Source: Hyphomonas sp.
GTDB taxonomy: Bacteria > Pseudomonadota > Alphaproteobacteria > Caulobacterales > Hyphomonadaceae
DNA length: 64,000 nt
Direction: 5' to 3'
NCBI RefSeq assembly: GCF_036964145.1
Contig: NZ_JBALUC010000005.1
Coordinates: forward strand, 83,012 to 147,011
The notes below the pieces were generated by a model that saw only the letters and a program-made list of their open reading frames with translations, was not told the DNA's origin and made no database searches. Shown piece after piece: positions 1-64,000 of this stretch (the first letter of the stretch is position 1; each line of letters opens with the position of its first letter). The translations under genes and the position numbers were made by a program.

Positions 1-1
1 C

Positions 2-1639
2 GTCTTCTTTATCCAGGATGCCATCAAGTTTCCGGATTTGATCCATGCAGCCAAGCCTGCCCCGGATCGCGGCTTCCCGCAGGCCCAGACGGCGCATGAC
101 AATTTCTGGGATTTCATCTCCCTGTCGCCGGAATCCATGAACATGGTGATGTGGATCATGTCAGACCGAACCATTCCGCGTTCATTCCGGTTCATGGAAG
201 GCTTCGGCGTCCACACATTCCGGTTTGTGAATGCAGACGGCAAAGCGACCTTTGTGAAGTTCCACTGGAAACCAAAACAGGGCCTCCAATCGGTGGCCTG
301 GAACGAAGCGCTCAAGATCAATGGCGCCGACCCGGATTTCCACCGCCGAGACCTGTGGGATGCCATCCAGATGGGTGACTATCCTGAGTGGGAGCTCGGC
401 GTGCAACTGTTCGACGAGGAATTTGCCGAGAATTTCGAGTTCGACGTGCTCGACGCGACCAAGATCATACCCGAAGAACAAGTGCCGGTTCGCATTGTCG
501 GGCGTATGGTCTTGAACCGTGTCGTCGATAATTTCTTCGCCGAGACCGAACAGGTCGCCTTCTGTACCCAGAACATTGTGCCCGGCGTCGACTTCACGGC
601 CGACCCGCTGCTGCAGGGCCGCAACTTTTCCTATCTGGACACCCAGTTGAAGCGCCTTGGCGGTCCGAACTTCACGCATATCCCGATCAACCGTCCGCAA
701 TGCCCGATGCGCCACTTCCAGCAGGATGGACATATGGCGATGGAGAACCCCAAGAGCCGCGCCAATTACGAGCCCAACAGCTGGGGACCGGAAGAAGGCG
801 GCCCGCGCGAAGATCCGGCCAAGGGATACCGGTCCTACGCCGAGTCCGTCGGCGGAGAAAAGACACGCCTGCGTCCGGAATCTTTTGCCGATCATTACAG
901 CCAGGCCCGCCAATTCTATGTCAGCCAGACCAAGGTCGAGCAAAAGCACATGGCAGATGCCCTGACCTTCGAGCTCAGCAAGGTTCAGAAGATGGAAATC
1001 CGTCTTCGCATGCTGTCGCACCTGCTGAACATTGATGAGGATCTGGCAAAGAAAGTGGCGGATGGCCTCGGCGTGTCCGACATGCCACCAGCAGCTGACC
1101 CGGCGAGCCCGCCCATCACGGATCTACCTGCCTCCGATCCCCTGAGCATCCTGAAGAATGCTCCGGGCAGTTTCGCTGGCCGCAAGCTGGGGATCTTTGC
1201 CACTGACGGCGCGGATGCAGACCTTCTGAACGCGCTGAAAGAGGAAGTCACCTCGGCAGGCGGAATGACGATGCTGATCAGCCCGAAAGTGGGCGGGATC
1301 ACGCTCAGTGACGGATCCCACATGGCGGCCGACGAAAAGATCGATGGTGGTCCATCAGTGCTCTTCGATGCCGTCGCCCTGCTGATCTCAGAAGACGGCG
1401 CGGACATGGTGAAGAACGACGCCCCCAGCCGGGATTTCGTGGCGGATGCGTTCGCGCATTGCAAATTCATCGGCTATGTCGAAACGGCCCAGCCTCTCAT
1501 GGAGAAGGCCAGCGTCTGGGATGCCAAGGATGAGGGCTGTATCGCACTCAGCAAGACCGGAGATGTACCTGGTTTCGTGAAGACACTCGGCAAGCTCCGC
1601 CATTGGGATCGCGAACCGATGGTTGACCTTGACGGCTAG
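2..1639 (+). CDS. katE: Catalase HPII (large-subunit catalase with C-terminal DJ-1/PfpI-like domain), 5' end outside window
   Basis: Frame open from base 2 ([16 protein letters not shown]...); catalase motifs [36 protein letters not shown]; C-terminal GRKLG...SVLFDAV domain. Confidence 0.97.
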
Positions 1640-1673
1640 GGCAAGGCCCAGCCCTGGAATTGAAACGAACATC

Positions 1674-1704
1674 AAGGAAGGCGGCCAGGTCGCCTTCCTT
1701 TTTT
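1674..1704. terminator. Intrinsic terminator between convergent katE and hypothetical gene
   Basis: AAGGAAGGCG-gccaggt-CGCCTTCCTT hairpin followed by TTTT. Confidence 0.8.
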
Positions 1705-1978
1705 ATGTGTCCATTACACGGCGGACCCATTTCGTGGTGCCTTCTTCCATGCCTTTGAATTTGGGCAGGGAGTCCAGGCGACCAACGAACAGGGCGTCCG
1801 GCTGGGCGAGGCGTTTGACGTGGTGGTAGAGCCTGGCCTGCGTCTCCGGCGTTGAAACAAGAAACAGACGTTCATCCAGCTTCCGGGTCATCAGAGAGAT
1901 ATTGGAGGCCTGCAGCATTTTCCCGCCCGTGTAATAGACGACAAACATATCGGCGTCCGGCAAATCTGGATCAATCAT
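1703..1978 (-). CDS. Hypothetical protein (91 aa)
   Basis: Fills the gap between the tRNA and the katE terminator; protein-like composition; no family recognised. Confidence 0.6.
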   Translation of the reverse strand: MIDPDLPDADMFVVYYTGGKMLQASNISLMTRKLDERLFLVSTPETQARLYHHVKRLAQPDALFVGRLDSLPKFKGMEEGTTKWVRRVMDT

Positions 1979-2042
1979 GGAAACATCCCGTCATTTTTGA
2001 AATAACGCGGCAGGCTTCAGGAGGTTTCGAAAGACTTCGGAA

Positions 2043-2117
<75 letters not shown>

Positions 2118-2161
2118 GATCCATTCGGAAGCAGGGGTAATGGATAATTCGGCGCGCGCCG

Positions 2162-2482
2162 TCAAGACGGGTTTGGCGGTGTAACGACGCAGAGGGCAAT
2201 TTTCTGCAGTATTGGCTCCGGCGTTTCGGGATCTTCAGCGAAAAACCAGACCTCCCCAAACGGGTCATTTGCAGAAAATGCATGCTCTTCCAACTGGAAT
2301 GAAAACCAGTGGCCAAGTTCCGAGGGCGTCAGGGAGACGATGTTCAGACCCTCAAGGGTGGAAAGGCGCAAAATGCAGTCGTCGAGGCTCATGGCTGCTG
2401 GCGCATCGAAGAAATGCCGGCCAGCATCATGGGATATGGATTTCAGCAGCTTGGGAGGCTCAATGTCAGAGCCCTCCCCCAT
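2162..2482 (-). CDS. Hypothetical protein (106 aa), translationally coupled to cpdR
   Basis: ATG overlaps the cpdR TGA stop by one base at 2482. Confidence 0.65.
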   Translation of the reverse strand: MGEGSDIEPPKLLKSISHDAGRHFFDAPAAMSLDDCILRLSTLEGLNIVSLTPSELGHWFSFQLEEHAFSANDPFGEVWFFAEDPETPEPILQKIALCVVTPPNPS

Positions 2483-2841
2483 CAGGCCGCCATCACCTTG
2501 TCGACTTCGTCGACGATCTCGCGAAGATGGAACGGCTTTGACAGCACCTTGGCGCCAGCAGGGGTCGGCGCCCCGGAGGACAGTGCCACGGCCGCAAATC
2601 CCGTGATGAAGACGATCTTCATGGCCGGGTCCAGTTCGGCGCCGCGGCGCGCGAGTTCGATGCCATCCAGGCCCGGCATGACGATATCGGTCAGCAGCAG
2701 GTCGAAGACTTCCCGTTCGAGCGCAGACAGGGCACTTTCACCGTCGGCATAGTCCTGGATTTCGTGCCCGGCGCGGCGCAGGGCAGCGGCCAGGAACATG
2801 CGCATGGAGTCATCATCTTCGGCCAGCAATATCTTGGTCAC
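2482..2841 (-). CDS. cpdR: Single-domain response regulator CpdR
   Basis: KILLAEDD...DLLLTDIVMPGLDGIELARR...KIVFITGFAAVAL...LSKPFHLREIV; divergent from N-formylglutamate amidohydrolase as in other alphaproteobacteria. Confidence 0.93.
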   Translation of the reverse strand: MTKILLAEDDDSMRMFLAAALRRAGHEIQDYADGESALSALEREVFDLLLTDIVMPGLDGIELARRGAELDPAMKIVFITGFAAVALSSGAPTPAGAKVLSKPFHLREIVDEVDKVMAA

Positions 2842-3001
2842 GCGGAAAGCCCTCTTCTCGGTAGAACCCTAAGCATAAAGACCTAGTTCGGTAAATCAGG
2901 CGTGAATACGCAGCCGGGCAAAGCCGTAAATTTGCGCCGCAACTGTCCGGTGATCGGCAAAAAGGCTTGACCTTCAGGCAAACAGGGAAACGATGTGGTG
3001 G

Positions 3002-3931
3002 ATGACAGACGCCCCCCAATTTCTTGACAGGCCTGAACATTTTGAGCGGTCGCCCCTTCTGCCGGAGAGCGCGTCGACGATGGTTGGGTATGAAATCCCC
3101 TATCGGCTAGAAATACCGGAAAAAATGTCTGCGCCGGTTGTTTTTGCGTCGCCGCATTCCGGCAGCCTCTATCCGGGCGACATGCGCGAGGCCCTCTGTG
3201 TGCCCCTCGAGACCGTTCGCCGGACGGAAGATGCGTTTGTAGATGAGCTGTTTCGCGCAGTCCCTCACAAGGGCGGCATCCTTGTTGCGGCGAAATACGC
3301 CCGCACGGTCGCAGACCTCAACCGGGACCCAAGGGAACTGGACCCGGACATGTTCAGCGACGGCGTCCCTCGCCCATGCGGCATGCCGACCGCCCGGGTC
3401 GATGCCGGGCTGGGCTGCCTGCCCCGCGTCGCGGCCCGGGGAGAAACCATTTATGGCCGCCGCCTCACCCGCGCGGAGGGCGAAGCGCGCCTGTCCGGCA
3501 TCCACGACCTCTACCATCAATGCCTCGCGACAGAGCTTGGCAGTCTGAAAGAACGCAATGGCCGCGCTTTCCTGATCGACTGTCACTCCATGCCCAGCGT
3601 CCAGCCCGGACGACGAAACCTGGCAGACATCGTGCTGGGCGATCGGTTCGGCTCCAGCTGTGACCCACGCCTGACCGGACGGATTGAGCGGGCATTCCGG
3701 GCGCACGGATTCAGCGTGGCGCGCAATGCCCCCTATGCCGGCGGCTATACGACACGCCGCTATGGTCGGCCCAAACGCGACTTCCATGCTGTCCAGATCG
3801 AGATCAATCGCGGTCTCTATATGGATGAGCAGGCCGTGGCGACGAATTCGGGCTTTGAGCAGTTGCAGCAGACCCTGGCCGGCATTGTCGACGAGATCCT
3901 CTCAGTGGCAGACCAGATCGGCCAACGTTGA
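3002..3931 (+). CDS. N-formylglutamate amidohydrolase
   Basis: VVFASPHSG, EDAFVDELF, DLNR, LIDCHSMPS, NAPYAGGY, HAVQIEINRGLYMDE motifs. Confidence 0.92.
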   Translation: MTDAPQFLDRPEHFERSPLLPESASTMVGYEIPYRLEIPEKMSAPVVFASPHSGSLYPGDMREALCVPLETVRRTEDAFVDELFRAVPHKGGILVAAKYARTVADLNRDPRELDPDMFSDGVPRPCGMPTARVDAGLGCLPRVAARGETIYGRRLTRAEGEARLSGIHDLYHQCLATELGSLKERNGRAFLIDCHSMPSVQPGRRNLADIVLGDRFGSSCDPRLTGRIERAFRAHGFSVARNAPYAGGYTTRRYGRPKRDFHAVQIEINRGLYMDEQAVATNSGFEQLQQTLAGIVDEILSVADQIGQR

Positions 3932-3968
3932 TCTGACGGACCCCCACCTACTCCAATGCCTTGTTTTC

Positions 3969-4046
3969 AAAAAAAAGGCCGCGCTACGAGAGCGCGGCCA
4001 AGGTCAAAGGGAGGAAACGCCAGAGGCGTCTGCACCGGAGTGCATG
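3969..4046 (-). ncRNA. mmgR: alpha-r8 / suhB / MmgR-family small RNA
   Basis: Minus strand has two short hairpins, then the conserved core TTTCCTCCCT, then terminator GGCCGCGCT-ctcgt-AGCGCGGCC-T8; convergent with the N-formylglutamate amidohydrolase gene (known synteny). 5' end approximate. Confidence 0.8.
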
Positions 4047-4220
4047 ACCAGATTTATGTTGCGGCGCACAAAACGCAACAGTTGAATTCGTAAAAGTCTG
4101 CATTTTTGAAAACCAGCCCAAATTTTAGGCAAATCTGCTTATCGGCACGCCGTTTGCGTAGGACCAGTCCGAACATCCCGTTTTGGGACTGATACCGGTC
4201 CCATGCGCAAGGAGCTGAAC

Positions 4221-4616
4221 ATGGCTGATGAAACAGACCTGCACGTGGGCAAACGCCTTCGCCGCCGCCGCCGACTGCTTGGCATGACCCAGCAGGACCT
4301 TGCGAGCCAGGTGGGTGTGCGTTTCCAACAGATCCAGAAATATGAGTGCGGCGCGAACCGCATTACGGCATCTCGCCTCTACGAATTGGCCAAGGCCATG
4401 AACGTATCGGTGCAGTATTTCTTTGATGGCATTCCCGCTGCCGACGCTCCGGACGCCGCCAATGATGCCGAACGCATGGAAGGCGACATCCTCTCACAGA
4501 AAGAGACGCTGGAACTGGTCCGCGCCTATTACCGCCTCGGCGAACGCCCGCGCAAACGCCTGCTGGAACTGGCCAAGGCGCTGGAAGGCGACACGAGCAG
4601 TACAGGCGTCGCTTGA
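4221..4616 (+). CDS. XRE/Cro-CI family transcriptional regulator (PhrR/PraR-like)
   Basis: DLHVGKRLRRRR...QQIQKYECGANRITASRL HTH_3; AGGAG RBS. Confidence 0.9.
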   Translation: MADETDLHVGKRLRRRRRLLGMTQQDLASQVGVRFQQIQKYECGANRITASRLYELAKAMNVSVQYFFDGIPAADAPDAANDAERMEGDILSQKETLELVRAYYRLGERPRKRLLELAKALEGDTSSTGVA

Positions 4617-4649
4617 CGACCTCTGCCGGGCGGGGCAAGCCCTGCCCGG

Positions 4650-5465
4650 ATGACAAATTCCTTCTCCCTTGAAGATGAGCTGGCCTTCGCAGGCCGTCTC
4701 GCAGATGCGGCCTGGACAGCCATCCGGCCGCATTTTCGTGCGCTGGATGCGGTCGACAACAAGATCACCACCGCCCAAGCCATGTTTGACCCGGTCACGG
4801 CCGCCGATACGGGCGCCGAAACCGCTATGCGCGCCCTGATCGAGGCGGAGCGGCCTGATCATGGCATCATCGGCGAGGAATTTCCCGCTAAACCCTCGAA
4901 GAACGGGTTCACCTGGCTGCTCGACCCGATTGATGGCACGCGCGCCTTCGTGGGCGGGTTGCCGACCTGGACGACGCTGATCGCCTTGTGTGACGAAGCC
5001 GGCACGCCCCTCATCGGCATCATTGACCAGCCGGTTCTGGACGAGCGTTATCTCGGCTGGCCGGGCGGCGCAGCTCTTCAGCATGCGGGCGAGCAAAGCC
5101 CGATCCGGGTGTCTGATTGCCGCGATCTGCGCGAAGCGGTCATCTCCACGACGGATCCATTCATCCTGAACCCGGCCGAACAGGGCGCCTGGACGCATTT
5201 GCGTGCCACCGCCCGGATCAGCCGCTATGGCCTTGATGCCTATGCCTATGCCCGGCTCGCCGCTGGCACGATCGATCTTGTGGCGGAAAGCAGCCTGAAG
5301 GCATGGGATGTGGCCGCGCTGATCCCCGTGGTACGCGGCGCAGGCGGCCTCGCTACAGATTGGCGCGGCAATCCGCCGAAGCTCGGGGGCCAGATCGTCT
5401 GCTGCGCCAGCGCGGAAATCCTCGAACAGGCCCTGCTGGCGCTCCGGCGATCCGCCGACACTTGA
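4650..5465 (+). CDS. hisN: Histidinol-phosphatase, inositol monophosphatase family
   Basis: DPVTAAD, GIIGEE, WLLDPIDGTRAF, WDVAALIPVV motifs. Confidence 0.85.
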   Translation: MTNSFSLEDELAFAGRLADAAWTAIRPHFRALDAVDNKITTAQAMFDPVTAADTGAETAMRALIEAERPDHGIIGEEFPAKPSKNGFTWLLDPIDGTRAFVGGLPTWTTLIALCDEAGTPLIGIIDQPVLDERYLGWPGGAALQHAGEQSPIRVSDCRDLREAVISTTDPFILNPAEQGAWTHLRATARISRYGLDAYAYARLAAGTIDLVAESSLKAWDVAALIPVVRGAGGLATDWRGNPPKLGGQIVCCASAEILEQALLALRRSADT

Positions 5466-5469
5466 GCGC

Positions 5470-6471
5470 CTAGGGGCCCTCGACCTCATATCCTTTGGCT
5501 TCCAGCATCTCGATGACGCTGTCTTCACCCGCCAGATGGCCAGCGCCCACCGCGATCAACCGCGTGCCGGGCTCATCCAGCATGGCTTCGATCTTTCCGA
5601 CCCAAACTTCGTTGCGCGATTTCAACAACGCCTCATAAACCTCGTCTGAGCCCATCATGTCCGGATTGGACATGAGCAGGCCAATGCCATGCACATCGCC
5701 ATCGACCCATTCGGAGACCAGCGTGTCGAGCACGTCGCCGCCTTCCTCGATCGACTCCGCAGAGCTGACCAGAAAATCCACTTGAACGTCGGTCGGCATG
5801 TTGGCAAGCCGGCCAAGCTGCTCGTCAATCGTCTCCAGATAGGCAAATGACTTGCCCGCCGCGCGCGCCTCAGCGCCCAGCACGGTCTCAACGCCGGAAT
5901 TCGGGTCGAAGCCCTCTTTCTTGATCTGCAGCACGGACAGATTGACCGCCGCCCACCAGGGCCGGAACGGCTCTATCGCGCCGAGCGGCAGGCCGACATG
6001 GTCCAGCGCCTTCTGCAATTCGGCACGCTCCAACTCGCTGAGCAGGCTCGACAATTGCTGGCCGCCTTCGAGCATACCTTCGTTCGAAATGAATTTCATC
6101 ATTTCGGAAGCGGCCGCCTGGCTCGTTACATCTGCTTCAAACACGATTGTGTCGGCCTCGGCAAAGGCGGAATCCATCTCGTCACTGCGCCAATCCAGAT
6201 CCGGGCGAAGCAAATGCACTGTGCCGAAAATATAGAGCGTCGTGTCTTCGTCACTGAGCGTCCAGAGCGCGGGCTCCCCTGCCCCGCGAGACGCCTCGGC
6301 TTCAGCCAGGGCGTCTTCATAGGCGGCTTTCTGGGCTTCCAGCTGCGCGGCGCGGTCGGCGCCCTCGTCTCGCGAAATTGGCTTTTCGGCCCCTTCATCA
6401 GGCCCACAGGCCGTAACGCCGAGCAGCAGCGCCATCGCTGCCCCTGTCATGACAGTGGAAAACTTCCGCAT
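5470..6471 (-). CDS. TraB/GumN family lipoprotein
   Basis: Lipobox (LLLGVTAC); PALW, LYIFGTVHLL, LETIDEQL, RN..W, AVGAGHLAG motifs. Confidence 0.9.
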   Translation of the reverse strand: MRKFSTVMTGAAMALLLGVTACGPDEGAEKPISRDEGADRAAQLEAQKAAYEDALAEAEASRGAGEPALWTLSDEDTTLYIFGTVHLLRPDLDWRSDEMDSAFAEADTIVFEADVTSQAAASEMMKFISNEGMLEGGQQLSSLLSELERAELQKALDHVGLPLGAIEPFRPWWAAVNLSVLQIKKEGFDPNSGVETVLGAEARAAGKSFAYLETIDEQLGRLANMPTDVQVDFLVSSAESIEEGGDVLDTLVSEWVDGDVHGIGLLMSNPDMMGSDEVYEALLKSRNEVWVGKIEAMLDEPGTRLIAVGAGHLAGEDSVIEMLEAKGYEVEGP

Positions 6472-6602
6472 CTCTGACTCCTGAAATTATGTCTGTTCCA
6501 GACCTATCCCAATCGGACCGAGGCGCAAGCGCCGAGCGCCACGCAAACCGCATTCCGGCGTTGCACTCGGCGGCAGCTTGCCGTATTCACCGGCTTCGGT
6601 TT

Positions 6603-6679
6603 GCACCCATAGCTCAGCTGGATAGAGCGCTGCCCTCCGAAGGCAGAGGTCAGAGGTTCGAATCCTCTTGGGTGCGCCA
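6603..6679 (+). tRNA. tRNA-Arg(CCG)
   Basis: GCACCCATAGCTCAGCTGGATAGAGCGCTGCCCTCCGAAGGCAGAGGTCAGAGGTTCGAATCCTCTTGGGTGCGCCA. Confidence 0.97.
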
Positions 6680-6714
6680 TATTCCCGGTTAATTGTTCGC
6701 ACCCACGGTCTCGA

Positions 6715-7185
6715 TCAGCCCAATTCCCCAACATCCAGATATGGTGCGGCATCAAGCGCCTCGGCGTCGAGGAGGCCCGCGGCGCGTTCGAGGGCGGCGA
6801 CGAGCATGGCTTGTTCCCAGTCTGGCAGCGTGTCGAAACGCACTGCAAAGGTCTCGTGCAGCGGGTCCGGCGCGACAGACAGCGCCTCCTTTCCCTCCGG
6901 CAAGAGGTTCAGCCAGACCCGGCGGCGATCCGTGTCACAGCGGCGCCGGGCAATCAGGCCGCGCGCTTCCAGTTTGTCGACGAGGCTGGTGATGGTGGCG
7001 TGCTTGAGCTGAGTTCCCTCCGCGACATGGCCGGCGGAGACCTCCCCCTGCTCGTCCAGCATACGCAACACCGTCAATTGCGACGGGGTCAGCCCGGCCG
7101 TCTGGGCAAGGCGTTTGGAGGCGAGTTCGGTCATGCGCTGGATCTTGCGCAGCGCAATCAAGGCATCATCGGACCGTGTGCTCAC
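6715..7185 (-). CDS. MarR family regulator (EctR/CosR-like)
   Basis: [28 protein letters not shown] winged helix; C-terminal LDAAPYLD resembles EctR/CosR; GTG start 10 nt after the sulfotransferase stop. Confidence 0.85.
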
Positions 7186-7195
7186 ATGAGAAACC

Positions 7196-9187
7196 CTATT
7201 CAGGCGCGAGGTCTGGCCCCAGCGCGGCTTTCAGAGGCTGAAGGTGTGCCTCATAGGGGCGCCATTGTTCAAGTCCGCTCTTGTTGATCGGGCGGCGTAC
7301 CTGTTCGGAGCTCGCCGTGCGCACAGCCCGGTCAGTCTTGTGAAAGTCGACACAGGCCCGGTCGAAGGGCAGGCCGCAATAGTCGAGGATACGCCGTACC
7401 TGGCCTTCGAGGTCATCGAGCACGTCTTCATGCTGGACCCGCAGGATGCGCCCCTCTGGCAGGACGCTGTCCCAATGCGCCATCAGGTCGACATAGCCGC
7501 GATAATAATTGCCGATATCGTCCAGGCTGTAAGTGAATTCCTGGCCTTCCGCGAACAGCTGCTTGAAGCCGGACCAGCAGCAATCCATCGGGTTGCGCCG
7601 GGCGTCGATGATCCTGGCATTTGGCAGGATCAGATGGATCAGGCCGATATGCCGGAAATTGTTCGGCATCTTGTCGGTGAAGAAGGCCGCGCCCTGACGG
7701 TGGATGCGCGTCGTTTCGATATATTCCTCGCCAAGCGCCTTGAACTCCTCCGCTGGCAGTTCATGCAGGATGCGGGGATAGCGTTCCCGATCCGTCAGCT
7801 GCTTGCGCCCGCGCAGGCGGTGGGCGAGCGACAGGATATTGGGCAGCTCCAGCGTTCCGTCCACGTCGGGATGCGAGGCAAGAATCTGTTCGATCAGGGT
7901 TGAGCCGGCGCGCGGCAGACCGAGAATGAAGATCGGGTCCGGTGCAGCGCACCCTTTCCCGCCCTGGGCCTCGAACAGATCGGCCGTGCAGATGGCTTTC
8001 TGCGCGTCGAACTCGGCATGCATCTGCTCGGTCGTGTAGCGCACCGTCTGGTGCTTCAGTGCATTGCCTTGTGCATAGGCCGTAAAGGCGGCGTCATGAT
8101 TGCCGCGATCTTCCTGCGCCTTGCCAAGGGCAAAGGCGATGTGGATGCGGGACATGTGGTCAATGTCCGGCGCCGCGAACTGAGCCTCGAGCCGGGAAAG
8201 TTCATCATCGCCGAATGTATAGGTCTTCAAATTTGCGAGACCATACCAGGCATCCCCCTGCCCCGGCGCAATCTCGGTTGCAGCCTGGTAGGAGGCGATC
8301 GCATCCTCCGTACGCCCATAGGTCTTCAGGGCATGTCCGCGTGAGACAAGCGTGGCCGGATCGTTCGGAATTTTCTCGAGAACGCGCTCAAAATAATCCA
8401 GCGCCGTTTCATAGTCGCCCGCCTGCATGCTTTCGATAGCAAAGTGCGACTGGAACAAGGGATTGTCCGGGTCGCGCGCCATCAGCACTTTGGCCTGCTC
8501 AAGCGCCTCGGCGAATTTCTGCCGCTTGCGCAGCACCTGGATATAGTCGAGCCGGAGCTGGATATTATCGGGATCGAGATCGACGGCACTTTCCAGCAGG
8601 AAGTCTGCATCTTCCTGGACGCCTAGACGCGAGCCGATATCAGCCAGCAAACGCATGCCCTCGACATGGGTCGGGTGACGCTGAAGAAACGCACGCGCGA
8701 TTTCCTCGGCGCGAAAGACGCGGCCTTCATGAATATGATTGGTCACGGCTTGCAGGTCACGCGGCAGAGCGCGGACTCGCTCAGTCTGCGCGCGGGCATT
8801 GCTGGCTGCGTCGTTATTGCCCGCCTGCTGGTACAAGTCGCCCAGCGCAGACCAGCTGGCAATGAGCGCCGGGTTGTAGCGCGTTGCGCGCTCATATGCG
8901 CCGATGGCACCGGGCATATCTCCGAGCTTTCGTTTGAGGTGACCTTCTTCCTGATAGGCCCGGCCGAAATCCGGAGATACCGCCTTCAGGGTTGCAAGAT
9001 GTGCAAGAGCGTCGGCGCTACGGCCCTCATAGCGCGCGCAGACCGCCGCCATGTATAGCGCATCCTTGTGAGTGGGATCGCCTGCCAGAATTGTATCGGT
9101 GATCCGCGCGGCGGCAGCGAAGTCGCCTGCCTGAATGGCTTTTTGCGCGTCCCGAAGGGCGAGGTCCGGATCGGCCGTGGCGGTCAT
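7196..9187 (-). CDS. TPR-repeat-containing sulfotransferase
   Basis: N-terminal TPR helices; PIFILGLPRAGSTLIEQIL (PAPS 5'-phosphosulfate loop), TDKMPNNF, RNPMDCCWS. Confidence 0.9.
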   Translation of the reverse strand: MTATADPDLALRDAQKAIQAGDFAAAARITDTILAGDPTHKDALYMAAVCARYEGRSADALAHLATLKAVSPDFGRAYQEEGHLKRKLGDMPGAIGAYERATRYNPALIASWSALGDLYQQAGNNDAASNARAQTERVRALPRDLQAVTNHIHEGRVFRAEEIARAFLQRHPTHVEGMRLLADIGSRLGVQEDADFLLESAVDLDPDNIQLRLDYIQVLRKRQKFAEALEQAKVLMARDPDNPLFQSHFAIESMQAGDYETALDYFERVLEKIPNDPATLVSRGHALKTYGRTEDAIASYQAATEIAPGQGDAWYGLANLKTYTFGDDELSRLEAQFAAPDIDHMSRIHIAFALGKAQEDRGNHDAAFTAYAQGNALKHQTVRYTTEQMHAEFDAQKAICTADLFEAQGGKGCAAPDPIFILGLPRAGSTLIEQILASHPDVDGTLELPNILSLAHRLRGRKQLTDRERYPRILHELPAEEFKALGEEYIETTRIHRQGAAFFTDKMPNNFRHIGLIHLILPNARIIDARRNPMDCCWSGFKQLFAEGQEFTYSLDDIGNYYRGYVDLMAHWDSVLPEGRILRVQHEDVLDDLEGQVRRILDYCGLPFDRACVDFHKTDRAVRTASSEQVRRPINKSGLEQWRPYEAHLQPLKAALGPDLAPE

Positions 9188-9218
9188 GGCGTGGCGTAAA
9201 GCTCCAGTCAAAATGAAA

Positions 9219-9247
9219 ACAGCGCCCTGAACCTGTCAGGGCGCTGT
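9219..9247 (-). terminator. Hairpin/terminator between TonB receptor and sulfotransferase
   Basis: ACAGCGCCCTGA-acctg-TCAGGGCGCTGT 12-bp stem, followed on minus strand by TTTCATTTT. Confidence 0.65.
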
Positions 9248-9273
9248 GTCTGTATCAAGTAGGCGCCTGTGTC

Positions 9274-11844
9274 CTAGTAGTCGTAGGAGACGCGGATCCC
9301 GATCGTGCGCGGGCGCATCGGCGTGATGCGTTCGCGGTCATAAACGAAGCTGCCGCTGAGCTCGGCATATTCATTCGTCAGGTTCGAGGCGAAGATCTCC
9401 GCGCCCCAATTGTCGCCCGTAACGCCCATAGAGCCGCCCAGGGTGACATAGCCATCAAGGTCCATCTTGTTGATCTCGATGACATCGCTGACGGAGTCGT
9501 CGGAGAACACGATCTGCGGCATGACATGCGCGGTGAGGCGCTGACCGGCCACTTCCTGCTCGAGGTCCCATTCATACCGAACCCGCAGATTGCCCTGATA
9601 GGCCGGCGCGAAGGCAAGGTCGGACCCCTCCACGACATCATCTGTCGGAACGAGCACTTCGGTGATTTCCGTATCCAGCAACGAGAACGCGCCCGCAATG
9701 GTCAGGCCGTCAACCGAGGCCGGTGCCCAGGTGAAATCGCCTTCGAGGCCCTGGATCTCGGCATTGGCCGCATTGTCGGAGAAGAACAGATTCACGATCG
9801 AGGGGTCGAAGATTGTGGTCTGCAGACCTTCGATGTCTACGAAGAAAGCCGATCCGTTGAAGCGCAGCGAATTGTCGAACAGTTCGGTTTTCCAGCCGAG
9901 TTCGTAATTCTTCACTTCGTCCGTATCGACCGCATATGGCACTGTGTAGCTGCCTGGGCCGGATGCACCGCCTGGACGGTTCAGCAGGCCGGCACGGAAG
10001 CCTTCGGAATACGTGGCGTAGAACATGACGTCATCGGTTGGCGTCCATTCCCCGGTCATCTTGTAGATCATGCCGTCGGTCGAGGCCTTGTCCGGCGCCT
10101 CTGCAGGACCGTCCGGGCCATAGATGAACGAAATGTTCGTTCCGAAGACCTGCTGGTCGCTTTCCGTGAACAGATTGTAGAAGGACGAATTGGCGCTGCC
10201 TTCCAGATCGACTTCGACATCATAATAGCGCGCACCAACCGTAAGGGCGAACTGATCGGAAATGTCGAACGTCGTTTCCCCGAACAGACCCATCTGCTGA
10301 TCGGTCCGCAGGATATCATTGCGGAAGATCACGCCTTCCGGGAACGGACCGGCATCGCTGTAATAGCCAGGATACACGCTTCCGATCTGACCGACAGCAT
10401 CCACATTTGTCAGTGGATAGTTTGGCGCAAAGCCAATTGTGCCATCCGTATAGGCAACTTGCGTTGAGCCCGGATAGGTAAAGTCGTTGCGCTCCGCCAG
10501 TTCCAGATCGCTGTAGAAGGCGCCGAAGGTGGCGCGCCAGCGATTCTCGCTGGGCGTGTTGAAGCGCAGCTCATGCGTCTGCACCTTCGTCTCACTGTGC
10601 GAATTCACGAACAGGTTCGGCGCATAGCAATTGCCCGTCGGCGCACCGGCCGGATAGGTGACCGAGTAGTCACAGATATAGTAAGGCAGGTACTGGCCGA
10701 CGAAGAGATAGTCGGAATAGTCGACCGTCTGGTCCGTAGTGCGGTCCGTGTACGCGCCTGTATAGAGCGCTTCGAGCGCGCCGAGGCGGCCTTCCAGCGT
10801 CCACGAGGTGTTGTGGAACTTGTCTTCGATGTTCTCAGGCGTGAAGCGGACAATATCGTAATCATCCAGCTCTGGATCGGCGGCGAAGACACCATCGGAT
10901 TCGATCTGCTGCTGAGCATGCGTAATCAGCAGGTCCCAGTCTTCATTGATCTCGTACATGCCGCTCAGGCGGAAGCCCTGATAGGTGACATCATTGATGT
11001 CATTTTCGACAATGTTGCTGTTGTTGGCGTCGATAAAGTTGACGCCGGACAGGTCCGCGCCTGCCTGGAAACCCTCGCGCTGCGCGCTGACTGGAACGCC
11101 ATTGGCCCGAACGGTGCCCTCAGAGCGGAAACGGGCAGAATCCCGAACCGACAGCATGCCACCGACATTGTCGATATAGCCGCCCTGGGTGTCATTATAG
11201 ACGACACCGCGCAGGGCCAGCTTGTCATTGACGGGAACGTTGATCATCGCTTCGACGCTGTTGCTCATCTCGCCGCCATCGGTGAATGATGTCGACGCGC
11301 TGAAACCCGCATCAAAGCCGCTGAAGGATGGCTTGTTCGTGATCATGCGGACCGTACCGGCCTGCGAGCTGGAGCCGAACAGCGTGCCCTGAGGCCCGGA
11401 CAGGACCTCGACGCGCTCGATATCGGCGGCATAGACATCCAAATTCCGGCCCGGCTGGGCCAGCGGCTGTTCGTCGAGATAGAAGCTGACATTTGGCGCG
11501 AGACCGGCGACGCCGGCAACCGTCAGGTTTGGCGTCGTTGAGGCGAGGCCGCGAATATAGATCGTGTTCTGGCCGGGGCCGGATCCGCCTGCCGTGACCC
11601 CCGGCAGCTGGACCAGATAATCGGAGAAATTCTTCACGCCGAGTTCGCGGAGCTGCTGTTCGCCAAGTGCCGTAACAGCAACCGGCACGTCCTGCGCGCT
11701 TTCTGTCCGCTTGGTGGCGGTAATGGTCACCGTTTGAAGGCGTTTTGCGCTTGCCGGCTCCGCCGGAGCGTCCTGCGCCAGAGCAAGCGGCGCAACGAGT
11801 CCGGCCATCGCAATCAGCGAGGCCCCGTACTTGAGTTTGTTCAT
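9274..11844 (-). CDS. TonB-dependent outer-membrane receptor
   Basis: Signal peptide, TonB box (TVTITATKR), plug (IERVEVLSGPQGTLFG), C-terminal PRTIGIRVSYDY. Confidence 0.95.
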   Translation of the reverse strand: MNKLKYGASLIAMAGLVAPLALAQDAPAEPASAKRLQTVTITATKRTESAQDVPVAVTALGEQQLRELGVKNFSDYLVQLPGVTAGGSGPGQNTIYIRGLASTTPNLTVAGVAGLAPNVSFYLDEQPLAQPGRNLDVYAADIERVEVLSGPQGTLFGSSSQAGTVRMITNKPSFSGFDAGFSASTSFTDGGEMSNSVEAMINVPVNDKLALRGVVYNDTQGGYIDNVGGMLSVRDSARFRSEGTVRANGVPVSAQREGFQAGADLSGVNFIDANNSNIVENDINDVTYQGFRLSGMYEINEDWDLLITHAQQQIESDGVFAADPELDDYDIVRFTPENIEDKFHNTSWTLEGRLGALEALYTGAYTDRTTDQTVDYSDYLFVGQYLPYYICDYSVTYPAGAPTGNCYAPNLFVNSHSETKVQTHELRFNTPSENRWRATFGAFYSDLELAERNDFTYPGSTQVAYTDGTIGFAPNYPLTNVDAVGQIGSVYPGYYSDAGPFPEGVIFRNDILRTDQQMGLFGETTFDISDQFALTVGARYYDVEVDLEGSANSSFYNLFTESDQQVFGTNISFIYGPDGPAEAPDKASTDGMIYKMTGEWTPTDDVMFYATYSEGFRAGLLNRPGGASGPGSYTVPYAVDTDEVKNYELGWKTELFDNSLRFNGSAFFVDIEGLQTTIFDPSIVNLFFSDNAANAEIQGLEGDFTWAPASVDGLTIAGAFSLLDTEITEVLVPTDDVVEGSDLAFAPAYQGNLRVRYEWDLEQEVAGQRLTAHVMPQIVFSDDSVSDVIEINKMDLDGYVTLGGSMGVTGDNWGAEIFASNLTNEYAELSGSFVYDRERITPMRPRTIGIRVSYDY

Positions 11845-12096
11845 AGGTCTTCCCTTTGGGTCGTCTCCAGCCATGGCGCGCCAGGAATTGCGGCGCAGCT
11901 CGGAACTAATGGCTGCTCGATGCGTCCGGCCTACTAGGTTATTTCGATCATAGAAAGGTTTTGCCCGGTCATTGAACTGTCACGCACGCCAAACTCGTAG
12001 AATGTGTTGCATCAAGAGCGCACTTCTTGCTTCGGACGCGCAGATTTCCTCAGATCAATGCTTTGATAATCGACGGATTTGCGGCAGAAGCCCGGC

Positions 12097-13731
12097 ATGG
12101 ACACAGATACTTCCGACACGCCTTCTGCCCTTATCACCGAGGATGAAGAGGCTCTTTTCGTATACGAAACCGACTACGAAATCGGACAGGACAATATCGA
12201 AGTCGCCGGGCTCAACATTCATAATCCGGTCTTTTTCCTGAGCGCGGGCCTGATCATTGTCTTTTCAGGCATCAGCCTCCTGTTTCCGCACATTTCTTCC
12301 GAATACCTGACCGCCGCCCGCACATGGACACTGCAAAGCGCGGACTGGCTCTTCGCCCTGACGGCTGTCCTCGTCTTCTTCTTCTGCATCGCCCTGACCA
12401 TCAGTCCGCTCGGCAAGATCCGGCTGGGCGGGCCGACGGCGACACCGGATTTCACCATCATGTCCTGGGTGGCCATGCTGTTCGCCGCAGGCGTAGGCGT
12501 CGGATTCATGTTCTATGGCGCGGCTGAGCCGCTCGCCTATTATACTGACTGGTACGGCATGCCGCTGGATGCCGACCCCCTTTCAGCCGAAGCGGAACGC
12601 CTTGCCTATAGCGCAACCATCTTCCATTGGGGCCTCGCCCCCTGGGCTATCTATGCCATTGTCGGTCTCGCGCTCGGTTTCTTTGCCCACAATAAAGGCC
12701 TGCCGCTCAGCATCCGGTCGGCCTTCTATCCCCTTCTGGGAGAGCGCGTCTGGGGCTGGCCGGGACACATCATCGACCTGTTCGCCGTCGTCTCGACGGT
12801 TTTCGGGCTCGCCACGACAATTGGGATCGGGGCCACGCAGGCCACCAGCGGCCTCGCCTATCTGCTCGGCTTCGAACCGAATGTGGGCATCCAGATCCTG
12901 CTGATCGCCGTGATGACAGGGCTTGCGGTCCTGTCCGTGCTGCGCGGCCTGGATGGCGGCGTGAAGCTGCTCAGCAATATCAATATGGGCATCGCTTTTG
13001 CCCTCTTGCTGTTCGTGATCATTGCCGGCCCGACCATCCTGATCTTTACCGGGATGGGCGAAAACCTTCTCGCCTACATGACCGACACACCGGCGCTGAC
13101 CAATTGGGTGCGCCGTACCGACATCGCCTGGTTCCATGACTGGACCATTTTCTACTGGGCCTGGTGGATTTCCTGGTCGCCTTTCGTCGGCATGTTCATT
13201 GCGCGCATCTCGAAGGGCCGGACGGTCCGGGAGTATTTCGCGGTCGTCCTGTTTGCGCCTGTCACCATCGGCATCATCTGGTTCACGGCATTCGGAAAGA
13301 CAGCGATCGCCCAGTTCAAGACCGGCGAGGGCGAACTCGGCGAGGGCATGAGCAGCGCCTCGCTTGTCCTGTTCCAGATGCTCGCCGATCTGCCGCTTTC
13401 CGCCATCACATCCACGGCGGCCATTCTGCTTCTGGTCGTGTTCATCGTGACCTCGGCCGATTCCGGCGCATTGGTCGTCGACACGATCACCAGCGGAGGC
13501 AAGACCGATTCTCCCCGCCGCCAGCGTGTGTTCTGGGCCTGCCTGATCGGCCTGACGGCTTCGGCCCTGCTCTATGGCGGCGGCACAGACGTGCTGCAGT
13601 CGCTACAAGCGGGCACGATCACCGCCGCCCTGCCCTTCACGCTGATCCTGCTGACCTGTTGCCTCAGCCTCTATATTGGCATGCGGGACGAATATCGCAG
13701 CATGAATGAGAGCGACGCCACCGGGCTTTAG
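12097..13731 (+). CDS. BCCT family (betaine/choline/carnitine) transporter
   Basis: SWVAMLFAAGVGVG, FHWGLAPW, WTIFYWAWWISWSPFVGMFIARISKGRT signature. Confidence 0.95.
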   Translation: MDTDTSDTPSALITEDEEALFVYETDYEIGQDNIEVAGLNIHNPVFFLSAGLIIVFSGISLLFPHISSEYLTAARTWTLQSADWLFALTAVLVFFFCIALTISPLGKIRLGGPTATPDFTIMSWVAMLFAAGVGVGFMFYGAAEPLAYYTDWYGMPLDADPLSAEAERLAYSATIFHWGLAPWAIYAIVGLALGFFAHNKGLPLSIRSAFYPLLGERVWGWPGHIIDLFAVVSTVFGLATTIGIGATQATSGLAYLLGFEPNVGIQILLIAVMTGLAVLSVLRGLDGGVKLLSNINMGIAFALLLFVIIAGPTILIFTGMGENLLAYMTDTPALTNWVRRTDIAWFHDWTIFYWAWWISWSPFVGMFIARISKGRTVREYFAVVLFAPVTIGIIWFTAFGKTAIAQFKTGEGELGEGMSSASLVLFQMLADLPLSAITSTAAILLLVVFIVTSADSGALVVDTITSGGKTDSPRRQRVFWACLIGLTASALLYGGGTDVLQSLQAGTITAALPFTLILLTCCLSLYIGMRDEYRSMNESDATGL

Positions 13732-13808
13732 ACCAGTCATGGCATCATACGCCACGTGCTCTAGGGGCGCGGATCAGGTCTGTTTTGGGAACAAATCAAG
13801 GGAAGAGA

Positions 13809-13885
13809 TGGCACACCCGGAGCGATTCGAACGCCCGACCCCCAGATTCGTAGTCTGGTGCTCTATCCAGCTGAGCTACGGGTGC
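13809..13885 (-). tRNA. tRNA-Arg(ACG)
   Basis: Reverse complement GCACCCGTAGCTCAGCTGGATAGAGCACCAGACTACGAATCTGGGGGTCGGGCGTTCGAATCGCTCCGGGTGTGCCA. Confidence 0.97.
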
Positions 13886-13953
13886 CTGCCTTGATGAAGG
13901 CGGACACATACAGTGAGGAATCGGGGGATGCAAGCCTGTTTGCCACGGAACTG

Positions 13954-14907
13954 TCATTCCTCTGCAGTGGGCTTTCCAGCAACCGGCGCAATGCCCGTAA
14001 CCGTGCTGATCCAGCCTGAATATGCACTGACCCGCATATAGATTCCGGGGCTGTCCGGACGGGCACATCCCAGCCCCCAACTGACCACTCCGATCTGGAC
14101 AGGACCGTCCTCATAATTGCGGAGCATGAGGGGGCCGCCGCTGTCCCCCTGGCACGAATCCACGCCGCCCGCGCCAGCACAAATCTGCGTCGCCGGATCG
14201 ACCGCCACCCCGGCAAGATCATCCTCAAGTCCATAATCCGCGATGCGGGCAGCAGTCTGCTTCTGGCAATCCTCCACGTCGACCAACGGCACATACCCCT
14301 CTTGCAGGATCAGGCTCGGCGCCGTCACGTGGCGTCCGGTACGGCTCGTCCCGTCTTCGCTCTGCGCGGTCTCGCCGATTTTGCCATATCCGGCCACCAG
14401 CGTGTCAGCATAGGATCCGGTCGTATCGACCGCCCCCGCCGTCAGCCCCTCCAGTGGCGCGACCTCCCCATCCCAGCGACCTTCGATGCGCAACAGCGCC
14501 AGATCATGTCCCCGCTCAGGATTGCCGGAATCATAGTCCGGATGCAGGACAACCTCGGACACAGGGAACAGGGCCCTGGAAGGAACATCCATCAGGGAGC
14601 CGCGACCAATGGCAAGCCCGACAGGGCCAAACCGCTCCATCGTCCGTCCCGTCGCATCGGGGAAATACTGCGCAGCGCGCCCATTGCTCTCGACGCGGAT
14701 GCCTTCAACGCAATGTCCGGCTGTGATCGCCCATTCCGGAGAAATCATGGTCGCGCCACACTCGTGATAGACCGACCGGCCTTGCAGCGCCTGTAGTGAG
14801 GCCATGCCCGGCCAATCCGCCGGGTCTGCATCTTCGCCGCCGACCACACAGGCCGTGGCAAGCGCCAACAGCCCCGCACCGAGTCCAATTTTCCACCCCA
14901 GCCCCAT
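13954..14907 (-). CDS. Trypsin-like (S1) serine protease, lipoprotein
   Basis: [32 protein letters not shown] catalytic triad; lipobox LATAC. Confidence 0.93.
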
Positions 14908-14918
14908 ATCGTCCCCCG

Positions 14919-15899
14919 TCAGCGATTGGCTTCAAACACGCCCCGTGCGATTGCCCGGGAAAGCGTGGAGGCCGCCAATTCTCCGATCCTTGCGACAAGT
15001 ATGGCACGCTTCTCCTGCGAGGCAATCCGGCCCGACGACATCACGAAAAGTGCGTCCCCGTCAAAGGGTGCGAAGACAGGCCGGATGGCGCGGGAGAAGC
15101 CGGACAAGGCCATCTGCGCGACCCGCTTGGCTTCACTGGCCGTCAGGATGACGTCTGTGGCAACGCAGGCAATTGTCGTGTTCTGACCGAGCGCTGGATT
15201 GGCCTTGGCGGCCCCCCAATCCTCGGCGTCGGCAGCATAATCTTCCGGCGGGCGCTTGCCGCCGAATTCGCCATCGACCTCGAAGGGCCAGGCCCAGAAA
15301 GCGTCCGTTCCGGGCATGTAAGCCGACCCGAAACAGTTCACACCCGCAAGTGCCCCGACCGTGATGCCGTCATGCGTCACGATGCTGGCAGAACCCGTCC
15401 CGCCGGCAAAGGCCCCTGCCCGGGCGCCATAGCCCGCGCCCGTCCGGCCAAGCGGCACATCCGTTCCACGCGCGCGATAAGCGGTGAGACCAAGCGCCGC
15501 ATAAGGAGAGACGTCGCCCCAGGATTTATCGCCACCATTGGCGAGGTCGTAGAGGATCGCCGCAGGCACAATGGGCGTCCGCGGCACGCTGGTCAGGGGG
15601 ACGAGCGCAAAGCCTCGGCCTTCCTGTTTCAGCCCGGATGCGACACCGTCCGCAGCCGCCAGCCCAAAGGCGCTACCGCCTGACAGGCAGATGGCATCGA
15701 TGCCATCGACCAGCATGCCGGCAGACAGGAGGTCCGTTTCGCGCGTACCCGGTCCCCCACCGGAGACGGCCACAGCTGCAATCGCTGGCGCGTCCGGCAC
15801 AATCACGCTGACGCCTGTGCGGACGCTGGCATCCTCTGCCTGCCCAACCTTTATGCCCGGCACGTCGGCAATGGTGTTTCTTGCGCCTGGTTTCGCCAT
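14919..15899 (-). CDS. P1/S58 family peptidase (DmpA-like)
   Basis: [45 protein letters not shown]. Confidence 0.88.
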
Positions 15900-15979
15900 A
15901 AGCTGTCGCCCTACCTTTCCCTCATGAGGGATGTTTCATAAGGTCTGCCGCAACACACGCCAAGCCGAAGGGGCACCTT

Positions 15980-17803
15980 ATGAGACGTTTGCCGATTCTC
16001 CTCACCTGTATTGGACTCTCCGCCTGCGCGCCGGGCGGCGATGGCCAGTTCAATGCAACCGAAGAGGCTAGACGAGCGGCCGAAGCCGCCGAGCAGGCCA
16101 GATCAGCCGAAGAAGGTGTGGCTGAGGTCGACCAGCCAGCCCAAGAGGCCTGGACCAAGGGCGCCATGGTCGCCGCAGCAGACCCACGGGCCGTCGAGGC
16201 CGGTCTCGAGATGTTGCGTCAGGGCGGATCAGCGATTGATGCGGCCATCGCGGTGCATTCCGTACTGGGTCTCGTCGAGCCGCAAAGCTCCGGCCTCGGC
16301 GGTGGGGCCTTCATGGTCTATTACGACCATGCCAGCGATGAGATCACGGTCTTCGATGGCCGGGAAGTTGCGCCCGCCTCCACCACGCCCGACCATTTCA
16401 TGAAGGATGGCAAGCCACTGGGCTTCCTCGAAGCCTGGCAGTCCGGCAAGGCCGTCGGCGTGCCGGGCCAAATTGCCCTCTACAAGACGTCTCACGAGGC
16501 CGCCGGCAAACTCGATTGGGAAACCCTGTTCCAGCCCGCCATCAAGCTGGCCGAAGACGGGTTCGAAGTTTCGCCGCGCCTTGCCGAGCTTCTGGCAAAT
16601 CCGCGCCTGCGCGGTGTGGTGCGGCTGGACGATCTGGCCGTGTCCTCTGAATATTTCTATCCGGGCGGCGAACCGCTTCCCGCAGGCTTCAACCGGACCA
16701 ATCCGGACTATGCGGCCACGCTGACAGCCATCGCGGCGGAAGGGCCTTCCGCTTTTTATGAAGGCGAAATCGCGCAGGCGATTGTTGATGCCGTGAATAG
16801 TGATGCGACGCCCGGCAATATGAGCCTTGAGGATCTCTCCGCGTATTCGGTGAAAATCCGCCCTGCCCTGTGCGGTGATCGGGCGGATGGCTACCGCATC
16901 TGTTCTGCCCCGCCCCCCTCTTCCGGCGGCGTGACGCAGAACATGATCATGGGACTTTACGACCTGCTTGAGCCAACGACTGAGGCCGATATGACCGAAG
17001 AGGGCTATTTGAAGGCCTTTGTTGACGCCCAGCGTCTCACCTATGCCGACCGGGACCATTATGTTGCGGACGCCGACTTCGTGCCGGTGCCGTCAAAGGA
17101 TCTGATCAACCCGGCCTATCTCCGCGTCCGCGCAAAAGAAGCCTTCGCCCCCGATGCGGCGAGCTTCCCCGGCGATCCGGGGGTTGCGCTTGGCCGCGAT
17201 CCGATCCGCCCGCTCTGGGGTGAGGACGCCACCGAGCATGCGCCGGGCACGACGCATATCTCGATCGTGGATACAGAAGGCAACGCGGTCTCCATGACCG
17301 CGACAGTCGAAGCGGCCTTCGGCACCTCCCTCATGGTGCACGGCTTCATGCTAAACAATGAGCTGACGGACTTTTCGCGCGAGCCCACCAAGGGTACCAA
17401 GCCGGTGGCCAATGCGCCCGGCCCGCTGAAACGCCCTCGCAGCTCGATGTCGCCCACCATCGTTTTTGATCCTGACGGCGATCTGTTCATGGTCACCGGC
17501 TCGCCGGGCGGCAATTCCATCGTGGCCTATGTCTCAAAGACTCTGGTCGGAGTGCTGGAATGGGGCAAGACGGCACAGGAAGCGATCAATCTGCCGAACA
17601 TCATCGCGCGCGGGGACACTGTCGGGGTCGAGATCGACGTGCCGGGCGGTATGGAAGCCGCCGACGCCTTACGCGAAATGGGCTATGATGTGGAAGAACG
17701 AGAGGGCGAAAATTCCGGTCTGCACGTCATCATCGTGCGGGAAGACGGCCTCGAAGGCGGCGCCGACCCACGCCGGGAAGGGGTTGCGAAGCCTCTGGAA
17801 TAG
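15980..17803 (+). CDS. ggt: Gamma-glutamyltransferase
   Basis: VEPQSSGLGGG, PPPSSGG, catalytic GTTHISIVD, RPRSSMSP, GSPGG. Confidence 0.95.
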   Translation: MRRLPILLTCIGLSACAPGGDGQFNATEEARRAAEAAEQARSAEEGVAEVDQPAQEAWTKGAMVAAADPRAVEAGLEMLRQGGSAIDAAIAVHSVLGLVEPQSSGLGGGAFMVYYDHASDEITVFDGREVAPASTTPDHFMKDGKPLGFLEAWQSGKAVGVPGQIALYKTSHEAAGKLDWETLFQPAIKLAEDGFEVSPRLAELLANPRLRGVVRLDDLAVSSEYFYPGGEPLPAGFNRTNPDYAATLTAIAAEGPSAFYEGEIAQAIVDAVNSDATPGNMSLEDLSAYSVKIRPALCGDRADGYRICSAPPPSSGGVTQNMIMGLYDLLEPTTEADMTEEGYLKAFVDAQRLTYADRDHYVADADFVPVPSKDLINPAYLRVRAKEAFAPDAASFPGDPGVALGRDPIRPLWGEDATEHAPGTTHISIVDTEGNAVSMTATVEAAFGTSLMVHGFMLNNELTDFSREPTKGTKPVANAPGPLKRPRSSMSPTIVFDPDGDLFMVTGSPGGNSIVAYVSKTLVGVLEWGKTAQEAINLPNIIARGDTVGVEIDVPGGMEAADALREMGYDVEEREGENSGLHVIIVREDGLEGGADPRREGVAKPLE

Positions 17804-17808
17804 GTCTC

Positions 17809-18408
17809 ATGGCCAAGCTCTATTTTTCCTATGCCGCCATGAATGCGGGCAAATCGACGATCCTGCTGCAAGCGGCCCACAATTATCGCGAGCGGGGGAT
17901 GGAGGTCCTGTTGCTGACCTCCGCCCTCTACAAGGATGACGCGGACGGGCACATCTCTTCCCGGATCGGGATTGGCGCTGATGCCATTCTCTATACGGAG
18001 AAGACAGATTTGTACGCCCTCGTCAGCGACGCGATCAGCAATCACAAGATCAGCGCCGTTTTCGTGGATGAAGCCCAGTTTCTGACCAACGGACAGGCCT
18101 GGCAACTGGCCCGCATCGCAGATCATCTGAACGTGCCGGTGCTGTCCTATGGCCTGCGCACCGATTTCCGGGGCGAATTGTTCCAGGGCTCAGCGGCCCT
18201 GCTGGCCATCGCCGACTCCTTGCGCGAAATCCGGACGATCTGCGAATGCGGTCGCAAGGCCACGATGGTAGTAAGGCTGGGCCCGGACGGTAAAGCCCTG
18301 ACCGAAGGCGAACAGGTCAGCATCGCGAAGGCGACCTATCTGTCCCTTTGCCGGCGTCATTGGGAGGAGCGGATGGGCCGCTTCCCCCCCGCCCCTGTGT
18401 CAGGGTGA
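17809..18408 (+). CDS. tdk: Thymidine kinase
   Basis: AAMNAGKST P-loop, VDEAQF, YGLRTDF, Zn motifs CECG and CRRH. Confidence 0.96.
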   Translation: MAKLYFSYAAMNAGKSTILLQAAHNYRERGMEVLLLTSALYKDDADGHISSRIGIGADAILYTEKTDLYALVSDAISNHKISAVFVDEAQFLTNGQAWQLARIADHLNVPVLSYGLRTDFRGELFQGSAALLAIADSLREIRTICECGRKATMVVRLGPDGKALTEGEQVSIAKATYLSLCRRHWEERMGRFPPAPVSG

Positions 18409-19572
18409 CAGTTCCGCCGTCAGGGCGTCGGCCAGCAGCCGCCCTTTCGCGGTAAGAGCGATCCGCGACCCGTCCTGCACCATCCAGCCTTCATCGACGA
18501 ACACATCGATCTTCGCCTGCGGCAGCGCTCGGTCAGCCACGGTTTCGATCCGACGTCGGTCTATTCCGGTGGCCGGCCTCAATCCCATCGCCAGCAATTC
18601 CCGCGCATTGTCGATTGGATAGAGCTTTGAGGCATCGGACCAGCCCGACGCCAGCGCCTGCACATTCGCGATATAGGCAGCCGGCTGGCGCTCCGCTTCC
18701 GACGCATACCGGTTGCCGCCCACGCTGAGCCGCCCGTGCGCGCCTGGACCCACCCCGATCCAGTCCCCGCCATTCCAGTATGTCTTGTTATGCCGGGACT
18801 GGTACGCCTCGGACACGGCATGATTGGACACTTCATAAGCGGGCAGGCCGGCAGACGACAGCACATCCTGCGTCAGCTCATACAAATCGGCCTGGTCGTC
18901 ATCTTCCATCGGCGTCATCTGGCCCCGGGCCGCCGCCTTGCCGAACGCGGTCCGTTCCTCAATGGTCAATTCGTACAAGGATATATGCGGCGCGCCAAAA
19001 TCCAGAATTTCTTCCAACTCGGCCTGCCACTCATCATGTGACTGGCCGGGGCGGGCATAGATCAGGTCGATTGAACTGTTCCGGAACACTTTCATCGCGC
19101 GCGTCATGGCCATGCGTGCGATTTCGCTGTCATGGTCGCGGCCAAGGAAGGCCAGGGCGTGGTCCCGAAGAGACTGCACACCGATGGACAAGCGGTTGAC
19201 ACCAGCCGCCTTCAGCCCTTCCAGATCCATCCGCAGGATGTCGTTCGGATTGGCTTCGAGGGTGATCTCGGCGTCCGGCTTCAGGCCAAAGCTGTTCTCT
19301 GCGGCGGTCACAAGGCCCGCAATGTCGTCTGGTGCCAGCAGGGATGGCGTCCCGCCCCCCAGATAGAGACTGTCGGCCTTGCCATGCTCCGGCATGCGCG
19401 GGCGGTGGATCTCGAGATCCTTCCGGATGGCGCTGAGCAGAGGGGAATTGTCCCGATCCTTGGCGGCATACACATTGAAGTCGCAGTAAGGGCAGATCTT
19501 CGTACAGTACGGCCAGTGGACGTAGATGCCAAATCCATATTCCGGACCGAAAGGGTTGGGCGCCTGACTCAT
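18400..19572 (-). CDS. hemW: Radical SAM heme chaperone HemW
   Basis: [38 protein letters not shown]; coupled to rdgB. Confidence 0.93.
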
Positions 19573-20171
19573 GAAAGCAGCGCGGCTTTCAGCTTGGCGA
19601 CAGCATTCGCGCGGTGGCTCATGGCGTGCTTCCGCTGCGGCTCCATCTCTCCGAATGTGATGGATTCGCCATCTGCAATAAAAACCGGATCATAGCCGAA
19701 CCCCTTGTCGCCACGCGGCGGCCAGGTCAGTTCACCATGCACTTCCCCCTCGAAGACTTCGGCATGACCATCCGGCCAGACCACGGCCAGCGCGCAGACG
19801 AATTTGGCTGACCGGTCGGCGGTGCCAATGTCATCCAGCTCACGCTGGACCTTCTCCATGGCGCGGCTGAAATCGCGCGGCTGTCCCGCCCATCGGGCGG
19901 AGTAGATGCCGGGCGCGCCGCCCAAAGCTGTAACAGACAGGCCAGAATCGTCCGATAAGGCCGGGGCGCCGGTGGCCTCGGCCGCCGCGCGCGCCTTGAG
20001 AATGGCATTGCCGGCAAAGGTGGCTTCAGTCTCTTCCGGTTCGGGCAGATCCAGTTCAATGGCCGAGACAACATCAAAGCCGAGCGGCTCGAACAGATCC
20101 TTCAGTTCCGACACCTTGCCCTGATTATGGGTCGCTGCGACCAGCCGCCCGGGCGAGAGCCTTCGAATCAT
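19569..20171 (-). CDS. rdgB: Non-canonical purine NTP pyrophosphatase
   Basis: [33 protein letters not shown]. Confidence 0.96.
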
Positions 20172-20310
20172 GCTAATTTCACCCATTCTGTAATGGCCCT
20201 ATTCTTGCTTTTGTCAGTAATGTATATATCGTTATTCGGTAAGCCCTGCGTCTTTAGCGATAAAGTTAACGGGGTCCAAGTCAACAAGGCCGGAAGGTAG
20301 ATAGAGACGC

Positions 20311-20832
20311 ATGAGTACAAACGCGGGAAATTCCATGGCCGCCATCATGACCGTGCTGGTGACGATTGTCATGTGGATGACTGCCCTCATCGGCGCAATC
20401 GTTATCCTCGCAGGCGGGGTGGAATTAATTTCCATGCTGTCCGGCAATCCGATCAGCATCGGCGCCGTCAAGATCGACGACCATGATATCACCCTTCAGG
20501 AGCTCAGCGCTGGCCTGCTGGGCGCCATCGTGGTCGTCGCAGCCGTCATTTTCGTCTGCCTTGAACTGCGCAAGATCCTGGCAACGCTCACGGCTGGCGA
20601 CCCTTTCGTACCGGATAATGCCGTCCGATTGACGCGAATCGCCATCGCGATTGCGGTGACGCAATTGATGCGCTACGCGATCGCGCTGGTAATTGGACTG
20701 TCCGTCGAAGGGGCCAAGATACAACTCTCCTTCGACCTTATCGCATGGGCATCGGTTGCGGCGCTCTTCATCCTGTCCCAAGTCTTCCGGGAGGGCACAC
20801 GCCTTCGCGACGAAGAAAAAATGACCATATAG
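20311..20832 (+). CDS. DUF2975-like membrane protein
   Basis: Four TM helices, GDPF..NA.RL, C-terminal VFREG..L.DE...TI directly before an XRE gene. Confidence 0.85.
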   Translation: MSTNAGNSMAAIMTVLVTIVMWMTALIGAIVILAGGVELISMLSGNPISIGAVKIDDHDITLQELSAGLLGAIVVVAAVIFVCLELRKILATLTAGDPFVPDNAVRLTRIAIAIAVTQLMRYAIALVIGLSVEGAKIQLSFDLIAWASVAALFILSQVFREGTRLRDEEKMTI

Positions 20833-20843
20833 GAGCACAGGAT

Positions 20844-21083
20844 ATGTCCATACGCGTGACCCTCGACCGAGTGCTTCTTGACCGCCGCATGTCCCTGACA
20901 GAGCTGTCGGAACGCGTCGGCGTAACGCTCGCCAATCTCTCAATCCTGAAAACCGGCAAGGCAAAGGCCGTTCGGTTCTCGACGCTTGAAGCGCTCTGCC
21001 GCGAGCTGGAGTGTCAGCCGGGTGACCTGCTCACCTTCGATGACGAAGATTCAGCCGACCATGAACAGGTCGCGGCCGAGTAG
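20844..21083 (+). CDS. Small XRE (YozG-like) HTH regulator
   Basis: MSIRVTLDRVL...LANLSILKTGKAKAVRFSTLEALC..L.CQPGDLL; AGGAG RBS. Confidence 0.9.
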   Translation: MSIRVTLDRVLLDRRMSLTELSERVGVTLANLSILKTGKAKAVRFSTLEALCRELECQPGDLLTFDDEDSADHEQVAAE

Positions 21084-21470
21084 ATGGACCGCCGGCGCGC
21101 CCTGCCCTTCAATCCGGGCGATGTGGTCTCAGTCAGGTTTGGCGCGGTCCTGTCGCATTATGGCGTGGTAACGTCCCGCGGAACCATCATCAGTAATTCC
21201 CGCCTGCATGATGGCGTGATCGAACAGCGCCCGGAAGACTTCGCCACGGGCCGCACCATTCGCCTGCATCGCCGCTATAGCTCGCTCGACGGCCATCTCG
21301 TGGAGGGCCGCGCTCGCCGCCAGCTTGGCCGTGATTACGATCTGTTCGGCTCCAATTGCGGCCATCTCGTCCGCCACGCGCATCGCCGCAGGCCGACGCC
21401 CCTGCAGATTGGCGCGGCGACTGTGCGGGCGCTCGGCGACATGCTATCCAGCACACGCAATCCTTACTGA
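21084..21470 (+). CDS. LRAT/NC-domain (NlpC/P60-superfamily) protein
   Basis: SHYGV ... YDLFGSNCGHLV (His plus NC catalytic motif). Confidence 0.75.
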   Translation: MDRRRALPFNPGDVVSVRFGAVLSHYGVVTSRGTIISNSRLHDGVIEQRPEDFATGRTIRLHRRYSSLDGHLVEGRARRQLGRDYDLFGSNCGHLVRHAHRRRPTPLQIGAATVRALGDMLSSTRNPY

Positions 21471-21512
21471 ACCAGACGGGGAACGCGGGCGAGAGCCCGG
21501 CGTAACTGCTGC

Positions 21513-22010
21513 ATGACCCACAAAATTGCCTGCGCGATGCTCGCCCTGATTCTTCCCCTCACAGCCTGCGGTGGGGACAAGGAAGTCGGCGAATTCAAGA
21601 ATGACTGGCTCGGCAATGAGATCAAGATAAAGCAATTGGAGGATCCGAAGATTGAAGGCGTCGTCTGTCATCTCTCCTATTTCGATCGCGGCGTCTGGGA
21701 CCGGATCGGCAAGGGCAACTGGTTCGAAAACCCCTCCAATTCCTCAATCTCCTGCCTGCAGTCTGGCCCGATCCGCATCGGCCGGATTGATCTCGACAAA
21801 TCGGGCGAGGAAGTGTTCGACCAGAATCAAAGCCTCGTTTTCAAGCAGCTCGCCGTGCGCCGCATCTATGATGCGGACTCCGACAGCCTGATGTACGTTT
21901 CCTACAGCCGCAAGATCGTGGACGGCTCGGCCAAGATGAGCCTGTCGACCGTGCCCCTGTTTGACCGCGACGTGACCTGGCAGAACGGGAAGCCGGCTTC
22001 CGGCGACTAG
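21513..22010 (+). CDS. creA: CreA family protein (lipoprotein signal)
   Basis: DPKIEGVVCH, SISC.Q.GPI, SLVFK.L.VRRIYD, YSRKIVDGS.K.S.STVP. Confidence 0.85.
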   Translation: MTHKIACAMLALILPLTACGGDKEVGEFKNDWLGNEIKIKQLEDPKIEGVVCHLSYFDRGVWDRIGKGNWFENPSNSSISCLQSGPIRIGRIDLDKSGEEVFDQNQSLVFKQLAVRRIYDADSDSLMYVSYSRKIVDGSAKMSLSTVPLFDRDVTWQNGKPASGD

Positions 22011-22086
22011 GCCGTTCCGGTCCAAATCGCAGCCTTTCGGATTTCACGTATGGACGCCGCCCGATCAGGCGGCCATCTGGCAAGGC

Positions 22087-22515
22087 ATGACCCTTCGTAT
22101 TCGATCCGCAGAAGATCGCCGCCGCGAGATTCAGGAAAATGCCGCCCGTCTTGGCATCGACGAGGCGTTCATCTCGGACCTTGTCGATGCTTTCTATACG
22201 CGCGTGCGACCCCATCCGCTGCTCGGCCCCGTCTTCGAGGGCGAGATCGGGGACCATTGGGGCCCGCATCTCGCCACGATGAAGGATTTCTGGTCGTCCG
22301 TCGCGATGAATACCGGGCGGTATTCCGGAAAGCCCTTCCCGGCACATATGAAATTGACGGGCATCACGCCCGCCCATTTCAATATCTGGCTCGCTCTGTT
22401 CAGGCTGACCCTGGAAGACCTGACCAGCAATGCCGAAACGGTCGACTATTTCATGGAACGCGCCAACCGGATTGCCCGCAGCTTCCAGCTCGGCATGTTC
22501 GAACTGGGCACCTAG
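22087..22515 (+). CDS. Group III truncated hemoglobin
   Basis: [41 protein letters not shown]. Confidence 0.92.
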
Positions 22516-23237
22516 CCCAGCGCGGCCCGCTGGGCCTCGAACAATTCCATGCAGCCCTTTTCGGCAAGGCGCAGCATTTCATCCAGTTCCACGCGCGTCA
22601 TTGGGCGCTCTTCGCCAGTGCCCTGGACCTCGATGAACCCGCCATCGGAACTCATGACGACATTCATGTCGGCTTCGCCGCGTGAGTCTTCCGGATAGTC
22701 CACATCCAGGACCGGATTGTCCTGATAGATGCCGACCGAAATGGCCGCCGCCTGCTTGGCGATCGGGTTCGCCGAGATGACGCCTTCAGCGCGCAGATAG
22801 CGACACGCCATCGCCAGGGCCACAAAACCGCCGGTGATTGAGGCTGTCCGCGTGCCGCCATCGGCCTGCAACACGTCACAATCGATCGTGATCTGGTTTT
22901 CGCCGAGCGCCTTGAGGTCACAAACCGACCGCAGGGAACGCCCAATCAGGCGCTGGATTTCCTGCGTGCGGCCGGATTGTTTGCCGGAGGCGGCTTCCCG
23001 GCGACCACGTGTATGCGTCGCGCGGGGCAGCATGCCGTATTCCGCCGTAACCCAGCCCTTGCCCTGCCCTTTCAGCCAGGGCGGCACACTCTTTTCCCAG
23101 CTGGCCGTGCACAGGACATGCGTATTGCCGAATTTGGCGAGACATGATCCCTCGGCATAGCGGGTCACATTGGTCTCCAGCGTCACCTCGCGGAGCTGGT
23201 CAAAAGCGCGTCCGGACGGACGGATAAGCGTGCTCAT
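22512..23237 (-). CDS. rph: Ribonuclease PH
   Basis: [41 protein letters not shown]. Confidence 0.97.
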
Positions 23238-23325
23238 CTTGAAATCCTCTTTGCTGCCCTGCCTGATTGCGGGTTTTGGCGCGCCTGTCTACACCGGGAA
23301 AGAGGTTCACTACTGGTGGGGAAAC

Positions 23326-24996
23326 ATGCCGACAGATATCGAGATTGCCCGGAACGCGAAGAAGCGGCCCATCCACGAACTGGCCGAGGCGCTCGAAATC
23401 GATGTGGCCAACCTTATCCCCTATGGGCACGACAAGGCGAAGATCGCCGGCGATCATCTCGCCGCGATCAAGTCAAAGCCCGATGGCAAGCTGATCCTGG
23501 TCACTGCCGTCAATCCCACGCCCGCCGGCGAAGGCAAGACCACCACCAGCATCGGCCTGACTGATGCAATGAACCGGATTGGTGAACGGACCCTGCTCTG
23601 CCTGCGCGAGCCTTCCTTGGGCCCCTGCTTCGGGATGAAAGGCGGCGCGACAGGCGGCGGACAGGCACAAGTGGTGCCGATGGAGGACATCAACCTCCAT
23701 TTCACCGGCGACTTCCACGCCATTACATCCGCCCACAATTTGCTGGCGGCCATGATCGACAATCATGTTCACTGGGGCGGGGAAAGCGGCATCGATCCCA
23801 CACGGATCAGCTGGCGGCGCGTCATGGACATGAATGACCGCAACCTCCGCAATGTCGTCACCGGCCTGGGCGGCAGCCCGAATGGCACGCCGATGGAAAC
23901 GGGGTTTGACATCACTGTTGCCTCGGAGATCATGGCCATCCTCTGCCTCGCCAAAGATGCCCACGACCTTCAGGACCGGCTGGAACGCATGGTCATCGGC
24001 TATCGCCGCGGGCGCGTGGCGGTCACAGCCAAGGAAATGAACGCCGTCGGCGCCATGATGGCCTTGCTGAAAGACGCCATGCTGCCAAACCTCGTCCAGA
24101 CCCTGGAAGGCAACCCCGCGCTGATCCATGGCGGCCCGTTCGCCAATATTGCGCATGGCTGCAGCTCGGTCATCGCGACACAGGCCGCGCTCAAGATGGC
24201 GGATTTCGTCGTCACCGAAGCCGGCTTCGGCGCGGATCTTGGCGCCGAGAAATTCTTCAACATCAAATGCCGGCAGGCAGGCCTCGCGCCCAGCGCAGCC
24301 GTGCTCGTCGCCACCGTCCGCGCGCTCAAGATGCATGGCGGCGTGTCCAAGGAAGACGCCGGAACGGTCAGCTATGACTCGCTGGAAAGAGGCCTCGCCA
24401 ATCTCGGCCGCCACATCGAGAATGTGAAACAGTTCAATGTTCCGGTCGTGGTCGCCATCAATCGGTTCACCTCCGACACCTCCGGAGAGATTGCAGCCAT
24501 CGAAGCCTATTGCGCCCAGCAGGACGTGCCCGTGTCCATCTGCACGCACTGGGCCGAGGGCGGCCACGGCGCCGAGGAACTTGCCCGCACGGTTACCCGC
24601 CTCGCGAACGACACGCCCTCCAGCTTCGAGCCTCTCTATCCGTCGGACATGCCCCTGTTCGAAAAGATCGAGACGGTCGCCCGCCGCATCTACCGCGCAA
24701 GTCATGTCGAAGCAGCTCCCAGAGTCCGCAACCAGCTCGAACGCTGGGAAAAGGCAGGCTTTGGTCAGTTCCCGGTCTGCATGGCGAAAACGCCCTACAG
24801 TTTCTCAAGCGATGCAAAACTGGTCGGCGCTCCAGAGGATCATGTGCTCCATCTGCGCGATGTGCGCCTGTCGGCGGGTGCCGGCTTTGTGGTGGGTATT
24901 TGCGGCGACATTGTCACCATGCCGGGCCTGCCGCGCCAGCCCGCCGCCGAAGGCATGCACCTGAACAGCAGCGGCCAGATCGAAGGCCTCTCCTGA
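23326..24996 (+). CDS. fhs: Formate--tetrahydrofolate ligase
   Basis: [46 protein letters not shown]. Confidence 0.97.
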
Positions 24997-25061
24997 TCGG
25001 CACTCAGTATGGGATGTGAAACCTGTTGAACGCGGGGCGACGCGCGCCTAATCAATAAGGG

Positions 25062-26153
25062 ATGATCCAGCCACTCGACACGCACTCCCTGTTGCAGCGC
25101 CTCGACCAGCGCTCGCGCGACATTTTCCGGGAGATTGTCGAAGGCTACCTGACCACGGGCGAACCGGTCGGCTCCCGCACGCTGTCGAAAAGCGGTATTG
25201 CCCTGTCCCCTGCGTCCATCCGCAATGTGATGGCAGATCTGACCGAACTCGGCCTGCTGGAATCGCCCCACATCTCTGCCGGACGCGCCCCCACCCATAC
25301 CGGCCTGCGCCTGTTCGTGGACGGCTTCCTCGAAATCGGCGAGCCGAGCCGCGACGACCGGATGGAAATCGACGACCGGCTGAAATCCGCAGGCACCGAC
25401 ATCGAAGCCGTCATGGGCGAAGCCTCGAACATCCTCTCCGGCCTGACCGGGGGCGCGGGCCTCGTCTCGTCCCCGACCCGCGACGCGGTGGTAAGGCACG
25501 CCGAATTCGTGCCGCTCGGCGGACGCGAAGCGCTGTGCGTGATTGTCACCGAGGATGGAGATGTCGAGAACCGCATCGTCGAAGTGCCCGAGGGCCTGCC
25601 AGCCACCACACTGATCGAGGCCGGCAATTATCTCTCGACTCGCGTGCGCGGCCGGACCCTGTCGGAAGTCGCCAGCGATATCCGTCTGGAATTGCGCTCT
25701 CATCGCGCCGCGCTGGACCAGGCCGCCTCTTCCCTTGTCGAACAGGGGCTCGCGCAATGGAGCGGTGATGCGCCCGGACGGGGACGCTCCCTGATCGTGC
25801 GGGGCCGCGCGAATTTGCTCGAAGATGCACAGGCCGCGGAAGACCTTGACCGGGTGCGCCAGCTGTTCAACGAACTTGAACGCCAGCAAAGCCTGCTTGA
25901 TATCCTCGATACGACCCGCGAAGCCGATGGGGTTCGCCTTTTCATCGGGGCGGAGAACCAGCTTTTCCCGCTATCGGGTTCAAGTGTGATTGTAGCTCCC
26001 TATATGGGAGGCGGAAAACAGGTTATCGGCGCACTTGGCGTGATTGGCCCCACCAGGCTGAATTATGCCCGCGTGATACCCATGGTGGATTATACGGCGA
26101 AAGTGGTCGGGCAGCTCCTGTCCACACGCCGCAAGAAGGAAACAAATGGATGA
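25062..26153 (+). CDS. hrcA: Heat-inducible transcription repressor HrcA
   Basis: GEPVGSRTL, SPASIRNVM, PHISAGRAPT, GVIGPTRLNY. Confidence 0.96.
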   Translation: MIQPLDTHSLLQRLDQRSRDIFREIVEGYLTTGEPVGSRTLSKSGIALSPASIRNVMADLTELGLLESPHISAGRAPTHTGLRLFVDGFLEIGEPSRDDRMEIDDRLKSAGTDIEAVMGEASNILSGLTGGAGLVSSPTRDAVVRHAEFVPLGGREALCVIVTEDGDVENRIVEVPEGLPATTLIEAGNYLSTRVRGRTLSEVASDIRLELRSHRAALDQAASSLVEQGLAQWSGDAPGRGRSLIVRGRANLLEDAQAAEDLDRVRQLFNELERQQSLLDILDTTREADGVRLFIGAENQLFPLSGSSVIVAPYMGGGKQVIGALGVIGPTRLNYARVIPMVDYTAKVVGQLLSTRRKKETNG

Positions 26154-26764
26154 GCGACGAAACCAAACCCGGCGAAACCGCTGAAATCGATTCCAATGCC
26201 TCCAAGGCAGACCTGAAAGCGGCTGCGGACGATATCCTGAAGTCTGCGCCCAAACAGGCGGATGAACCTGAAACGACGGCGGACATTGATCCTGTGCAGC
26301 GACTTGAAATCGAGAAAGAAGAGCTGCGCGAGCAATTGTTGCGCACGCTGGCTGACCTAGACAACACGCGCAAGCGCGCCGAGCGTCAGGTTGCGGATGC
26401 CCGCATCTACGCTATCGAAAAATTTGCCGGCGACCTGCTCAGCGTGTCGGACAACCTTTCCCGCGCCCTCGCAGCCTTGACGGATGACGACCGCGCCGCC
26501 CTGTCAGAGGCGGGCCGGAACCTGTTCGAAGGCATCGAGATGACGGAAAAGGAGCTTCACACAGCCCTCGCCCGTCATGGCGTCACGGTGATTGCCGCCC
26601 TGCCCGGCGACACATTCGATCCGAATTTGCATCAGGCCGTTGCAAACATTCCGTCTGACCAGCCAAACGGCACCATAGCGTCCTGCTTCCAGCCCGGCTG
26701 GAAGATCGGCGAACGCACCCTGCGCGCCGCCATGGTGGCCGTTAGCGCCGGCGCGGCGAACTGA
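26150..26764 (+). CDS. grpE: Nucleotide exchange factor GrpE
   Basis: LRTLADLDNTRKR, FDPNLHQAV, QPGW.IGERTLRAAMV.V; ATGA overlap with hrcA. Confidence 0.96.
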   Translation: MSDETKPGETAEIDSNASKADLKAAADDILKSAPKQADEPETTADIDPVQRLEIEKEELREQLLRTLADLDNTRKRAERQVADARIYAIEKFAGDLLSVSDNLSRALAALTDDDRAALSEAGRNLFEGIEMTEKELHTALARHGVTVIAALPGDTFDPNLHQAVANIPSDQPNGTIASCFQPGWKIGERTLRAAMVAVSAGAAN

Positions 26765-27610
26765 TCAACGACTGACTTTCCAGACAGTCACTGTATTCTG
26801 CCCCCAATTGGGTACGATCACTGTATCGCCGATCACGGTGAGGTCATTCTGCATGACCTCACCATCGACCAATGTCGTGACGACGCCGTCCTTACCGACA
26901 TAATGGATCTGGCCGGGCCACGAAGAAACCAGGTAGCCGCCGCCGGGGACGAGTCCGATCCCGTCGGCATTCTTCATGCCGGACGCAATTTCGGTCAATT
27001 CGCCTTCCGCGGTCACGCTGAACAGACTGCCGGTGGTCATGGTAGAAACAAGCATCCGGTCACCCTCGCCCAGAAGGCCGTTCACGCCTGCGAGCCGCTC
27101 GTCCTGCAGCCAGAGCTCAGCCGCGCCGTCTGAAATCCGGTAGATCGCGGCGTCGCCGGAATCCGAAACATAGATCGCGCCATCCCAGGGCGTGGCATCA
27201 TTCAGGAATTTGGCGCCCTCGATGCGTACTTTTCCGAGACGCTTGCCGTCGGCGACCCCGAACATGACCACATTATCGATATCAGTCGCGTATAGCGCGC
27301 CATCCAGCACAGCCATGCCTTTCGGGGCATCCAGCTTCGCGGCCCAGTAGCGCTTGGTGATGACGCCGTCATGCGAGAGGTGCGCGATATAGCCATCTCC
27401 ATCCTTTACGCTCCCCTCCCCGACCACATTGGAGATGAAATATCCGCCATCCGGGGCAGCAGCCACGCCTTCGGGACTTTCAAAGCCCTCGGCACTCCAG
27501 GCTTGCTCAATATTGGGGATCGACAGAGCAGCCGCTTCGGGCTCGGCCGGTGCTTGCACGCAGCCCGCCGCAAGCAGGATGGCTGTTATCGGAAGAAATC
27601 TGCGTAACAT
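26765..27610 (-). CDS. SMP-30/gluconolactonase-like beta-propeller lipoprotein
   Basis: Lipobox (LLAAGC); PEG, LDAPKGM, FLND, NGL, ADGI blade motifs. Confidence 0.75.
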   Translation of the reverse strand: MLRRFLPITAILLAAGCVQAPAEPEAAALSIPNIEQAWSAEGFESPEGVAAAPDGGYFISNVVGEGSVKDGDGYIAHLSHDGVITKRYWAAKLDAPKGMAVLDGALYATDIDNVVMFGVADGKRLGKVRIEGAKFLNDATPWDGAIYVSDSGDAAIYRISDGAAELWLQDERLAGVNGLLGEGDRMLVSTMTTGSLFSVTAEGELTEIASGMKNADGIGLVPGGGYLVSSWPGQIHYVGKDGVVTTLVDGEVMQNDLTVIGDTVIVPNWGQNTVTVWKVSR

Positions 27611-27682
27611 CTGTCGTCCCCTCTTTGCTTTTGGGCACTATGCCCAATGGGAGACAGGAACGTCCAGCCTTTCCGAGGCCCC

Positions 27683-27895
27683 TCAGCCCATAGGTTCAAG
27701 CGCGTTGCGTCTGCGACCCGGCAGGCGGGCCCACAGCCGCTCATGGAAGGTGTAGGCAATTGTCTGCACCGCAGGCTCGATCAGGCCGATGGCGAGGGCA
27801 GCATGCCAGTTGCGCGTCAGGGCAAACGCCACGGCAATGGCAACCGTCAGATGCATCAGGCTATAGGTCATTGTCTTGATAAGTTGGCGCGGCAT
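27683..27895 (-). CDS. DUF2061-like small membrane protein
   Basis: KTMTYSLMHLTVA..VA..LT..W..AL.IG.IEP.VQT.AY.FHER.W. Confidence 0.8.
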   Translation of the reverse strand: MPRQLIKTMTYSLMHLTVAIAVAFALTRNWHAALAIGLIEPAVQTIAYTFHERLWARLPGRRRNALEPMG

Positions 27896-28028
27896 GGAAT
27901 TTCCTTTCACACCGATTGATGTAGTGCGAGTGAGAACCATTATCAAATAAATAGACATGGAAGCTGCCATAGGGCCGATCTATCGCAGCTAAGCACCAAA
28001 ATCCTGTACAGCTACGTATTGCTACCCC

Positions 28029-28056
28029 CTTGAGACACGCTAAACCCTTCCCATAT
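28029..28056 (+). promoter_or_regulatory. Sigma32 (RpoH) promoter of dnaK
   Basis: CTTGAG-N15-CCCATAT about 145 nt upstream of dnaK, matching the heat-shock consensus CTTGAA...CCCATnT. Confidence 0.7.
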
Positions 28057-28199
28057 CGCAAGTCGAACCGGCGCACGGATGAAACCCGTTACCGCCGCCT
28101 CATTTGAACCCTTGGAAAGAGCCACTGGCTGTCCGGGGCTGCTGAGCAGACCGCAACAGAACATGGCCCGTGGCGGCTTGATAAAAAGAGAGATGCAAC

Positions 28200-30113
<1,914 letters not shown>

Positions 30114-30132
30114 GGCGGCTGACCACACCTAA

Positions 30133-30171
30133 AAGAAAAACCCGCCGGATCGCTCCGGCGGGTTTTTTCTT
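30133..30171. terminator. Bidirectional intrinsic terminator after dnaK
   Basis: AAAAACCCGCCGGA-tcgc-TCCGGCGGGTTTTTT. Confidence 0.9.
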
Positions 30172-30186
30172 GGTCAGTTCAGCTAT

Positions 30187-30495
30187 TCAGGATCCGGCCG
30201 GCCGAACAAATTGCGCGCCCACCAGAATGCCGGTCTGCCACCGCCTCTGACACGGCACGACCAGCTCCACGGCTCCGCTCGGCGACAGCAGCTGCAGGTC
30301 GAACTCTGTCGGCACCATCCAGATTTCCTGGAGCTTCAGCTTGGCCCCGGTCGCGGACAGGTCACGCACCACCACATCAACTGAACTGTGACGACGGTTC
30401 ATGACAATTCGCCCCCGCCGCAATGTGCGCAGGCGCTGGGTCGCGCGATCCTGTGAGGGTTGTTCGTCGGTATCTTTGGAAGTGTCTTCAGTCAT
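30187..30495 (-). CDS. PilZ domain protein (copy 2)
   Basis: RxxxR (RATQR) and DLSATG (D/NxSxxG) c-di-GMP motifs. Confidence 0.82.
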   Translation of the reverse strand: MTEDTSKDTDEQPSQDRATQRLRTLRRGRIVMNRRHSSVDVVVRDLSATGAKLKLQEIWMVPTEFDLQLLSPSGAVELVVPCQRRWQTGILVGAQFVRPAGS

Positions 30496-30624
30496 GCGGG
30501 ATTTATGCGTGAGAATTGGTTCGGTTCAGCGGCCGACTGCAATTGGCACGACAGTCGGCCGAGTGTGTTGAAACGCGCCGGAGCGATCCGGCGGCGCACT
30601 TACGAGAAACGAAGACAGAAGCGA

Positions 30625-30924
30625 TCAGGGCGCGACATACTGGGCGCCAAGATGATCGCCGCTTTGCCATTTCTTCTGGCACGGGACGATCGTCTCCACC
30701 GTGCCCAGAGGCGTGACAATCTGCAAGTCGAATTCGGTGGGGACGGCCCATACCGTGGGCAGTTTCAATTGCGCCCCGCCTTCCGATACATCGCGGACAA
30801 GGGCGTCAAACGTACTGTAGGAATTGTTAACGACCACGCGGGCACGGCGGAGGGTACGCCGCCGCGCTGCCCCGCGTCGCTCAGAAGAAGCGGCGGGAAA
30901 TGTCTGTGCAAGATTGTCTGCCAT
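30625..30924 (-). CDS. PilZ domain protein (copy 1)
   Basis: ERRGAARR and DVSEGG motifs; paralog of the adjacent gene. Confidence 0.85.
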   Translation of the reverse strand: MADNLAQTFPAASSERRGAARRRTLRRARVVVNNSYSTFDALVRDVSEGGAQLKLPTVWAVPTEFDLQIVTPLGTVETIVPCQKKWQSGDHLGAQYVAP

Positions 30925-30999
30925 GCCTCAGCATTACAGAGAACTCACAGGAATTTCCCGCCGGGATAGCAGTGTATCAGCAGTTGTCCCGGAATGGGA

Positions 31000-31989
31000 C
31001 TAGATCACGACGACAACCTTGCCCTGCGCTTTCCGGTCCATCAGCTCCTGAATCGCATCGGCTGATTTCTCGAGCGGATAGGTGTTTGAGACGTGTGGCC
31101 GGATCTTGCCTTCGCCGTACAGCTTGAACAGTTCCGCCACATTCTGCTGGTGCGCTTTCGGATCCCGCGCAACCGCCGCGCCCCAGAACACGCCCCGGAT
31201 GTCGCAGCTTTTCAGCAGAGTGAGGTTCAGCGGCAGTTTCGGAATGCCGGCCGGGAATCCAATCACGAGGAAACGGCCTTCCCAGTTCATCGCCCGCACG
31301 GCCGGTTCGGCGTAATTGCCGCCCACGCCATCATAGATGATGTCGACACCGCCACCTGAGACTTCCTTGATGTCGTTTGAAAAGGCTTTCTGGCCGTCCC
31401 GATCCAGTTCACGCGCATAGACGAGGCCCTTGTCGGCGCCTTTCGAGAGACAGAAATCCACCTTTTCCTGGGTGGAGCAGGCTGCGATCACTTCCAGGCC
31501 CATCGCCTTGCCAAGCTCGACGGCCGCAATGCCAACACCGCCCGCGGCGCCGAGGACGAGCAATTTTTCGCCCGGTTTCGGGTCAGCGCGATCCTTGAGC
31601 GCGTAATAGCTGGTGCCATACGTCATCATGAAGGCTGCCGCCTCTTCGAACGGCATCCCTTCCGGAATGGGCATCACGGCGTGCTGTGCCGCGACGGCAT
31701 ATTCCGCCATGCCGCCATTGCCAATCGACGCCAGCACGCGGTCACCTGCCTTCACATGCGAAACGCCTTCGCCGACTTCCTTGACGAAACCGGCGATCTC
31801 ACCACCGGGGGAGAATGGGCGCGGTGGCTTGAACTGGTACATGTCCTGGATGATCAGGGAATCCGGGAAATTCACCCCGCACGCCTTAACTTCGATCAGG
31901 ACCTGACCCTTGCCGCATTCCGGCATGGGCGCCTCTTCCAGCACCAATGTGTCCGGTCCGCCTACTTCCTTGGAGAGCACTGCTTTCAT
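31000..31989 (-). CDS. NADPH:quinone oxidoreductase family (MDR) protein
   Basis: GVNFPD, PFSPGGEIAG, LVLGAAGGVG, GKVVV. Confidence 0.92.
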   Translation of the reverse strand: MKAVLSKEVGGPDTLVLEEAPMPECGKGQVLIEVKACGVNFPDSLIIQDMYQFKPPRPFSPGGEIAGFVKEVGEGVSHVKAGDRVLASIGNGGMAEYAVAAQHAVMPIPEGMPFEEAAAFMMTYGTSYYALKDRADPKPGEKLLVLGAAGGVGIAAVELGKAMGLEVIAACSTQEKVDFCLSKGADKGLVYARELDRDGQKAFSNDIKEVSGGGVDIIYDGVGGNYAEPAVRAMNWEGRFLVIGFPAGIPKLPLNLTLLKSCDIRGVFWGAAVARDPKAHQQNVAELFKLYGEGKIRPHVSNTYPLEKSADAIQELMDRKAQGKVVVVI

Positions 31990-32088
31990 GCCTGCAACTT
32001 CCTTCCCGTCTTGTTGTTTCTGCTCGCAGACGGTAGCGGTGTGGCCGATAAAAGTCCAAGCCTGACGTAGCGGAGAGGTAGCACTCAA

Positions 32089-32961
32089 ATGGCAAAGAAA
32101 TGGGCCCTGGCCCTGCATGGCGGCGCCGGGCCAATCCCCGGACACGACTATTCCCTGCAGGAAGCCCATTTGGCGACCCTGCTGAAGAATGGTGCCAACC
32201 GCCTGCAGGATGGGGAAGCTGCGCTCGACGTGGTCGAAATCATGGTCCAGGGGCTCGAAGAATCCGGCCTTTACCTTGCTGGCAAGGGCGCTGCGCCAAA
32301 CCTTGATGGCGCCTATGAGCTGGACGCCGCCATCATGGATGGCCGCAACCGCACGGCCGGCGCCGTAGGGGCCTTGCAGGGATACCGCAATCCGGTCTCC
32401 TGCGCGCGCGCGGTCATGGAACAGACGCCCAATGTCCTGCTGATCGCCGATGGTGCGCGGAAGCTGCTCGCCAATTCCGGTCTGGAAATCATCGAAGACC
32501 CGGAAGCGTATTATGACCCAGTCGAAGAGATGACGAGTCAGGACATGATCACATCGACCGGAACGGTCGGCGCGGTCGCGCTCGATATTTATGGTGACCT
32601 GTCCGCAGCCACCTCAACCGCGGGCATTCGCGGCAAGACTCCGGGCCGTCTCGGCGACACCCCCCTCGTCGGCGCTGGCACATGGGCAGACGAGCGCTGC
32701 GCCGTCTCCTGCACGGGACTGGGAGAATACTTCATCCGCGCCGCTGCGGCGGCAGATGTGTCTGCCCGCATCCGCTATGGCGGCGCCCAGCTGGAAGCTG
32801 CTGTCCAGGGCGCACTGGATGATGTCCGCATGCTGGGGGGCCAGGGCGGCATGATCGCGGTGTCCGCCAATGGCGACATCTCCGCCCTCTGGAATTCGTC
32901 CGGCCTGAAACGGGCCATGGCAGATTCCAACGGCAGATTCGAAGTAGGAACATTTGGCTGA
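32089..32961 (+). CDS. iaaA: Isoaspartyl peptidase/L-asparaginase (Ntn hydrolase)
   Basis: LALHGGAG, ELDAAIMDG, GTVGAVALD, ATSTAG, GRLGDTP. Confidence 0.88.
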   Translation: MAKKWALALHGGAGPIPGHDYSLQEAHLATLLKNGANRLQDGEAALDVVEIMVQGLEESGLYLAGKGAAPNLDGAYELDAAIMDGRNRTAGAVGALQGYRNPVSCARAVMEQTPNVLLIADGARKLLANSGLEIIEDPEAYYDPVEEMTSQDMITSTGTVGAVALDIYGDLSAATSTAGIRGKTPGRLGDTPLVGAGTWADERCAVSCTGLGEYFIRAAAAADVSARIRYGGAQLEAAVQGALDDVRMLGGQGGMIAVSANGDISALWNSSGLKRAMADSNGRFEVGTFG

Positions 32962-33281
32962 TGGATATTATCCTTTTCATCCTCCTGGGTCTGACCGTTT
33001 TCATCCTGCTACTGGCGCTGCAAATGCGCTGGATGATTTCGGTCGCATTGCGCCGCGCCCTGACAGAAAAGTTCGGCGGTCTGCCCTCCGATACCGAATA
33101 CTGCCAAGGCGTTGCGGATGCAGGCCGCCGCGTCTCGCACACGGAAATCGCAACTCACCTCAACGAAACCTATCCGAGCCAGCTCGGACACCTGCGCCTC
33201 GCGCGGCGCGTGTCGGTCTATACGCTGCCCGTGATGATCGGCCTGCTCGCGATCCTGAGGTTCGGACTGGAGGCCTTCTGA
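32961..33281 (+). CDS. Hypothetical membrane protein (106 aa)
   Basis: TGATG-coupled to iaaA; TM helices at both ends. Confidence 0.7.
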   Translation: MDIILFILLGLTVFILLLALQMRWMISVALRRALTEKFGGLPSDTEYCQGVADAGRRVSHTEIATHLNETYPSQLGHLRLARRVSVYTLPVMIGLLAILRFGLEAF

Positions 33282-33282
33282 T

Positions 33283-33807
33283 ATGCGCGGCTATTTCGCC
33301 ATCGGCTCTGAACGTATTTCGAAGCCCATGAACCTGGGGGCGCTGATGCGTACCGCCAATGCGTTCGGGGCCAGCTTTGTATTCTCCATCAACGCCGAAC
33401 ATCGTTTGCGGGCCGCCTATCAGGCCGACACATCAAAGACGGCGGGACAGGTCCCCTACTATCAATGGGACAATGTGGACGAGATGCAGCTGCCGCGCGG
33501 CTGCCAGATGGTCGGCATCGAACTGACCGACGATGCCGTCATGCTGCCGACCTTCCGACATCCTCCGCAGGCAGCCTATATTCTCGGCCCGGAAAAAGGC
33601 GACCTCTCGCCGGATATCCTCGCGCGCTGCGATCATGTCGTGAAGATTCCGACGAAATTCTGCATCAATGTCAGCCTTGCTGGCGCGCTCGTCATGTATG
33701 ACCGGCACCTGTCCATGGGCGGCTATGCCCCGCGCCCCATCATGCCCGGCGGTACGGGCGGGGATGGCCTGACCGATACATATGTTCCGGGCCGGGACCG
33801 AAAATAG
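33283..33807 (+). CDS. SpoU/TrmH family RNA methyltransferase
   Basis: NLGALMRTA.AFG, ILGPEKG, INVSLAG SPOUT motifs. Confidence 0.9.
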   Translation: MRGYFAIGSERISKPMNLGALMRTANAFGASFVFSINAEHRLRAAYQADTSKTAGQVPYYQWDNVDEMQLPRGCQMVGIELTDDAVMLPTFRHPPQAAYILGPEKGDLSPDILARCDHVVKIPTKFCINVSLAGALVMYDRHLSMGGYAPRPIMPGGTGGDGLTDTYVPGRDRK

Positions 33808-34467
33808 TTATTGGCCCAGCACACGCTGGATCAGCCCCATCACGCCAGGGAACCGCAGCCCCGCATCCCGCACGGCCAATGCGAAACAGACTTCGCCCGC
33901 ATCCCCAACCGGCTGATGTGTATCCTCCGGACCCTTCACGGCCAGGTCACCGGGTCCGAAGCTGCCGGTCTCATCCGAGAACCCGCCTGAAACCACCAGC
34001 GTGAATTCCTTGCCGCCATGCGTGTGGCGCGGCACTCTGGCACCCGGCTGTATGCGGTAGAGTTCAACCTCAAGGTCGCTGCCCACATCGAGCTTCATCC
34101 GGCGAATGCCCGGCGCGGTGCCCTGCCATCCCTTCGCGCCTAACGCATCCAGAACCGGGTCGCGCAGAGGGGCGGGCAGGTCCGCAAGCTCATCGTCGTG
34201 CATGGGGGCGCGCGTGGCGGGAGTCTCCTCAGCCTCGAGCGCATCGATCAGGTCCAGCGCGCGGGCCCCTGCCCCGGCTGACATCTGAACCGGCTCAGCC
34301 GATTCCAGCAGGCTGCCCGAAATCGCTTCACTGACGGCCAGCGCGCCGCGCACATCCGGGCGCAACATGCTCTGTGTCTCCAGCAGCAGGGCAAAGGCCG
34401 GATCGAGCCGGCCCGCCGCATAGGCTGAATAGAGTTCGCTGAAGGATGACGTGGATGGGTTCTGCAT
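33808..34467 (-). CDS. chrR: ChrR family anti-sigma-E factor
   Basis: AYAAG.L N-terminal domain and cupin with HTHGGKE...H; coupled to an ECF sigma. Confidence 0.9.
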   Translation of the reverse strand: MQNPSTSSFSELYSAYAAGRLDPAFALLLETQSMLRPDVRGALAVSEAISGSLLESAEPVQMSAGAGARALDLIDALEAEETPATRAPMHDDELADLPAPLRDPVLDALGAKGWQGTAPGIRRMKLDVGSDLEVELYRIQPGARVPRHTHGGKEFTLVVSGGFSDETGSFGPGDLAVKGPEDTHQPVGDAGEVCFALAVRDAGLRFPGVMGLIQRVLGQ

Positions 34468-35105
34468 CAGGTCATGTCCCGTTCAATATGGTCTGGCGCC
34501 CCGTCGGCCGGGTCCAAGCGTCCGCGGAGCCGGCCAAAGGCTAACCGGATGCGCGACTTCACGGTGCCGAGCGGCAGATTGAATTTCGTGGCGATCTCGG
34601 AATGCGACAAGCCCTCATAGAAAGCGGCCTGCAACAATTCGAGCTGTTCCGGGGGCAGTTTCACCAATTCGGCCCGCACCGTCTCCTCGATCTGGACGCG
34701 ATGAAAGGCGGCTTCAGGCTGTTCGATGTCCGGTGGGCGCAGCATGGGCTCGTCCGCGTCCAGATCCGGCCGGGTTGTCTGGCGGAATTTGTCGATGCGC
34801 CGGTTGCGTGCCACGCGAAAAATCCAGGTCGAGACCGAAGCCTGCTTGCGATCATACATGCCGGCCTTGCGCCAGACAGTCACCATGACGTCTTGGGCGA
34901 GATCCTCCGCTTCGATCTCGTTCGCTCCCAGCCGCAGCATGTAACTCTTCACGCGCGGGGCGTAGAAATCGAACACTACCGCAAAGGAGTCCCGACACTT
35001 TTTCGCAGCGATCTGTGCCATGCAATCTGCATGATGCGCCCTCATGCCTGGCGAAATGGTCGGTGTTACAGTGTCGTTCACACAAGAACTCGCATGTTGC
35101 GCCAA
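34467..35105 (-). CDS. rpoE: ECF sigma factor RpoE (ECF11)
   Basis: AEDLAQDVM..VWRKA, STWIF.VARN..ID, LPLGTVKSRIRLA; upstream of chrR. Confidence 0.9.
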   Translation of the reverse strand: MAQHASSCVNDTVTPTISPGMRAHHADCMAQIAAKKCRDSFAVVFDFYAPRVKSYMLRLGANEIEAEDLAQDVMVTVWRKAGMYDRKQASVSTWIFRVARNRRIDKFRQTTRPDLDADEPMLRPPDIEQPEAAFHRVQIEETVRAELVKLPPEQLELLQAAFYEGLSHSEIATKFNLPLGTVKSRIRLAFGRLRGRLDPADGAPDHIERDMT

Positions 35106-35259
35106 CCTTCACTATCGGGGCGCGCCGCATGGAACGCAACCATCGGACCGAACAAGCAAGTGTGATCAGCCAGAAGAGCTGACATGCCGTAGTTTAGCCT
35201 TAACCCTGTTGTCTCTATGATACCGGGAAAGCTCCGCGCAAATGGGAAATGTATAGAAG

Positions 35260-35775
35260 ATGCACACACTGAGACTCAGCCGGAAAACACTGACCATGCT
35301 GGCGATCGTGACGGCCCTTGCCATACCCACCGCCTCAGCCAGCCCGACAGCCATCGGCCGCTACAAGGATTGGTCGGTCTTCACCGACACCGCCAATGGC
35401 GAAACCATCTGCTACGCGGCTACGCAGGCGACCGATAAGGCCCCCCGCGCCGCCGATCATGGCGATGTCTGGTTCTATGTGACCAATTGGAAATCGGGCC
35501 GGGCACGCAATCAGCCCAGCCTGAAAGTTGGCTTTGATCTGCGCGAGGACCTTGCGCCGAAAGCCAGCATCGGCCGGTCGTCCTGGGCCATGTTCGGGAT
35601 TGGCCGCGAAGCCTTCGCCGATGATTCCGACGATTCCCGTATTGTCTCGGCTCTGAAAAAGGGTTCGGAGTTGCGCGTGGAAGCCGTTTCCCAGCGCAAT
35701 ACGCAAGTCGCCTATCACTTCTCGTTAAGCGGGTCGGCAGCTGCTATCGACAAGGCCTCTGCCATCTGCCGCTGA
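35260..35775 (+). CDS. Invasion-associated locus B (IalB)-like secreted protein
   Basis: Signal peptide; GRYKDWSVF...CYA, ALKKGSEL.V, FSLSG..AA; family commonly near rlmN. Confidence 0.72.
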   Translation: MHTLRLSRKTLTMLAIVTALAIPTASASPTAIGRYKDWSVFTDTANGETICYAATQATDKAPRAADHGDVWFYVTNWKSGRARNQPSLKVGFDLREDLAPKASIGRSSWAMFGIGREAFADDSDDSRIVSALKKGSELRVEAVSQRNTQVAYHFSLSGSAAAIDKASAICR

Positions 35776-36407
35776 ATAGTATCGTCTGGTAAGCAGAAGC
35801 GCTCCGGATGGCGGCCTTTCGCATCACGATAGTGCGAAATAATCACGTCCATATCGGTCTCGATGTCACCACCGGGCATGATCGGGCCTTCCAGCCGCAT
35901 TTCCTTGGTTCCGAAATCAAGCACGGCGCTGAACAAGGGTACACCGGCCGTTTGCGCGATATGCCAGAACCCTGTTTTCCAGACCGGATTGGCATTGCGC
36001 GTCCCTTCGGGCGCGATCGCGAGGTGCAGGGTATCCGTCGCATCGAACGCTTCCTTCATCAGCGACACGACATCCTTGGACCTTGACCTCTCAACCGGCA
36101 CGCAGCCCGCCCGCCTGAGCAAACCGCCAAACGGCCCTCGCACGAGGGAAGCCTTGCCCATCCAACTGAGCTTTTGTCGGTACCAGCCCGCAATGGCGAG
36201 CATGACCAGCCCGTCATAGTTGGAGGTGTGAGGCGCTGCGATGATCACGGATTTGGAAACGTCCGGCCAGTCTGTGGCGACATGCCAGCCAGTCGCTTTC
36301 AGGAACACCCAGGACAGCCCGCGAATGCCTTCGGAGAAGACGCCGCGATAAGGCGCTGGCTGACCGAAGCGGCCTCGCGGGTAAGGAGTCGGAACGGGGC
36401 CCTGCAT
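35715..36407 (-). CDS. 1-acyl-sn-glycerol-3-phosphate acyltransferase-like protein
   Basis: APHTSNYD (HxxxxD), IAPEGTR, WKTGFW. Confidence 0.88.
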
Positions 36408-36569
36408 GTTCCGATCCTCTTCGCGCTCGGTCTTGGAGGCCTGTATAGGTGCTGCTGTCAGGAAAGTCGTGCAAATATCGACCGGGGTCGCGCCGCCGGA
36501 CTCGCTACGGCGTGTGGCGACTGCTATCGATACCGGGATCACCATCTAGAGCTGGAATCGGAGTGCATC

Positions 36570-37226
36570 ATGAATATCGGATTTGTCCTCTTTCCGAACG
36601 TGACCCAGCTCGATTTCACCGGCCCGCTCCAGATCCTGCATCGCATGCCGGGCGCGAAGACGCATATCTTCGCGAAGACGCTGGATCCCGTTCCGAGCGA
36701 TTGCGGTCTGAGCCTCGTCCCGACGGGCACATTCGCGCAGGCGCCCCCGCTCGACATGATCCTCGTGCCCGGCGGATTTGGCGTGGTCGACGCCATCGGT
36801 GACGAGGAGACGATAACGTTCGTGCGAGAGGCCGGCACGGCGGCTACCTATGTAACCTCGGTCTGTACCGGCGCCTTCATACTGGGAGCGGTGGGACTGC
36901 TTCAGGGCAAGAAAGCGACCACGCACTGGGCCTATCATCATTTGCTGCCCCTGGTCGGCGCGGTCCCGAGCGAGGGACGATGCGTGCGCGACGGAAATAT
37001 CTATACAGGCGGTGGGGTCACTGCCGGCATCGACTTCGCGTTTGAAATTGTAAAAGAGATTTCCGGTCCCAAAGCCGCCGAGGGCATCCAGCTGGCGGTC
37101 GAGTATGATCCGGCCCCGCCGGTGAATGCCGGGCATCCCTCCAGGGCAAACGAGCAGCTCCTCGCCGCCATGAAGAAACGGTATGCAGACCCCATCGAAG
37201 CGATGAGGTCTGCGATTACAGCTTAG
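36570..37226 (+). CDS. DJ-1/PfpI family protein (isonitrile hydratase-like)
   Basis: LDFTGP, LVPGG, SVCTG nucleophile, [16 protein letters not shown]. Confidence 0.9.
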
Positions 37227-37867
37227 TAGCTTTCTTCAGTGATCGGCGTCAGGATGATTTCAACCCGGCGGTTGGCTGAGCGACCTTCGGCAGTCGCATT
37301 GTCCGCGATCGGCTGGGTCTCACCCATACCAACAGCTGCAAGACGCACCGGTGTCACCCCCTGGTTCACCAGGTAGGAGCGAACGGACTCGGCGCGGCGG
37401 CGGGACAGGTCCATGTTGTAATCATCGGGACCATCGGAACTGGCATGGCCAATGATGTCGACGGCCGTCGATGGATAGTCGACCAGCGTTGCGCTCACAT
37501 CATTCAGCGCGCTGTAGAAGTTCGGCTGGATCGTGGCGCTGTTCACCGAGAAGGTGATGTTCGACGGCATGGTGAGAGCGATCTGGTCGCCCTGACGCTC
37601 AACGCCAATGCCGGTACCCGCAGTCTGCTCGCGAAGGCGGCGTTCCTGCTTGTCCATGTAGCCACCCGCAGCGGCGCCAGCAATTGCGCCCACGGCTGCA
37701 CCGATTGCAGCGTTGCGGCCATCGTCGCCACCCGCAAGGGTACCTGCGCCGGCGCCAAGGATGGCCCCTACACCTGCACCGGTCAGGACCCGTTGGCTGG
37801 GCCCGGTTTCACAGGCAGGAAGGGCAATCAAGGGAAGCGCGAGCAGCGCATAGGAAAGGCGTTTCAT
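37223..37867 (-). CDS. OmpA family lipoprotein (YiaD-like)
   Basis: Lipobox, glycine zipper, YMDKQE..LR, OmpA_C domain (NRRVEI). Confidence 0.92.
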
Positions 37868-38041
37868 ATCATCAGCTCCTTTGGAAAGGACAGCCCGGTA
37901 TTGGGCACGCATATCAACGCGTGGGCCAGTCTTTCCGTTCCTTCGATGACAAAACAATGGCGACACTCATTAACTCCCCGTAATGTGATGCCTGCAGCGA
38001 ACAATTCCTTGAACGGCTTCAGCGTGTTATAGGCGCCCATC

Positions 38042-39202
38042 ATGAAAACCGAACTCGACCTCACCCGGCGTGCCGACGCCGCTTCCCCTGCCCCCCGTTC
38101 GCTGGCGGGCATGTCCCTGCCTGCCCTGAAGGCGGAGATGGAAGCGCTCGGTCTGGAACCCAAGAAAGCCGGCATGCGCGCCAAGCAGCTACGCCGCTGG
38201 ATTCATCATTTCGGCGTGCAGGAATTCGGCGGTATGACCGACATTGCCAAGGATTTGCGCGAACAGCTCAGCGACAAATTCATCCTGACCCGGCCCGAAA
38301 TCACGGACCACCAGGTTTCTCGCGACGGCACCCAGAAATGGTTGTCTCGGTTTGGCCCCGGCATTGAAGGCGAAAGCGTCTATATTCCAGACGTCGGCAA
38401 GGCGGGCGCGCTGTGCGTTTCCAGCCAGGTCGGCTGCACCCTGAACTGCACCTTCTGTCATACGGGTACCCAGAAACTGGTCCGCAACCTGACCGCGCAG
38501 GAAATCGTCGCGCAGGTCCTGACCGCACGGGATGCACTGGATGGCTGGCCGAGCGACGAGGAAGATCGCCGCCTGACCAATATCGTCTTCATGGGCATGG
38601 GCGAACCGCTCTACAATCTCGACAATGTGGCTGAAGCAATCGACACGATCAGCGATGGAGACGGTATTGCGATTGGCCGCCGGCGGATCACCGTTTCCAC
38701 CGCCGGTGTTGCGCCCAAGATTGCAGAGCTTGGCGAGCGCACGAACGCCATGCTCGCCATCTCCCTGCACGCGACGAACGACGATCTGCGCAACGAACTT
38801 GTGCCCATCAATCGCAAATACGATTTGAAGGAACTCTTCGCGGCGATCCGGGCCTATCCCGGCATTGGCAATTCCCGCCGGGTGACGTTTGAATATGTCA
38901 TGCTGAAAGGCGTCAATGACAGCCTTTCCGAGGCGCGCGACCTCGTCCGCCTGCTGAGGGGCGTCCCAGCAAAGATCAACCTCATCCCATTCAACCCGTG
39001 GCCGGGCAGCCCGTATGAGTGTTCCGACTGGGATACGATTGAGGAATTTGCCGAAGTGCTGAATCAGGCGGGCTATGCCTCTCCGATTCGTACGCCGCGC
39101 GGCCGCGACATCCTTGCCGCCTGTGGACAATTGCGCTCCGAGAGCGTCAAGAAGTCTGCCGCCGAAAAGCGCCGCGAAGCGCTGGAAACAGCCGCTGAAT
39201 AA
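38042..39202 (+). CDS. rlmN: 23S rRNA m2A2503 / tRNA A37 methyltransferase RlmN
   Basis: [37 protein letters not shown]. Confidence 0.97.
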
Positions 39203-39230
39203 AAAAAAGGGGAGACATCGCCTCCCCTTT
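39201..39230. terminator. Terminator between convergent rlmN and padR
   Basis: AAAGGGGAG-acatcgc-CTCCCCTTT with an A8 run (T8 on minus strand). Confidence 0.75.
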
Positions 39231-39254
39231 CCGTTCGATCAGGATTTCAGGCGA

Positions 39255-39860
39255 TCATTCGCCCTTCAAGGCCGCAATCCGTTCCTGGGCATCGGCCAGA
39301 ATGTCCGAGATCGCCTTGCGCGTATCTTCATCATTCGACCCGGCCCGGACAGTATCCCGCACGGTATGGCGCAGCCGGTGCATGGCCCCGCGTACATCCT
39401 GCGGGTCTTCCGGCCGCTCGCTTTCCTGCAAATCTGCCAGACGGGTCTCGATCCCTTCGATGATCTCCGCAGAGGCTTCGCGCTCCTTGCGTCCTTCCTG
39501 TGTCAGGCGGAATGTGCGGCGCTGGCCATCCATTTCCGCTTCGACCCAGCCAAGATCCAGCAAGGCTTCAAGCGCAGGATAGATCACACCGGGGCTCGGC
39601 ACATAGGCGCCACCGGTACGGGTCTCGATCTCGCGGATCAGATCGTAACCGTGACGCGCCTCATCTGACACCAGTTCAAGGATCAGCAGGCGAAGATCGC
39701 CATGGTTCAGGGGCCGGCGGCGTCCGCCGCGATGCCCATGTCCCCGCCCCTCACCGCGTCCATGCCTCATTCTGCGTCGTCTCCCGCACATCTGGTCAAA
39801 ATCTTCGTCACCTCGGCCTGCGCCGCGGCGGTGTTTCATGTCTCTGTTGCGATACACCAT
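39255..39860 (-). CDS. PadR family regulator (YqjI-like)
   Basis: Gly/Arg/His-rich N-terminus, GDLRLLIL, HGYDLI, YVPSPGVIYPAL. Confidence 0.9.
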   Translation of the reverse strand: MVYRNRDMKHRRGAGRGDEDFDQMCGRRRRMRHGRGEGRGHGHRGGRRRPLNHGDLRLLILELVSDEARHGYDLIREIETRTGGAYVPSPGVIYPALEALLDLGWVEAEMDGQRRTFRLTQEGRKEREASAEIIEGIETRLADLQESERPEDPQDVRGAMHRLRHTVRDTVRAGSNDEDTRKAISDILADAQERIAALKGE

Positions 39861-39869
39861 GTGGTTTCC

Positions 39870-39911
39870 TTTCGATATATCTAAATCTTATATATTTTAG
39901 ATATATCGAAA
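39870..39911. promoter_or_regulatory. Perfect 16-bp inverted repeat, probable PadR operator
   Basis: TTTCGATATATCTAAA-N10-TTTAGATATATCGAAA immediately upstream of the padR start. Confidence 0.75.
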
Positions 39912-40082
39912 ATCAAGCTTCGTTATATCGAAAAGTTGAAGAGAGGGCCTATGGCCGCTATCAAATGCTTAACCAGACCTCACGGCCCATCAATCAATTC
40001 ATCCTAACCGCTGACGTGCGTTTAACTTCGACCGCGCACACTGCAGGCTGGTCCCGAAGACGAGATATAAGGGTGCGTGTCC

Positions 40083-42209
40083 ATGCAGATTGCGGAAACT
40101 GCGAAACAACATGGCCTCGCACCTGCCCTGATCCAGAGGCTGGGCGCCCGGCCTTGGGTCGCCACCGTCTTCTTCTCGGCTGCGTTGATCTTCCTTGTCC
40201 AGCCCATGTACGCCAAGATGACGACCCCACTCATGGGTGGCGCGCCCGCCGTGTGGAACGTCTCGCTTGTCTGTTTCCAGGGGGCCCTGCTGGGGGGCTA
40301 TGCCTATGCGCACGTGCTGGGCCGTCTCAAGTCCCTGCCCCTGCAGGTCGGCATTCATGGCGCCCTGCTCTGCCTTGCCGCCCTCGCCCTGCCGCTGTCC
40401 ATTTCAGGCCTGTTCGGTGCACCGGACCCGGAACATCCGGCCCTCTGGCTAACCGGCACCTTCCTCGTCTCGATCGCGCCGCCTTTCGCCATTCTCTCCG
40501 CGACCGCACCGCTGATCCAGCATTGGTACGCCCGCTCCGGCCGGCATGACGCCGAAGACCCCTACCATCTCTATTCGGCATCGAATGCCGGCTCCCTGTT
40601 CGGCCTGGTTGCCTATCCCCTGCTGATGGAGCCTTTCTCGGCGCTCAGCGCGCAGTCCCTGCTGTGGAGCGGCGGATACGGACTTGTCGCCCTGCTTCTG
40701 GTAACCTGCGGCCTGATCGTCATCGCCCGTCATCGCCAGCCTGCAACAGAGGCAGCCATGCCAGCGCCAACACACGACTCCGTCAGCTGGAAGGAAAAGG
40801 GATACTGGCTGCTACTCTCCGCCATCCCGTCCGGCCTGTTGTTGGCAACAACCTCCCACATCTCGACCGACATCGCCTCGGCGCCTTTCCTGTGGGCCCC
40901 GCCGCTGATCGCTTATATCGCCACTTTCATCATCGTGTTTGCCAAGACACCGCTGCTCTCACCAGCGGTCGCCGACAAATACCTCCTGTTCGCAGTCGGC
41001 GCGGCGCTCCTCATGCTGAACGTCCCGATCTTCAATTCGCAAATTGTCCTTGTCGGGCTTGTCGTACATATCGGCGCCCTGTTCATGGCTGCGCTCTGCC
41101 TGCATGGCGTGCTGGTCTCCCGCAGGCCTGCCGCCAGCGGGCTGACAGAATTCTACCTGCTCATGTCACTAGGCGGCGTGCTCGGCTCCGCCTTTGTCGC
41201 CCTGGTTGCGCCGCAGATTTTCAACGACATCCACGAATACCCGCTCCTGCTTGGCGCGGCGCTCCTGCTCAGCCCGCGCTTTCTCGGCAAGGGCATCAAG
41301 CTGACCCTCGACCGGCGCACCCTGGCATTTGCCGCGGTGTCACTTCTCGCCATCGGGCTTGCCTACGCGTACGTCACCCTGACTCGCTCCAGCCACAGCG
41401 ACACCATGGTCACCCGGCGCGGCTTCTTCGGCGTGGTGAAAGTCTACTCTCCCGAAGACCAGGACCTGACCCTCATGCAACATGGCAACACGATTCACGG
41501 CGCGCAGATCCGCAGCCAGACCGACCGGCCCACACCCCTCGCCTACTACAATGCCGCCACGCCCATCGGGCAGGCCTTCACGCGCCTCTCCGGCAGCGCG
41601 ACCCATATCGGTGTGGTGGGCCTCGGAGCCGGCGGCGTCGCCTGCCATGCCCATCCGGGCCAGAGTTTCACTTATTATGAAATCGACCCCATCGTGGTGG
41701 ACCTGGCGACGGATACGGACCATTTCACCTTCCTGTCCAGTTGCACACCGGATGCGCCGATCATTCTGGGCGACGCCCGGATCACACTTGGACACGCGGC
41801 GCCGAAACAGTTCGACCTCCTCCTGCTCGATGCGTTCTCCTCCGATTCCATTCCGGTCCATTTGCTGACCCGCGAAGCGATGCAGCTCTACCTGTCCCGG
41901 CTGAGCGATGATGGCGTGCTGGTCTTCCACATTTCCAACCGCCATATAGACCTCGTGCCGGTCCTGGCCCGGATCGGCGCCGCCGAACAGGCGGTCATGC
42001 GTCACCAATTCTACATGCCCACGCCGGAAGAAGCCGCGCAGGGCGTTCAGCCAACCAATGTCATGATGTTTGCGAAGTCGGAGACCGCGCTGTCGCCCCT
42101 CGCCGAAGACGCCCGCTGGCAACCCGTCACGGCCGACGACCAGCGCCCCTGGACCGATGATTATTCCAACCTCGTCGGCGCAATGCTGGAAACCCACATG
42201 GCAAATTGA
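40083..42209 (+). CDS. Fused MFS-like membrane / spermidine synthase-like SAM-dependent protein
   Basis: GGAPAVW..S..FFQ, DPY.LY..SN.GS; C-terminal HG.T.HG, VGLGAG, YEIDP, DAFSSD.IP.HL.T, WTDDYSN. Confidence 0.88.
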   Translation: MQIAETAKQHGLAPALIQRLGARPWVATVFFSAALIFLVQPMYAKMTTPLMGGAPAVWNVSLVCFQGALLGGYAYAHVLGRLKSLPLQVGIHGALLCLAALALPLSISGLFGAPDPEHPALWLTGTFLVSIAPPFAILSATAPLIQHWYARSGRHDAEDPYHLYSASNAGSLFGLVAYPLLMEPFSALSAQSLLWSGGYGLVALLLVTCGLIVIARHRQPATEAAMPAPTHDSVSWKEKGYWLLLSAIPSGLLLATTSHISTDIASAPFLWAPPLIAYIATFIIVFAKTPLLSPAVADKYLLFAVGAALLMLNVPIFNSQIVLVGLVVHIGALFMAALCLHGVLVSRRPAASGLTEFYLLMSLGGVLGSAFVALVAPQIFNDIHEYPLLLGAALLLSPRFLGKGIKLTLDRRTLAFAAVSLLAIGLAYAYVTLTRSSHSDTMVTRRGFFGVVKVYSPEDQDLTLMQHGNTIHGAQIRSQTDRPTPLAYYNAATPIGQAFTRLSGSATHIGVVGLGAGGVACHAHPGQSFTYYEIDPIVVDLATDTDHFTFLSSCTPDAPIILGDARITLGHAAPKQFDLLLLDAFSSDSIPVHLLTREAMQLYLSRLSDDGVLVFHISNRHIDLVPVLARIGAAEQAVMRHQFYMPTPEEAAQGVQPTNVMMFAKSETALSPLAEDARWQPVTADDQRPWTDDYSNLVGAMLETHMAN

Positions 42210-42253
42210 ACTTGCCCGTGGCGCGAGGCCCGGCCACTCGCTAATCTGGCGAC

Positions 42254-43009
42254 ATGCGCCTTCTTCTCACTCTCTTCGCCTGCACCCTTCTGATTCATGC
42301 CTGCGCCCGAGCGGAGACCCGGTCTCCCTGCGCGCTGGTCATGCATCTTGGCCAGCCTTATACAGTCTGCGCCTTCGACGCGGGCGAACAGGCACGGCTC
42401 TGGCTGAACCATCCGGATGGGACCCCCTTCGGCCAGTTCGACCGGCTGGCCGCGCATGTGTCAGACGAGGGCCGTGACCTCGTCTTCGCGATGAATGCCG
42501 GCATGTATCATGACGACCGCCGCCCGGTCGGGCTCTATATCGAGAACGGCGAAGAGGTCGCGTCCATTGTCACGCGCGAAGGTCCCGGCAATTTCGGCCT
42601 GCTGCCCAATGGGGTCTTCTGGATCGATGCAGAAGGCGCCCCACATGTCACGGAAAGCCTGGCTTTCGAGGCACTTGCAGCGGAGGCGCGCTTTGCCACC
42701 CAATCCGGCCCGATGCTGGTCATTGAGGGGGAGTTGCATCCAGCCTTTAACGAAGACGGCCCGAGCCGGAAACGCCGCAATGGCGTCGGCGTCAGCGATG
42801 ACGGACAGACACTCTATTTCGCGATCAGCGATGTGCCGGTCAACTTTCATAGCTTCGCCACCCTGTTCCGCGACGAACTGGACACGCCCAACGCCCTGTT
42901 CCTCGATGGCTATGTGTCAAAACTCTACGCCCCCGACCTCGGACGCAATGAGGCGGGGCTGGACATGGGCCCCATTGTGGGGGTGACGCGCCCCTCCGAT
43001 ACCGACTGA
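42254..43009 (+). CDS. Phosphodiester glycosidase family (YigE-like) protein
   Basis: FAMNAGMY, P.GLYIENG, GNFGLLPNGVF, ATQSGPML, RNGVG, ALFLDG. Confidence 0.85.
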   Translation: MRLLLTLFACTLLIHACARAETRSPCALVMHLGQPYTVCAFDAGEQARLWLNHPDGTPFGQFDRLAAHVSDEGRDLVFAMNAGMYHDDRRPVGLYIENGEEVASIVTREGPGNFGLLPNGVFWIDAEGAPHVTESLAFEALAAEARFATQSGPMLVIEGELHPAFNEDGPSRKRRNGVGVSDDGQTLYFAISDVPVNFHSFATLFRDELDTPNALFLDGYVSKLYAPDLGRNEAGLDMGPIVGVTRPSDTD

Positions 43010-43060
43010 CCATTTCTGTACGGCGTGCTATAGTGACAGGCGTTTCCAAGGGAGTCCGCC

Positions 43061-43441
43061 ATGGTCGCAAACACTGCTCTCCTGCTGTTCGGCATGTACT
43101 GGATAGCGTCCGGCATTGGCCTGCTGACAGGCCCCGCCCGGATCGCACGGCTCATCGACGAGTTCGAAGCCAGCCCTGCGCTTGGCTTCCTGTGTGGCGC
43201 GACCATGATCTTCGCAGGCGGCGGAACCTTGTCGGTTCAGAACAGTTTCTCGGGCGTGGCCGACGGCCTCGCAACCCTTCTTGTCGCTGGAGTGCTGGTC
43301 GAAGGCCTGCTGCTGGTGGCCTGGCCGAAGCCGCTTTGGGCGCTCGCCCATTGGATGATGCCAGACGATGACCACCTGAAAGGGTTTGGCATCGTGGCCG
43401 TAGCCCTCGGAATGGTTGTGTTTGCCATCGGTGCAATCTAG
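43061..43441 (+). CDS. Hypothetical 4-TM membrane protein
   Basis: Hydrophobic ORF with GGGAG RBS. Confidence 0.7.
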   Translation: MVANTALLLFGMYWIASGIGLLTGPARIARLIDEFEASPALGFLCGATMIFAGGGTLSVQNSFSGVADGLATLLVAGVLVEGLLLVAWPKPLWALAHWMMPDDDHLKGFGIVAVALGMVVFAIGAI

Positions 43442-43472
43442 CCCTGTCGGGCAAACATCTTAGGAGACCCAT

Positions 43473-43829
43473 ATGTCGGCTGGCCCGGTAACGATTTACG
43501 GCTTGAAGAATTGCGATTCCTGCAAGAAGGCGCTGAACGCCCTCGAAGCCTCCGACCGCGAAACCGCGTTTGTCGACATCCGCGAGGACGCTGACCTCGA
43601 CCGGCTCCTTCCGGCCTGGCTGAAGGGGGTCGGCGCAGAGAAGCTGGTCAATCGCCGCTCGACCACGTGGCGCACCCTGTCGGACGAGGACAAGTCCGGC
43701 GCCCTCGGCCCGAAGGCGGAAGCCATCCTGAAATCCTACCCGACCCTCATCAAGCGCCCCGTGATCGATACCGGCGCGGAAATCCTGGTCGGATGGGACA
43801 GCGGCACGCAGCAGGCGCTGGCGCGGTGA
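43473..43829 (+). CDS. ArsC/Spx/MgsR family protein
   Basis: IYGLKNCDSCKKA, LVNRRSTTWR, PTLIKRPVI. Confidence 0.9.
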   Translation: MSAGPVTIYGLKNCDSCKKALNALEASDRETAFVDIREDADLDRLLPAWLKGVGAEKLVNRRSTTWRTLSDEDKSGALGPKAEAILKSYPTLIKRPVIDTGAEILVGWDSGTQQALAR

Positions 43830-44188
43830 CACTGGAAGACTACAATACCTATTGCGACGGTCTCGGCCAGACGACCCATGTGGTCCAATGGGGCGGCTCG
43901 CATGTCTGGAAGATCGGCGGCAAGATCTTCGCCATGGGCACGCCGGATGGTGACCACCTCGCTGCCTGCACATTCAAGGTCCGTCCGATCAGCTTCCATA
44001 TATTGAAGGAACAGCCCGGCTGCCAGGGCGCGCCCTACCTCGCCTCGCGCGGCATGAAATGGATCCAGCGTTTCTCGGACGAAACGCTCTCCGATGACGA
44101 TCTCAAGGATTACATCACGGAATCCTTCCGGCTGATTGGCGGCGCGCTCAGCAAGAAGAAGCAACGTGAACTCGGCCTGATCGAATAG
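43826..44188 (+). CDS. MmcQ/YjbR family protein
   Basis: GTGA overlap with the upstream stop; QWGGSHVWKIGGKIFA, APYLASRGMKWI. Confidence 0.88.
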   Translation: MTLEDYNTYCDGLGQTTHVVQWGGSHVWKIGGKIFAMGTPDGDHLAACTFKVRPISFHILKEQPGCQGAPYLASRGMKWIQRFSDETLSDDDLKDYITESFRLIGGALSKKKQRELGLIE

Positions 44189-44257
44189 GCCCAGGCAGGC
44201 GTGTCGCATTGACTTGCCCCCTCCCCTGTGGCGAAGCCCGCCTAACAGGAGACATGC

Positions 44258-44968
44258 ATGCCAAACCCGCTCACCATCCTCATTCCGGCCCAGTTCAATG
44301 GCCCGCCCGGCTCCGCAAATGGCGGTGTTTCGGCTGGCCTCGCAGCAAGCCGGATCGACGGCCCGGCGGAAGTTTCGCTGCGCGCCCCGCCGCCGCTCGA
44401 CGAGTCCATGGACATGGTCGAGGTGGACGACGGATATGAGATTCGTCACGGCAACCAATTGGTCATGACCGCGCGTCCGGCCGCGCCCCTCGCCCCGCCT
44501 CCACAAGCGCCAGACTATGAAGTGGCCCGGACCGGCCCTGATCGCTTCCCGCCTGCGGAAACCCATGCCTTTCCGCACTGCTATGTCTGCGGCCCTGAGC
44601 GCACCGAAGACGGGCTCTGTCTCTTCACGGGCAGGCCCGACGGCTATGACGGCGTAACCGATGTCTGGACGCCCGATGAAAGTCTCGCAGGCGATGACGG
44701 CCTTGTCCGACCGGAAATCCTGTGGGCGGCGCTCGATTGCCCCGGCGCGTTTGCAGTTGGCTTCCAGGACAATCCGATGGTGCTGGCACGGATCACGGCG
44801 CAGATACATGAGCGCCCGTCCCCCGGCGCTGACCTCATCGTCGCGGGCTGGTCCCTTTACGATGATGGCCGCAAGCATGGCGCCGCCACTGCGCTGTTTA
44901 CGCGCGATGGCCAGCTGCTGGCGCAGTCAGAGCAATTATGGATCGAGTTGAAGGCGGCTGCGGCCTGA
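44258..44968 (+). CDS. Double hotdog-fold (thioesterase-like) protein
   Basis: FNGPPGSANGG, SLRAPPPL, CYVCG, WAALDCPG, GRKH...TAL. Confidence 0.72.
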   Translation: MPNPLTILIPAQFNGPPGSANGGVSAGLAASRIDGPAEVSLRAPPPLDESMDMVEVDDGYEIRHGNQLVMTARPAAPLAPPPQAPDYEVARTGPDRFPPAETHAFPHCYVCGPERTEDGLCLFTGRPDGYDGVTDVWTPDESLAGDDGLVRPEILWAALDCPGAFAVGFQDNPMVLARITAQIHERPSPGADLIVAGWSLYDDGRKHGAATALFTRDGQLLAQSEQLWIELKAAAA

Positions 44969-44972
44969 GAGG

Positions 44973-45776
44973 TCAGCGCCGACGGCGCGGGTTCAGGTAG
45001 AGATTGCGTTCCTGCGTGTCGAGCTGGCGCACGGCCCGCCCGAGATGGAGCTGTTCAACCTCTTTCGCCACATGCCGACGGGCGGCGCCGTTGAATTTCA
45101 GCAGGGCACAGAACATCTGCAACACAGCTTCAAGCTTGGCATAGCTTTCCGCCGCATCCACTTTCACGATCCATGAGCCGCCGAGATTGATGATCCGGTG
45201 ATCGAGCTTGCCGATCTTCCGGCCCCGGTCATCATACAGGCTGTAATCCGCGCCGATGCCGATGACATTGCGGCGCAGGCGGTAGAAGCGCGGGCCTTTT
45301 GTAGTGTCGATGAAGAAGGAGAATTTCTCCGGGAAGAGCGGCCATTTCTGCGCCGAACGCTCCAGCTGGATGATCTGGTCGTGGCGGCTGATATTGACCG
45401 AATAGGACGGCACCGGCGTGCCCTTGGCGCCAATGCTCAACTGCAGCGACCGCCCCATCAGCAATTCCGCCGTGCCGCGCCAATGCATACCCTCGGAAAA
45501 CAGTTTCAGAACGAGGCGGCGTTTCATGCCCTCCTCGGTTTTCCACATCTCCTTGCGATAGGCGAGAATGCCTGTCCGCTCGCGGCCATCCTTGACCTGC
45601 CCGAAGATCTCCATGTCCTTGGTGAACTGGTCCGACGCGGCCTCATGCTGGGTCTGCTTCATGATGCCAATTTCAGTCGGGTTCAGATCCGTCGCCCAGA
45701 GGTCCACCTTGAAGGTCTTGTATTTCGGCTTTGCCTTGGTCTCTTCAGCACCGCCGAATGTTGCAGTAAAGGCCAT
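44973..45776 (-). CDS. Hypothetical protein, possible LURP-one/scramblase/Tubby-C-like fold
   Basis: Repeated beta-strand units such as FYRLRRNVIGIGADYSLYDDRGRKIGKLDHRIINLGGSWIVKV. Confidence 0.6.
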   Translation of the reverse strand: MAFTATFGGAEETKAKPKYKTFKVDLWATDLNPTEIGIMKQTQHEAASDQFTKDMEIFGQVKDGRERTGILAYRKEMWKTEEGMKRRLVLKLFSEGMHWRGTAELLMGRSLQLSIGAKGTPVPSYSVNISRHDQIIQLERSAQKWPLFPEKFSFFIDTTKGPRFYRLRRNVIGIGADYSLYDDRGRKIGKLDHRIINLGGSWIVKVDAAESYAKLEAVLQMFCALLKFNGAARRHVAKEVEQLHLGRAVRQLDTQERNLYLNPRRRR

Positions 45777-45923
45777 GAGGCACGTCTCCGAATCCGCGTT
45801 CCAATATGCTGGAACCGTCTCAGATCAGGGTCGAGATAAGGTTAACAAAAGCGGGGAAACGCTTAATCAACTGCATTTTAAGGCTGGCGCGCCCCTTGGC
45901 CGGTCCCCCGCCCCACGCCTGGA

Positions 45924-46901
45924 TCAGTCGCCAGAGTCCCGGAGTGCATCATCGAGGAAGCCAAGAATCTTCGGCCAGCTGTCCATCTGGGAAGCATGAT
46001 TGGTCACCGTCGTGCCGCCATATTCAGAGTCTTCAGCCTCCGAAGGCTCCTCTGCGGGCACACCGGCTACGAAATGGCCTGCCTCCGGATAGGTCAGGAT
46101 GGTCACGTCAGACCGCTCGCCTGCCCGCGCCCGAATCTGCTCCGACATGTCACAGGACGGCCACAACATGTCCGCACCCCCGCAGATCAGCAACATGGGC
46201 GCGCCAATCTGTTCCACCGGAATAATGGCGGGGGAATTCTTGTCCAGCGCGGCGAGGCCATTGGCATACAGGGAATAGAGTCCCAGCTCCGGGTCCCACG
46301 CTCCGTAGGGCACGGCAGGATAGGCCTCTCCGTTCAGGGACCATGAGGACTCTGCGGGCCGCCCGTCAAAGGCCCAGTTGATCCCGGTCCACGAAACGCT
46401 CGAAGGTACAGCCGCGACGATCGCGGCAATCTCGCGATGGCGCGACGCCACGATCAGGGCGGCCTCGGCCCCCTTCGACGTGCCGTAGATGCCGATATGG
46501 CCAGCCTCCACCTCTTCCCTGTCCTGAAGCCATGCCAGCGCATGATCAAAGGTCTCAAGCGGGACCCGTTCCAGATTTTCCAATTGCCCCGGCGCGCGAT
46601 AGAACGACACTTGCAGGACATTGTAGCCATGATCCCGCAGCGCCAATGCATCCCGCCTGGCACCGCTGCCCAGTCCGCCCTCGGACCCGCCCAGCAGCAA
46701 GATGGCCGGCCCGGCTGAAGCGGCCCTGGCCGGGAAATAGTCGGCGTACAAGGTCTCCGTGCGCAGCTGCTGGTCTTTGCGAATGTCCACTGTCAGGTCC
46801 GTATTCACAGCAGGTATGGGCGCCGAATGCATACAGGCCGCCATAACGCCCATCAGGGCCAGCAGGGAAAGTCGGCGCGACGCGCCACGCAAAAGCTGCA
46901 T
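45924..46901 (-). CDS. Acyl-CoA thioesterase/BAAT-like alpha/beta hydrolase, lipoprotein
   Basis: LLGGSEGG, GTSKGAEAAL nucleophile elbow, D.LWPS, YPEAGH. Confidence 0.85.
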   Translation of the reverse strand: MQLLRGASRRLSLLALMGVMAACMHSAPIPAVNTDLTVDIRKDQQLRTETLYADYFPARAASAGPAILLLGGSEGGLGSGARRDALALRDHGYNVLQVSFYRAPGQLENLERVPLETFDHALAWLQDREEVEAGHIGIYGTSKGAEAALIVASRHREIAAIVAAVPSSVSWTGINWAFDGRPAESSWSLNGEAYPAVPYGAWDPELGLYSLYANGLAALDKNSPAIIPVEQIGAPMLLICGGADMLWPSCDMSEQIRARAGERSDVTILTYPEAGHFVAGVPAEEPSEAEDSEYGGTTVTNHASQMDSWPKILGFLDDALRDSGD

Positions 46902-47018
46902 GATCGAACTCCATTCTTGGTGCCCATGCAGCTTCCCGCCGTTCGAGGCCTCTGCCAAGGGGGCTCATGGCGCACATGCCGGGTTTGCAGCCACCCCGAT
47001 TTCAGGCTATGCAAGACC

Positions 47019-49077
<2,059 letters not shown>

Positions 49078-49095
49078 GATGCAAGAGGTTCAATT

Positions 49096-49938
49096 ATGAG
49101 CGAACCTCCCTCAGAATACGAGAAACGCATTGTACTTTTTGTAGACTTCTTGGGCTTCAAAGAGCACGTGCATCGAACTTTGATTGATGCCGAGCATATC
49201 TCTAGAGTCTCCGACGCAATGAAGTTGCTTGGAGAGATTGGCGATATGTATATAGGCTTCGAAAGCAAGAAAGTTTCGCAATTCTCTGATTGTCTTGTCG
49301 TTTCGTATAAGATCAATGAGGAATCAGCGGTCTTCTGGTTAGTGGATGCCATCGCCACCCAACTCATCACCCTTGCCTATCAGGGATTTTTGGTCCGTGG
49401 TGCTATTACAGTTGGCCAGCTTTTTCATACGAATGAACAAGTTTTTGGACCCGCGCTCGTTTCTGCATATGAACTCGAATCCAAGGCTGCTGTAGTACCT
49501 AGAGTTCTTATTGACAGTTCGGTGTATAAAGCCGCGCGCACCGGTAAATCTTGGCAAAACACGGCGGACCAAGAGGAAGAATACGTCAAAAGTTTCATTG
49601 TAACTGATGCAGATGGACGTGATTACATCGACTATGTGTCTTGGAAAGCCGTAGTGGAGTCGGTCGGCCATGAACCCGACCTACATCCAGGATACCTTGC
49701 AAGCATTAAAAACTTGATCGAATGCGGATTAACTCACTCCGACCCAAAGGTGGCTGGTCGTTATGTCTGGCTTCAAAGGCAACTCCGAGCAGCAATCGAG
49801 CAGGTCAAAAACCTACCGATCGATCACCCATATCGGGTCGAAAACCCGAACAATTGTGCGGTTGTCGAATCTTTGGACGACCTTGAAGAACTTGCAGAAA
49901 AAATCGACATTTCGATTTTGCCGACATGGATACAGTAG
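49096..49938 (+). CDS. AT-rich hypothetical protein with class III nucleotidyl-cyclase-like motifs
   Basis: VLFVDFLGF, SQFSDC, RGAITVG, FGPALVSAYELESKA; sampled lines 45-47% GC versus about 60% or more in flanks. Confidence 0.7.
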   Translation: MSEPPSEYEKRIVLFVDFLGFKEHVHRTLIDAEHISRVSDAMKLLGEIGDMYIGFESKKVSQFSDCLVVSYKINEESAVFWLVDAIATQLITLAYQGFLVRGAITVGQLFHTNEQVFGPALVSAYELESKAAVVPRVLIDSSVYKAARTGKSWQNTADQEEEYVKSFIVTDADGRDYIDYVSWKAVVESVGHEPDLHPGYLASIKNLIECGLTHSDPKVAGRYVWLQRQLRAAIEQVKNLPIDHPYRVENPNNCAVVESLDDLEELAEKIDISILPTWIQ

Positions 49939-50075
49939 GCTTGAGGTGTGTCACTTAAGCGGCCAGCCCAGCCACCGCAACATCACCTGCACACGCTTCA
50001 TCGCGCTCACGAAATTACTCTGCAAGTAATCCGGCTCGCTGACGGCGCGGATGTTTGGGAACTTCGTTGGCAAGC

Positions 50076-50165
50076 GCAGAGTGGGTTGAGCGGAGCGATA
50101 CCCACCGTGCCGTGTCTGCGGCGAGTCCGGTTGGTGGGTATCGGCGTTGCCCGGGCCCACCCTCC
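50076..50165. repeat. Inverted REP doublet of GTAG-like type
   Basis: GCAGAGTGGGTTGAGCGGAGCGATACCCACC and the inverted copy GGAGGGTGGGCCCGGGCAACGCCGATACCCACC share an 11-bp perfect inverted repeat (50096-50106 / 50133-50143). Confidence 0.7.
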
Positions 50166-50248
50166 CCCCGCACATTGCCGCCGCAGCCACTGTCACCGCC
50201 CACCGGCTCGACATTGCCACGCCCCGCCTCCAGCGCTAATCCCCCCTC

Positions 50249-50479
50249 ATGACTGACAGCCCTTCACCAGACTCCGCCCGCCTCGACGAGCTTGAAATGC
50301 GTGTGGTCCATCAGGACCAGACGATTGAGGATTTGAACGCGGCCATCACCGCGCAATGGAAGCTGATTGAGCGGCTGGAGCGGCAGGTTGCGCGCCTCGC
50401 CGAACGCGTCGCCGACAGCGAGCAGTCAACCGGCCAGGCGGCCCCCGTGGACCGGCCCCTCATTACTAAGGGCGCATGA
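50249..50479 (+). CDS. slyX: SlyX family protein with frameshifted C-terminus
   Basis: RLDELE.R...QD..IE.LN..I..Q; the family's terminal PPHY motif is present but out of frame. Confidence 0.85.
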   Translation: MTDSPSPDSARLDELEMRVVHQDQTIEDLNAAITAQWKLIERLERQVARLAERVADSEQSTGQAAPVDRPLITKGA

Positions 50480-50539
50480 CGAGCTTGCCACGCCCGCACA
50501 GCGTCATAGAGTGAATCCTCCATATTGGGAGGACACGGA

Positions 50540-51010
50540 ATGATTCAGAAATTTGCACTCACGGCAGCCCTGACAGGCGCACTCATGGCGGGGGCTGCGC
50601 CTGCAGCCCATGCGGGCCCGGACGCATATCTCGGCGAGATCATGACGGTGGGCTTCAATTTCTGTCCACGGGGCACGCTGGAAGCCGATGGCCGCCTGCT
50701 GCCGATCAATGAGAACACCGCCCTCTTCTCCCTGCTCGGAACACTCTATGGCGGCGACGGGCGCACGACGTTTGCCCTGCCCGATCTGCGCGGGCGCGTT
50801 GTGGTGGGCGCAGGCCAGGGCCTCGGCCTGACCGACCGCCGGCAGGGCGCGCGCGGCGGCACGGAGTCTAACATTGCCGGCCCGGCGCTTGCGCATGATG
50901 GCGCGGCAAACCCGCTCGGCGACTCCGCCGCCGGCAACAATATGCCACCACCCTGGCTCGCGCTGAAACACTGCGTCGTGACGCAAGGCATTTATCCGTC
51001 GCGAAGCTAG
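50540..51010 (+). CDS. Secreted phage-tail-collar domain protein (MdpB-like)
   Basis: Signal peptide; YLGEI...FNFCPRG...DG.LL.I.ENTALFSLLGT.YGGDGRTTFALPDLRGR; QGIYPSR. Confidence 0.88.
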   Translation: MIQKFALTAALTGALMAGAAPAAHAGPDAYLGEIMTVGFNFCPRGTLEADGRLLPINENTALFSLLGTLYGGDGRTTFALPDLRGRVVVGAGQGLGLTDRRQGARGGTESNIAGPALAHDGAANPLGDSAAGNNMPPPWLALKHCVVTQGIYPSRS

Positions 51011-51066
51011 GCGGGCCGGCCCGGGAGATTGCGAGCCTGCTGGATACATCCCGCGCTCTCCTCATG

Positions 51067-51231
51067 CGTCACCCCCGGCCGCGATAGCGGTCTGGGGGCC
51101 CAACTCTGACCACGGCGGCGGGCGCGTCATGTGCCGCCCCGCGCGCAGGCGCTGCAGAAAGCGCCGCGCGCTGCTGTGGCGAATTCAGGAGATGGGTCTC
51201 CGGAGGGCCTCCCCATCGCGGAGGATGACGG
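51067..51231. repeat. CGTC-tagged inverted REP doublet (~165 bp), same family as those flanking the GIY-YIG gene
   Basis: CGTCACCCCCGGCCGCGATAGCGGTCTGGGGGCCCAACTCTGA and the inverted CGTCATCCTCCG...CCGGAGACCCATCTCCTGAA. Confidence 0.75.
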
Positions 51232-51277
51232 AGGCAAGATATCCGACAGGCCTCCCCACCATGCCACACTCCGCCGC

Positions 51278-51658
51278 ATGGACCCGGCCTATCGCCCCTT
51301 CTTTGCCCATGTGTGGGCCTTCTGCTGGCCGTGGCTGTGGTGGAACCTTGCGCGACTGACGGCCTGGCGCAAACGCACGGGGCGGCGCGTCTTCGTCTCG
51401 GTCGATAAATACGGCAATGTCTTCATCCGCTATATCGGCGATGCGCCGAGGCCGGACAATGCCTACACCTACACGCCGCCGCGTGTGCCGCGCTGGCAGA
51501 ACCCGTCGCTGGCAAGCGACCTGCCCTGCGGCCTCGATGTACCGTCCGATTTTGTAAGGACCACTCCGTACATCTTATGGACACTTTATGGACCAGTTCG
51601 GGACCAGTTCGGCAACGCGCTGATCAGCCGGGTCAGCCCGGCCCGCGCACCGCCCTGA
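51278..51658 (+). CDS. Hypothetical Trp/Pro-rich protein (126 aa)
   Basis: MDPAYRPFFAHVWAFCWPWLWWNL... ending RAPP; the upstream extension in the ORF track runs through the REP doublet and is probably not coding. Confidence 0.6.
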   Translation: MDPAYRPFFAHVWAFCWPWLWWNLARLTAWRKRTGRRVFVSVDKYGNVFIRYIGDAPRPDNAYTYTPPRVPRWQNPSLASDLPCGLDVPSDFVRTTPYILWTLYGPVRDQFGNALISRVSPARAPP

Positions 51659-51726
51659 CCGCTGCCTTCCTGTAATTCAGCCTATATAACCGGACGGCCC
51701 CGCCGCTCCGGGCACAGGTGCTGGCC

Positions 51727-51751
51727 GGAACGATTCCATTACACCGCCGTT
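51727..51751 (+). promoter_or_regulatory. General-stress ECF (sigmaT/EcfG) promoter
   Basis: GGAAC-N16-CGTT exact consensus about 55 nt before the ATG at 51806. Confidence 0.7.
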
Positions 51752-51805
51752 ATCTTCGCGAGCCGCGCCTTTTGCGGCACAGTAACAAGAAGGAAACTCT
51801 CGCTC

Positions 51806-52102
51806 ATGAGTACAGGAAAAGTCGTAGGAATTGTCGTCGCGGTCGTTGCAATTGTCGGGGCCGTCTGGGTCGCCACAACGCTGATCGATGTGGACCAGAC
51901 CGAACCGGGCAAACTGCCGGATGTGGATGTCGCCATTGACGCCGAAGCCGGCAAGATCCCCGAATATGATGTGGACACCGGCGAAGTGGAGGTTGGCACC
52001 GAAACCGAGACCGTCCTCGTTCCTGAAGTCGTGATGGTCGAAGAAGAGGTCGACGTGCCGACCGTCGATGTGGAAGAACCGGAAGACGACCGCGAGGAAT
52101 AA
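51806..52102 (+). CDS. Small acidic membrane-anchored protein
   Basis: N-terminal TM then D/E/V-rich DVDQT...LPDVDV...PEYDVDT repeats; AAGGA RBS. Confidence 0.8.
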   Translation: MSTGKVVGIVVAVVAIVGAVWVATTLIDVDQTEPGKLPDVDVAIDAEAGKIPEYDVDTGEVEVGTETETVLVPEVVMVEEEVDVPTVDVEEPEDDREE

Positions 52103-52155
52103 TCGCGCACATTTGAGCCGGACGCCCTGAACACGGGGGCGCCGCAGGAATTCGG

Positions 52156-52185
52156 AACGGCGGGCAATGAAACTTGCCCGCCGTT
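52156..52185 (+). terminator. Hairpin after acidic protein gene
   Basis: AACGGCGGGCAA-tgaaac-TTGCCCGCCGTT. Confidence 0.6.
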
Positions 52186-52306
52186 TCCGTGTGCGCGGCA
52201 CAGTCAGCGCGCATTGGGGCCGCGAAATTTTGATCCAGGCCGCTGAACCAAAGTCTGCGGCGCGCGTTGAGTGCGCAGTGTCTGCCGGAGGAAAGGATCC
52301 CCGCTC

Positions 52307-52930
52307 ATGAAACGCTCCCTGCTTGTTCCCGCTATGGCCGCCCTGTTCCTGGCCGCCTGTTCCGATGATGCCCCGGAAACCCGGACTGCGCCGCAGGACC
52401 CGGTCCAGCCCTATGCGGATGATGTCGACATCGCCCCTGCCCCGGATGAAGAAGAGACCTTCACCGACACGATAGACCGGGAAGACATGGTCGCCTCCGG
52501 CCCGAATCTTCTGGACGCCGTAGCCGCCGATCCGCGCCTGTCCACGCTGTATGGCGCCATCGAAGCGGCCGGTCTCGACGAGACCCTCGCCACAGGTGGG
52601 CCGTATACGATTTTCGCGCCGACCAATGACGCCTTCGACGCCCTGCCTGAAGGCCAGCTCGAAGACTATCTGAAGCCCGACAATACCGACAAGCTGGTCC
52701 GGATGCTGGAATACCATATTGTCGAAGGCGAAGTGCGCGCTTCCACTGTGCCACCTGCCGAAGAGGGCGTGCCCACGGCCAGCCTGAACGGGCTCGACCT
52801 GTCGGTGCGGGACATGGGCGGCGGCCAGCTGATGATCAACCAGGCCAGCATTCTCGAAACCGATGTCGAGGGCGGCAATGGCATCGTCCATGTCATCGAC
52901 TCCGTGCTGGTGCCGCGCGAGACCGAATAG
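52307..52930 (+). CDS. Fasciclin (FAS1) domain lipoprotein
   Basis: Lipobox FLAAC; GPYTIFAPTNDAF, L.YHIV, NGIVHVIDSVL. Confidence 0.92.
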   Translation: MKRSLLVPAMAALFLAACSDDAPETRTAPQDPVQPYADDVDIAPAPDEEETFTDTIDREDMVASGPNLLDAVAADPRLSTLYGAIEAAGLDETLATGGPYTIFAPTNDAFDALPEGQLEDYLKPDNTDKLVRMLEYHIVEGEVRASTVPPAEEGVPTASLNGLDLSVRDMGGGQLMINQASILETDVEGGNGIVHVIDSVLVPRETE

Positions 52931-52950
52931 GTTTGCGCTGCAACGCATGT

Positions 52951-52965
52951 GAACAAATAGAGAAA
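52951..52965 (+). promoter_or_regulatory. Probable alphaproteobacterial LexA box of ruvCAB
   Basis: GAAC-AAATAGA-GAAA, one mismatch to GAAC-N7-GAAC. Confidence 0.6.
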
Positions 52966-53008
52966 ATGCAAGGTGTCATTAACCCATCCCGCTGATAGGA
53001 TGGGCGCC

Positions 53009-53512
53009 ATGACCGTCACGATTCGTATTCTCGGAATTGATCCCGGACTCCGCCATACCGGCTGGGGCGTGATCGAGCAGACCGGCGCCCGGCTTGCCCA
53101 TATTGCACATGGCGTGATTTCGGTTGACCCCGGCCTCGCCATGTCGGAGCGGCTTGGCGGCATCTTCGAGGCGGTCGGCGAACTGGCCCGGCATTACGGC
53201 CCGCATGCCTCGGGCGTGGAGGAAACGCTGGTCAATGCCAATCCCCGCTCGGCGCTGAAGCTTGGCCAGGCACGCGGCGCAGCCATGGCGGCGCTGTCCA
53301 TGGCCGGTGTTCCCGTCGCCGAATTTGCCCCGCGCAAGATCAAGCTGGCTATTGTTGGCACGGGCACGGCCGACAAGGACCAGGTGGCCTTCATGGTCAA
53401 ACGCCTGCTGCCCCGCGCTGGAGAGATGAAATCGGACTCTGCTGACGCCCTTGCCTGCGCAATCTGTACCGCCCACCATCTGCCGCTGGACCTGAAGCGG
53501 GGCGCGGCATGA
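53009..53512 (+). CDS. ruvC: Holliday junction resolvase RuvC
   Basis: RILGIDPGL..TGWG, LGQARG, K.QV..MV..LL, D.ADALA.AIC. Confidence 0.96.
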   Translation: MTVTIRILGIDPGLRHTGWGVIEQTGARLAHIAHGVISVDPGLAMSERLGGIFEAVGELARHYGPHASGVEETLVNANPRSALKLGQARGAAMAALSMAGVPVAEFAPRKIKLAIVGTGTADKDQVAFMVKRLLPRAGEMKSDSADALACAICTAHHLPLDLKRGAA

Positions 53513-54132
53513 TCATTGGCAGGCTGACCGGGACCGTCGCCGCCCTCGGCACGGACAATATCCTGATTGACGTCAATGGCGTCGGCTATGTTTGCATGGC
53601 CGGCACACGGCTCTTGTCCAAGGTCCATGTCGGCGAGACCAGCGTGCTGCATGTCGAGACCAAGGTCAGCGAAGCGGCAATCACGCTCTATGCCTTCGGC
53701 TCGGATGAGGAACGCGCCTGGTTTGTCCGCCTGCAGGATGTGCATGGCGTGGCTGGCAAGGCCGCAATGGCGATCCTCGATGCAATCACGCCAGCGGAAT
53801 TGATGGATGCCATCGCGCTCGGAGATGCCTCCGTGCTGACGCGGGCGAAGGGCGTCGGCAAGAAGCTGGCCGAGCGGATCACGGGCGAACTGGCTGGCAA
53901 GCCGCCGCCGATGGGCCGGTTCGGCAAGTTCGAGACTGCGCAAGTCGCCGGCCTAGCCAGCGCGCCCGTCGCCGCAACCACTGGCGTGCGGAGCGAGGCG
54001 ATCTCGGCGCTTGCAAACCTCGGCTATGCCCAGTCCGATGCTGCCCGCGCCGTGGCCAGCGCCGCGAAGGATGCCGGGGACGATGATGTCAGCCTCCTGA
54101 TCAAGGCGGCCCTCAAGGAACTCGCACGATGA
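53509..54132 (+). CDS. ruvA: Holliday junction branch migration protein RuvA
   Basis: [32 protein letters not shown]. Confidence 0.96.
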
Positions 54133-55157
54133 GCCGTGAGGGCACCGTTTCTGATCCCAATGCGCAAGGTGGCGACGCGCTGGACCGCGCGCTGCGCCCG
54201 CAGGCGTTTGATGATTATGTCGGGCAGCGCAAGGCAAAATCGAACCTCAAAGTCTATGTCGATGCGGCCCGCAAACGCGAAGAGGCGCTGGACCATGTCC
54301 TCCTGTTCGGCCCGCCGGGGCTCGGCAAGACGACGCTGGCGCAGATCCTTGCCCGTGAAATGGGCGTCGGCTTCCGCGCGACCTCCGGCCCCGTCATTGC
54401 CAAGGCGGGTGACCTGGCGGCGATCCTGACAAATCTCGAGCCCAATGACGTCCTCTTCATTGACGAGATCCACCGCCTGCCGCCGGTCGTGGAGGAAATC
54501 CTTTATCCGGCGATGGAGGATTACGCCCTCGATATTGTCATCGGCGAAGGCCCGTCCGCGCGGTCGGTGCGGCTGGACCTGTCCCCCTTCACCCTTGTCG
54601 GCGCCACCACCCGGGCCGGCCTGCTCGCAACGCCGTTGCGTGACCGGTTCGGCATCCCGATGCGGCTCGAATTCTATGAGCCGGAAGAACTGGCCCGCAT
54701 CGTCATGGCCGCAGCGCGCAAGCTGACCGCGCCGATCACGGAGGAAGGCGCCGTCGAGATCGCCAGCCGCGCGCGGGGCACGCCGCGTATCGCGCTGCGC
54801 CTGCTGCGCCGGGTACGGGACTTTGCCGAGGCCGATGGCGGATCTATCACCCAGGAATCGGCGGCGAGCGCGCTGAAACGGCTGGAAATCGATTCCGATG
54901 GCCTCGATGCGCTGGACCGGCGCTATCTCCATGCGCTGGTGAAAACCTATGCCGGGGGGCCGGTCGGCGTGGAAACGCTGGCGGCGGCCCTGTCGGAGGC
55001 GCGCGATGCGGTGGAAGACGTGATCGAGCCTTACCTGATGCAGAAAGGCTATGTCGCCCGCACGCCGCGGGGCCGGGTTGCGGCGCCTCTGGCCTATGAA
55101 CGCCTTGGCCTCCCGAGTCCTGGCGGGCAGCAGACGGGCCTGTTCGGCGAAAAATAG
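54129..55157 (+). CDS. ruvB: Holliday junction branch migration helicase RuvB
   Basis: [34 protein letters not shown]. Confidence 0.97.
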
Positions 55158-55254
55158 CCCCCTGCCCGGCGGGGTACGTAGTTTTCCCGATTCCGCGCGG
55201 CTGCGCCCCATGTCCTGATAGGGTCAGACACACCAGATCAGGGAGCCTATCCAC

Positions 55255-55497
55255 ATGTCTCACACCCCCCACGAACTCGTCGAGGAATTCCCGGACGCCG
55301 CCGAGCGCATCCATGCGCTGAAGGAGACCGACGGACATTTTGCCCGCCTCGCCGACGACTATCATGAGGTGAACCGCCAGATTCACCGCATCGAGACAAA
55401 TGTGGAGCCGGCAAGCGATGCCTTCCAGACCCAGCTGCGCAAGCACCGCATGGCGCTCAAGGATGAAATTCACACCATCCTGACCGCCCCCGCCTGA
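55255..55497 (+). CDS. DUF465/YdcH family protein
   Basis: MSHTPHEL.EEFP..AERIHALK..D.HF..L...Y...N..IHR.E...RM.LKDEI. Confidence 0.88.
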   Translation: MSHTPHELVEEFPDAAERIHALKETDGHFARLADDYHEVNRQIHRIETNVEPASDAFQTQLRKHRMALKDEIHTILTAPA

Positions 55498-55519
55498 GCG
55501 GATATGAGGGAACCGGATC

Positions 55520-55648
55520 ATGGGTAATCTGAGCGTTGATGCCCTGGCCATTGCCGCCCTTTTCGGCTTTGCCAGCCTGTTGCTGATCGGGGCCGGCCTG
55601 ACGGCGTGGCTGTGGAAACAATCCGGCAAGTCCGAAGGGGATTTGTAA
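55520..55648 (+). CDS. 42-aa single-TM small protein (absent from ORF track)
   Basis: GAGGGA RBS; MGNLSVDALAIAALFGFASLLLIGAGLTAWLWKQSGKSEGDL-stop fills the gap between the two DUF465 genes. Confidence 0.65.
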   Translation: MGNLSVDALAIAALFGFASLLLIGAGLTAWLWKQSGKSEGDL

Positions 55649-55662
55649 GCGGAGCCGAGAAC

Positions 55663-55902
55663 ATGACGCACCATATCGGAGAACTGGTCGGCGAGTTCCC
55701 GGACGCCGTGGACCGCATTCTCGAACTGGAATCGACCAATCCGAGATTCTCGGATCTGGCCGATGCCTATGATGAGACCATGGACGCCCTGCAACAGCTC
55801 GAATGCCGGCTGGACCCCGCCGCCAGCGAGGAGGAATGCGCGCGGCTGCACCGCCGCGAAGTGGAACTCCTGCAGGAACTCTGCACCCTCCTCGTGAGCT
55901 GA
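55663..55902 (+). CDS. DUF465/YdcH-like paralog
   Basis: MTHHIGELVGEFPDAVDRI.EL...NPRF..LAD.Y, clearly similar to 55255-55497; GGAG RBS. Confidence 0.75.
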   Translation: MTHHIGELVGEFPDAVDRILELESTNPRFSDLADAYDETMDALQQLECRLDPAASEEECARLHRREVELLQELCTLLVS

Positions 55903-55925
55903 GATTGTTCGGAGACAGAGATATT

Positions 55926-56107
55926 TGTCATCCCGGAATGTGCGCCAGCAAATAGCCGGGAGCCTGCGCCGATAGCTTCGTGCGCACCCGTCATCCTTCA
56001 ACTTCGCTCAGGATGAGTCCTTGCTTTATGCGCGCTCATGCTGAGCGAAGTCGAAGCACGGACGCGGGCTGTGGCCGGATAAGCGCGGTGCGCTTTCCGG
56101 GATGACA
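55926..56107. repeat. Nested inverted REP doublets (182 bp)
   Basis: Outer 13-bp terminal inverted repeat TGTCATCCCGGAA (55926-55938 / 56095-56107); inner pair TCATCCTTCAACTTCGCTCAGGATGA (55991-56016) and TCATGCTGAGCGAAGTCGAAGCA (56036-56058). Confidence 0.8.
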
Positions 56108-56608
56108 GGATTGCGGGGTTGATGTCCTCCCTGCACAAACATCCGGACTGGCACTCGCCATCCGGGTATCCCTCATTCCAGCTCCGCGAGGCGAAGCCGA
56201 GGCGCGGCGGGCGCCGTGGCGCTCCGCCTTGAGTTTGGAATGGCTACGGAATGGAGCGTTACCGCCCGCCGCGCCGGCCAGGAATTTCGGCGAGCACCCT
56301 CAAGGGGGCCCATGGTCCCGGGTCTTCGTTACCGGCGCCGCGCGAACGGATCCATCGTGCTTTCCCACGCATGGCCCATCCGGGGATTGCTCCCGGGCTG
56401 CCGGACGAGGCGGATTCCCAACTTGCTTTCGCAAGCCCACCCTGGCCTGACCTGCCTAGGCGCGCATCGGACCGTCGCCCCGACCCGCACCCTCCTGACC
56501 CTGCCCCCACAACCAGAACGGTACCTGATCCGGCTCCTGTGAGAGCAGATGCTTAGTATGGGGTAAGGGGGTATCAGGCGGATACGGGATCAAAACCTCA
56601 CCTCCGAA

Positions 56609-56698
56609 GATACCTGCGAATGCAGGTATCCATCTCCTGCTGCTCCCTCATGCACAGGAGGAAACATCCGGAGATGGGCCCCTGCCTCCGCAGGGGCC
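56609..56698. repeat. Degenerate inverted REP doublet
   Basis: TACCTGCGAATGCAGGTATCCATCTCC and the inverted CCCCTGCGGAGGCAGGGGCCCATCTCC. Confidence 0.7.
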
Positions 56699-56784
56699 TG
56701 CGGGGAAGCCTATCTCTCTCCCACAAACACCGCTTCCCCGGCATGCGCCGGAGAGGCGGGGAGAGGAAACCGTCTTTCCTCACG

Positions 56785-56940
56785 CGTCATCCCCGACGCG
56801 CAGCGTCTGGGGACCCATCTCTGAAAGATGCCCCCGGAACGTCCTGCGCGGTGAAGGGATTGCGGGCGTGCAATGCCCCTCGCTCATATGGCGTCGTCCC
56901 GTGATGCCCCCCAGACCGCCAATGCGGTCGGGGGTGACGC
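56785..56940. repeat. CGTC-tagged inverted REP doublet downstream of GIY-YIG gene
   Basis: CGTCATCCCCGACGCGCAGCGTCTGGGGACCCATCTCTGAA and the inverted CGTCACCCCCGACCGCATTGGCGGTCTGGGGGGCATC. Confidence 0.85.
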
Positions 56941-56959
56941 CAGGAGTGCAGACCGCTCC

Positions 56960-57262
56960 CTACCCCGTGATCTCGAACCACAAATCCTTCCAATGAGGAT
57001 TGCGCTCCGTGATCAGATTGATCTTGCTCTTCCGCCGATAGGATTTCAGGGATTTCTCACGCGCAATCGCTCTGCTGATCTCATCATGCAGTTCGTACCA
57101 GACAAGCATCCGGCAGCCATGCGTCTTGGAAAAGCCCCGGAACACGCCTTCGCGGTGTTGCCAGACGCGCTGGACAAGGTGGGACGTGACCCCGGTATAG
57201 AGCGCGCCCTGCTTGCGATTGGCCATCATGTAGACGGCAATTATGCGGTCCTCATTGGCCAT
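56960..57262 (-). CDS. Stand-alone GIY-YIG nuclease (100 aa)
   Basis: AVYMMAN...ALYTGVT..L..RVWQHR...AIAREKSLK...NPHWKDL; catalytic Tyr/Arg/Glu/Asn positions intact; GGGAG RBS. Confidence 0.93.
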   Translation of the reverse strand: MANEDRIIAVYMMANRKQGALYTGVTSHLVQRVWQHREGVFRGFSKTHGCRMLVWYELHDEISRAIAREKSLKSYRRKSKINLITERNPHWKDLWFEITG

Positions 57263-57306
57263 GCCCAGCTCCCTTCCCAAACCTCCCTACACAAGAACAA
57301 AAATTG

Positions 57307-57468
57307 CGTCATGCCCGATGGCCGCAGGCCATCTGGGAACCCATCTCTGAACGATATTACAGAGAACGTCATGCGCCGTGTGGAGAAACTCGCACGCCCC
57401 CGCACCGGACGCATCCGGTTGCCCCGTTCAGCGATGGGCCCCCAGACGCTGCGCGTCGGGGGTGACGC
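57307..57468. repeat. CGTC-tagged inverted REP doublet upstream of GIY-YIG gene
   Basis: CGTCATGCCCGATGGCCGCAGGCCATCTGGGAACCCATCTCTGAA and the inverted CGTCACCCCCGACGCGCAGCGTCTGGGGGCCCATCGCTGAA. Confidence 0.85.
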
Positions 57469-57570
57469 CAGGAGGAGAGGATGGCCCCTTCACTTCCCTG
57501 CTAGGGCAAAATAAAAACTCTCCAACCGACAGCCACAACGAGCCATAACCCAATAAACGATCTGAGCTCC

Positions 57571-58668
57571 CTAACTCATCCACCTCAACACCCGCGCCTC
57601 AATCGGGTTCGCGAAGTCGCGCCCTTCTGTCCGGCATTCCGTCCACTCACGTTTTAGCCGCTGGTACCATTTGGCCTGGATGTCGATGTCGTCGATCCAC
57701 ATCATGGCTTTCTGGTGGGCCATGCCCTGATTTTGCAAATCCACCATGTCGCCATCCTGGCGCAGGAATTTGCGGGCCATCGGCTTGGCGATGGGCACGG
57801 CGAGGTGGAGCAGCGGCGCGCCGGTCCACCAGGTGAACTGGGTGATCCGTGTGCGTTTCGGGGCCTCAGGCGTCAGGCAGGTGAGCGTCAGCAGGCGGGC
57901 CTTGTCATTCGAGATGATCTCCCAGCGATAGCCGGGCAGCTGGAACCGGATCTCGGTTTCCACATCATCCCCGAAGACCCAGCGATACAATTTCGAGTTC
58001 GAGCTGGGCGGATGGCGGTCAATCGCCCAGCCGCGCTCCGTCGGGATGAAGGGCTTTTCCTTCAGCTTCAGGCCCACGGAAGGCGGACGCCACCACCATT
58101 GATTGTGCACGAAGGGCACATGGGCCGGGTCCATCAGGCCGACCACGGCATCATCCATATGGGCGTTGAACACGTCATGGATGACAAAGCCGGGCTTGTC
58201 CGGCAGCGGGCCGAATTCCGGTGGCGGCACGGCGGGGGGCGTGTCCGCGCGGGGATTGTGGGCGACATAGAGATAGACCGCGCCATTGGCCTCATGCACC
58301 GGATAGCGGCGCACTTTTACCCTGGACGGGTCATAGGGGCTGTCGTCGGTGAGGGACGGCATCAGCTTGCAGCCGCCATCCGTGCCAAAGCGCCAGCCAT
58401 GATACGGGCATTGCAGCGTCCACTCGCCATCGGTCTCCAGCTGCTGGCCCGCAGACAGCGGCACGAGGCGGTGGGGGCAGATGTCGCGCAGGGCGAACGC
58501 CTCCCCTGCCGGGGTGCGGCCGACCACGACAGGCTCTCCCAGCACCATGATGCGATGCTGCTTGCCCGGGGCCAGGTCGGTCGACGGGGCCGCGAGATAC
58601 CAGCTGTCGGTGAGGTAGCCCTCCTCGGTGATGCCCGTCTTGGGCGCGGTGTGTTGTGTATCTGGCAT
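57571..58668 (-). CDS. Rieske non-heme iron oxygenase (VanA-like alpha subunit)
   Basis: CPHR...CPYHGW Rieske motif; DPAHVPFVH mononuclear iron motif. Confidence 0.9.
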   Translation of the reverse strand: MPDTQHTAPKTGITEEGYLTDSWYLAAPSTDLAPGKQHRIMVLGEPVVVGRTPAGEAFALRDICPHRLVPLSAGQQLETDGEWTLQCPYHGWRFGTDGGCKLMPSLTDDSPYDPSRVKVRRYPVHEANGAVYLYVAHNPRADTPPAVPPPEFGPLPDKPGFVIHDVFNAHMDDAVVGLMDPAHVPFVHNQWWWRPPSVGLKLKEKPFIPTERGWAIDRHPPSSNSKLYRWVFGDDVETEIRFQLPGYRWEIISNDKARLLTLTCLTPEAPKRTRITQFTWWTGAPLLHLAVPIAKPMARKFLRQDGDMVDLQNQGMAHQKAMMWIDDIDIQAKWYQRLKREWTECRTEGRDFANPIEARVLRWMS

Positions 58669-58833
58669 GGGCAGGACCGGTCTTGTGACGATGGTCCCTG
58701 ATTACCGCATTTGACCGGGGGGAACCAGAGCGCGGGCTGTCGCGGGACTGCGCCCCGATCCGGGCCGAATATTGCCAGCGCGGCGATTGGCAATAAGGTG
58801 TCGCCTTTGGTGAGGACACTGAGGGGGAGCGGC

Positions 58834-60423
58834 ATGGCCGAGACAGCAGTCAACAAGGGATTCCTGGGATGGGTGGAGAAGACAGGCAACCGCCTGCCGG
58901 ACCCGGTGTTCCTGTTCTTCTATTTGATTATTGCCCTGATGGTGATCTCGCAGATCGCGGCCTGGGCCAGCCTCACGGCGCCGCACCCGACCCAAATAAC
59001 CGAGGCAGGCACGCCGCTGGTGATCGAATCGGCGAGCCTGTTCTCGGCCGAGAACATCCAGCGCCTCTGGGTGGAGATGCCGAAGACGTTCACCCACTTC
59101 CATCCGCTCGGCTATGTTCTGGTCGTGATGCTGGGCGCGGGCGTGGCCGAGCGCTCAGGCCTGTTCTCCAGCGCGATCCGCGCGGCGGTGCGCAATGCGC
59201 CGAAATTCCTGCTGACGCCGCTGGTGGCGCTGGTGGCGATGCTGTCGAACCATGCCGCCGATGCCGGCTATGTCGTGATGATCCCGCTGGCGGGCATATT
59301 GTTCGCCTCGGCCGGGCGCCATCCGCTGGCCGGGATCGCGGCGGCGTTTGCGGGCGTGTCGGGCGGGTTTTCCGCCAATATCTCACCGGGCCAGTTGGAC
59401 GCGCTCCTGTTCGGCATAACTGAGGCAGCCTATGGCGCGAGCAATATCGACGCCGGATGGGCCATGAACATTGCCGGCAACACCTATTTCATCATCGCAC
59501 TGCTGGTGATCTACCTGCCGGTTATCTGGTATGTGACCGACAAGATCATCGAGCCTCGCCTTGGCACATGGATTCCGGGGCCGGAGGCCGCCGTGCAGGC
59601 GGGCGATGAGGACAAGCCCCTCACCCGGGACCAGCAAAAGGGCCTGCGCATGTCAGGGCTGGCTGTGCTGGGCGTGTGCGCGCTGTGGGCGTTGATGACG
59701 TTCGGGCCGGGCACGCCGCTGCTGGCCGATGGGCCGGGCACCGAGGGCGACCCGTGGTACCAGAAGGCCGGACCGTTCTTCCGTTCCCTCGTCGCAGGGT
59801 TCCTCGTCCTGTTCCTCGCCGCAGGCTGGGCCTATGGCGCGGCGGCCAACACGATCAACAATCACCGCGACCTTGTGAACATGATGGCCGAGGCAATGAA
59901 GGATATGGGCTATTATCTCGTGCTGGCCTTTGCGGCGGCGCATTTCGTGGCGATGTTCGGCTGGTCGAACCTTGGCCTGATCTCGGCCGTGCACGGGGCC
60001 GATGCGATCCAGAACAGCGGCCTGCCGCTGCCGATCGTGCTGGGCCTGATCGTATTATTCTCGGCGTTGCTGAACCTGTTTGTCGGCTCGGCGAGTGCGA
60101 AATGGGCGCTGCTGGCGCCTGTGCTGGTGCCGATGCTGATGCTGCTGGGGATCAGCCCGGAAGGCGCAACGGCAGCCTATCGCGTCGGGGATGGCGCAAC
60201 CAATATCATCACGCCGCTGATGGTCTACTTCCCGCTGATCCTGGTGTTCGCACGGCGCTGGCAGGATGATTTCGGCCTGGGCAGCCTGACAGCGATGATG
60301 ATTCCCTATTCGGTCTGGATGCTGCTGACGGGTGTCGTGCTGATGATGGGGTGGATTTTCCTCGGCATGGATTTCGGGCCCGGCGCCCCGGCGCATATCA
60401 CCGTGCCGGGTACGGGCGGGTAG
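58834..60423 (+). CDS. AbgT family transporter
   Basis: EKTGNRLPDP, FHPLG.VLV.MLGAGVAE, GRHPLAG, SAKWALLAP, AYRVGD..TNIITP. Confidence 0.94.
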   Translation: MAETAVNKGFLGWVEKTGNRLPDPVFLFFYLIIALMVISQIAAWASLTAPHPTQITEAGTPLVIESASLFSAENIQRLWVEMPKTFTHFHPLGYVLVVMLGAGVAERSGLFSSAIRAAVRNAPKFLLTPLVALVAMLSNHAADAGYVVMIPLAGILFASAGRHPLAGIAAAFAGVSGGFSANISPGQLDALLFGITEAAYGASNIDAGWAMNIAGNTYFIIALLVIYLPVIWYVTDKIIEPRLGTWIPGPEAAVQAGDEDKPLTRDQQKGLRMSGLAVLGVCALWALMTFGPGTPLLADGPGTEGDPWYQKAGPFFRSLVAGFLVLFLAAGWAYGAAANTINNHRDLVNMMAEAMKDMGYYLVLAFAAAHFVAMFGWSNLGLISAVHGADAIQNSGLPLPIVLGLIVLFSALLNLFVGSASAKWALLAPVLVPMLMLLGISPEGATAAYRVGDGATNIITPLMVYFPLILVFARRWQDDFGLGSLTAMMIPYSVWMLLTGVVLMMGWIFLGMDFGPGAPAHITVPGTGG

Positions 60424-60541
60424 CTAAGTCAGACAGGGCAAACCCGGCCTGGCAGATGCCAGACCGGGCTCCCACCCCGGCGACCGGCCGGAGTTATGGG
60501 GCAGCCGACCACCGTCTATGGGGTGAAATTGTGGGTCGGGA

Positions 60542-61036
60542 TCAGGCCGCTTCGCGGTTCACTTCGCCTTCGGCCAGTTGCGACATCTCGCGGTCACCTG
60601 AATAGGTATTGTCGAGACAGGTCTGCAGCTGGTCGGCGTCGTCTGTCAGTTTGAGGCGGCGAGCAAAGGCCAGCACGGTGCCGTAGCCGGCCAGCGCGTA
60701 GTGCGTCATGCGCTGGTATTGGGAGATGATGGAGGCGTCGCGCACGTCGCCATCCTCGATCTCGGCGTCGATGGCATGGGCCTTGGCCTCTTTGACGAGA
60801 CCTTCCATGCCCTGGCAGAATTCCCCGCGCGGATCTGCCTTGTGCTTGCGGATCAGCCCTTCGACGGCGTTGATCCCGTCATTGATGCCACTGACGCCGC
60901 GCTTCAGTGCGTCCTGCAGCTTCGGATTGTGGGCCTTCTCGGCGAGCTTTTCGGTCACCTTGAGAGATTGACGATTGGCGCTGTAGAGATCCTGCAGCTG
61001 GTCGATATAGAGGTCCTGGAGGGTCGTGATGCTCAT
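60542..61036 (-). CDS. DUF892 / YciE-YciF ferritin-like protein
   Basis: L.DLYSA..Q, C.GMEGLVKE, Q.M.HY..AGYGT. Confidence 0.9.
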   Translation of the reverse strand: MSITTLQDLYIDQLQDLYSANRQSLKVTEKLAEKAHNPKLQDALKRGVSGINDGINAVEGLIRKHKADPRGEFCQGMEGLVKEAKAHAIDAEIEDGDVRDASIISQYQRMTHYALAGYGTVLAFARRLKLTDDADQLQTCLDNTYSGDREMSQLAEGEVNREAA

Positions 61037-61078
61037 GGGGAAATCCTTCCTGAGTACGTGTTCGTGATACGCAGAATC

Positions 61079-61103
61079 AATGGAAGGCCTGCCCGTTCGT
61101 TCC
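61079..61103 (-). promoter_or_regulatory. General-stress ECF (sigmaT/EcfG) promoter of DUF892 gene
   Basis: Minus strand GGAAC-N16-CATT about 43 nt upstream of the ATG. Confidence 0.65.
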
Positions 61104-61219
61104 GGAGTTTCCTGATTTTAATGGAAAACCGCGACATTCTGCACCTGACGGCGCCAGAACCGGGCCCCGCCTGAACGAGAACGCTTCCCGCGAGGCCAAA
61201 GCGCGGTTATATCCCGCCC

Positions 61220-63025
61220 ATGACACCACGCGACAAAATCCGGAATTTTTCCATCATCGCCCATATCGACCATGGCAAGTCGACGCTGGCCGACCGCCTG
61301 ATCCAGACCTGCGGCGGCCTGACTGACCGGGAGATGAAGGAACAGGTGCTCGACTCGATGGATATCGAGAAAGAGCGCGGCATCACCATCAAGGCCCAGA
61401 CCGTGCGTCTGGAATACACCGCCCAGGATGGCGAGACCTATACGCTGAACCTGATGGATACGCCGGGCCATGTCGACTTTGCCTATGAAGTCAGCCGGTG
61501 CCTTGCAGCCTGTGAAGGTTCGCTGCTGGTCGTGGACGCCTCGCAGGGCGTCGAGGCGCAGACGCTGGCAAACGTCTATCAGGCAATCGACCAGAACCAT
61601 GAGATCGTGCCCGTCCTGAACAAGGTTGACCTGCCAGCCGCCGATGTGGAGCGCGTGAAGGCCCAGATCGAGGATGTGATCGGGCTTGATGCCTCTGATG
61701 CCATCGAGACGTCTGCCAAAACCGGCCTCGGCATCGCCGAAACGCTGGAAGCCATCGTGACGCGCCTGCCCGCCCCGAAAACCGGCGAGGTCGATGCGCC
61801 GCTGAAAGCTGCGCTGGTGGACGCCTATTACGACCCGTATCTTGGCGTGGTGGTGATCGTGCGCATTCATGATGGCGTTCTGAAGAAGAAGGCAAAGATC
61901 AAGATGATGCGCACCGGCGCAGTCTATGAAGTGGACAAGGTCGGTACGTTCAATCCGAAGATTACCGAAACCGACGCCCTCGGGCCGGGCGAGGTCGGCT
62001 TCCTTGTCGCCTCGATCAAGGAAGTTGGCGAAACCGCCGTCGGTGATACGATCACGGAAGAAAAGCGCCCCTGCGACAAGCCTCTGGCAGGCTATAAGGA
62101 CGTTCAGCCGGTCGTGTTCTGCGGCCTGTTCCCGATGGATGCGGGCGACTTTGACGATCTGCGCGCCGCGATGGGCAAGCTACGCCTGAATGATGCGAGC
62201 TTTACGTGGGAGATGGAAACATCTGCCGCGCTCGGCATGGGCTTCCGCTGTGGCTTCCTCGGCCTGCTGCATCTCGAAATCATCCAGGAACGTCTCAGCC
62301 GCGAGTTCGACCTCGACCTGATCGCCACCGCCCCCAGCGTCGTCTATGAAATGACGATGACGGACGGCACCGAGATCGAACTGCACAACCCCGCCGACAT
62401 GCCGGATGTGGTGCGCATCAGCGAGATTCGCGAGCCGTGGATCAATGCGACGATCTACACACCGGACGAATATCTTGGCGGCATCCTCAAGCTCTGCCAG
62501 GACCGGCGCGGCATCCAGACCGAACTGTCATACGTTGGCGGACGGGCGATGGTGAAATACGAACTGCCGCTGAACGAAGTCGTGTTCGACTTCTATGATC
62601 GCCTGAAATCGATCAGCCGGGGCTATGCGAGCTTTGACTATGAGATTGTCGGCCACCGCGCCGAGAACCTCGTCAAGCTGCAGATTCTGGTCAATGACGA
62701 GCCGGTCGATGCGCTCGCCATGCTGGTCCACCGTGACCGCGCCGAAAGCCGGGGTCGTCAGATGTGCGAACGTCTGAAAGACCTCATCCCCCGCCAGATG
62801 TTCAAGATTCCGATCCAGGCCGCGATTGGCGGCAAGGTGATCGCGCGCGAAACCCTCAGTGCCATGAGGAAAGACGTGACGGCAAAATGCTATGGCGGTG
62901 ACGCCAGCCGGAAACGGAAACTGCTCGACAAGCAGGCCGCCGGCAAGAAACGCATGCGCCAGTTCGGCAAGGTCGAGATTCCGCAGGAAGCATTTGTGGC
63001 CGCGTTGCGGATGGATGGGGACTAG
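61220..63025 (+). CDS. lepA: Elongation factor 4 (LepA)
   Basis: [43 protein letters not shown]. Confidence 0.98.
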
Positions 63026-63450
63026 CCCTTCCGGCCTGTCAGCCCAACAGGACTAGCCTTCGGCGAAATCCGCCCCGTCATGGCGGCGCGGAGGATGCGG
63101 CGGAAGGTGGGGCATTCCATATGGCTGGGCGCGCGGCACTTGGCGGCGTGATGCAGGCCATCGCGCATGATCGTCATTTGACGGATCTTCTTGTCCAGTT
63201 CGTCGGCCTTGGCGATGAGGGCTGCGCGTTCGATGCGCGGGCCTTCCGGGGACATCATCGCGGCAATCTCGTCCAGTGTGAAGCCCGCCGCGCGGCCGAG
63301 CGAGATGAGGCCCAAACGCTCCAGCACATCCGCATCAAACAGGCGCCTGAGCCCCCGCCGCCCCGTCGAGCGGATCAGGCCGCGCTCTTCATAATAGCGC
63401 AGGGTGGACGCCGGGATTCCGGATTGTTTGGCAACGTCGGAAATTTCCAT
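63022..63450 (-). CDS. MerR family transcriptional regulator
   Basis: I..VAK.SG...[18 protein letters not shown]; C-terminal C...SH.ECP. Confidence 0.92.
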
Positions 63451-63459
63451 GATACACTC

Positions 63460-63490
63460 TTGACCTCAAGTCGGCTTGAAGTGGCAGGAT
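63460..63490 (+). promoter_or_regulatory. MerR-type promoter with 19-bp spacer and dyad operator
   Basis: TTGACC-19 nt-CAGGAT with TCAAG-tcgg-CTTGA dyad inside the spacer. Confidence 0.75.
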
Positions 63491-63527
63491 GCCTCCACAA
63501 GATCGCAAAGACAAGGAGCGCGGCACG

Positions 63528-64000
63528 ATGAGCATGGCGAACAAGGATCAGGAAGAGATGTGGAACGGCGTGGGCGGCAAGGCCTGGGTGCGGGCCCAGA
63601 CCCTGCTGGATACGGCGTTCCAGCCCTTCGCGGACATTCTCGTCAAGGCGGTGACGGCGGCAGGCGCGACGTCTGTGCTGGACATCGGGTGTGGCACGGG
63701 CGCGACAACGCTGGCCATGTCTGAGGCGCTGGGGCCGGACGCGGACTGTCTTGGGCTCGATATTTCCGAAACCATGATCACCCATGCGAGGAAACGCGCT
63801 GCCGAGACCGGATCGACGGCGGAGTTCATCGTCGCCGACGCGCAGACCCATCCTTTCGAGGCCGGACGGTTCGGCATGATCACGTCCCGGTTCGGGGTGA
63901 TGTTCTTTGAAGACCCGGTCGCCGCCTTCCGCAATCTGAACCGCGCCGCGCAGCCGGGCACAAACCTGATCATGTTCAGCTGGCGCGGTCCGGAGGAGAA
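63528..64000 (+). CDS. Class I SAM-dependent methyltransferase, 3' end outside window
   Basis: WNG..G..W, VLDIGCGTG, GLDIS, ADAQ, SRFGVMFF.DP.AAF; AAGGAG RBS. Confidence 0.9.
   Translation, partial: MSMANKDQEEMWNGVGGKAWVRAQTLLDTAFQPFADILVKAVTAAGATSVLDIGCGTGATTLAMSEALGPDADCLGLDISETMITHARKRAAETGSTAEFIVADAQTHPFEAGRFGMITSRFGVMFFEDPVAAFRNLNRAAQPGTNLIMFSWRGPEE

What the first reader, a model, noticed from the sequence alone, without database searches (positions are those of the whole stretch)
56110..56600. Unexplained ~480-nt hairpin-rich non-coding tract beside the REP/GIY-YIG cluster: candidate structured RNA
Seen: there is no credible ORF, but many stems. A 13-bp perfect stem (56201-56213 / 56263-56275) is continued by a 10-bp stem (56216-56225 / 56253-56262). 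Minus-strand hairpins include CTTGC-GAAA-GCAAG (56422-56435), GGGA-GCAA-TCCC (within 56380-56396), CCAT-G-CGTG-GGAAAG-CACG-ATGG (56352-56374), GCG-GTAA-CGC (56256-56265) and a further hairpin at 56141-56167. The minus strand ends in an SD-like GGGAGG (about 56126-56131) with no ATG after it before the REP begins. Established: repeated GNRA-capped stems are typical of large structured ncRNAs. Inference: a functional RNA (leader, guide/bridge-like RNA, or the end of an HUH/IS110-type element) whose ORF was deleted or lies elsewhere. It might partner the GIY-YIG nuclease. The G.U pairs in the long stem favour the plus strand, so orientation is uncertain.
Basis: partly seen in the sequence, partly recalled or inferred. 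Interest (0 to 1): 0.65.

Follow-up and report, generated by a model that had tools for sequence, protein, structure and literature searches.

The report
New multi-copy large structured RNA
The flagged stretch is one of at least six copies of a previously undescribed, roughly 455-base, intricately folded non-coding RNA that marine Hyphomonas bacteria keep in one to about nine copies per genome; selection clearly preserves its fold, but what it does is still unknown.

Summary
The hairpins are real, and the tract has sharp limits (window 56131-56584). It is a discrete about 455-nt element with six copies in this genome and about 200 copies in Hyphomonas genomes and marine metagenomes. No Rfam family matches it and no reading frame is conserved. 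Comparative analysis gives a conserved fold of about 18 helices. On 63 close copies, 96.7% of cells pair, against 38-47% for slid controls. In the 5' domain across 89 sequences, 22 of 31 pairs show compensatory changes. Copies sit at the same loci in different species (truB-rpsO, ruvB, hisA, ligase), yet they group by genome in a tree, which indicates concerted evolution. Genomes with a single copy keep the truB-rpsO one. RNA-bearing genomes lack TnpB, IscB and reverse transcriptase. IS110 recombinase, Y1 transposase and the neighbouring GIY-YIG (Ssn) nuclease do not co-occur with the RNA. It is absent from the phage, plasmid and viral collections searched. My best reading is a lineage-specific structured RNA gene family that acts in trans.

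The parts
56131..56584 (-). The whole conserved unit (RNA gene). The 5' end is (A/U)AUCC and the 3' end is GUGC(A/U)G.
   Evidence: Homology among 6 own-genome copies and about 200 foreign copies starts and stops here. An nhmmer profile of 465 states matches full length.
56501..56548 (-). P1: a 19-bp two-part hairpin whose 11-nt apical loop carries the nearly invariant palindrome GGUACC (56520-56525).
   Evidence: The outer stem covaries: CUCACA/UGUGGG, CCGCACA/UGUGCGG and UCCAGCGAC/GUCGCUGGA. The loop is GGUACC in 82 of 95 unique copies and GGUGCC in 12.
56493..56500 (-). P2 5' strand (GGUCAGGA). It pairs with 56276-56283 and encloses the central domain.
   Evidence: It covaries between subtypes: GGUCAGGA/UCCUGGCC versus AUGGAGA/UCUCCAU.
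56276..56283 (-). P2 3' strand (UCCUGGCC).
56459..56491 (-). P3 hairpin with a conserved loop (G/U)(A)ACGG, followed by the invariant junction CUAG.
   Evidence: 12 of 13 pairs carry compensatory changes across 89 sequences.
56289..56456 (-). Its architecture differs between subtypes by whole hairpins.
   Evidence: Helices 6-14 are 94-100% paired. Compensatory changes occur in the GAAA hairpin (4 of 6 pairs) and in the 15-bp hairpin (5 pairs). Subtype differences are seen.
56201..56275 (-). P11: a long hairpin (13 + 2 + 6 + 3 bp) that is almost invariant in sequence, with an A/U/C-rich variable apical loop.
   Evidence: 18 of 21 pairs never vary in 31 copies, and the only changes are G-C to G-U. 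Its upper half is replaced in a fourth subtype, while the 13-bp base is kept.
56178..56199 (-). P12: a variable hairpin that is absent in some subtype-2 copies.
   Evidence: 81% paired, poorly aligned
56143..56165 (-). P13: the 3'-terminal hairpin CCGGAUGG(C)-loop-GCCAGUCCGG, with one bulged G. The stem is invariant and the loop is variable.
   Evidence: 98-99% paired. A solo copy of it lies at G000 C2:141225-141299.
56580..56583 (-). P0 5' strand (AUCC). It pairs with GGAU at 56168-56171 and closes the molecule. This helix is tentative.
   Evidence: alifold, 87.9% paired. Subtype 2 uses GGGAU/AUCCC at the equivalent place.
55926..56107 (.). A neighbouring REP-like composite inverted repeat. 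It is a separate repeat family and not part of the RNA.
   Evidence: Pairs I3 and I6. Many copies lie elsewhere in the genome without the RNA.
56604..56703 (.). A neighbouring REP-like hairpin just 5' of the RNA. It is a separate repeat family, and a similar hairpin lies just 5' of several other copies.
   Evidence: Pair I2

Best explanation
The tract is a gene for a non-coding RNA of about 455 nt, read from the window's minus strand (56584 to 56131). The RNA folds into about 18 helices. A long-range helix (P2), and probably a terminal helix (P0), enclose a multi-helix core with GNRA-type loops. Three modules are almost invariant in sequence: the P1 loop CCGGUACCGUU, the long hairpin P11, and the bulged 3' hairpin P13.

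It is one of six paralogous copies in this genome. The family is essentially confined to Hyphomonas, with 1 to 6 copies per sampled genome and at least 8 on one metagenome contig. Copies sit at loci conserved between species and are kept alike within a genome by gene conversion.

I infer that the RNA acts in trans as a folded RNA or RNA-protein particle. The invariant hairpins P11 and P13 would be protein-recognition sites. The invariant loops would be tertiary or RNA-RNA contacts, and the self-complementary GGUACC loop is a candidate kissing contact between two molecules.

Shown here: the family, its limits, the folded strand, the fold, purifying selection on each copy, locus conservation, concerted evolution, and the absence of known partner proteins. 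Inferred: transcription, action in trans, protein binding and dimerisation.
For: - Copy number and sharp limits.
- No Rfam family, at the gathering score or at E<=10, nor for distant members.
- Fold and covariation: alifold gives -183.9 kcal/mol (covariation term -10.1) on the minus strand and -140.1 (+1.67) on the plus strand. On 31 copies, 94.5% of cells pair against 88.0% for shuffles, with 0 of 500 as high. In the 5' domain, 89.6% pair against 73.1%, and 22 of 31 pairs are compensatory. For the whole structure, 141 pairs are 96.7% paired, against 38-47% for slid controls.
- Strand: G·U to A·C is 252:17 and 888:61.
- Conserved loci: the ruvB, truB, ligase, hisA and F loci are shared by 3-7 genomes each. 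Genomes with one copy keep the truB-rpsO copy.
- Concerted evolution: the tree groups copies by genome and not by locus.
- Not selfish in any known way: no TnpB, IscB or RT in RNA-bearing genomes, and IS110, Y1 and Ssn do not co-occur. It is absent from viral contigs, phages and plasmids.
- P1 loop: the variants GGUGCC (at least 3 lineages) and GGUAUC keep self-pairing through G·U.
Against:
- No sigma-70-like promoter or canonical terminator lies in or next to the unit. Homology ends abruptly at the 5' end even in single-copy genomes, so the promoter is either an unrecognised internal one or the RNA is cut out of longer transcripts.
- The family is missing from at least 12 sampled Hyphomonas genomes, so it is not essential to the genus.
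- Spread from one locus to 6-9 loci as a unit with sharp ends implies some mobilising process that I did not identify.
- One P1-loop variant (GGUAGC) breaks self-complementarity.
- The 'further pair types' and 'pairs with change on both sides' measures for the whole structure on close copies do not exceed shuffles. The cell-based measures that do exceed them can be inflated by relatedness.
Confidence: 0.55

Rival explanations
1. It is the RNA of a non-autonomous mobile element, such as a guide or scaffold RNA in the manner of omega-RNA/HEARO or a bridge RNA, or of an unknown mobilising enzyme. The element spread from the truB-rpsO locus to other intergenic sites and is now mostly immobile.
For: - It is a discrete unit with sharp, constant ends dispersed into unrelated intergenic regions.
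- Copy number runs from 1 to at least 8.
- Presence/absence varies between species: the L065/L069 and L064 sites are empty in G000.
- Copies truncated at the 5' end exist (L055; the solo P13 at C2:141225).
- It often lies next to REP-type repeats.
- Its distribution within the genus is patchy.
Against: - RNA-bearing genomes have no TnpB, IscB or RT.
- IS110 and Y1 transposases are absent from several RNA-bearing genomes and present in genomes without the RNA.
- No recurrent non-orthologous neighbour gene was found over 46 loci searched.
- No terminal inverted repeats or target duplications were seen.
- Copies sit at orthologous loci across species whose flanks are only about 73% identical, and copies within a genome are 87-96% identical rather than near-identical.
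- It is absent from phage, plasmid and viral collections.
Confidence: 0.22
2. It is a cis-acting transcript module with no trans function, for example an RNA-stabilising, terminating or insulating block at the ends of operons. It would be transcribed only by read-through from the upstream gene.
For: - No promoter of its own was recognised.
- The nearest upstream gene is co-oriented in 45 of 61 loci.
- The 3' hairpin P13 also occurs alone directly after a convergent gene.
- REP elements, which can play such roles, are its usual neighbours.
Against: - A 455-nt fold of 18 helices with invariant loops and a long-range enclosing helix is far more than a stabiliser or terminator needs.
- At the ancestral truB-rpsO locus it is antisense to both neighbours, and upstream sequence is unrelated between species.
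- The upstream genes are unrelated in function.
Confidence: 0.12
3. The structure is selected in single-stranded DNA and not in RNA. It would be a very large REP-like element recognised on one DNA strand, for example by an HUH enzyme or an Ssn-type nuclease.
For: - The strand asymmetry (G·T tolerated) would also fit single-stranded DNA.
- It lies beside REP and Ssn-type hairpin repeats, and 2 of the 3 GIY-YIG genes in the genome are adjacent to copies.
- No promoter was found.
Against: - Ssn and Y1 proteins do not co-occur with it.
- Known ssDNA-recognised repeats are single hairpins of 20-50 nt (PMC11893778).
- Long-range helices, multi-way junctions and GNRA-type loops with covariation over 450 nt are hallmarks of RNA.
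Confidence: 0.07
4. It is a decayed gene, a chance GC-rich fold or a mosaic of REP fragments with no function of its own.
For: Single-sequence z-scores are modest. The region is REP-rich.
Against: - Compensatory changes occur in most variable helices over about 90 distinct sequences.
- Full-length copies are conserved at orthologous loci across species.
- There is no similarity to the neighbouring REP families.
- There is no Pfam match, and the indels break reading frames.
Confidence: 0.02

Closest known systems
HEARO RNA / IscB omega-RNA (Rfam RF02033) and TnpB omega-RNAs
   Same: Both are large, highly structured bacterial RNAs found as many dispersed copies, often without an adjacent ORF, in intergenic DNA.
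   Different: There is no match to the Rfam models. The RNA-bearing genomes have no IscB or TnpB gene anywhere. Copies are syntenic between species and homogenised within genomes, not recent insertions.
Large 'ornate' bacterial RNAs of unknown or recently emerging function (OLE, ROOL, GOLLD, raiA)
   Same: All are several hundred nucleotides long, with many helices, conserved loops, GNRA-type caps and no coding capacity, and all were found by comparative analysis. The self-complementary conserved loop recalls the RNA-RNA contacts reported for some of these (from my own knowledge, not tested here).
   Different: It has no sequence or structure match to any of them. Those are usually single-copy or carried by phages or plasmids. 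This one is chromosomal, multi-copy, genus-restricted and shows concerted evolution.
Multi-copy alphaproteobacterial sRNA families (for example the alpha-r / 'cuckoo' families)
   Same: Paralogous RNA genes are scattered in intergenic regions of one alphaproteobacterial genome.
   Different: Those are 100-150 nt with two or three hairpins and seed motifs. This RNA is three to four times longer, with an enclosed multi-domain fold. None of those Rfam families matched.
IS110/IS1111 bridge RNA
   Same: It is a structured non-coding RNA associated with REP-rich DNA, and the genome does carry IS110-family elements.
   Different: It is not next to any DEDD recombinase gene. It has no similarity to the IS110 contigs. 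IS110 is absent from the RNA-bearing genomes G007 and G014. It is also much longer than bridge RNAs (length from my own knowledge).

Membership tests
HEARO / IscB omega-RNA | Match to the covariance model RF02033 | tested here: not met
   cmscan of 55850-57600 at E<=10 lists no HEARO hit. The gathering-score scan of the whole window lists none either.
HEARO / IscB omega-RNA | An IscB gene in the genome (next to at least some copies) | tested here: not met
   NF040563 search: 0 of 25 genomes exceed the cut-off, and only generic HNH-domain hits appear.
TnpB omega-RNA (IS200/IS605, IS607) | A TnpB gene (Zn-ribbon/RuvC domain, PF07282) in the genome | tested here: not met
   No match in G000, G003, G007, G010, G013 or G014. 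The controls were detected.
TnpB omega-RNA (IS200/IS605, IS607) | Co-occurrence with a Y1 (HUH) transposase, and subterminal hairpins at both ends | tested here: not met
   PF01797 is absent from the RNA-bearing genomes G003, G013 and G014. Only the 3' end has a subterminal hairpin.
IS110 bridge RNA | Encoded in the non-coding end of an IS110 element, beside the DEDD recombinase gene | tested here: not met
   No recombinase cluster appears among the neighbours of 46 loci. The family profile has no hit on the IS110 contigs C10 and C11. PF01548 is absent from the RNA-bearing genomes G007 and G014.
Group II intron (including ORF-less forms) | Domain V/VI or D1-D4 covariance-model match, and a reverse transcriptase in the genome | tested here: not met
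   No Intron_gpII or D1D4 hit at E<=10. PF00078 is absent from G000, G003, G007, G010 and G013.
REP / Ssn-related motif (SRM) repeats | A single 20-50-nt hairpin repeat, associated with a RAYT or Ssn gene | tested here: not met
   The unit is about 455 nt with about 18 helices. Ssn homologues are absent from the RNA-bearing genomes G007, G013 and G014 and present in many genomes without the RNA. The size of SRMs is taken from PMC11893778.
Riboswitch or 5' leader | A constant position upstream of, and co-oriented with, a functionally related gene | tested here: not met
   The downstream gene is on the opposite strand in 40 of 71 loci, and the genes differ (truB, ruvB operon, hisA, ligase).
Known large structured RNAs (OLE, ROOL, GOLLD, raiA, RNase P, tmRNA, SRP, 6S) | Match to the Rfam covariance model | tested here: not met
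   None is listed for the tract or for diverged members.
Protein-coding gene or pseudogene | A conserved reading frame or a similarity to a protein family | tested here: not met
   Close copies differ by 1-nt and 4-nt indels, and subtypes differ by whole-hairpin indels. The ORFs have no Pfam match below E=0.2.
Structured non-coding RNA (generic) | A secondary structure conserved through compensatory changes, with strand-specific G·U | tested here: met
Structured non-coding RNA (generic) | A discrete transcript of the predicted strand and size | not testable with these tools

The most novel reading that the evidence does not exclude
This is a new class of large 'ornate' bacterial RNA that works as an RNA machine or as a self-assembling RNA particle. 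Two or more molecules would be joined through the self-complementary GGUACC loop of P1, and the invariant hairpins P11 and P13 would serve as docking or protein-binding modules. Hyphomonas would maintain it as a small multigene family by gene conversion, an RNA gene family that behaves like rRNA operons in its evolution but has no known function.
Probability: 0.25. Interest if true: 0.85.

Novelty: categorically new. Interest (0 to 1): 0.72.

Why it matters
Large bacterial RNAs with intricate conserved folds are rare. Each earlier class, such as RNase P RNA, group I and II introns, and the HEARO/omega-RNAs, turned out to have notable biochemistry.

This family has an unusually rich data set for its size. 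There are about 200 copies in at least four subtypes, strong covariation, conserved loci, and natural strains with one copy and with six. A structure model and knock-out experiments are therefore possible straight away.

Two features are uncommon for a bacterial non-coding RNA and would each be of interest if confirmed. The first is concerted evolution of dispersed copies. The second is three sequence-invariant modules in a molecule that otherwise covaries.

The result also removes a tempting but unsupported link to the neighbouring Ssn nuclease and to RNA-guided transposon nucleases.

"Categorically new" here means that the RNA belongs to no described family and fails every membership test I could run. 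Its mechanism is unknown, so it may later turn out to fit a known functional kind.

Tried and rejected
1. Rfam at the gathering score and at E<=10, on the tract and on diverged members, gave only chance miRNA-like hits on neighbouring REP hairpins.
2. Coding capacity: no Pfam match and frame-breaking indels.
3. GIY-YIG/Ssn partnership: two of the three GIY-YIG genes lie next to copies, but the phyletic patterns disagree and Ssn is reported not to bind RNA. The adjacency is better explained by shared clustering with REP/SRM repeats.
4. TnpB, IscB, reverse transcriptase, IS110 and Y1 transposase as partners were all rejected on absence or lack of co-occurrence.
5. Phage, plasmid or viral carriage: none found.
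6. Promoter and terminator scan: nothing found. The conserved 5' motif ATCC-N18-20-CAT.CT has promoter-like spacing, but it matches no sigma-factor consensus I know, and part of it can pair within the fold. This is left open.
7. Exact insertion boundaries from filled-versus-empty sites: flanks of the informative pairs are only 70-81% identical and the alignment was not interpretable.
8. A pseudoknot between the variable P11 apical loop and other variable regions showed no consistent complementarity (by eye, on the alignments).
9. Wider distribution: the 5'-domain model found only two weak hits outside the genus among 401 genomes of the order. The 24 genus-mates of one of them have none.
11. 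Literature searches for Hyphomonas or Hyphomonadaceae structured RNAs found nothing relevant.

Full report
**What is there.**
The flagged tract lies in a 1-kb gene-free stretch. On one side are two small ydcH-like genes downstream of ruvB. On the other is a GIY-YIG gene on the minus strand. No Rfam family matches, either at the curated thresholds over the whole window or at E<=10 over 55850-57600. In that second scan only chance miRNA-like hits fall on the neighbouring REP hairpins.

**It is a repeated unit with sharp ends.**
A search of the window's own genome (3.53 Mb, 19 contigs) finds the tract at six loci, with 87-96% identity:
- this copy (C5:139136-139601)
- C5:243493-243942
- C4:103777-104243
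- C1:40891-41423 (interrupted by an 8-N scaffold gap)
- C1:91368-91831 (with an N gap)
- one copy split between the end of C5 and the start of C1

Homology starts and stops at the same bases in all copies, window 56584 to 56131. Close copies differ by 1-nt and 4-nt indels, and overlapping ORFs have no Pfam match, so the unit does not code for protein. The REP-like repeats on either side (55926-56107 and 56604-56703) are separate families with many copies of their own.

**Distribution.**
- An exact 24-nt pattern from the long hairpin hits 40 stretches among one genome for each of 185,579 species. Most titles name Hyphomonas or Hyphomonadaceae (H. atlantica, H. beringensis, H. jannaschiana, strains L-53-1-40 and CY54-11-8, and MAGs). 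The other two name MAGs labelled only Alphaproteobacteria and Rhodobacterales.
- The pattern also hits 108 marine metagenome stretches, with at least eight on one 2.1-Mb contig.
- There are no hits in viral contigs, phages or plasmids.
- A covariance model of the 5' domain (R1) searched over 401 genomes of the order finds 17 genomes of the genus, with 1 to 6 hits each. It also finds two weak hits outside the genus. The 24 genus-mates of one of those outliers have none.
- At least 12 sampled genomes of the genus lack the RNA.
- At least four subtypes exist. They share the ends and the core modules, but their central domains differ by whole hairpins.

**Strand and fold.**
- On eight close copies, RNAalifold gives -183.9 kcal/mol with a covariation term of -10.1 for the minus strand. 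The plus strand gives -140.1 with +1.67.
- Over 31 diverse copies, the helices that align cleanly are 94.5% paired. They would be 81.8% paired on the other strand, and G·U cells outnumber A·C cells by 252 to 17.
- Over 63 subtype-1 copies, a full model of 141 pairs in 18 helices is 96.7% paired. Shuffles give 92.5% (0 of 500 as high), partners slid by 1-3 columns give 38-47%, and G·U to A·C is 888 to 61.
- In a model-guided alignment of the 5' domain with 89 distinct sequences, 22 of 31 pairs carry compensatory changes, and the covariation score is 0.512 against 0.222 for shuffles.
- Caveats: that alignment leans towards its model. The cell-based measures can be inflated by relatedness. On the close copies, the two measures that count pairs or pair types do not exceed shuffles.
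- Single-sequence folding is only mildly better than shuffles (z = -2.4), so the case rests on the comparative data.
These never vary, and on the minus strand they form a 2x2 internal loop. The positions in that stem that do vary change G-C to G-U on the minus strand.

**Anatomy in window coordinates, minus strand.**
- P0 (tentative): AUCC 56583-56580 pairs with GGAU 56171-56168.
- P1: 56548-56501. Its 11-nt loop holds the palindrome GGUACC.
- P2: 56500-56493 pairs with 56283-56276 and encloses the central domain. It covaries between subtypes.
- P3: 56491-56459, followed by an invariant CUAG.
- Central domain: 56456-56289, with the GAAA, GCAA and GGAAAG hairpins.
- P11: 56275-56201.
- P12: 56199-56178.
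- P13: 56165-56143.

Three modules are nearly invariant in sequence although the rest of the molecule covaries freely: the P1 loop, P11 and P13. That points to recognition of the bases themselves, by a protein or another nucleic acid. The P1 hexamer is GGUACC in 82 of 95 unique copies. The variants GGUGCC (at least three lineages) and GGUAUC still pair with themselves through G·U. One variant, GGUAGC, does not. This is weak but suggestive support for a loop-loop contact between two molecules.

**Evolutionary behaviour.**
- Copies lie at the same loci in different species. These are the intergenic regions beside truB (7 or more genomes), the ruvB operon (5, including this copy), a ligase-like gene (4), hisA (4-5), and the locus split across the C5/C1 contig ends (3).
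- The four one-copy genomes examined all keep the copy between truB and rpsO, on the strand opposite to both genes.
- Yet in a maximum-likelihood tree, copies group by genome or lineage and not by locus. This is the signature of gene conversion among dispersed paralogues.
- Some loci are filled in other species and empty here. There are also 5'-truncated remnants (L055, and a solo P13 at C2:141225). So the family did spread as a unit by some process I could not identify. I saw no terminal inverted repeats or target duplications.

**Partners tested.**
The RNA-bearing genomes G000, G003, G007, G010, G013 and G014 have no TnpB Zn-ribbon domain, no IscB above the cut-off and, except G014, no reverse transcriptase. 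IS110 recombinase is absent from G007 and G014 and present in many genomes without the RNA. Y1 transposase is absent from G003, G013 and G014.

Two of the genome's three such genes lie beside copies of the RNA. However, Ssn homologues are absent from G007, G013 and G014 and common in genomes without the RNA. The family is reported to bind ssDNA hairpin repeats and not RNA (PMC11893778). The adjacency is best explained by both features lying in clusters of REP/SRM repeats.

**Transcription signals.**
No sigma-70-like promoter or canonical terminator was found. Upstream sequence is unrelated between species right up to the first conserved base. The conserved 5' segment (ATCC, 18-20 nt, CAT.CT) has promoter-like spacing but no consensus I recognise, and part of it can pair within the fold. 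The nearest upstream gene is co-oriented in 45 of 61 loci. Read-through followed by processing therefore remains possible.

**Verdict.**
The tract is one copy of a previously undescribed, genus-restricted, multi-copy structured RNA. The same family was noted by another agent of this scan in a different Hyphomonas genome. I confirmed that independently. I also add the strand, the full fold, the locus conservation with concerted evolution, the ancestral truB-rpsO copy, and the absence of the partner proteins of the RNAs that note named as closest.

I rate a structured RNA gene acting in trans as the most likely reading (0.55). The RNA of an unidentified mobile element comes next (0.22), then a cis-acting transcript module (0.12), a single-stranded-DNA element (0.07) and junk (0.02).

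Noticed in passing
window 56784-56940 and 57306-57468, flanking 56960-57280 (-): The GIY-YIG (Ssn-family) gene is bracketed by homologous CGTC-type hairpin repeats (pair I1, 55 nt, 85% complementary). The same type of repeat lies directly 5' of four copies of the RNA in genome G003/BC3.34.
   Followed up: partly
window 55255-55497, 55520-55648, 55664-55902 (+): Two paralogous small ydcH/DUF465-like ORFs (both begin ...HELVEEFPDA...) lie downstream of ruvB and bracket a 42-aa hydrophobic ORF. The same arrangement is conserved next to the RNA in other species.
   Followed up: no
G000 C2:141225-141299: A solo copy of the 3' hairpin P13 with its tail (CCGGATGGCATTCGCCAGTCCGGCTATTTGCGCAGG) lies directly after a convergent gene. 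It is either a 5'-truncated remnant of the RNA or a terminator-like reuse of the hairpin.
   Followed up: partly
G000 contigs C9-C13: The small contigs are collapsed insertion sequences. Judged by eye from the translated ORFs (C10 and C11 later confirmed as IS110 by PF01548), there are two IS110-family elements (C10, C11), two IS5-like elements (C9, C13) and one IS630-like element (C12). Five IS110 DEDD domains are found in the genome in all.
   Followed up: partly
G000 C1:41106-41113 and C1:91461-91678; the end of C5 and the start of C1: Copies of the RNA break the assembly. One copy holds an 8-N gap with a 79-nt duplicated overlap, one holds a 218-N gap, and one is split between two contig ends. 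This implies that C5 joins C1.
   Followed up: partly
window 47015-47126 (+) and 3962-4034 (-): Rfam finds a TPP riboswitch and an mmgR (suhB-clan) sRNA at the gathering score elsewhere in the window.
   Followed up: no
L197 (G100:C2:223880-224019, another family of the order) and L196 (G384, another genus): These are weak but plausible distant relatives of the RNA's 5' domain. In L197 the P1 loop carries a different palindrome, GGAUCC. None of 24 genus-mates of G100 has a match, so it may have been acquired horizontally.
   Followed up: partly
P11 apical loop, window about 56229-56241 (-): The apical loop of the otherwise invariant long hairpin is 13-18 nt, free of G, rich in A/U/C and different in nearly every copy (AUUCCAAACUCAA, UUUAUUUAUUUCA, UACCUUUUAUCAC and others). 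It might be a variable recognition loop.
   Followed up: partly

Follow-up and report, generated by a model that had tools for sequence, protein, structure and literature searches.

Ssn is a family of single-domain GIY-YIG proteins of ~94 aa (cd10448; Chenal et al. 2025, Nat Commun 16:2388, PMC11893778). It was demonstrated that these enzymes bind CGTCAT-tagged hairpins solely as ssDNA and cut just upstream; for SsnA, it is the tagged strand that is bound as ssDNA, and cleavage occurs upstream of the hairpin. The repeat called NTS is CGTCATTCCCGCGMAVGCGGGAATCYRG, and the broader class of such hairpins was termed 'Ssn-related motifs' (SRM). Repeats are present on both flanks of ssn genes in 42% of homologues, across phyla, and N. 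meningitidis SsnA reduces the integration of NTS-flanked transforming DNA. Mobilisation of the repeats by Ssn was raised in the same work as a hypothesis only (PMC11893778).

Short CGTC-tagged stem-loops had been described before as CGTC REPs (Di Nocera, De Gregorio, Rocco 2013, BMC Genomics 14:522, PMC3733652). They predominate in Alphaproteobacteria, in subsets that vary in stem, loop and tail, and occur mostly as head-to-head dimers with spacers of 20-100 bp that are often conserved. According to this survey, CGTC REPs have no dedicated transposase, as the initial annotation of the DNA analysed here had correctly stated; since the survey looked at transposases, it found no associated enzyme gene. 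The CGTC-1 elements of Neisseria are the dRS3 repeats (PMC3733652), out of which NTS was later defined (PMC11893778). Therefore, CGTC REPs and SRMs belong to one kind of element, whose protein partner is Ssn. This equation was not found stated in PMC3733652 or PMC11893778 and, because the text of the latter mentions neither RAYT nor REPIN nor the 2013 CGTC survey, the link has been implicit in the literature; it is offered here explicitly, between the SRMs of 2025 and the CGTC REPs, the 'transposase-less' superfamily of 2013.

The nuclease gene and its flanking doublets

The window, that is, the whole stretch of 64,000 nucleotides of Hyphomonas DNA that was analysed, contains an intact ORF with an ATG start on the minus strand at 56960-57262. 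It encodes 100 aa, and GIY-YIG (PF01541) was the sole Pfam match of the protein (E 3.3e-12, residues 9-82), so the gene was as initially annotated. No other credible gene lies between the Rieske oxygenase gene (57571-58668, minus strand) and the repeat tract to the left of the ORF. The site is chromosomal and intergenic, with the Rieske oxygenase gene on one side and repeat DNA on the other, and does not lie in an intron or a phage.

The protein was compared by BLASTP with the NTS-flanked 94-aa protein that public sources name N. meningitidis GIY-YIG, which was one of the homologues from a Neisseria-genus search and was identified by this name and not by the accession CAX49033.1. The identity was 53% over 90 of 94 aa (E 4e-36), to be set beside the E < 1e-10 and cover of at least 75% by which SsnA homology was defined in PMC11893778; the length of 100 aa lies within the range of Ssn nucleases (single-domain GIY-YIG, 150 aa or less). 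Homologues surrounded by canonical NTS, found in a search of 41 Neisseria-genus genomes, were 52-58% identical to it, and genes abutted by NTS at two loci in two other phyla, found by an exact-NTS scan of public genomes, were 51% identical. When the protein was aligned with NTS-flanked homologues from Neisseria and elsewhere, Y11, Y22, R32, H36, E69 and N88 were invariant, and the GIY and YIG tyrosines and the metal-binding Glu are kept. Considering that dN/dS relative to congeners was 0.06-0.27, the gene is under constraint, i.e., purifying selection. Judged by the Pfam domain, the Neisseria homology, the invariant residues and dN/dS, the 100-aa protein is a member of the Ssn family, and its gene is hereafter called ssn.

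Other assignments of the protein were rejected. UPF0213/YhbQ proteins (PDB 1ZG2, B. halodurans BH0048) are of similar size and consist of the GIY-YIG domain alone, but this identity was rejected on domain content, and the sequence match was marginal (E 0.066); it was the only match in a PDB sequence search, in which no solved Ssn structure was found. In addition, the UPF0213-type gene of N. lactamica is free of a flanking SRM. A GIY-YIG homing endonuclease (I-TevI, Seg) was rejected because the protein is a single 100-aa domain with no extra DNA-binding domain. A RAYT was likewise rejected on domain content: the protein is a GIY-YIG protein that lacks the Y1 transposase domain of the IS200/IS605 type (HUH motif, catalytic Tyr). 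A search against NCBIfam with the 100-aa protein gave no match.

The gene is bracketed by two head-to-head doublets. The left one, downstream of the gene (56785-56946, 162 bp), consists of two CGTCA-tagged hairpins with the tags outermost and terminates in GTGACGCCAGGAG; the right one, upstream of the gene (57307-57474, 168 bp), is the counterpart of a solo doublet in the relative G049. Inverted doublets had been annotated here before, with sizes of 156 and 162 bp; the doublets are present, and the annotated sizes and start were a few bases off. In the left doublet, the outer hairpin (56785-56825, plus strand) reads CGTCAT-CCCCGACGC-GCA-GCGTCTGGGGA with the tail CCCATCTCTGAA and has one bulged T in its stem and a dG of about -15 kcal/mol, and the inner one (56908-56939, minus strand) reads CGTCAC-CCCCGACCGC-ATTG-GCGGTCTGGGGG, with its tag toward the stop codon of the gene, about 20 nt off. 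In the right doublet, the inner hairpin (57307-57338, plus strand; CGTCAT-GCCCGATGGCC-GCA-GGCCATCTGGGA) has its tag toward the gene start, 44 nt upstream of the ATG, and the outer one (57427-57467, minus strand) reads CGTCAC-CCCCGACGC-GCA-GCGTCTGGGGG with the tail CCCATCGCTGAA. Accordingly, CGTCA tags start at 56785 and 57307 on the plus strand and at 56939 and 57467 on the minus strand. A Neisseria locus (L130) has the same order as the window, [+ -] gene [+ -] with gene-proximal CGTCAY tags.

All four hairpins begin with CGTCA (dG -15 to -19 kcal/mol) and share one design: CGTCAY, CCCCGA, a variable inner stem, a loop of 3-4 nt and TCTGGGG, with one T left bulged. The inner stems show compensating changes (CGC/GCG, CCGC/GCGG, TGGCC/GGCCA), and the tail CCCATCNCTGAA follows three of the four hairpins. 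The left and right doublets as whole units are direct repeats spaced by 522-528 bp. Their 55-nt arms (56784-56838 and 57414-57468) show 85% complementarity, both units have the same 20-nt end, GTCGGGGGTGACGCCAGGAG (56927-56946 and 57455-57474), and the spacers, of about 94 and 102 nt, are conserved in part from one unit to the other; a spacer motif was found at 56739 and again at 57367. Matching arms across the gene, homologous spacers, a common end and duplication of the doublet as a unit had all been proposed in the initial annotation and were all found. A third copy, proposed at 51067-51231, is real as a solo doublet 5.7 kb from the ssn cassette (51067-51230), but its similarity is partial: one hairpin is of the same type (51067-51098, plus strand), its partner (51197-51230, minus strand) has diverged, and the copy had a blastn similarity of 87% over 32 nt. 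This solo doublet is conserved in the relative G052 (L277).

The type-specific pattern CGTCAYNYYCGRN{7,16}TCTGRG had six matches in the 3.53-Mb genome, of which four were at the ssn locus; the reversed-pattern control had zero matches in the same genome, so the occurrence of the hairpins exceeds chance. The published SRM pattern, HGTCWYN(0-2)YYVSBRHN(0-5)WNVSBRGN(0-2)RNCYNB, matched none of the four flanking hairpins, with 3 matches elsewhere in the window and 32 in the genome. The four were missed because their stem is longer and contains a bulged T, and the pattern, which was made by hand from 29 genomes, permits neither. This failure reflects the limits of the pattern and does not count against Ssn membership.

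Compared with the published system (PMC11893778), the locus has in common a single-domain GIY-YIG protein of about 94-100 aa with its catalytic residues kept, hairpins whose C-rich stem is preceded by a 5' CGTCAY tag, flanking doublets on either side that are oriented as in Neisseria, and a patchy distribution with its own repeat type per clade. It differs from Neisseria NTS in the longer stem (9-11 bp), the constant bulged T (..GA-stem / stem-TCTGGGG), the conserved 3' tail CCCATCTCTGAA, the longer doublet spacers (about 95-100 nt vs about 46 nt) and the copy number, with six hairpins in this genome vs hundreds of NTS in Neisseria. Like CGTC-tagged REPs (PMC3733652), the repeats are short CGTC-tagged stem-loops in head-to-head dimers with the tags outside; unlike those of the 2013 survey, they are associated with a gene, that of a GIY-YIG nuclease. 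Therefore, the locus is very probably an Ssn cassette of the published NTS-ssnA-NTS type with a head-to-head CGTCA-tagged doublet on each side, and the flanking repeats are a Hyphomonas variant of Ssn-related motifs, i.e., CGTC-tagged REPs. By homology, the protein would bind the tagged strand of each hairpin when it is single-stranded and would hydrolyse it a few bases 5' of CGTC, sparing duplex DNA and RNA.

Since the family, its targets and this layout were all published in 2025 (PMC11893778), the locus adds little in these respects; the partnership of hairpin and nuclease is real but, for the same reason, not new. It had been proposed for this locus that a small GIY-YIG family is the cognate nuclease of CGTC hairpins and disperses MITE-like units. 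The former part holds, by the experiments on the family, while the latter is a hypothesis only in PMC11893778. The variant hairpin, with its longer stem and constant bulged T, broadens the candidate Ssn specificities for ssDNA tools.

Ssn genes and their hairpins in Hyphomonas

An Ssn homologue was found in 22 of 41 Hyphomonas genomes (0-5 copies each). In the protein tree, the nuclease of the window belongs to a clade (100/99 support) whose members are flanked by the hairpin type described above in 10 of 11 cases, and a second nuclease group is flanked by YGTCAT-CCCGG...CCGGGA hairpins in six of seven cases. Within the clade of the window, the hairpin variant CCTCGA...TCTGAGG follows one subclade, and most of the 10 intact members have an upstream hairpin with the inner stem GATGGCC...GGCCATC or a close variant. 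A hairpin lies 14-115 nt upstream of the start codon in 10/10 of these intact members and often just past the stop codon as well. Thus, nuclease phylogeny and flanking repeat, whose comparison the initial annotation had suggested, correspond. Enrichment near homologues, which it had also put forward for testing, was seen for tagged hairpins: a strict tagged hairpin lay within 250 nt of 28 of 74 wider homologues vs 0/74 with shuffled flanks, and its orientation among the wider homologues was mainly tag-proximal (28 vs 7).

The genome that contains the window (G000) has three small Ssn paralogues: the window gene, paralogue 1 (C1:40583-40870) and paralogue 2 (C1:667120-667404). The latter two belong to a third clade, which has neither of the two hairpin types. 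Paralogue 2 is bracketed by direct copies of another doublet, CGTWTC-TCCGGCG-MAC-GCCGGAG..., in the form of direct ~105-bp repeats at C1:666960-667070 and C1:667405-667510; therefore, the doublet-gene-doublet layout recurs with another repeat type.

The number of hairpins of the window type per genome had a median of 7.5 (range 1-54) in genomes with the cognate clade vs a median of 2 (range 0-34) in those without (one-sided Mann-Whitney p = 0.003, genomes being counted without phylogenetic correction). G057 had 54 hairpins, including at least seven exact copies of one flanking its ssn gene. The correspondence of nuclease presence and repeat number, which the initial annotation had put forward for testing, was found in the medians but is leaky: G072 (34 copies) and G079 (12 copies, 100% complete) have no Ssn homologue, and G077, with 21 copies, has a non-cognate clade only.

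With six copies, four of them at the ssn locus, the window type in G000 does not amount to a high-copy REP family, and its copy number is far lower than in usual REP families (congeners have 0 to 54). Because of these six copies, a genome-wide role comparable to that of NTS, of which Neisseria has hundreds, is not evident here. A k-mer census of G000 revealed no abundant REP family: the top 12-mers had at most 41 copies and were coding-like, and the top 16-mer had 22 copies. A permissive census of the tag plus any hairpin gave 1106 matches in this 60% GC genome and was too unselective for use. At C1:918523-918557, a doublet has collapsed to one hairpin with both tags, by a deletion between CCCC repeats, and the full doublet is kept at this site in two relatives, G052 (L275) and G049 (L278). 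At C3:369763-369921, a doublet of the first type is half overwritten, such that its first half-hairpin is followed by a complete doublet of the second type, YGTCAT-CCCGG; the orthologous site in G049 (L280) has an intact first-type doublet. Six hairpins, one collapsed doublet and one half-overwritten doublet indicate that the window hairpin family is decaying in G000.

Gain and loss of the cassette

The Rieske gene is single-copy in 41/41 genomes, and the cassette lies beside it only in G000 and its nearest relative, G052. In the next relatives, G049 and G076, the Rieske protein is 95% identical; G049, which has no Ssn at all, has one solo doublet at the Rieske site with the same outer flanks, and G076 has one solo hairpin there. 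Filled and empty sites, for which a search in related Hyphomonas had been suggested, are thus both present. Because the filled and near-empty sites differ by the gene and one doublet, it was concluded that the cassette was gained or lost as that unit beside a resident doublet; this pattern of gain and loss is demonstrated by the comparison. The presence of a solo doublet at the empty site is equally compatible with insertion and with loss through recombination. Cassettes of the window clade were found at six or more unrelated loci in the genus, all cassette-free in G000. Two of these loci are clean short intergenic sites in G000, but the intergenic DNA there has diverged too far for insertion boundaries or target duplication to be read. 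An excision or circle junction of the same strain was not seen in public metagenome contigs, in which the cassette was in place and which cannot show rare forms. An additional trace of an Ssn gene was noted at G063:C42:41977-42251, where a fragment of 31 residues, 61% identical to residues 70-100, adjoins a first-type doublet, probably as the remains of a cassette that has decayed.

Same-strand tags are about 525 nt apart and enclose one doublet plus the gene (plus strand, 56785 to 57306; minus strand, 57467 to 56940). If Ssn were to cut an exposed strand at both of its tags, exactly the unit that separates filled from solo sites would be freed. Gain and loss may have come about through recombination of the direct repeats with each other or along a single-strand route begun by Ssn cuts; the former would explain the pattern without the enzyme. 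GIY-YIG nucleases hydrolyse DNA and are not known to form the covalent intermediate by which HUH transposases rejoin it, and therefore any rejoining would need other (host) factors. Taken together, the data from the genus speak for a cassette of gene and doublet that is mobile and for a positive but leaky link of repeat number to the nuclease. Ssn may disperse gene-less doublets, but this is unproven. The low, decaying copy number in G000 speaks against an obligate link between nuclease and dispersal, and so do the genomes that are rich in repeats but have no Ssn. Persistence of a selfish cassette, control of motif-bearing incoming ssDNA as in Neisseria and help in spreading the doublets are candidate roles in Hyphomonas.

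Three explanations of the association between gene and hairpins were weighed. At least five other types of dispersed repeat form a mosaic in the 1.7 kb from 55900 to 57600, and 3/3 Ssn paralogues of G000 are located in such repeat islands, so a GIY-YIG gene might simply sit in a repeat-rich intergenic hot spot where hairpins accumulate for unrelated reasons. Such a coincidence is extremely unlikely: it is already contradicted by the match of clade to repeat, the same hairpin type standing beside clade members at six unrelated loci and changing with the nuclease clade, and further by the four of six genome copies at the ssn locus, the absence of hairpins from shuffled flanks and the hairpin binding shown experimentally for the family (PMC11893778). 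A service to the host, as in Neisseria, may be entertained as a tentative possibility. According to this explanation, the enzyme moves nothing but cuts motif-bearing ssDNA that arises in transformation, conjugation or replication, and the hairpins are self-marks or autoregulatory sites. The lowered integration of NTS-flanked DNA by N. meningitidis SsnA (PMC11893778) and the purifying selection on ssn agree with it, and the constant hairpin before the start codon and the frequent one after the stop codon would suit regulation or termination. However, six target hairpins in G000 make a genome-wide marking role weak, and the patchy presence and the six or more insertion loci in the genus look selfish or horizontally moving and less like a core function.

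These same insertion loci speak for an analogue of the REPtron (RAYT with GTAG REPs/REPINs), in which Ssn would take the place of RAYT, without being an HUH enzyme, and would excise and disperse CGTC doublets; the cassette with the gene would be autonomous, and the solo doublets would be its non-autonomous derivatives. The idea was also raised in PMC11893778. As in REPtrons, the enzyme gene is bracketed by its own hairpins, gene-less doublets are dispersed, and enzyme clade and repeat type covary; moreover, doublet and gene are enclosed by same-strand tags, hairpins are commoner with the cognate clade, G057 contains exact copies of its ssn-flanking hairpin, and a second-type doublet has replaced half of a first-type one in G000. 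Nevertheless, dispersal by Ssn in this manner is unlikely, in view of the decaying family in G000, the abundant copies in G072, G079 and G077 outside the cognate clade, the lack of phylogenetic correction in the count correlation and the metagenome contigs, which yielded no junction but cannot show rare forms. The systems also differ in fold, in chemistry (GIY-YIG hydrolysis, with its need for other factors in rejoining, vs the HUH covalent phosphotyrosine) and in tag (CGTC vs GTAG), and evidence of strand transfer was not found here. More specifically, the SRM-ssn-SRM cassette might be an autonomous single-strand mobile element that operates with a hydrolytic GIY-YIG nuclease: cuts 5' of two same-strand tags would release doublet and gene as ssDNA, which would re-enter beside a resident doublet, with gene-less CGTC doublets as non-autonomous offspring. 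This proposal is quite improbable as it stands, but if true, such an element would be the missing mobiliser of the 'orphan' CGTC REP superfamily. Hyphomonas, with matched clades and hairpins, 0 to 54 copies, and filled, solo-doublet and empty sites, offers a compact natural test bed, and its comparison could decide whether Ssn moves or merely reads its repeats.

Other repeats around the Ssn genes

Scans of window positions 50000-60000 for Rfam families and tRNAs revealed nothing credible. Next to the cassette, a hairpin CCTCTCCGGCGCATGCCGGGGAAG at 56738-56770 represents the type that, in doublets, stands on both sides of Ssn paralogue 2. The window segment 56143-56742 belongs to a repeat of about 450-640 nt that is dispersed over the genome in five or more copies (C5:243304-243942, 84%; C1:40891-41423, 90-95%; C1:91368-91867; C4:103556-104243; and two contig ends); it had no Rfam match and no credible ORF. 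The copy at C1:40891-41423 is broken by an 8-N assembly gap (C1:41106-41113). This repeat also adjoins Ssn paralogue 1 and the REP in G076 and lies near an Ssn gene in G070. At 56596-56703, there is a doublet of GATACCTGC..GCAGGTATC and GGCCCCTGC..GCAGGGGCC, both with the tail CCATCTCC, which is 85% identical to C1:40403-40511, just upstream of paralogue 1.

Further to the left, window positions 55987-56070 contain a head-to-head doublet of a different hairpin, CTCATCCTGAGCGAAGTCGAAGGATGA. It is the most abundant repeat in G000, with about 15 loci genome-wide, 4 of which are within 1.7 kb of the three Ssn paralogues. This doublet is bracketed by YGTCAT-CCCGG...CCGGGA hairpins at 55926-55961 (plus strand) and 56074-56107 (minus strand); about seven copies of this type are present in G000, and the second Ssn group, beside which it stands in other Hyphomonas, is absent from this genome. 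Two adjacent small ORFs of similar length precede these repeats, of which the first (55255-55497) matched DUF465 (E 8e-15) and the second (55606-55902) had no Pfam match. Finally, in G045 (L139), an Ssn of the window clade was found at the locus where G000 (C1:39692-43633) has paralogue 1, which is only distantly related; in these two species, one and the same repeat island is occupied by Ssn genes of different clades.
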